DNA from: Actinomycetota bacterium | GTDB taxonomy: Bacteria > Actinomycetota > Actinomycetes > Mycobacteriales > HKI-0501 | Direction of reading: 5' to 3' | Assembly (NCBI GenBank): GCA_030840805.1 | Contig: JAVEDU010000021.1 | Location: forward strand, 13,699 to 37,698 | Length of the DNA stretch: 24,000 nt | Shown: in pieces, positions 1 to 24,000 of the stretch | Numbering within the stretch: the stretch's first letter is position 1 | Layout: each line of letters begins with the position of its first letter | Notes under the pieces: generated by a model | What the model was told of the DNA's origin: nothing | The model's input: only the letters and a program-made list of their open reading frames with translations | Databases searched by the model: none | Program-made: the position numbers and the translations under genes

Positions 1-126
1 GAGGGTGTCGAGGTGAGCGGCGGTCGGCGCGGAGAGCCTGATCCCGCCGGTCCGCGGGGTGATGCGCCGCCGGGCGTGGCTGCGATCGGCCGCGATGGTC
101 TGCGGGGGCCAGCCTCGACCACGCAC
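1..126 (-). CDS. Possible 5' end of a minus-strand gene running off the left edge (GTG at 124-126)
   Basis: 42 in-frame codons from 126 down to position 1. The distal ~34 codons (..QTIAADRSHARRRITPRTGGIRLSAPTAAHLDTL) are almost all G/C at third positions. No family recognised. The start is a guess. Confidence 0.25.
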   Translation of the reverse strand, partial: MRGRGWPPQTIAADRSHARRRITPRTGGIRLSAPTAAHLDTL

Positions 127-352
127 CCACCCGGGCGGTGGCGATCGCCGAACGCGGTCTCGACCGGGCTCTACGCCGGCTGTACCGCCGGTCGGCGTCG
201 CCGGCGGAGTTGCTCGCCGAGCCGGAAGCGGAGCCGGCGATGGGGCCTCGCCATGCCGGACGTCTCTCGGTGATCCGCACACAGACGACCGGTGTGGTCG
301 GTGACGGCGACGATTCCCGGCCCCCGGGTTCGAGACCAGCGGGGCGGACTCC

Positions 353-544
353 TTACGGATCAGGAATCAGCGCGGCACCGATGTCGCCGAGCCGGGGGCG
401 GTGCTCGCGGGCGTGGTGCCCGCAGAACAGGAGCTCACCGCCGGTGCGGAGCAACGCGAGAAGCTTCGCTTCTGCGCCACAACGGTCACAGCGGTCCTGG
501 CGGGTGAGCAGGGGCTGCAAGGCAGGCGGCCTGGTCGTGGTCAT
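353..544 (-). CDS. Small (63 aa) conserved actinobacterial Cys/His protein, zinc-ribbon-like (MTTTRPPALQPLLTRQDRCDRCGAEAKLLALL..LFCGHHAREH..)
   Basis: C-terminal 63 codons of track ORF 353..1084, from ATG 542-544 to TAA 353-355. The CxxC...CGHH pattern matches a small protein family I recall from mycobacteria and streptomycetes (a DUF; the number is not verified). The upstream part of the 243-aa ORF is Arg/Pro-rich with poorer codon bias. Confidence 0.75.
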   Translation of the reverse strand: MTTTRPPALQPLLTRQDRCDRCGAEAKLLALLRTGGELLFCGHHAREHRPRLGDIGAALIPDP

Positions 545-774
545 CTCGTCACGCTCCCGGGCTCTGCCGGGCCGAACGCGGCGAGCCGAGCAGGGCCGAC
601 GGCTGTCACGCCTCCGTCGATGAGCCGCGGGCCCGCGAACCGGTCGGTGACGCACCGGCCATCGACGAGCGGCGTTCCACAGGCTCTCTCGGAGATTGCG
701 CAACGACCGGCGGAGACGGTCCGGAGGACGGGGCGGTGTCGGTGCCTCGGCGGGGCTGCGGTGGTCGCATTCAT
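541..774 (-). CDS. Hypothetical 77-aa protein, stop overlapping the start of the 353-544 gene (ATGA)
   Basis: Frame of track ORF 541..1059, from the internal ATG at 772-774 (MNATTAAPP..TPLVDGRCVTDRFAGPRLIDGGVTAVGPARLAAFGPAEPGSVTR). Third-position G/C is high in the last ~45 codons. TGA 541-543 overlaps ATG 542-544 of the downstream gene. No family recognised. Confidence 0.25.
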   Translation of the reverse strand: MNATTAAPPRHRHRPVLRTVSAGRCAISERACGTPLVDGRCVTDRFAGPRLIDGGVTAVGPARLAAFGPAEPGSVTR

Positions 775-1337
775 CGTGGTTCCACTTCCGGTTCTCCAGC
801 GCGGGACTGATGCCGTCCGGTTTCTCCGGACCATCGCAGAGTGCGCCTCGCCGCAGGCCGGAACCATCCCGGTGTCCCCAAGGAAGCATGGGGGAGACCC
901 CCCATTGGTCGACGTGGAGGCGACAACCACGTGCGCATGAGCCGACGGGGTTCGACACCCGCAGGGTGCGGCCAGCGCGGTTGCCGACGTAGCGATGCGT
1001 GCCGTTCGACACGTCGGCGAGGGACGGCGGCCGGCACCGGTCGGGATGGTCGCGATCACCGCGAAGGCGCGGTGCTGTGGACATGTTCTTGTCGTCGACA
1101 GCGCCCAGGTAGGCGAAAGCGGCCGCCCGATGCCCCTACCGGCCGTGTTCGGTCGCCCGGTTGCAGCCAGGGGTACCGCGGAATACCGGCCAGCCGTGAT
1201 TCAGGACGGGTGCTGCCCGCGAAGACGCCGCGCGCCCGCGGCGCGAAGCTGGCCGGAGCAAGCGTCGGTCGCATCGGCGAGCCGACTGGGAAGTCCATTC
1301 AGGCCGAGGGATCGGGCAAACACAGGAGGCAAGGACC

Positions 1338-2549
1338 GTGGCAGGCAATCGAGCAGTGGTGTACCAGGGGCCGGGAAAGGTCTCTGTGGAGTCGGTCGAG
1401 TATCCAGAGCTGGTGCTCAAGCCCGGTCCGGGGGTGCCGCCGATCAACGAGAACCGGTCGTGCCCCCACGGCGCGATCCTCAAGGTGGTCGCGACCAACA
1501 TCTGCGGGAGCGACCAGCACATGGTCCGCGGCCGCACGACCGCCCCGGAAGGCCTGGTGCTCGGGCACGAGATCACCGGGGAGGTCGTGGAGGTGGGCCC
1601 CGACGTCGAGTACCGCAAGGTGGGTGACCTGGTCTCCGTGCCGTTCAACGTCGCGTGCGGGCGGTGCCGCAACTGCATCGAGCGCCGCACCGACGTATGT
1701 CTGAACGTCAACGACCACCCCGGCGGGGCCTACGGCTACGTCGACATGGGCGGCTGGCACGGCGGCCAGGCCGAGTACGTGATGGTTCCCTACGCGGACT
1801 GGAACACGCTGCGCTACGACGACAAGGACCAGGCGATGGAGAAGATCCTCGACCTGACCATGATCACCGACATCTTCCCGACCGGCTACCACGGCTGTGT
1901 CCAGGCCCGGGTCAGCACCGGGTCGACGGTCTACATCGCCGGGGGCGGCCCCGTCGGTCAGGCTGCGGCGACCGCGGCGCTACTTCTGGGAGCCGCGGCG
2001 GTGATCGTCGGCGATCCGAACGACAACCGGCGCGCACTGGCCCGCAGCTTCGGCTGTGAGGCCGTGGACCCGCTCGCCGGGTCCCTGCCCGAGCAGATCG
2101 AGCAGATCCTGGGGGTGCCCGAGGTCGACGCCGCGGTGGACTGTGTGGGCTTCGAGGCCAAGGGCCACCACGACGGCACCGAGCAGAACGCGGCCGTGCT
2201 CAACCAGGCCATGGAGGTCACCCGGGCGGCCGGTGGGATCGGCATCCCCGGCCTCTACGTGACCGAGGACCCGGGGGCGAAGGACGAGGCGGCCCGGCAC
2301 GGTTCGGTATCCCTGCGGTTCGGGATCGGCTGGGCCAAGTCCCTGTCGTTCGCCACCGGCCAGACCCCGACCATGCAGTACAACCGTGCGCTGCGGGAGG
2401 CGATCCTGAGCGACCGGGTGCAGATCGCGCGCAACGTCAATGCGACTGTGCTCCCACTGGAGGAGGCACCGCGGGGCTACGAGGAGTTCGACCGGGGCGA
2501 GCCGAAGAAGTTCGTGCTCGACCCGCACGGCCTGCTCGGCGCCGCGTAG
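1338..2549 (+). CDS. fdhA: Glutathione-independent formaldehyde dehydrogenase (Zn-dependent MDR family)
   Basis: The 403-aa ORF aligns by eye along its full length with Pseudomonas putida FDH (..ILKVVATNICGSDQHMVRGRTTA..GHEITGEV..VPFNVACGRCRNC..GGAYGYVDMGGW.GGQAEYV.VPYAD..IPGLYVTEDPGA..RFG.GWAKS..TGQTP..YNRAL..PRGY.EFD.G.PKKFV.DPH). GTG start at 1338, preceded by AGGAGG at 1324-1329. Confidence 0.93.
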   Translation: MAGNRAVVYQGPGKVSVESVEYPELVLKPGPGVPPINENRSCPHGAILKVVATNICGSDQHMVRGRTTAPEGLVLGHEITGEVVEVGPDVEYRKVGDLVSVPFNVACGRCRNCIERRTDVCLNVNDHPGGAYGYVDMGGWHGGQAEYVMVPYADWNTLRYDDKDQAMEKILDLTMITDIFPTGYHGCVQARVSTGSTVYIAGGGPVGQAAATAALLLGAAAVIVGDPNDNRRALARSFGCEAVDPLAGSLPEQIEQILGVPEVDAAVDCVGFEAKGHHDGTEQNAAVLNQAMEVTRAAGGIGIPGLYVTEDPGAKDEAARHGSVSLRFGIGWAKSLSFATGQTPTMQYNRALREAILSDRVQIARNVNATVLPLEEAPRGYEEFDRGEPKKFVLDPHGLLGAA

Positions 2550-2732
2550 CGCTCGCTCCACGATGCGCTCGGCGGGCATCGGATGGGCCATGGGCCTGCT
2601 GAGGCGGTGGTGGGTGATCGAGACCACTTCCGCATACCGCCCGCCGGGCGGCCTCTCGGGCCGAATGCCGGGACTGCACAGGTCCTCGTCGTCGCGCTTC
2701 CGGCCTGCCTCGTCGACGACGATCGCCGGCCC

Positions 2733-2773
2733 GGCCCTGGGGGGCTGTCGACCGATCGATCCCCCCCAGGGCC
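2733..2773 (+). terminator. Perfect 12-bp-stem hairpin (GGCCCTGGGGGG / CCCCCCAGGGCC), possible fdhA terminator
   Basis: Inverted repeat 2733-2744 / 2762-2773 around a 17-nt loop that is itself partly palindromic (GTCGACCGATCGAT). It lies ~185 nt after the fdhA stop. There is no U-tract. Confidence 0.3.
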
Positions 2774-3014
2774 TGCCCCGGTCGCGCAGGTCGATCGGAC
2801 CCGAACCCCCGCGGGATCGGCGCCGCCGCCGACGCCGTCGTCCCGGGCAGACGCGAACAGCGCGCCACAGCGGCCGGGTTCCTCGACCCGCACCTCGACG
2901 TGCGGTCGCGCCGGTTCCACAGCCCGGCGCGACCGTGGCCGCACGCGCGCCCCGGCTGACCCGACCGGCGCCCGGCCGCGGCTCCGCTCACGTCGATCCG
3001 ACCGAGGAGTGGCG

Positions 3015-4229
3015 ATGACACTGATGAACGCGCTGGGCCACGCGCTGGCGATTGCCGGCTCGATGACGTGGGAGATCCTCTGGGCGCTGGTGCTCGGCTT
3101 CTTCCTGTCCGGAGCCATCCAGGCTGTGGTCCGCAAGGACGAGGTCGTCCGGTTCATGCCGGACGACTCGCCCCGATCGCTGGCGATCGCCACGGCGGCC
3201 GGCGCGGCCTCGTCCTCGTGTTCCTACGCCGCGGTGGCGCTGGCGCGGGCGCTGTTCCGCAAGGGCGCACACTTCACCGCAGCGATGGCGTTCGAGATCG
3301 CCAGCACCAACCTCGTCATCGAACTCGGGATCCTCCTTGCCCTGCTGCTGGGCTGGCAGTTCACCCTCGCCGAGTTCGTCGGCGGGCCACTGATCATCCT
3401 GGCCGTGGCGCTCCTGTTCCGGTTGGCGGTTCGCGGGCGGATCATCGAAGCGGCCCGCGTGCAGGCCGAACGGGGGCTCGCCGGAGCGATGGAGGGGCAC
3501 GCGGCCATGGACATGAGCGTCCCGGCGGAGGGCCCGATCTGGCGACGGATCCTGTCTCCGGCCGGATTCACCGCCACCGCCCACTACTTCGTCATGGACT
3601 GGGCCGCCGTGTGGCGCGACATCGCCGGGGGTCTGCTCCTCGCGGGCGCGTTCGCGGCCTGGGTGCCCGCGGACCGGCTACGGAGCTTCTTCCTCGAGGG
3701 TCATCCGCTCGCCTCGACCCTGTGGGGTCCCCTCATCGGCCCGCTGCTCGCCGTGGCGAGTTTCGTGTGCAGCATCGGCAACGTTCCCCTGGCGGCGGTG
3801 CTCTGGAACGGTGGCCTCAGCTTCGGCGGGCTGATCAGTTTCCTGTACGCCGACCTGATCATCCTCCCGATCCTGCTGATCTACCGGAAGTACTACGGCA
3901 CCGCGATGACGGTCCGCATCACCGTGATCTTCTACGTCGTCATGGCCGCTGCCGGGTACGTCGTCGAACTCTTGTTCCAACCGCTCGGGCTGGTCCCCGC
4001 CGAGCGGCACGCCAAGGTCATCGAGGGCGTCGTGACGTGGAACTACACGACCTTCCTCAACATCGTGCTCCTCGCGCTCGCGGCGGCCTTGGTCTGGCGC
4101 TTCCTGCGTACCGGCGGCGTGTCGATGTTCCGGATGATGGGCAGTGCCCCCGGCGGGATCGAACCACACAGTCGGTCGCGGCCGAACGGCCGACGGAAAC
4201 ACATCATCGACGTCACCCGACCACGCTGA
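3015..4229 (+). CDS. Polytopic membrane permease, DUF318/ArsP_1-type (two Cys-containing signature segments)
   Basis: ATG at 3015, preceded by GAGGAG at 3004-3009. 404 aa and very hydrophobic. It has the paired motifs ..AASSSCSYAAVALARALF.. and ..ASFVCSIGNVPLAAVLW.. typical of the 'predicted permease' family. The 144 upstream codons of track ORF 2583..4229 are Arg/Pro-rich and were not used. Confidence 0.85.
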   Translation: MTLMNALGHALAIAGSMTWEILWALVLGFFLSGAIQAVVRKDEVVRFMPDDSPRSLAIATAAGAASSSCSYAAVALARALFRKGAHFTAAMAFEIASTNLVIELGILLALLLGWQFTLAEFVGGPLIILAVALLFRLAVRGRIIEAARVQAERGLAGAMEGHAAMDMSVPAEGPIWRRILSPAGFTATAHYFVMDWAAVWRDIAGGLLLAGAFAAWVPADRLRSFFLEGHPLASTLWGPLIGPLLAVASFVCSIGNVPLAAVLWNGGLSFGGLISFLYADLIILPILLIYRKYYGTAMTVRITVIFYVVMAAAGYVVELLFQPLGLVPAERHAKVIEGVVTWNYTTFLNIVLLALAAALVWRFLRTGGVSMFRMMGSAPGGIEPHSRSRPNGRRKHIIDVTRPR

Positions 4230-4843
4230 GCGCGCTCAGGAGATGCCTCCGTGATCCGGGCAACAGCGGACGGTCCACCTCGCCGGACCATCGTGCCCGG
4301 GCTGCTCCTGTTTCACCGGCAGCGCCCAGCGGCGGAGTGGTTCCGGGCGCCGCGGGGTCGCTGTGGGCCGGGACGAGCCTGTGGGCGGCGTTCGTGGCGA
4401 GACCCGTCCCGCACCGCACGCGGACAGCAACGCCACGGGGGTCCCCGGCGATGAGGGCGAGCTCGGCAAGGCGACCCCTCGACGGCCGCCCCGAGGCAGT
4501 CGAGTGCATCCGGGCCGTGCGACTGGAACTGTCCTGCGCGTTGGCTACCGAGATCGTGGATCGGCTGCGCGGTGTCGTGACGGCCTGCGACGAGGCGCAC
4601 GGGTCCGCCAGCCGCGCACGACCGGATCCTGGACTTCTCCACCGCCGTGGCCGGCACGCTGTTCTTCGTGCCCAGGCGGCCTGCGCGACCGGTACGCCGC
4701 ACGCGACACCCGAGGTCCGGCCTGCGCCCGTGGACGACGGCTCGGTCGGGATCGGCGACCCGAAGAGGAGCCACCCGTGCTGACGAGCCCGCACCCTGAA
4801 GTCGGCGGCCCTCTCCGGTCACCGCCGACGCCGTAGGAAGAGG

Positions 4844-4948
4844 GTGAGCGTGATCGGGGAAGGAGCGGTCGGATCCGCCGCCCTGCTGTCTCTGTTCGAG
4901 CGCGGCGGCACGCGAGAGGTCGTGATGATCCCCCGCAGCACGCTCGTG
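4844..4948 (+). pseudogene. N-terminal fragment of a Rossmann-fold (PanE/ApbA-like GxGxxG) oxidoreductase
   Basis: GTG at 4844 after GGAAGAGGG. VSVIGEGAVGSAALLSLFERGGTREVVMIPRS looks like an NAD(P)-binding beta-alpha-beta start. Protein-likeness and codon bias collapse after ~35 codons, and the frame then runs antisense through the 5004-5228 gene. Confidence 0.3.
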
Positions 4949-5003
4949 CGGACGGCGGCGCCACCGACCGTTCCGATTCGGCCGGGAAATCCGCACGTCG
5001 GCG

Positions 5004-5228
5004 CTATGAACGCAGGCCGTTGCGACGAAGTAGCAAATCGACCGCCACCGCGGTCAGCAGTACAGCGGAACTTCCACACACCCACGCGACCTCGGTGCCA
5101 TTGGCGTGGTCGCCCACGAGGAGCAGTAACAGCAGGGCCACGGCGACCACCGCTCCGATGTGGTCGAGCCTGGGGTTGCCCGCCTTGCGCTGGTCGGGCG
5201 ACGTGACGGCATCATCTTCTCCGGACAT
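5004..5228 (-). CDS. Small (74 aa) two-TM membrane protein, hypothetical
   Basis: ATG at 5226-5228 with GGAGAGGAG 6 nt upstream on the minus strand. Two hydrophobic spans (IGAVVAVALLLLLLVG; SSAVLLTAVAVDLLL). Codon bias is only moderate. Confidence 0.45.
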   Translation of the reverse strand: MSGEDDAVTSPDQRKAGNPRLDHIGAVVAVALLLLLLVGDHANGTEVAWVCGSSAVLLTAVAVDLLLRRNGLRS

Positions 5229-5744
5229 CGGTGCTCCTCTCCACCACGCATGCCCCGGTACGGGTGATCGACGCCGTATGTCGACCGGCCCCGTACCGCG
5301 CGCCGAGACGTCTCCTGACCGGTCCGCCTCCGCGTCACGGGAGCAGCGTCGCGTGAGCCGGCCGGTCCGGGCATCACCGCCAGCGGCCGTCGCGCTCTCC
5401 CGTTGACCGGCATGCGCGGATTCCTGCTGGCATGGTGGTCGGTTCGGCGGCGGGACACGAGGTCAGCACCGCGTCGGTCGAGCGCGGATGCCGCGCGCAG
5501 CCGGGTCGGCCGAGACCCTCACGATCATGCCCGTCCAGTCCGCCCCCACGGCCGCTGACCCAGCCGACGCCGCCGGGTCCGTTTGTCCGTCGACCGGACC
5601 GCGGGGGCGTCGGGGCCCAGCACGGATTCCCGTCAGCAGGTAGGGGACACGGCCGTTGTCCGCGCAGACTCGACGCCACCGAGGTATCACGCTCAGGGGG
5701 AGGAGTCACCAGGCTGGACGGATGCGACCGCAAGGAGAGGCGAC

Positions 5745-6800
5745 ATGACGCGACTGCCGGCAGTAGCCACGGCGGCGAGGACGACCACCGGCGGCACGGC
5801 CACACGCGGGCCGCGGGCCGCCGTGGCCGGCCTCGCGGCAGCAGCGATGGTCCTTGCCGGGTGTGGATCTCCCGGCGCGACGGCGCCGACGGCCACGTCC
5901 ATCTCGCCGTCGGCACTACAGCAGCAGTTCGTCCGGGTCGTCAAGCAGGTCAGCCCCTCCGTGGTCCTGATCCAGACCAGCAGGGGACTCGGCCCGGGCG
6001 TCGTCTTCGACACCAAGGGTGACGTCGTCACCAACAACCACGTGGTCGCGGGGGGCCACGACGTGCAGATCGTCGTGGCAGACGGCAAGCGGTACAGCGC
6101 CCGGCTCGTCGGCAGCTTCGCCCCGGACGACCTGGCCGTACTGCGCATCGACGCCACCGGGCTGCAGCCTGCGGCCTTCGCCGACTCCCAGAGCCTGGCG
6201 GTCGGCGACCTCGCCTTGGCGATCGACAACCCGCTGGGGTTGCAGAGCAGCGTCACCGAGGGGATCGTCAGCGCGCTCGGTCGCACTGTCAACGAGGACA
6301 ATGGGGCCGCGCTGCCCAACGTGGTCCAGACCAGCGCGGCGATCAACCCGGGCAACTCCGGCGGCGCGCTCGTCAACCTCCAGGGCCAGGTCATCGGTAT
6401 CCCGACCTTGACCGCCACCGACCCCCAGCTCGGCGGAGGGCAGGCGCCGGGCATCGGCTTCGCGATCCCCAGCAACATCGTCCGCACCATCGCCACCCAG
6501 CTTGTCGACCGGGGGACGGTCACCGACTCCCACCGGGCTTACCTGGGCATCCAGGCCGGGACGACCACCGGCGGCGGGCTCCTGGTGGCCCAGGTGCAGG
6601 CGGGCAGTCCGGCTGCACAGGCCGGCATCCGCGCCGGAGACCGCGTCGCCGGGGTCGACGGGACCGCCACTCCGGACCAGGCCACGCTCGCCGATGCGCT
6701 GGCCGGGCTGAAGCCGGGGCAGACCGCCGAGGTGGCGGTCACCCACCCGGACGGAACTCGGCAGACGGACCGGGTCACGCTCGGCGAGTACCCGGGCTGA
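5745..6800 (+). CDS. htrA: Secreted/lipoprotein S1C (HtrA/DegP-type) serine protease with C-terminal PDZ domain
   Basis: Catalytic triad contexts are TNNHVV, APDDLAVLRI and NPGNSGGALVN. PDZ-like GLLVAQVQAGSPAAQAGIRAGDRV. Signal peptide with lipobox LAGC. The start was chosen at ATG 5745 (AAGGAGAGG at 5732-5740) rather than the track start at 5583. Confidence 0.9.
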   Translation: MTRLPAVATAARTTTGGTATRGPRAAVAGLAAAAMVLAGCGSPGATAPTATSISPSALQQQFVRVVKQVSPSVVLIQTSRGLGPGVVFDTKGDVVTNNHVVAGGHDVQIVVADGKRYSARLVGSFAPDDLAVLRIDATGLQPAAFADSQSLAVGDLALAIDNPLGLQSSVTEGIVSALGRTVNEDNGAALPNVVQTSAAINPGNSGGALVNLQGQVIGIPTLTATDPQLGGGQAPGIGFAIPSNIVRTIATQLVDRGTVTDSHRAYLGIQAGTTTGGGLLVAQVQAGSPAAQAGIRAGDRVAGVDGTATPDQATLADALAGLKPGQTAEVAVTHPDGTRQTDRVTLGEYPG

Positions 6801-6819
6801 GCGAGGACTGCCCGGGGAC

Positions 6820-7334
6820 GTGGTCACCGGCCGCTCGCCGCCCGGCGTGAGGCGCTGACCAAGTCGCCCGCACGCGCGGGCGAGCTCGGTCGCGGTCGAT
6901 CTCCCGGTGTTCGCGAGCACCGTTCCGAGGTGGGCAACCGACGACGGCACGGTGTGGATCGACCGGGTGGCCGGCGTCGGGACCGCCGACAGGACCGCGA
7001 AGTGGCCCGCCCCATCGTCGCGACGGCGCGCGTACCGCGTGGTCGCGGGGAGCAAGACCGTCCCGAGCAGGCAGACATCGCGACCCGACTCGGGTGCGAC
7101 CTCGGCCGGCGGTTGCGCGGCGCCGTCCCGAGCGGCCGATGCTGCCACCGCGCTGATCAGCACCGGATCACCGGAGCACCGGCAGGTCTCCCGTCACCAC
7201 TGGACCCCGTGCCGCGCCGGCACCCGGTCGGCCCGTTCCGTGCGCGCGTCCTCGAAGGCACCGAGACGAGGGGAGTTCGTCACCCCCGTCTCGGTGCCGC
7301 ACCGACCGTGACAGACGGAGGTCCGCACCGACAT
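6820..7334 (-). pseudogene. Coding-like minus-strand frame interrupted by an in-frame TGA (7194-7196) and lacking a usable stop: probable gene remnant
   Basis: One frame reads MSVRTSVCHGRCGTETG..RLGAFEDARTERADRVPARHGVQW*..VLISAVAASAARDGAAQPP..DVCLLGTVLLPATTRYARRRDDGAGHFAVLSAV..HLGTVLANTGRSTATELARACG. Most third positions are G/C. After ~6820 the frame continues antisense through htrA with no stop until 5916. No family recognised. Confidence 0.3.
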
Positions 7335-7499
7335 GTCGTCCGCGCATGGACTTTCGGTCCTGGGCGCCCCAGGCCGGGTCGCCATGCCGCTTGGCATGGC
7401 GTACGGGCTGGTAACTTCGCGCCGCTTCTCGGACACTTGCACGCACAAGCGACTTGTTCCGCACCACGGGGGTGCCGCCACCCGAACGGGGAGGTCAGT

Positions 7500-8987
7500 G
7501 TGGAGCACATCGAGACTCGCCGCTGCCTGCGATGTGGTGCGGTGCTGAGGCGTCGCAACCATGGCGAGGTATGCGATCCGTGCGGGCGCGCACCAAGGCC
7601 GCCATTGCGCACCGACCCGCTGACCGTGGCACTGCCGGCGGACTTCTACACCCGTCGGGACGTCATCGCGGCCCTCGGCACCTACGACTTCGCCACGTTC
7701 TTCCGCGCGGTACGAGCGGAGCTGGGACTGAGCCAAGAGGGGCTCGGTCTCCTGATCGGAGTGGACCAGAGCCGGGTCTGCAAGATCGAGACCGGCGCGC
7801 AGCGGCTGCGCGATGTCGCCACCGTCGCCCGCATCGCCCGCGTCTGTGCGGCACCCCCCGGGCTACTGGGCTTCGGCGCACCGCCCCTGGGCAGTGCCGG
7901 GTCGAGACAGGCGGTGAGCTGGCTGGAACGGCGGGACTTCTTCACCATCGTGGCCGGCCTGGCTCTGGGCGTCCCGGGCACGGTCGCGGCAGGACGACTC
8001 GACCACCTGGTACCCGCGGTCGAGACCGAGCCACTGGCGCACGTCGGCGCCACGGACGTCGCCCGGATCGAGGCCGCGACGGCCGCCTTCCGCTCCTGGG
8101 ACAACCAGCGTGGTGGCGGGGAGGCCCGCGGCGCGGCCACGGCGCAACTCCAATGGGTCGTGGCCACGGCCCACCGGGCCAGCTGCGCCGGCGAGGAGGT
8201 GCGGGATCGGCTGCTCACGGCCACCGCGGACCTCGCCGCGCTGGCCGCCTTCACCCATTACGACGTCGAGCGTCACGAGGACGCCCGGCGGCTGTGGCTG
8301 GTGGCGTTGGACGCCGCGCGGGAGGCACGCAACACGGACCTGACCAGCAAGGTGCTCCGGCAGATGGCGCATCAGGCCTTGCACCTCGACCGGCCGGACG
8401 AGGCGCTGCGACTGCTCCAGGTGGCCGCCGCCACCTCGCTCGGCACGACCACCGACGCGCCGGCCGCCACACTGGCCGAACTCGCCGCGTACAAGGGCTG
8501 GGCGCACGCGATGGCGGGCCGGGTGGGACCGTGCCTTCGCGCCCTCGGGCGGGCGGAGCAGGCGTACGCCAGCCCGCCCGCCGGCGACGTCCCGGCGTGG
8601 ATGTCCTACTTCGATGTCGCGGAACTGAACGCCTTGCGGGGGCACTGTCTCCACGTCCTCGGATACGAGCGACCCGAGGCGGCGGCCCAGGCCGAGCCAC
8701 TGCTCCGGGCGGCAGTCGAGGAGCGTGGAGCCGAGCACGTCCGACGCAAGACGCTGAACCAGATCGCCCTGGCGGCGACCTACTTCCAGCGGGGGCAGGA
8801 CATCGAGGAGGGCATCGCCGTCGGGTACCGGGCCGTCGCCGGCGCCGGGAGCCTGAGTTCACCGCGAGCGCTGTCCCGGTTGCGGGCATTGGCCAAGGTC
8901 ACCGCGCGGTACGCCAAGGAATCGTCGGTCGCGACCTTCCGAGCGAGGCTCCAGTCGGTGCTGGCGGGCGGCCAACTCCCGGCCTGA
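7500..8987 (+). CDS. XRE-family HTH transcriptional regulator with N-terminal CxxC..CxxC zinc ribbon and long alpha-helical (TPR-like) C-terminal domain
   Basis: GTG at 7500, 5 nt after GGGGAGG (7488-7494). Zinc ribbon RRCLRCGAVLRRRNHGEVCDPCGR. HTH LGLSQEGLGLLIGVDQSRVCKIETG. The C-terminal ~300 aa are helical-repeat-like (..ARRLWLVALDAAREA..VLRQMAHQALHL..). The first 190 codons of track ORF 6930..8987 were rejected as non-coding. Confidence 0.85.
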   Translation: MEHIETRRCLRCGAVLRRRNHGEVCDPCGRAPRPPLRTDPLTVALPADFYTRRDVIAALGTYDFATFFRAVRAELGLSQEGLGLLIGVDQSRVCKIETGAQRLRDVATVARIARVCAAPPGLLGFGAPPLGSAGSRQAVSWLERRDFFTIVAGLALGVPGTVAAGRLDHLVPAVETEPLAHVGATDVARIEAATAAFRSWDNQRGGGEARGAATAQLQWVVATAHRASCAGEEVRDRLLTATADLAALAAFTHYDVERHEDARRLWLVALDAAREARNTDLTSKVLRQMAHQALHLDRPDEALRLLQVAAATSLGTTTDAPAATLAELAAYKGWAHAMAGRVGPCLRALGRAEQAYASPPAGDVPAWMSYFDVAELNALRGHCLHVLGYERPEAAAQAEPLLRAAVEERGAEHVRRKTLNQIALAATYFQRGQDIEEGIAVGYRAVAGAGSLSSPRALSRLRALAKVTARYAKESSVATFRARLQSVLAGGQLPA

Positions 8988-8989
8988 CC

Positions 8990-9327
8990 GCCCGCGGGAA
9001 CGGGCAAGGTTCGCCGCGACACGCGTCCCGCTCGCAGTTGCCTTCATCGAGGGGGTGCCCGCCCCGGCCACGCCGGTCGACCAGGTCGAAGAACACGTCG
9101 CGTCGTCGGCGTCCACCGCGTACCGCAGCGCCAGCGTGTGCAAGGCGTCCGCGCGCCGCCGCACGTCGTCCCAGTCGTAGCCCGGCGGAGGTGGCCCCGC
9201 CGCGGCGGCGCGCTCGGCGAGCGTTCTCCTCTCTCCGGCGACCCGTTCGGACTGCCGGGCCAGGGCCTCCGGACCCGGCCCGGTACGCCCGGCCGCGTCG
9301 GCGACGACAGCCGGGTTCCCGCGCGGT
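8990..9327 (-). pseudogene. Coding-like minus-strand stretch without a start codon and with a frame switch: probable remnant
   Basis: The frame opening after TGA (9325-9327) reads PRGNPAVVADAAGRTGPGPEALARQSERVAGERRTLAERAAAAGPPPPGYDWDDVRRRADALHTLALRYAVDADDA with high G/C at third positions. It has no ATG/GTG before codon ~55. The best bias then moves to another frame (DVFFDLVDRRGRGGHPLDEGNCERDA), which would overlap the 3' end of the XRE gene. Confidence 0.25.
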
Positions 9328-9387
9328 CACCAGCGGCAGAGGAGACCCGCGGAGCCCGGCAGCGAACGGTCGGGGCGTCCCCTGATG

Positions 9388-9441
9388 GCGTGAAGAACGC
9401 GTGAAAATCGTGGGCCTCGCCGTGAAAAGCGCGTGAACCAG
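9388..9441 (+). promoter_or_regulatory. Four phased GTGAA-containing 11-mers (GCGTGAAGAAC GCGTGAAAATC ..10 nt.. CCGTGAAAAGC GCGTGAACCAG): candidate response-regulator (KdpE) operator / kdp promoter region
   Basis: GTGAA occurs at 9390, 9401, 9422 and 9433, giving spacings of 11, 21 and 11 nt (helical phasing). It sits in a locally A/T-enriched island ~75-125 nt upstream of the first ORF of the kdp operon. OmpR-family regulators bind direct repeats of this geometry. Confidence 0.5.
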
Positions 9442-9514
9442 CCTGGCCCCTCCCATCGCCTGGTGGCTCACTGGCTCCACCGGCAGTCGAGCCGGTGGAG
9501 GTCAGGAGGCACAG

Positions 9515-9979
9515 ATGCGGCGACGGCTGGATTCGGAACGGACCACGCCGACCGGTATCGCCACCGGGACGGGGGCGGTGGTCGTGGTGGTCTCGGCGTG
9601 CATCGCTGCGGCGGCGCCGGTGTCGGCCGAGGCAGTCCGGCTGGGGCTCGCGGCCTGTTCGCTCGCCGCGTTCACGGCTCTGACGCTGGACCCGGTCGCG
9701 GTGGCGTGTACCGGTGTCCTGTCCTTTCTTGTCGTCGACGGATTCCTGGTCAACCGGCTCGGTCAGCTGTCGTGGCACGGGGCGGCGGATCTCGCCCGGA
9801 TTTCGGCTCTGGCGGCCGCCGCGCTGACGGGGTTGGCTGCGGGTAGGTCCTTCCGGGCGGTACGCCGCTGGTGGGTGTGGCGGCAGCGATCGGCGTGGCC
9901 GGCTGCGCAGCGCCCGGACGGCGCCGGATTCCGCGACGAGCGGTCTTCGCGGATCGGGATGGAGGTGTCCTGTGGCTGA
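9515..9979 (+). CDS. Hypothetical 154-aa integral membrane protein, first ORF of the kdp transcription unit
   Basis: ATG at 9515 with AGGAGG at 9504-9509. 3-4 hydrophobic spans (AVVVVVSACIAAAAPV, LGLAACSLAAFTALTL, VACTGVLSFLVVDGFLV, ISALAAAALTGLAAG). The stop at 9977-9979 overlaps the next ORF by 8 nt. No family recognised. Confidence 0.6.
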   Translation: MRRRLDSERTTPTGIATGTGAVVVVVSACIAAAAPVSAEAVRLGLAACSLAAFTALTLDPVAVACTGVLSFLVVDGFLVNRLGQLSWHGAADLARISALAAAALTGLAAGRSFRAVRRWWVWRQRSAWPAAQRPDGAGFRDERSSRIGMEVSCG

Positions 9980-10055
9980 CCTGGCGTATGTGGTGCTGAC
10001 GGTGGCGCTGTTCGCTCTGCTCGCGCTGGTGGTGCGGGCGGCGGACAGGCTGTGA
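9972..10055 (+). CDS. 27-codon hydrophobic micro-ORF (VADLAYVVLTVALFALLALVVRAADRL) immediately upstream of kdpF
   Basis: GTG at 9972. A single TM-like span. Its TGA (10053-10055) overlaps the kdpF GTG (10052-10054) as GTGA. Too short to appear in the ORF track. Confidence 0.35.
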   Translation: MADLAYVVLTVALFALLALVVRAADRL

Positions 10056-10141
10056 ACGCCGAGAACGCCGTCGGGCTGGTCCTCGCTGTGGCGTTGCTCG
10101 TCTTCCTGGTGGTGGCCCTACTGTTTCCGGAGCAGTTCTAG
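10052..10141 (+). CDS. kdpF: K+-transporting ATPase subunit F
   Basis: 29 aa: VNAENAVGLVLAVALLVFLVVALLFPEQF. This matches the KdpF pattern (M. tuberculosis ..IVGLVIAVALMAFLFAALLFPEKF). The TAG at 10139-10141 abuts the kdpA ATG at 10142. Confidence 0.85.
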   Translation: MNAENAVGLVLAVALLVFLVVALLFPEQF

Positions 10142-11800
10142 ATGAGCTCGACAACGACGGGCCTGATCTTCATCGTCTCTCTGCTGGTCGCCCTCGTGGC
10201 GGTATATCGGCCGTTCGGTGACTACATGTACCGGGTGTTCACGTCCGCGAGGCACTGGCGGGTGGAGCGGGGCATGTACCGGCTGGTGGGGGTCGATCCG
10301 GACGGTGAGCAGTCCTGGGGCGTGTACGCACGGAGCGTGCTGGCCTTCTCCGCGGTGTCGGTGTTGTTCCTGTACGGGTTCCAGCGTCTGCAGAACCACC
10401 TGTGGCTGTCGCTGGGGTTCCCGTCGGTGGAGCCGGGGCAGGCCTGGAACACCGCCGTGAGCTTCGTGACCAACACCAACTGGCAGTCCTATTCGGGTGA
10501 GTCGACGATGGGCCACCTGGTGCAGATGGCCGGCCTGGCCGTGCAGAACTTCGTGTCCGCCGCGGTGGGCATCGGCGTCGCGGTGGCGCTGGTGCGCGGG
10601 TTCACCCGCAGCCGCACCGACCAGCTCGGCAACTTCTGGGTCGACCTGGTGCGGATCTGCCTGCGGATCCTGCTGCCGGTCGCGGTGGTCGGTGCGGTCG
10701 TGTTCATCGCGGGCGGGATGGTGCAGAACCTGTCCGCCGGCCAGGACGTGCACACCCTGGCCGGGGCGGCCCAGCACATCACCGGCGGTCCGGTGGCCAG
10801 CCAGGAGATCATCAAGGAGTTCGGTACGAACGGTGGCGGCTTCTACAACGCCAACTCCGCGCACCCGTTCGAGAACCCCACCTCCTGGACCAACTGGCTC
10901 CAGATCTTCCTGATCCTGGCGGTCGGGTTCTCGTTGCCGCGTGCGTTCGGCCGGGTGGTCCGCGACAACCGGCAGGGTGTGGCCATCGCCGTCGTCATGG
11001 CTGTCCTGGCGATCGGCAGCGTGCTCACGGTCAACGCCCTGGAGGTGGCCCACCACGGCACGGTGCCGCAGGCGGTGGGCGCGGCGACGGAGGGCACCGA
11101 GACACGGTTCGGTGTCCCGCAGTCGGCCACGTTCGCCTCGGCGACGACGTTGACGTCCACCGGGGCGGTCGACTCGTTCCACGACTCGTACACGGCGCTG
11201 GGCGGGGCCGTTCCGCTGGCAAACATGATGCTCGGTGAGGTGGCACCGGGCGGCACGGGCTCCGGCCTGTACGGCATCCTCGTCCTCGCGGTGATCACGG
11301 TGTTCGTCGCCGGGTTGATGGTGGGGCGGACCCCGGAGTACCTGGGCAAGAAGATCAGCGCCCGGGAGGTCAAGTTCGCGTCGCTGTACTTCCTGACCAC
11401 CCCGACCCTGGTGCTGGTCGGCGCCGCCGCGGCGATGTCGTCGGCCTCGACGCGGGCGTCGATGCTCAACACCGGGCCGCACGGGCTGTCCGAGGTGCTC
11501 TACGCCTACACCTCGGCGGGGAACAACAACGGCTCGGCGTTCGCGGGCCTCGGCGTCAACACGCCCTGGTACAACACCACCCTCGGGCTGGTGATGCTGC
11601 TCGGCCGGTTCCTGCCGATCGTGTTCGTGCTCGGCCTGGCCGGCTCCCTCGCCCGGCAGAACCCGACCCCGGCCTCCGCCGGCACACTCGGTACCCACCA
11701 GCCGCTGTTCGTCGGCATGGTCGTCGGCGTGGTCCTGATCCTCATCGCCCTGACCTACCTGCCCGCTCTCGCGCTCGGCCCACTGGCCGAGGGCCTGTGA
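10142..11800 (+). CDS. kdpA: K+-transporting ATPase subunit A (K+ channel-like subunit)
   Basis: 552-aa polytopic protein with typical KdpA segments (..[10 protein letters not shown]..; ..[20 protein letters not shown]..; ..[17 protein letters not shown]..). Position after kdpF. Confidence 0.97.
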
Positions 11801-14001
11801 ACACGGCCGGAGGGCCTCCCGCCATGTCTGCCACCACGATCGACGCGTTCCCGGCGGCGCGGCCGCCCGCCGGTCCGGGTGGTCCGCGGCGCGTCGCCGG
11901 TGGGCTGCTCGATCCCGCCCAGTTGCTCCGGTCCACGCCGGACGCGCTGCGCAAGCTCAACCCGGTCATGTTGTGGCGCAACCCGGTCATGTTCATCGTC
12001 GAGGTCGGCTCGGTGTTCACCACCGTCCTCGCGGTCCTCCATCCCTCGGTGTTCGCCTGGCTGACCACCCTCTGGCTGTGGCTCACCGTGCTGTTCGCCA
12101 ACCTTGCCGAGGCGGTCGCCGAGGGCCGCGGCAAGGCGCAGGCCGAGACGCTGCGCCGAGCCAAGCACGACGCGATGGCGCGCCGACTGGCCAGCTGGGT
12201 ACCCGGAGCCGACCGGGCGATCGAGGAGGAGCCGGTACCGGCCGCGGAGCTGCAGCTAGGCGACATCGTCGTGGTCGAGGCCGGGCAGACGATCCCCGGC
12301 GACGGGGACGTGATCGACGGCATCGCGAGCGTGGACGAGTCGGCCATCACCGGCGAGTCCGCCCCGGTGATCCGCGAATCCGGCGGCGACCGCAGTGCGG
12401 TCACCGGCGGCACCAGGGTGCTCTCCGACCGGATCATCGTGAAGATCACCCAGAAGCCGGGGGAGAGCTTCATCGACCGGATGATCGCCCTGGTGGAGGG
12501 CGCCAACCGGCAGAAGACCCCCAACGAGATCGCGCTGAACATCCTGCTCGCCGCGCTGACGATCATCTTCCTGCTCGCGGTCGCCACCCTGCAGCCGCTG
12601 GCGATCTACTCCAAGGCGCAGAACCCGGCTGCCCCGAACACCGAGGCACTCACCGGCAACGGCGTCACCGGCATCGTGCTGGTCTCGCTGCTGGTCTGCC
12701 TCATCCCCACCACCATCGGGGCGCTGCTCTCCGCGATCGGCATCGCCGGCATGGACCGCCTGGTCCAGCGCAACGTCCTGGCCATGTCCGGTCGCGCGGT
12801 CGAGGCCGCCGGCGACGTCAACACGCTGCTACTGGACAAGACCGGCACCATCACCCTGGGCAATCGGCAGGCCAGCGAGTTCCTCCCGGTCGACGGCATC
12901 CCCGCCGAGCAGCTGGCGGACGCGGCGCAGCTGTCCAGCCTCGCGGACGAGACTCCGGAGGGCCGCTCCGTCGTCGTCTACGCCAAGACCGCGTACGGGC
13001 TGCGGGAGCGCCAACCCGGCGAACTGGGCCTGGCCACCTGGGTGGCGTTCAGCGCACAGACCCGCATGTCGGGTGTGGACATCAGCGAGGACGGCACCGG
13101 CACCCGGTCGGTACGCAAGGGTGCCGCGGCGGCGGTGATGAAATGGGTCCGGGACAACGGCGGCCGCCCGACCGACGGGATCGGGACGCTGGTCGACGGC
13201 ATCTCTGCCTCCGGCGGCACCCCCCTCGTGGTCGCCGAGCACCTGGCGGGCAGGCCGGCGCGCGCGCTCGGGGTGATCCACCTCAAGGACGTGGTCAAGA
13301 CCGGCATGCGCGAGCGCTTCGAGGAGATGCGCCGAATGGGCATCCATACCGTCATGATCACCGGCGACAACCCTCTCACCGCCAAGGCCATCGCCGAGGA
13401 GGCGGGCGTCGACGACTTCCTCGCCGAGGCCAAGCCCGAGGACAAGATGGCCCTGATCACACGGGAGCAGGAGGGCGGCAAGCTGGTCGCGATGACCGGC
13501 GACGGCACCAACGACGCCCCGGCCCTGGCCCAGGCCGACGTCGGGGTCGCGATGAACACCGGCACCTCGGCGGCAAAAGAAGCCGGGAACATGGTCGACC
13601 TGGACTCCGACCCGACCAAGCTCATCGAGATCGTGGAGATCGGCAAGCAGCTGCTCATCACCCGGGGAGCGCTGACGACGTTCTCCATCGCCAACGACAT
13701 CGCCAAGTACTTCGCGATCATCCCCGCCGTGTTCGCCGCGGTGTACCCGGGTCTGGACACGCTGAACATCATGCGGTTGCACAGCCCGGTCTCCGCGATC
13801 CTGTCCGCGGTGGTCTTCAACGCGCTCGTCATCGTGGCGCTGATCCCGCTCGCGCTGCGCGGAGTCCGATACACGCCGTCCAGCGCGGCGACGATGCTGC
13901 GCCGCAACCTGCTCGTCTACGGCATCGGCGGCATCGTCGCCCCGTTCATCGGCATCAAGCTCATCGACCTGATCGTCCAGTTCGTCCCCGGGATCTCCTG
14001 A
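11797..14001 (+). CDS. kdpB: K+-transporting P-type ATPase subunit B
   Basis: P-type ATPase motifs DKTGTIT, MITGDN and [18 protein letters not shown]. The GTG at 11797 overlaps the kdpA stop (GTGA). An alternative start is ATG 11824. Confidence 0.97.
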
Positions 14002-14891
14002 TGCGTCTACCAGCCTGGCTCGCCCAGCACCTTGCCGCGCTCCGCGCCCTGCTCGTGCTCACGGTCTTGACCGGCATCGTCTACCCGCTGGTCCTGGTCG
14101 GCGTCGCGCAGCTTCCGGGGCTCAAGCACCACGCGGACGGCTCACTGATCACGACCGCCGGCGGCCGAACCGTGGGCAGCGCGATCATCGGACAGTCGTT
14201 CACCGACACGCGCGGTCGTCCGCTCGCGCAGTACTTCCAGTCCCGCCCGTCTGCCGCGGGCAGCGGATACGACCCCACCGCCACCGGCGCGTCCAACCTC
14301 GGACCCGAGAGCGTCGTCGACGTCCTGCCCAACCCCCAGGTGGCAGGTGACCGCGGCAAGCCGAGTCTGCTCACCCAGGTCTGTTCGCGGAGCAGGGCCG
14401 TGGGTGAACTGGAGGGAGTGGACGGTCGCCGGCCGTTCTGCACCACCGGTGGCGTCGGGGCGGTCCTCGCGGTGTTCCACCACGACGGGCTCACCGGCCC
14501 GGTGACCAGGGTGGTCAGCCTCGACGAGGCCTGCCCCGCGCGCCCGTTCCTGGCCCGCTACCAGGGCGTCGAGGTGGAATGCGCGAGGCCCGGCGCGGAC
14601 TACTCCCGCGGCGTCGTCACCCCGATCCGTGGCGACGCACCGGCGCATCCGGTGGTACCGGCGGACGCGGTCACCGCCAGCGGCTCCGGCCTCGACCCGC
14701 AGATCAGCCCCGCGTATGCGAGCGTCCAGGCGGCCCGGGTGGCCAGGGTTCGCGGGGCCTCGGTCGACGCGGTGCGGAGGATGATCGAGGCGCACACGAG
14801 CGGTCGGGCGTTGGGGTTCCTGGGTGAGCCCGCCGTCAACGTGCTCGAACTCAACCTCGCCCTCGACAGCAGGTATCCGTTCCGCGGCTGA
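14001..14891 (+). CDS. kdpC: K+-transporting ATPase subunit C, unusually long (296 aa) because of an internal insertion
   Basis: Last 297 codons of track ORF 11973..14891. The ATG at 14001 overlaps the kdpB TGA (TGATG). KdpC hallmarks: N-terminal TM, GSAIIGQSF, SRPSA, GASNLGP, VTASGSGLDPQISP, NVLELNLALD. Confidence 0.9.
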   Translation: MRLPAWLAQHLAALRALLVLTVLTGIVYPLVLVGVAQLPGLKHHADGSLITTAGGRTVGSAIIGQSFTDTRGRPLAQYFQSRPSAAGSGYDPTATGASNLGPESVVDVLPNPQVAGDRGKPSLLTQVCSRSRAVGELEGVDGRRPFCTTGGVGAVLAVFHHDGLTGPVTRVVSLDEACPARPFLARYQGVEVECARPGADYSRGVVTPIRGDAPAHPVVPADAVTASGSGLDPQISPAYASVQAARVARVRGASVDAVRRMIEAHTSGRALGFLGEPAVNVLELNLALDSRYPFRG

Positions 14892-14936
14892 CGTGGCGGG
14901 AGCAGGCTCAGGGGGGCGCGGGAAGGAGGCGTCCAG

Positions 14937-17618
14937 ATGGCGGGACGTGGGCAGTTGCGCGTCTACCTCGGTGCCGCGGCCGGCGTCGGGAAGACCTACC
15001 GGATGCTCGAAGAGGGCCACCGTCGGCGGGACCGCGGCACCGACGTGGCCGTCGGTTTCGTCGAATGCCACGGACGCCGGTACACCGAGGCGCTCGTCGA
15101 GGGGCTGCCGGTGACACCCCGGCGGACGATCAGCTACCGGGGGGCGTCGTTCACCGAGATGGACCTCGACGCGGTGCTTTCCCGCCGCCCCCAGGTCGCG
15201 CTGGTCGACGAGCTTGCGCACACCAACGTGCCCGGCTCGTCGCACGCCAAGCGCTGGCAGGACATCCAGGCGCTCCTGGATGCCGGTATCACCGTGATCA
15301 CGACCGTCAACATCCAGCACCTGGAGTCCCTCAACGACGTCGTCGCGCAGATCACCGGGTTGCCGCAGCGGGAGACCGTCCCGGACAGTGTGGTGCGCCA
15401 GGCCGATCAGATCGAGCTGGTCGACATGACGCCCGAGGCGCTGCGCCGGCGCATGGTGCACGGCAACATCTACGGCCCGGAGAAGGTCGTCGCCGCCTTG
15501 GGGCACTACTTCCGGGTCGGCAACCTCACCGCGCTACGCGAGCTGGCCCTGCTGTGGGTGGCCGACAAGGTGGACGAGGAACTCGACCGCTACCGCGCCG
15601 AGCATCACATCACCCGCACCTGGGAGACCAGGGAACGCGTCGTCGTCGCACTGACCGGCGGCTCTGAGGGTGAGACCCTCATCCGCCGGGCTGCGCGGAT
15701 CGCCGCCCGGACCAAGGGCGCGGATCTGCTGGCCGTGCACGTGGCCCGCAACGACGGGCTCGCCGGCGCCGACCCGGCGCACCTGGCCCGGCAGCGGGCC
15801 CTGCTGGAAAGCCTCGGCGGCACCTACCACCAGGTCATCGGTGGCGATGTTCCCACCGCGCTGCTGGACTTCGCCCGTGGCGTCAACGCCACCCAGCTCG
15901 TTCTCGGCGCCAGCCGCCGCGGGCGGGCCGCGCAGATCTTCGCACCGGGCGTCGGGGTCACGACCACCGCCGGGTCCGGCTCGATCGACGTGCACCTCGT
16001 CACCCACGAACAGGTCAATCGGGGCCGGCGGGCCGTCACGTTGACCCGCGGGCTGACCCGCGCCCGTCGGATCGCCGGGTTCGCCGTCACCGCTCTCGGT
16101 CTGCCTCTGCTCACCGTCGTCCTCACGCAGTTCCGGGGCGCGTTGACGCTGCCCAGCGACTTCCTGCTGTACCTCGGCGCCGTCGTGGCTGTTGCGCTGG
16201 TCGGCGGCCTGTACCCGGCGCTGGCCGCCGCGCTCGCCGGGTTCGCGTTGCTCAATTGGTACTTCGTCCCGCCCTTCCACCAGTGGACCATCGTCGACCG
16301 GGAGAACATCCTCGCCCTGGTCGTGTTCCTGGCCGTCGCCACCGCCGTCAGCACGGTCGTCGATCTGTCCGCACGGCGCACCAGCGAGGCCGCCCGTGCT
16401 CGCGCACAGGCCGAAACCCTGTCCACGCTGGCGGGCAGCGTGCTGCGCGGTAGCCGCCCGCTGCCGGCACTGCTCGACCAGGTCCGGGAAACCTTCGGGC
16501 TCACCGGTGTCACGCTGCTCGAACGCCGACCCGACACCCCGTCCGGCCCGGACCTGCAGCACGACCCGGCGGCCTGGCGGGTCGCCGCCGCGGTGGGCGA
16601 ACAGCCCTGCCTCACGCCCGCCGAGGGTGACGCCGACGTGCCTGTGGACGACGACCTCCGCCTCGTCCTCCACGGACACCCACTGCCCGCAGCGGACCGG
16701 CGGGTGATCGAGGCGTGTGCCGCCCAGGCGGCCGTCGCGCTGCGCCAGGAACGCCTGGAAGAGCGCGCCGCCGCCGTGGGCCCGCTCGCCGAGGTCGACC
16801 GGCTGCGCACCGCCCTGCTCAGGTCGGTCAGCCATGACCTGCGCAGCCCGCTGGCCTCGGCCAAGGCCGCCGTCGACAGCCTCCGCGGCGACATCGAGTT
16901 CAGCGACGAAGACCGGCGGGAACTGCTCGACACCGCCGAGGACTCGCTGGCCCGGCTCGGCCGCCTGGTGGAGAACCTGCTCGACATGAGCAGGCTGCAG
17001 GCCGGCGCACTGGCCATGGCCCCGCAGCTGATCAGCCTCGCCGAAGCCGTCCCGCGAGCCGTGGACGACCTCGGTGAGGCCGGCCGGAACGTCCGCATCC
17101 AGATCTCCGACGACCTCCCCGACATCAACGCCGACCCCGCACTGCTCGAACGCGCTCTGGCCAACCTGCTGACCAACGCCCTGCGCTACAGCGCACCCGG
17201 CGAACCACCGTTGATCACCGCGAGCGAACACCTCGATCGCGTCGAGGTCCGCGTCGTCGACCGCGGTCCGGGCGTGCCCGCCACCGAGTGGGACCGCATC
17301 TTCTTGCCCTTCCAACGCCTCGGCGACTGCGACAACGCCACCGGCGTCGGTCTCGGCCTCGCCCTTGCCCGCGGCCTGATCGAAGCCATGGGCGGCACCC
17401 TCACGCCCGAGGCCACCCCCGGCGGCGGGCTGACCATGGCGATCGGCCTGCCCGTCGCCGAACCCACCGACGCCGGACTCGACCAGGCCGCCGACCCCGC
17501 CATCCTGAATCGCCTCGACCACTGGCGGATCGGCCCGAACAGGCAGGACGAACCGGAGGGGCAGGGTGCGCAGGCGGACGTCCGCATCGAGCCGACACCC
17601 GGCGGGGCGACCTCATGA
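14937..17618 (+). CDS. kdpD: Sensor histidine kinase KdpD (N-terminal KdpD/Usp domains, 4 TM, GAF-like, HisKA/HATPase)
   Basis: 893 aa. Begins GQLRVYLGAAAGVGKTY (KdpD P-loop), then ..VDELAHTN.. and ..TTVNIQHLESLND... H-box SVSHDLRSPL, N-box LLTNALRYS, G-boxes DRGPGV and GVGLGLA. GGAAGGAGG at 14921-14929. Confidence 0.95.
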   Translation: MAGRGQLRVYLGAAAGVGKTYRMLEEGHRRRDRGTDVAVGFVECHGRRYTEALVEGLPVTPRRTISYRGASFTEMDLDAVLSRRPQVALVDELAHTNVPGSSHAKRWQDIQALLDAGITVITTVNIQHLESLNDVVAQITGLPQRETVPDSVVRQADQIELVDMTPEALRRRMVHGNIYGPEKVVAALGHYFRVGNLTALRELALLWVADKVDEELDRYRAEHHITRTWETRERVVVALTGGSEGETLIRRAARIAARTKGADLLAVHVARNDGLAGADPAHLARQRALLESLGGTYHQVIGGDVPTALLDFARGVNATQLVLGASRRGRAAQIFAPGVGVTTTAGSGSIDVHLVTHEQVNRGRRAVTLTRGLTRARRIAGFAVTALGLPLLTVVLTQFRGALTLPSDFLLYLGAVVAVALVGGLYPALAAALAGFALLNWYFVPPFHQWTIVDRENILALVVFLAVATAVSTVVDLSARRTSEAARARAQAETLSTLAGSVLRGSRPLPALLDQVRETFGLTGVTLLERRPDTPSGPDLQHDPAAWRVAAAVGEQPCLTPAEGDADVPVDDDLRLVLHGHPLPAADRRVIEACAAQAAVALRQERLEERAAAVGPLAEVDRLRTALLRSVSHDLRSPLASAKAAVDSLRGDIEFSDEDRRELLDTAEDSLARLGRLVENLLDMSRLQAGALAMAPQLISLAEAVPRAVDDLGEAGRNVRIQISDDLPDINADPALLERALANLLTNALRYSAPGEPPLITASEHLDRVEVRVVDRGPGVPATEWDRIFLPFQRLGDCDNATGVGLGLALARGLIEAMGGTLTPEATPGGGLTMAIGLPVAEPTDAGLDQAADPAILNRLDHWRIGPNRQDEPEGQGAQADVRIEPTPGGATS

Positions 17619-18292
17619 CCCGGGTGCTCATCGTCGACGACGAACCACAGATCCTCCGCACCCTTCAGATCAACCTGCACGCCCGCCGGTACGAGGTCAT
17701 CACCGCCGCCGACGGCGCCCAGGCGCTGCACGCCGCGGCGACCCGCCACCCCGACCTGGTCGTGCTCGATCTGGGCCTCCCCGACCTCGATGGCGTCGAG
17801 GTCGTCCGCAAGCTGCGCTCCTGGACCCCGGTCCCGATCGTGATCCTCTCCGGACGCAGCGACAGCGCCGGAAAGGTCGCCGCCCTCGATGCCGGCGCCG
17901 ACGACTACGTCACCAAACCCTTCGGTATCGACGAACTCTTTGCCCGGATCCGTGCCGTCACCCGCCGGTTGGCAAGCACCGACCCACCCCCGCGAGCCCG
18001 CATCGGCCGCCACACCGTCGACGCCGCCAACCGGCTGGTCCATGCGGACGACGGCACCACCGTTCACCTCACCCCGATGGAATGGCAGCTCCTCGACGTC
18101 CTGATCCGCAACCCCGGCAAACTCGTCAGCCAGCGCCAGCTCCTCCAGGAGGTCTGGGGACCCGCGTACCGCACCGAGACGGACTATCTCCGCCAGTACC
18201 TGAAGCACCTGCGCCGCAAGCTCGAGGACGATCCCAGCCGCCCGCGCCACCTGCTCACCGAACCTGGCATGGGCTACCGGTTCCAGCCCTGA
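17615..18292 (+). CDS. kdpE: OmpR-family response regulator KdpE
   Basis: 225 aa. Receiver domain (RVLIVDDEPQI..DLVVLDLGLPDLDG..DDYVTKPF) and winged-helix output (LTPMEWQLLDVL..GYRF). The ATG at 17615 overlaps the kdpD stop (ATGA). Confidence 0.95.
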   Translation: MTRVLIVDDEPQILRTLQINLHARRYEVITAADGAQALHAAATRHPDLVVLDLGLPDLDGVEVVRKLRSWTPVPIVILSGRSDSAGKVAALDAGADDYVTKPFGIDELFARIRAVTRRLASTDPPPRARIGRHTVDAANRLVHADDGTTVHLTPMEWQLLDVLIRNPGKLVSQRQLLQEVWGPAYRTETDYLRQYLKHLRRKLEDDPSRPRHLLTEPGMGYRFQP

Positions 18293-18301
18293 CGGGACGG
18301 C

Positions 18302-18469
18302 TACTGCGGTCCCTCCGCCAGCGGGTCGAGCCCGAGGACCAGGACGAAGCCGAGCGTCCGGAGGTGCTGGCCGTCGACGTCGCGGCCGACGTGGAGCGAC
18401 ACGACCCAGTCCACCGGCACCGCGACCTTGCGCTGCCGGGTCGGCTGGGAAGATCGCAGGATGCGCACG
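18302..18469 (-). CDS. Orphan 55-codon ORF or 3' gene remnant between kdpE and smpB (..[43 protein letters not shown])
   Basis: About 52 of 55 third positions are G/C, far above background, in a stretch that is intergenic on the plus strand. The only start is a GTG at 18467-18469, which overlaps the smpB start by 9 nt. The stop is TAG at 18302-18304, 9 nt from the kdpE stop. Not in the ORF track (<60 aa). Confidence 0.3.
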
Positions 18470-18931
18470 CCCGAGCCCGAGCAGGTGGTGGCCCGAAACC
18501 GGAAGGCCCGCCACGACTACCACCTCGAAGGTTCGTGGGAGGCCGGGATCGTGCTGGTCGGCACCGAGGTGAAGTCGCTCCGTGCCGGTCGTGCTTCGCT
18601 GGTCGACGGTTTCGTCGACATCGACGGTGGCGAGGCGTGGATGCTCGCGGTGCACATCCCGTCGTACGCCCAGGGGACGTGGACCAACCACGCGAGCCGG
18701 CGCAAGCGCAAGCTGCTGCTGCACCGCTCGGAGATCGAGAAGCTCGAGCGTCGCGTTCGCGAGAGCGGACTGACGATCGTCCCGTTGAGCCTGTACTTCC
18801 GCGGGGGGCGGGCGAAGGTGGAGATCGCCCTTGCCCGCGGGAAGAAGACGTGGGACAAGAGGCAGGCGCTCGCCGAAAGGCAGGCGACCCGCGAGGCCGA
18901 GCAAGCGGTCGGTCGTCGCCTCAGGGCATGA
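18461..18931 (+). CDS. smpB: SsrA-binding protein SmpB
   Basis: The 156-aa product aligns by eye with mycobacterial SmpB (..[32 protein letters not shown]...HIP.Y..G.WTNH..RR.RKLLLHR.EI..L......[24 protein letters not shown]). Start taken at ATG 18461 rather than the track start at 18428. Confidence 0.93.
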
Positions 18932-19007
18932 CCGACTGACCCGAGAGCGCACGCTCGCCCTCGATGAGTGACGGGTGCCGGGAGCAGGGATGGAGGGCGG
19001 TGGCGGC

Positions 19008-20068
19008 CTACGGCGGGGCCCTGCTACCTCGCCACAGGACCTCGAGGTCGTGACCTCGACCCGTGCGCAGCCCCGGAGCCGGAGCCTCCGTGCCCCGGTA
19101 CGCGCATGTTCGCCCCGGTCGGCGGGCCCGCAGACCCACCCCACCTTCCAGCCGGTCCCCGAGAAGGCCTTCGGCCGAGGCGCCGTCCGGGGACACCGCG
19201 GGCTCGGTCAAGCCGAAGCCTGGCTCGGCGGCGAGGATGACCGGCGTGCCGCCGGCGAAGGACCGCGCCACCAGGGTGGAACCGCCCCCTCACCTGAGGT
19301 GCTCATCGTTCTGGACCACCTCGGCGGACGCTATCCGCACCGTCACCTCGGCCGACTCGGAATCCTCACCGGCCGCGGCCGCGGTCACGGCCGCGACCGT
19401 GTAGGCGTACTCCGCATCGGACACGAGTCCCCGGTCCACGCACACCGCACCGTTGCCGATGCTCGTCCGGACCCCGTACCCGGGCATGTCGGTGGTCCAG
19501 TCGTCGGTCCCGGGCGCGGTGTCGGACGGGACCGTCACGCTGACCGTGCGGCCCGACGGATCCGTGCCGTCGAGGGTGACCGCACCGCCGCCCGGCCTGA
19601 CCACCTTGTGGCCGCTGCGCCGGGCGTCGACGTTCCGGTGTACTCGCCTCACGACAGGTGCCGCAGCTCGACGGCCATCGCCGTCACCGCGCCCCGCCCG
19701 GGGTCGGCGGTGGGCCGTGTGACGGTGCCGACCGCGGAGCGGGCGCCCGGTCCGCCCACGCCCACAGCGATCGCCGAATACTCGGCGGTGGCCCCCGCAG
19801 CCAGCCCTGCGTCGACCGCGATCGACGTGGCGGTGCGCACCAGCGTCCAATCGGTCGCGCCGGGCGCGCGGCGGTACAGCTCGTAGCTCGTCGCGGTGGC
19901 GGGACCGGACCACCGGAGCCCGGCGCCACCTTGGGTCGGGAAGAAGGCCGGCGCGGACGGCGTCGCCGGCGGCTCGACGCCCTGCCCGCTCAGGCCGATC
20001 CCACGCCAGCCACGCGGGTGGCCCGGCAGGGGAACCTCCACGCGGGTGGTGCGCAAGGCGGTGTGCTG
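19008..20068 (-). pseudogene. Degraded gene for a secreted multi-domain protein (two FN3/Ig-like modules followed by a PD40/beta-propeller-like segment), N-terminally truncated
   Basis: High third-position G/C in frame X from 20068 to ~19650 (..PSAPAFFPTQGGAGLRWSGPATATSYELYRRAPGATDWTLVRTATSIAVDAGLAAGATAEYSAIAV..). It then moves to frame Y (..VTLDGTDPSGRTVSVTVPSDT..AEYAYTVAAVTAAAAGEDSESAEVTV..). Frame Y has an in-frame TGA at 19290-19292 and continues as ..GGTPVILAAEPGFGLTEPAVSPDGASAEGLL... No N-terminus or signal peptide is present. Confidence 0.45.
19042..19059. terminator. Short palindrome/hairpin TCGAGGTC-GT-GACCTCGA between smpB and the minus-strand remnant
   Basis: Inverted repeat seen directly in the sequence. 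There is no U-tract, so a terminator role is only a guess. Confidence 0.2.
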
Positions 20069-20073
20069 TAGCG

Positions 20074-20495
20074 GTGGGCCCGGTGGTGCGGCGCATCGGC
20101 GCGGGCACCGTGACGGCGGCGGGTTCGCTGGCGCTGGCAGGAAGTGACGCCTGGTTGGCCGGCACGGTCGACGGAGGGTCGGGCTACGCGACGTCGTTGC
20201 TGCCTGCCGGGCTGCTCTCCGGTATCGGGATCGGTGTCGCCCTCCCGGCCCTGATGGGCGCGGGCACGGCGGCGGCCCTCCCGGCACCGTGGCTCTCGAC
20301 GGGCGCAGCGGTGCTCACCATGGTGCGTCAGATCGGGTTCGTGGTGGGGTGTCGGTCCTCGTCGGCGTGCTCGGCGGCCCCCTCGACGGCTGCCGCGGTC
20401 CGCGGCGCGTTCCAGCGTGGGGCTGGATGCTGACGGCCGCGGAGGCCGTGGCGCCTCTCCCCGGCCTCCGCGGTCGCGCTCACCTCGTCGGATAG
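20074..20495 (+). pseudogene. C-terminal fragment (last ~3-4 TM helices) of an MFS/DHA2-type transporter, with frameshifts
   Basis: ..LLPAGLLSGIGIGVALPALMGAGTAAALPAPWLSTGAAVLTMVRQIGFVVG then, after a frame change, VSVLVGVLGG.. This resembles the TM13-14 region of 14-TM drug-efflux MFS proteins. The ~400 N-terminal residues are absent. Frame changes coincide with a G-run (20346-20349) and a C-run (20388-20392). Confidence 0.5.
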
Positions 20496-20684
20496 CGACC
20501 GGTCACGTCGCGCGGGGTACCGGTGTCGGACACGTGATCCAGCTATGGCGTCCGTCGGTGACGGCTGGTGCCCTGAGGTACACGCCGCTGCGGTATCCGA
20601 CGTGCCGGCCAGCCCTCCCACAGGTGTGCACGGATGCGGGGCGCTCCAGAAGACCGATCACGGCGTACGAAAAGGGGAGAGCCA

Positions 20685-21317
20685 ATGTTCGGCCGCATCG
20701 TGGACGATACAGGATCCCTCGACATGTTCCGGAGGACGTTCGGGCCCCTGTCGGGCAGCACCGTCAGCGACGAGTACTTCTCCCGGTCGCGAGTTCGCGC
20801 CTTCTTCGATCGCGCCGGCGACACGGTCGGCGGTTACATCGTCAACGGGACACCACCGTTCCGACACCTCGCCTACATCCCGGACGACCAGCGGCACGGT
20901 CTGCCCCTGGACCGGGCCCAGAGGATCGCCGAGGTGACCTGCATCTGGATGGTCCCGCACGGACGTGGCCCGCTGCTGCGGTACCGGATCTACGGCCGGG
21001 TCGTCCTGGACGCGGTGCGGTCCCGCTGCGTCCTCTTCCTCGGCGGGACGACGACCCCGAAGGTGCGGCAGGTCCAGCAGCAACTCATGCGGCACGACCT
21101 TTGGCACGGCGTCGACGTCCACTCACGAGAGCGGTGGGTGTACTACGCGTTGCGCCGCGAAATGGCAGCGGTCTTTCTCGCGGAACTGACAAAGACGGCG
21201 ATCTCGGTACTCCTCGGTCGTCGACGGCGCCGGACCGGCCCACGCCGGCACGGCGCCGCCGCGCCCGTACCGGTGAAGGACGCCGGAGCTCGGACAACCC
21301 CGTCCGGGAGGCACTGA
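20685..21317 (+). CDS. Hypothetical 210-aa protein of unassigned family, first gene of the mutase cassette; Arg-rich disordered C-terminal tail
   Basis: ATG at 20685 with AAAGGGGAGAG at 20671-20681. Good codon bias. The TGA at 21315-21317 overlaps the next ATG (TGATG). A globular ~175-aa part (..FFDRAGDTVGGYIVNG..IAEVTCIWMVPHGRGPLLRYRIYGRVVLDAV..LFLGGTTTPKVRQVQQQLM..WVYYAL) is followed by GRRRRRTGPRRHG... It shows only a weak, unverified resemblance to GNAT-like acyltransferases. Confidence 0.7.
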   Translation: MFGRIVDDTGSLDMFRRTFGPLSGSTVSDEYFSRSRVRAFFDRAGDTVGGYIVNGTPPFRHLAYIPDDQRHGLPLDRAQRIAEVTCIWMVPHGRGPLLRYRIYGRVVLDAVRSRCVLFLGGTTTPKVRQVQQQLMRHDLWHGVDVHSRERWVYYALRREMAAVFLAELTKTAISVLLGRRRRRTGPRRHGAAAPVPVKDAGARTTPSGRH

Positions 21318-21802
21318 TGACGATCATCGCGGAGCCGTCGCTCCCCACCGCCACCGTCAGCCGTCCGGGTCGCCGCCTGCGGATCATCGTGAACAGTGTC
21401 GCCTCCGACTCGCACACCTGGAACCTGGTGTATCTCCCGCTCCTCATGGAGGGGATGGGGCACCGGGTGCGCAACCTCGGGGCGTGCGTGCCCGACGAGC
21501 TCCTGGTGGCGGAGTGCCGACGGCAGCGTCCCGACCTCGTGGTCGTGAGCAGTGTCAACGGACACGGCCACGTCCAGGGGACGCGCCTCATCCGGCAACT
21601 GTGCGCGTGCGACGAGCTCCGCGGCGTCCCGGTGGTGATCGGCGGCAAGCTCGGCGTCGCCGGCCTCGGCGGCGACCACTACGCGGATGGCCTGATGGCG
21701 GCCGGGTTCGCCGCGGTCTTCGCCGGCGACGCCGACGCTGATGTCGACGACTTCAGCGCCGATGTGCGGTCACTGTCGGTACAGATGGCCGTCGGGTGGT
21801 GA
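21317..21802 (+). CDS. Cobalamin-binding small subunit of a glutamate mutase-like enzyme (MutS/GlmS-type sigma subunit), with atypical DxHxxN motif
   Basis: The 161-aa product aligns by eye with Clostridium MutS: IIVNSVASDSHTWN vs IVLGVIGSDCHAVG; LVVVSSVNGHG vs ILVSSLYGQG; VVIGGKLGV vs LYVGGNIVV. It has a ~20-aa N-terminal extension. Confidence 0.85.
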   Translation: MTIIAEPSLPTATVSRPGRRLRIIVNSVASDSHTWNLVYLPLLMEGMGHRVRNLGACVPDELLVAECRRQRPDLVVVSSVNGHGHVQGTRLIRQLCACDELRGVPVVIGGKLGVAGLGGDHYADGLMAAGFAAVFAGDADADVDDFSADVRSLSVQMAVGW

Positions 21803-23085
21803 GCGCCTACGCCGGGGAGACGGCGGTCGAGGCGCGGACCAGCTTCGGGGACTTCGTGGCGCGGGCGCACCGGTCGGGCCGGCTCGTCGTACAGCCGCGG
21901 ATGGGGTTCGCCCCGCCTGGTGAGATGCGGGCTGGCCTCCTGGCCACCAAGGGAGCCGCCGCCCTCACGGCCGGGACGATCACCCTGGACAGCTACACCC
22001 GGACCGGCGACCACGCCGCCGCCCGCCGTGCCCTGGCCGGCGGTACCGCGCTCAACGGGTACCCGCTCGTGTCCCACGGGGCCGCCACCACCCGGGCGGT
22101 GCTGACCGGGGTCCGGGACGGGTCGTTCCCGGTGCAGGTCCGTCACGGCTCGCCGGACCCCCGTGACATCGTCGCGCAGTTCGCGGAGTCGGGACTCGAC
22201 GCCACCGAGGGTGGTCCGGTCTCGTACTGCCTCCCGTACGGGCGTACTCCGCTGCGAGTCGCCGTCGACAACTGGGCGCGCTGTACCGAGATGCTCGCCG
22301 GACTGCAAGAGCGCGGACCGGAGCCCCACCTCGAGAGCTTCGGCGGCTGCCTGCTCGGCCAGCTCTGCCCGCCGAGCATCCTCGTGGCGACCTCCGTCCT
22401 CGAAGGCGTGTTCTTCCGGCAGCACGGGATGCGGAGCGTCTCGCTCAGCTATGCCCAGCAGACCAACGCGGTGCAGGACGAGGAGGCCCTGCGCGCCCTC
22501 CGCCGGCTCGCCGGTGAGGTGCTGGCGGACATCGACTGGCATGTTGTGCTCTACGCGTACATGGGGGTGTACCCCAGCAGCCGCCACGGTGCGCTTCGCC
22601 TGCTCGCCGACGCGGCACGGCTCGCGGTCCGCGGCGGTGCGGCGCGGCTGATCGTGAAGACGGCCGCGGAGGCGCACCGCATCCCCACCGTCGCGGAGAA
22701 CGTGGAGGCGCTGGAGGTGGCGGCGGAGAGCGCGCAGTCCACCGCTCCTGCCCGTACGGCAGTCGCGGAGGACAGCGAGACGTACGCCGAAGCACGAGCG
22801 CTCGTCGATGCGGTGCTCGACCTCGACGACGACACCGGGACGGGGTTGGTCCGCGCCTTCGCGCGGGGATATCTGGACGTGCCCCACTGCCTGCACGCAG
22901 ACAACCGTGGACGGGCGCGGAGCTACCTGGACGACACCGGGCGGCTGCGGTGGGCGGAGTTCGGCAGCGTCCCCATCGCGGACGTCGCGGAGGCGAGGCC
23001 GTCTGCCGAGCTGACCGCGGCAAGCCTGCTGACTGCGCTGGAGTACGTCCGGCGCACTTACGACAGTGGGCCCGCCAGCACGTGA
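21796..23085 (+). CDS. glmE: Glutamate mutase (methylaspartate mutase) epsilon-subunit homologue
   Basis: 429 aa. Matches clostridial GlmE blocks: QPRMG (QPRAG), TLDSYTR (TIDAYTR), LNGYP (LNGFP), VQVRHGSPD (LQARHGTPD), TEGGPVSYCLPY (NEGGGISYNVPY), IVKTAAEAHRIPT (IVKTPHEAIGIPT), RAFARGYLDVP (KAFETGVMDIP). The start is GTG 21796 or, more likely, GTG 21799, which forms GTGA with the S-subunit stop. Confidence 0.9.
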   Translation: MVSAYAGETAVEARTSFGDFVARAHRSGRLVVQPRMGFAPPGEMRAGLLATKGAAALTAGTITLDSYTRTGDHAAARRALAGGTALNGYPLVSHGAATTRAVLTGVRDGSFPVQVRHGSPDPRDIVAQFAESGLDATEGGPVSYCLPYGRTPLRVAVDNWARCTEMLAGLQERGPEPHLESFGGCLLGQLCPPSILVATSVLEGVFFRQHGMRSVSLSYAQQTNAVQDEEALRALRRLAGEVLADIDWHVVLYAYMGVYPSSRHGALRLLADAARLAVRGGAARLIVKTAAEAHRIPTVAENVEALEVAAESAQSTAPARTAVAEDSETYAEARALVDAVLDLDDDTGTGLVRAFARGYLDVPHCLHADNRGRARSYLDDTGRLRWAEFGSVPIADVAEARPSAELTAASLLTALEYVRRTYDSGPAST

Positions 23086-23292
23086 GACGAGGGCTACCGG
23101 CGGTGGCCCGGCCCCCGCGCGCCAAGACCGCGTGCCGCCGCCCGGCCCTGGTCACCGCCCACCGCGCGACGGCCGCCGGGGGACCGGATGGTCCTGCTCG
23201 CCGGGATCCGGCGGGAGGAGCGCCTCTCGGACCCAGTGGGCGGGGGTCATCCGTACCGCCATGCCTCGTGCTGGCTGGCACAGGGCCGGCGG

Positions 23293-23337
23293 CACATCAG
23301 AGCCCCCGCGGTCGTGGACCGTGGGGGCTCTGATGTG
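23293..23337. terminator. 45-nt near-perfect hairpin (CACATCAGAGCCCCC ... GGGGGCTCTGATGTG, with the inner CGGTC/GACCG also paired)
   Basis: A 15-bp perfect outer stem (23293-23307 / 23323-23337) plus a 5-bp inner stem and a 3-nt loop. It lies ~210 nt downstream of the glmE-like stop, in the gap between convergent genes. It could terminate the mutase operon or be a stand-alone structured element. Confidence 0.4.
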
Positions 23338-23617
23338 TCCGAGGGGTGTCTGAGTTCAGGCCATCGTGCACGGATGTCTCGGGACATCGTTCACACCTGG
23401 GCCCGGGGCTGGACGATGGGGATGCCGCAGCGTCCCGGGGCCCTGACCCGGCTGGGTCTCGCGGTCGCCTAGGTGCGCCTCGCGTGGTTGCCACGGGGAC
23501 CGAGGCGTTCCGGCGCGGTCCCGTATGCGGACCGCACGGCTGCCCCATGGCGTTGTCCACGCGTGTCGCGGCCCGTGCCGGGCACCGGCTGCCGGTGAAC
23601 GGACCGGCTGGATGCGC

Positions 23618-23654
23618 GGATGCCCCGGCCCGCGGGGTGCGGGCCGGGGCATCC
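23618..23654 (-). terminator. katG intrinsic terminator-like hairpin (GGATGCCCCGGCC / GGCCGGGGCATCC, extendable to 16 bp)
   Basis: A 13-bp perfect inverted repeat, with 3 further pairs inside, begins 14 nt beyond the katG stop (23668-23670). There is no U-tract, as is common for actinobacterial hairpin-only terminators. Confidence 0.6.
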
Positions 23655-23667
23655 GGACAGGCGGTGC

Positions 23668-24000
<333 letters not shown>

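What the first reader, a model, noticed from the sequence alone, without database searches (positions are those of the whole stretch)
20685..23085. Orphan three-gene cassette: an unassignable 210-aa protein translationally coupled to a glutamate-mutase-like S/E pair
Seen in the sequence:
- Three ORFs are chained by stop/start overlaps (TGATG at 21315-21319; GTGA at 21799-21802), which implies one operon and probably stoichiometric co-production.
- The E subunit keeps every residue I know to bind glutamate in Clostridium GlmE. These are the 'arginine claw' Arg66/Arg100/Arg149 contexts (QPR, YTR, VRHG) and the Glu171/Tyr177/Tyr181 context (TEGGPVSYCLPY).

From this, glutamate <-> 3-methylaspartate chemistry is plausible.

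None of the usual partners is present in the window:
- no methylaspartate ammonia-lyase or mesaconate-pathway genes (catabolic context)
- no MutL/GlmL-type reactivase
- no PKS/NRPS or decarboxylase (the vicenistatin and friulimicin contexts where actinomycete glutamate mutases are known)

Instead the pair is led by a protein of no recognisable family. The cassette sits between decayed gene fragments and katG.

Inference: the 210-aa protein either consumes or modifies methylaspartate (for example by acylation) or is a new accessory factor for the mutase.
Basis: partly seen in the sequence, partly recalled or inferred. Interest (0 to 1): 0.75.

Follow-up and report, generated by a model that had tools for sequence, protein, structure and literature searches.

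The report
Glutamate mutase pair behind orphan acyltransferase
An intact vitamin-B12-dependent glutamate mutase gene pair of a kind common in actinomycete antibiotic clusters has, in one uncultured soil lineage only, lost its usual partner genes and become joined to a small acyltransferase-fold gene from an uncharacterised family. This is a mildly interesting local rearrangement, not a conserved new system.

Summary
Three + strand genes are chained by stop/start overlaps: ORF1 (20685-21317), a B12-binding S subunit (21317-21802) and a GlmE-like E subunit (21796-23085). E aligns to Clostridium GlmE with all six glutamate-binding residues conserved.

- ORF1 has no Pfam or NCBIfam match, but it is not unassignable. 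It belongs to a family of about 200-aa proteins (194 clusters). Its AlphaFold model (pLDDT 89) has a GNAT fold closest to FeeM, SbzI and the LuxI-type synthases.
- Other family members are never next to mutase genes. Three are fused to PEMT/ICMT methyltransferases.
- S/E belongs to a large actinobacterial clade. There the pair is normally followed by an AsnRS-like and a glutamate-synthase-like gene (streptolydigin-type), or sits in macrolactam PKS clusters.
- None of 80 related E loci has an ORF1 relative.
- The three-gene order exists only in about 7 near-identical contigs from Cryptosporangiaceae MAGs. The right flank varies between them.

E looks intact and under purifying selection.

Best guess (about 0.35): S/E makes 3-methylaspartate and ORF1 N-acylates it. 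Nearly as likely: ORF1 is an unrelated neighbour.

Verdict: new variant of a known kind; modest interest.

The parts
20674..20679 (+). Shine-Dalgarno GGGGAG, 5 nt before the ORF1 ATG
   Evidence: Read directly from the sequence.
20685..21317 (+). ORF1, 210 aa. GNAT-fold acyltransferase-like protein of an uncurated ~200-aa family. The core is residues 1-181, followed by a basic unconstrained tail.
   Evidence: No Pfam, NCBIfam, PADLOC or PHROG hit. 194 cluster representatives at E<=1e-3. AlphaFold2 model pLDDT 89. Foldseek top hits are FeeM 2g0b (2.7e-7) and SbzI 8zt3, with TofI and LasI lower in the list. It keeps the family-invariant G50, E83 and G142. Coding signal 0.67/0.47/0.89.
21317..21802 (+). 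S subunit, 161 aa, cobalamin-binding, with D31-x-H33 (His-on ligand motif). The ATG overlaps the ORF1 TGA by one base.
   Evidence: Pfam PF02310 5.5e-14. Aligns to MutS/GlmS 1cb7_A with D14/H16 matched. All clade-invariant positions are kept, including ASDSHTWNL.
21796..23085 (+). E subunit, 429 aa (428 aa if it starts at 21799), catalytic TIM-barrel subunit of glutamate (methylaspartate) mutase.
   Evidence: Pfam PF06368 8.7e-93. All six GlmE glutamate-binding residues align. 142 of 143 clade columns conserved at >=95% are kept. Population SNPs are 9 synonymous to 3 non-synonymous.
23143..23144 (.). Structural breakpoint 58 nt after the E stop. The sister contigs L015 and L009 continue into a tyrosine-recombinase gene instead of the peroxidase-family (katG) flank.
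   Evidence: blastn alignments end at 23143. Junction sequences compared. Pfam Phage_integrase on the L015 gene.
23293..23337 (.). Strong hairpin (21-nt arms, 95% complementary, 3-nt loop) about 210 nt downstream of E. It may be a terminator or another structure.
   Evidence: the repeat finder I2. The consensus terminator scan found nothing.

Best explanation
Shown:
- S and E form an intact adenosylcobalamin-dependent glutamate mutase of the actinobacterial secondary-metabolism clade. In that clade the pair is normally followed by an AsnRS-like and a glutamate-synthase-like gene.
- In one uncultured Cryptosporangiaceae-related lineage the pair lacks those partners. It has been welded by a one-base stop/start overlap behind a GNAT-fold gene, ORF1.

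Inferred:
- S/E converts L-glutamate to (2S,3S)-3-methylaspartate.
- ORF1 transfers an acyl group from an acyl-carrier-protein or acyl-CoA thioester onto the amino group of that amino acid, as its nearest structural neighbours FeeM and SbzI do. The product would be an N-acyl-3-methylaspartate, possibly membrane-associated.

ORF1 would then replace the usual AsnRS-like consumer of 3-methylaspartate. The arrangement is a recent, lineage-specific operon, not a conserved system.
For: - S/E identity and active site.
- E is intact and under purifying selection: 142 of 143 conserved columns kept; 9 synonymous to 3 non-synonymous SNPs, with the non-synonymous ones at positions 319-327, a stretch where the clade consensus is undefined.
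- ORF1 is intact: it has a coding signal and keeps the family-conserved residues.
- ORF1 fold: pLDDT 89. Best PDB matches are FeeM (an N-acyl amino acid synthase) and SbzI, with the AHL synthases TofI and LasI further down the list. SbzI takes a carrier-protein-tethered acyl donor (PMC13518217).
- ORF1 relatives are linked to PEMT/ICMT membrane methyltransferases, by three fusions and one adjacency. This fits a lipid-like carboxylate product.
- The ORF1 stop lies at the normal family length (210 aa vs 209 and 202) and overlaps the S start exactly. No contig that spans the junction varies there. That points to selected co-translation rather than a random junction.
- No other candidate consumer of 3-methylaspartate lies within about 20 kb upstream or before the contig end.
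Against: - No ORF1 relative accompanies a mutase anywhere else: 0 of 80 E loci, and none of the five ORF1-family loci outside the window lineage.
- No close ORF1 relative was found by pattern scan in 185k reference genomes.
- The trio is seen only in contigs that are ~99% identical to each other. Its conservation therefore carries almost no evolutionary weight.
- ORF1 shows 0 synonymous and 3 non-synonymous population SNPs, including G120D at a Gly kept in the closer homologues. S shows 1 synonymous and 7 non-synonymous. The numbers are small, but they give no sign of constraint.
- The locus is plastic: the right flank has an alternative, integrase-bearing form, and unassignable short ORFs lie upstream.
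- The acyl acceptor and donor are pure inference.
Confidence: 0.35

Rival explanations
1. Accidental neighbour. S/E is functional and supplies 3-methylaspartate to a pathway encoded elsewhere in this fragmentary MAG. ORF1 is a mobile, functionally unrelated GNAT gene, for example a lipoamino-acid synthase acting on an ordinary amino acid, that landed upstream.
For: - ORF1 relatives are solitary genes near membrane or mobile-element genes. They sit next to PEMT, GtrA and IS transposases and a tyrosine recombinase, never next to a mutase.
- The E loci fall into known contexts without ORF1.
- The locus has an alternative right flank with an integrase.
- E is under purifying selection.
Against: The exact one-base stop/start overlap at the natural end of ORF1 is not expected from a random junction. 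No 3-methylaspartate-using genes could be found, but the contig ends about 1.7 kb past E.
Confidence: 0.3
2. Decaying remnant. The trio is what remains of a streptolydigin-type block after a rearrangement deleted the AsnRS-like and glutamate-synthase-like genes. It no longer has a role.
For: - All five genome or contig neighbourhoods of the closest E relatives have the four-gene block, as do 48 of 70 metagenome loci.
- The window E groups with that class in the NJ tree.
- The S and ORF1 polymorphisms are mostly non-synonymous.
- Unassignable short ORFs and a variable flank surround the trio.
Against: - All three reading frames are open in every contig.
- E keeps 142 of 143 conserved columns, which is no worse than the typical clade member: median 1 deviation, and about two thirds of clade members deviate at least as often. 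It has 9 synonymous to 3 non-synonymous SNPs.
- S keeps every clade-invariant residue.
- No remnants of the missing genes are detectable.
Confidence: 0.17
3. ORF1 is a new accessory factor (chaperone or reactivase) for the mutase, standing in for MutL/GlmL.
For: Only the translational coupling.
Against: - ORF1 has a GNAT acyltransferase fold with an invariant Glu on a central strand. It shows no nucleotide-binding or ATPase-like family match.
- Its relatives occur without mutases.
- The related actinobacterial S/E cassettes examined show no such partner.
Confidence: 0.03

Closest known systems
Clostridial glutamate mutase GlmS/GlmE (MutS/MutE), EC 5.4.99.1; PDB 1ccw, 1cb7, 6h9e
   Same: Two-subunit architecture. 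The S subunit carries the DxH His-on cobalamin motif. The E subunit carries all six glutamate-binding residues (R66, R100, R149, E171, Y177, Y181).
   Different: - Scores are far below the NCBIfam equivalog cut-offs.
- The S motif is DxHxxN rather than DxHxxG, across the whole actinobacterial clade.
- There is no MutL gene and no methylaspartase or mesaconate pathway.
- The host is a high-GC actinomycete MAG.
Streptolydigin-type 3-methylaspartate supply block (slgE1-slgE2 mutase with slgE3 glutamate-synthase-like and slgZ AsnRS-like genes; PMC5357945). It is equated here, by domain composition only, with the S-E-tRNA-synt_2-Glu_synthase block of L001, L003 and L011-L013.
   Same: The window S and E are 55-59% and 62-68% identical to the S and E of this block. 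E groups with this class in the NJ tree. S and E overlap at their stop/start in the same way.
   Different: The two downstream genes are absent and have left no remnant. A GNAT-fold gene sits upstream instead. I could not compare directly with the Slg sequences.
Macrolactam starter-unit mutases VinH/VinI and SceL/SceM (PMC5785472)
   Same: These are actinobacterial S/E pairs that make 3-methylaspartate for secondary metabolism.
   Different: Those pairs sit between a PLP decarboxylase and modular PKS genes, as in L053, L057, L063 and L076. They mostly group apart from the window's E in the NJ tree. The window has no PKS.
FeeM N-acyl amino acid synthase (PDB 2g0b) and relatives: SbzI (8zt3) and the LuxI-type AHL synthases TofI and LasI
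   Same: ORF1's model is a single-domain GNAT fold that matches these best (E 2.7e-7 to 5e-5, TM 0.5-0.64). The family alignment shows no conserved Q/RxxGxG CoA loop (read by eye), as in this branch of the superfamily.
   Different: - Sequence identity is 10-16%.
- There is no Pfam FeeM or Acetyltransf hit for the window protein, and only 1 of 40 family members hits each at E~0.01.
- ORF1 has a C-terminal hydrophobic helix plus a basic tail.
- Substrates are unknown.

Membership tests
Glutamate (methylaspartate) mutase, E subunit | Match to Pfam Met_asp_mut_E above the gathering score | tested here: met
   311.7 bits against a cut-off of 26.6
Glutamate (methylaspartate) mutase, E subunit | NCBIfam equivalog TIGR01503 cut-off | tested here: not met
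   188.6 bits against 390.1. This is a divergent actinobacterial clade.
Glutamate (methylaspartate) mutase, E subunit | Glutamate-binding residues R66, R100, R149, E171, Y177 and Y181 of Clostridium GlmE | tested here: met
   All six align identically to 6h9e_B
Glutamate (methylaspartate) mutase, S subunit | B12-binding domain with the DxH(xxG) His-on motif, plus the SxL and GG motifs | tested here: met
   PF02310 5.5e-14. D31/H33 align to D14/H16 of 1cb7_A; SSV and GG are present. The motif Gly is Asn in the whole clade. The NCBIfam equivalog cut-off is not reached (46.8 vs 110).
Glutamate (methylaspartate) mutase | Adenosylcobalamin-dependent interconversion of L-glutamate and 3-methylaspartate | not testable with these tools
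   Needs an enzyme assay
Streptolydigin-type four-gene block (S, E, AsnRS-like, glutamate-synthase-like) | tRNA-synt_2-like and Glu_synthase/FMN_dh genes directly downstream of E | tested here: not met
   tblastn with the L001 and L003 proteins finds nothing in the window. After E there are 58 nt to a breakpoint, then a ~520-nt spacer and the convergent peroxidase-family (katG) gene.
Streptolydigin-type four-gene block (S, E, AsnRS-like, glutamate-synthase-like) | E sequence groups with the E proteins of that block | tested here: met
   Nearest neighbours by distance are block-type loci. The NJ tree places the window among them on a long branch (crude tree, no support values).
Macrolactam (vicenistatin-type) starter-unit cassette | Adjacent PLP decarboxylase, ACP or ligases, and modular PKS | tested here: not met
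   None in the window. These are seen in L053, L057, L063 and L076.
GNAT superfamily, FeeM/LuxI-like branch (ORF1) | GNAT fold | tested here: met
   AlphaFold2 pLDDT 89, pTM 0.79. 252 PDB matches at E<=1e-3; all 50 listed are GNAT-fold acyltransferases or AHL synthases, with FeeM first.
GNAT superfamily, FeeM/LuxI-like branch (ORF1) | Sequence-profile membership (Pfam FeeM PF21926, Acetyltransf_1, Autoind_synth) | tested here: not met
   No hit for the window protein. 1 of 40 relatives hits each of FeeM and Acetyltransf_1 at E~0.01. The PDB profile search is empty.
GNAT superfamily, FeeM/LuxI-like branch (ORF1) | N-acyl transfer to an amino acid from acyl-ACP or acyl-CoA | not testable with these tools
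   Needs an enzyme assay
MutL/GlmL mutase reactivase (ORF1 as accessory factor) | MutL-type ATPase family or fold | tested here: not met
   ORF1 has a GNAT fold and no MutL or ATPase family hit

The most novel reading that the evidence does not exclude
A newly assembled operon in an uncultured Cryptosporangiaceae lineage makes a previously undescribed lipoamino acid, N-acyl-(2S,3S)-3-methylaspartate. ORF1 would be the founding characterised member of a new, Pfam-less family of N-acyl amino acid synthases, whose other members pair with PEMT/ICMT methyltransferases to make N-acyl amino acid methyl esters.
Probability: 0.2. Interest if true: 0.6.

Novelty: new variant of a known kind. Interest (0 to 1): 0.35.

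Why it matters
If the coupling is functional, it would be a third use of actinobacterial glutamate mutase, beside amide or tetramic-acid building blocks and macrolactam starter units. It would also give a first functional handle on an uncurated GNAT family of about 200 clusters that looks lipid-linked.

If the coupling is not functional, the locus is simply a rearranged fragment of a well-known building-block cassette in a plastic chromosomal region.

Either way, the census made here is useful background:
- S lies upstream of E in 67 of 67 loci.
- An AsnRS-like gene lies downstream in 48 of 70.
- Most of the sampled exceptions are in PKS or other biosynthetic contexts.
- ORF1 relatives occur in 0 of 80.

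It shows that an 'orphan' glutamate mutase should first be compared with these two contexts.

Tried and rejected
- **Word-indexed search.** With ORF1 it found only a 99% identical copy. The full HMMER scan was needed to see the family.
- **Single-sequence AlphaFold** was useless (pLDDT 39.5).
- **Profile searches for ORF1.** An ORF1 profile against PDB sequences found nothing. NCBIfam, PADLOC and PHROGs found nothing.
- **The search for related loci with the ORF1 alignments.** It failed for lack of conserved stretches.
- **Remnants of the missing AsnRS-like and glutamate-synthase-like genes** were searched for and not found.
- **tmRNA/tRNA integration site next to smpB.** None is in the window or in L015.
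- **att-like direct repeats** flanking the trio: none convincing.
- **Promoter and terminator consensus scans** were empty.
- **'Decayed fragments' upstream** could not be assigned to any family.
- **Shared mobile element.** The idea that the integrase genes next to L008 and L015 mark one element was rejected; the similarity is only family-level.
- **Flank beyond the window.** The source contig ends about 820 nt past the window, inside the peroxidase-family (katG) gene.
- **Literature.** No mention of N-acyl- or N-acetyl-3-methylaspartate, and no paper pairing 'glutamate mutase' with 'N-acyl amino acid synthase'.
Full report
**Observation**

The window is high-GC DNA (about 0.72). Its proteins match a metagenome-assembled genome labelled 'Actinomycetota bacterium', with a sister MAG labelled 'Cryptosporangiaceae bacterium'.

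- ORF1 runs 20685-21317, behind a GGGGAG ribosome-binding site.
- S runs 21317-21802. Its ATG shares one base with the ORF1 TGA.
- E runs 21796 (or 21799) to 23085. Its GTG start overlaps the S TGA.

Codon-position GC confirms real coding sequence for the ORF1 core (0.67/0.47/0.89), for S and for E. The last ~30 codons of ORF1 carry no frame signal.

S matches Pfam B12-binding and E matches Met_asp_mut_E. Both score well below the NCBIfam equivalog cut-offs for methylaspartate mutase.

In the HMMER alignment to the solved Clostridium enzyme, window residues R35, R69, R116, E138, Y144 and Y148 fall on GlmE R66, R100, R149, E171, Y177 and Y181. S aligns D31/H33 to the cobalt-ligand motif D14/H16. 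The factual part of the finding is confirmed.

**Surroundings**

Upstream lie an alcohol dehydrogenase, an ArsP permease, an HtrA-type protease, an HTH/TPR regulator, kdpABC, kdpDE and smpB. Next come about 1.5 kb with three short ORFs that match no family.

There is no tRNA or tmRNA gene and no Rfam hit. No PKS, NRPS, decarboxylase, methylaspartase or MutL gene is present. The source contig (L014, identical to the window) ends about 820 nt beyond the window inside that gene, so nothing further can be read on that side.

**What ORF1 is**

No curated library recognises ORF1: not Pfam, NCBIfam, PADLOC or PHROGs. A word-indexed search found only a 99% identical copy. It is not an orphan, however.

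An exhaustive HMMER scan found 194 cluster representatives at E<=1e-3. Most are 190-210 aa, and the best are 51% and 49% identical. The family alignment has invariant G50, E83 and G142, plus eight nearly invariant positions. The window protein keeps seven of the eight; the exception is a conservative Leu-to-Phe at position 32.

With that alignment AlphaFold2 gives a confident model (pLDDT 89, pTM 0.79). The single-sequence model was useless.

Foldseek against the PDB returns 252 matches at E<=1e-3, and all 50 listed are GNAT-fold acyltransferases or AHL synthases. Notable matches, with their rank in the list:
- FeeM, an N-acyl amino acid synthase (2g0b; E 2.7e-7; rank 1);
- SbzI (8zt3; rank 2), a GNAT enzyme that takes a carrier-protein-tethered acyl donor (PMC13518217);
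- the acyl-homoserine-lactone synthases TofI (rank 14) and LasI (rank 32).

TM-scores are moderate (0.5-0.64) and identities are 10-16%. This is placement in a fold and a branch of it, not sequence-family membership.

**Context of the ORF1 family**

Three independent cluster representatives are fusions of an N-terminal PEMT/ICMT-type membrane methyltransferase with a C-terminal ORF1 domain. Another member lies directly upstream of a PEMT gene. Another lies next to a GtrA-like membrane protein and IS transposases.

The closest homologue is followed by a convergent tyrosine recombinase. The second closest is followed by PALP and phosphomutase-type genes. None is beside a mutase.

ORF1 ends in a hydrophobic helix followed by an arginine-rich tail. 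Together these point to an acyltransferase that makes a lipid-like carboxylate, such as an N-acyl amino acid. That step is inference.

**What S/E is**

E has thousands of relatives. The nearest outside its own population are 62-68% identical and come from many actinomycete genera.

All five neighbourhoods I opened for the closest relatives show the same block: S, E, a ~330-aa tRNA-synt_2 protein and a ~420-aa Glu_synthase/FMN_dh protein. By domain composition this matches the streptolydigin genes slgE1-slgE2 (mutase), slgZ (asparaginyl-tRNA-synthetase-like) and slgE3 (glutamate-synthase-like), which are described as supplying 3-methylaspartate (PMC5357945). I could not compare the Slg sequences directly.

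A census of 80 metagenome loci encoding E relatives gave:

| Feature | Count |
|---|---|
| S directly upstream of E | 67 of 67 |
| AsnRS-like gene directly downstream | 48 of 70 |
| Glutamate-synthase-like gene downstream | 36 of 50 |
| ORF1-family hit | 0 of 80 |

Among the exceptions I sampled, several sit in macrolactam-type settings. These include an ACP-KS-AT-DH polyketide synthase after E, a PLP decarboxylase before S, and a thioesterase. Others have a P450, a MetRS-like gene with a solute-binding protein, or a glycosyl hydrolase. The macrolactam settings mirror the sceK-sceL-sceM-sceN and vin arrangement (PMC5785472).

In a crude NJ tree the window's E sits on a long branch among the four-gene-block class, not the PKS class. 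The S motif ASDSHTWNL (DxHxxN rather than DxHxxG) is invariant in the clade, so it is not a defect. tblastn finds no trace of the missing AsnRS-like or glutamate-synthase-like genes in the window.

**How widespread and how stable the trio is**

The ORF1-S-E order occurs in the source contig and in seven further contigs: L009, L010 and L015-L019. All are about 99% identical to the window. They come from JGI, Logan and one NCBI MAG. This is one population, so the conservation carries little weight.

In two of them (L015, L009) similarity to the window stops exactly at 23143, 58 nt after the E stop. The flank continues into a tyrosine-recombinase gene, probably truncated, instead of the window's peroxidase-family (katG) flank. 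No flanking direct repeats were found.

Population SNPs:

| Gene | Synonymous | Non-synonymous | Notes |
|---|---|---|---|
| E | 9 | 3 | The three lie at positions 319-327, where the clade consensus is undefined |
| S | 1 | 7 | Plus an in-frame 15-nt insertion in one contig |
| ORF1 | 0 | 3 | Includes G120D at a Gly kept in the closer homologues |

E also keeps 142 of 143 columns that are >=95% conserved in its clade. That is no worse than a typical member. E is therefore clearly maintained. For S and ORF1 the numbers are too small to decide.

**Explanation**

Shown: this is an intact glutamate-mutase pair of the actinobacterial secondary-metabolism clade. It has been stripped of its usual partners and is translationally coupled to a GNAT-fold gene of an uncurated family, in one lineage only, in a plastic region.

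Inferred:
- S/E makes (2S,3S)-3-methylaspartate.
- ORF1 N-acylates an amino acid.
- That amino acid is 3-methylaspartate.

The best argument for the last step is the junction. ORF1 stops at the normal family length (210 aa vs 209 and 202), exactly on the S start codon. E is maintained although its usual consumer gene is gone.

The best argument against is the complete lack of co-occurrence elsewhere.

My probabilities:

| Reading | Probability |
|---|---|
| Functional-operon model | about 0.35 |
| ORF1 as an unrelated neighbour of a still useful S/E | about 0.30 |
| Decaying remnant | about 0.17 |
| Accessory-factor idea | about 0.03 |
| Remainder (for example, an altered substrate) | the rest |

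**Novelty and score**

The mutase pair is a new member of a well-populated, known kind. The gene context is a new, lineage-restricted variant. ORF1's family is uncurated, but its fold is ordinary. No paper in the library mentions N-acyl-3-methylaspartate or pairs 'glutamate mutase' with 'N-acyl amino acid synthase'.

A specialist would find the arrangement mildly curious rather than surprising. The more general by-product is the ORF1 family's link to PEMT/ICMT methyltransferases. I score interest at 0.35.

Noticed in passing
P0143, P0165, P0232 (fusion proteins); L005:8001-9263: ORF1-family domains are fused to the C-terminus of PEMT/ICMT-type membrane methyltransferases in three separate cluster representatives. 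One member lies directly upstream of a PEMT gene. This suggests an uncharacterised two-step pathway, for example N-acyl amino acid synthesis followed by carboxyl methylation.
   Followed up: partly
window 23143; L015:3223-5152; L009:2831-3202: Two sister contigs diverge from the window exactly 58 nt after the E stop. They continue into a tyrosine-recombinase gene (C-terminus apparently truncated or frameshifted) instead of the window's peroxidase-family (katG) flank. No tRNA gene or flanking repeat was found.
   Followed up: partly
L008:1498-1737 (minus strand): The closest ORF1 homologue (P0122, ~50% identical, on a contig of only 58% GC) is also followed by a convergent tyrosine-recombinase gene. 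It is related to the L015 one only at family level.
   Followed up: partly
window 21404-21424 (S residues 30-36) and the S genes of L001, L003, L011-L013: The whole actinobacterial S-subunit clade carries ASDSHTWNL. This is DxHxxN instead of the canonical cobalamin-binding DxHxxG.
   Followed up: partly
L011:1-11745; L013:360-6593: In the nearest genomic relatives the S-E-AsnRS-like-glutamate-synthase-like block is embedded among Lys/Orn N-oxygenase, cupin, MetRS-like, DAO-type oxidase and P450 genes. From memory only, this resembles hydrazine (N-N bond) forming machinery.
   Followed up: no
window 23293-23337, 23617-23655, 20434-20476: Three strong GC-rich hairpins: 21-nt arms at 95% complementarity; 17-nt perfect arms just 3' of the peroxidase-family (katG) gene; and 18-nt arms at 89% at the end of the unassigned ORF 20074-20433. 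They are probably terminators without a T-run, which the consensus scan does not detect.
   Followed up: no
window 18428-18931: smpB is present (Pfam SmpB 2.9e-58), but no tmRNA gene is detected anywhere in the window by ARAGORN or Rfam.
   Followed up: yes
window 19290-20433: Three short ORFs (two on the minus strand, one on the plus strand) have shifting frame signal and no family hit. There are only non-significant hints to an Fn3-like protein and to membrane transporters. They may be decayed fragments or lineage-specific genes.
   Followed up: partly
window 10142-18292: A complete kdpABC-kdpDE potassium-uptake locus with overlapping gene junctions. It is ordinary.
   Followed up: yes
L010:1-34: The first 34 nt of this Logan contig match the window in inverted orientation (19886-19853). 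This is probably an assembly artefact at a contig end.
   Followed up: no
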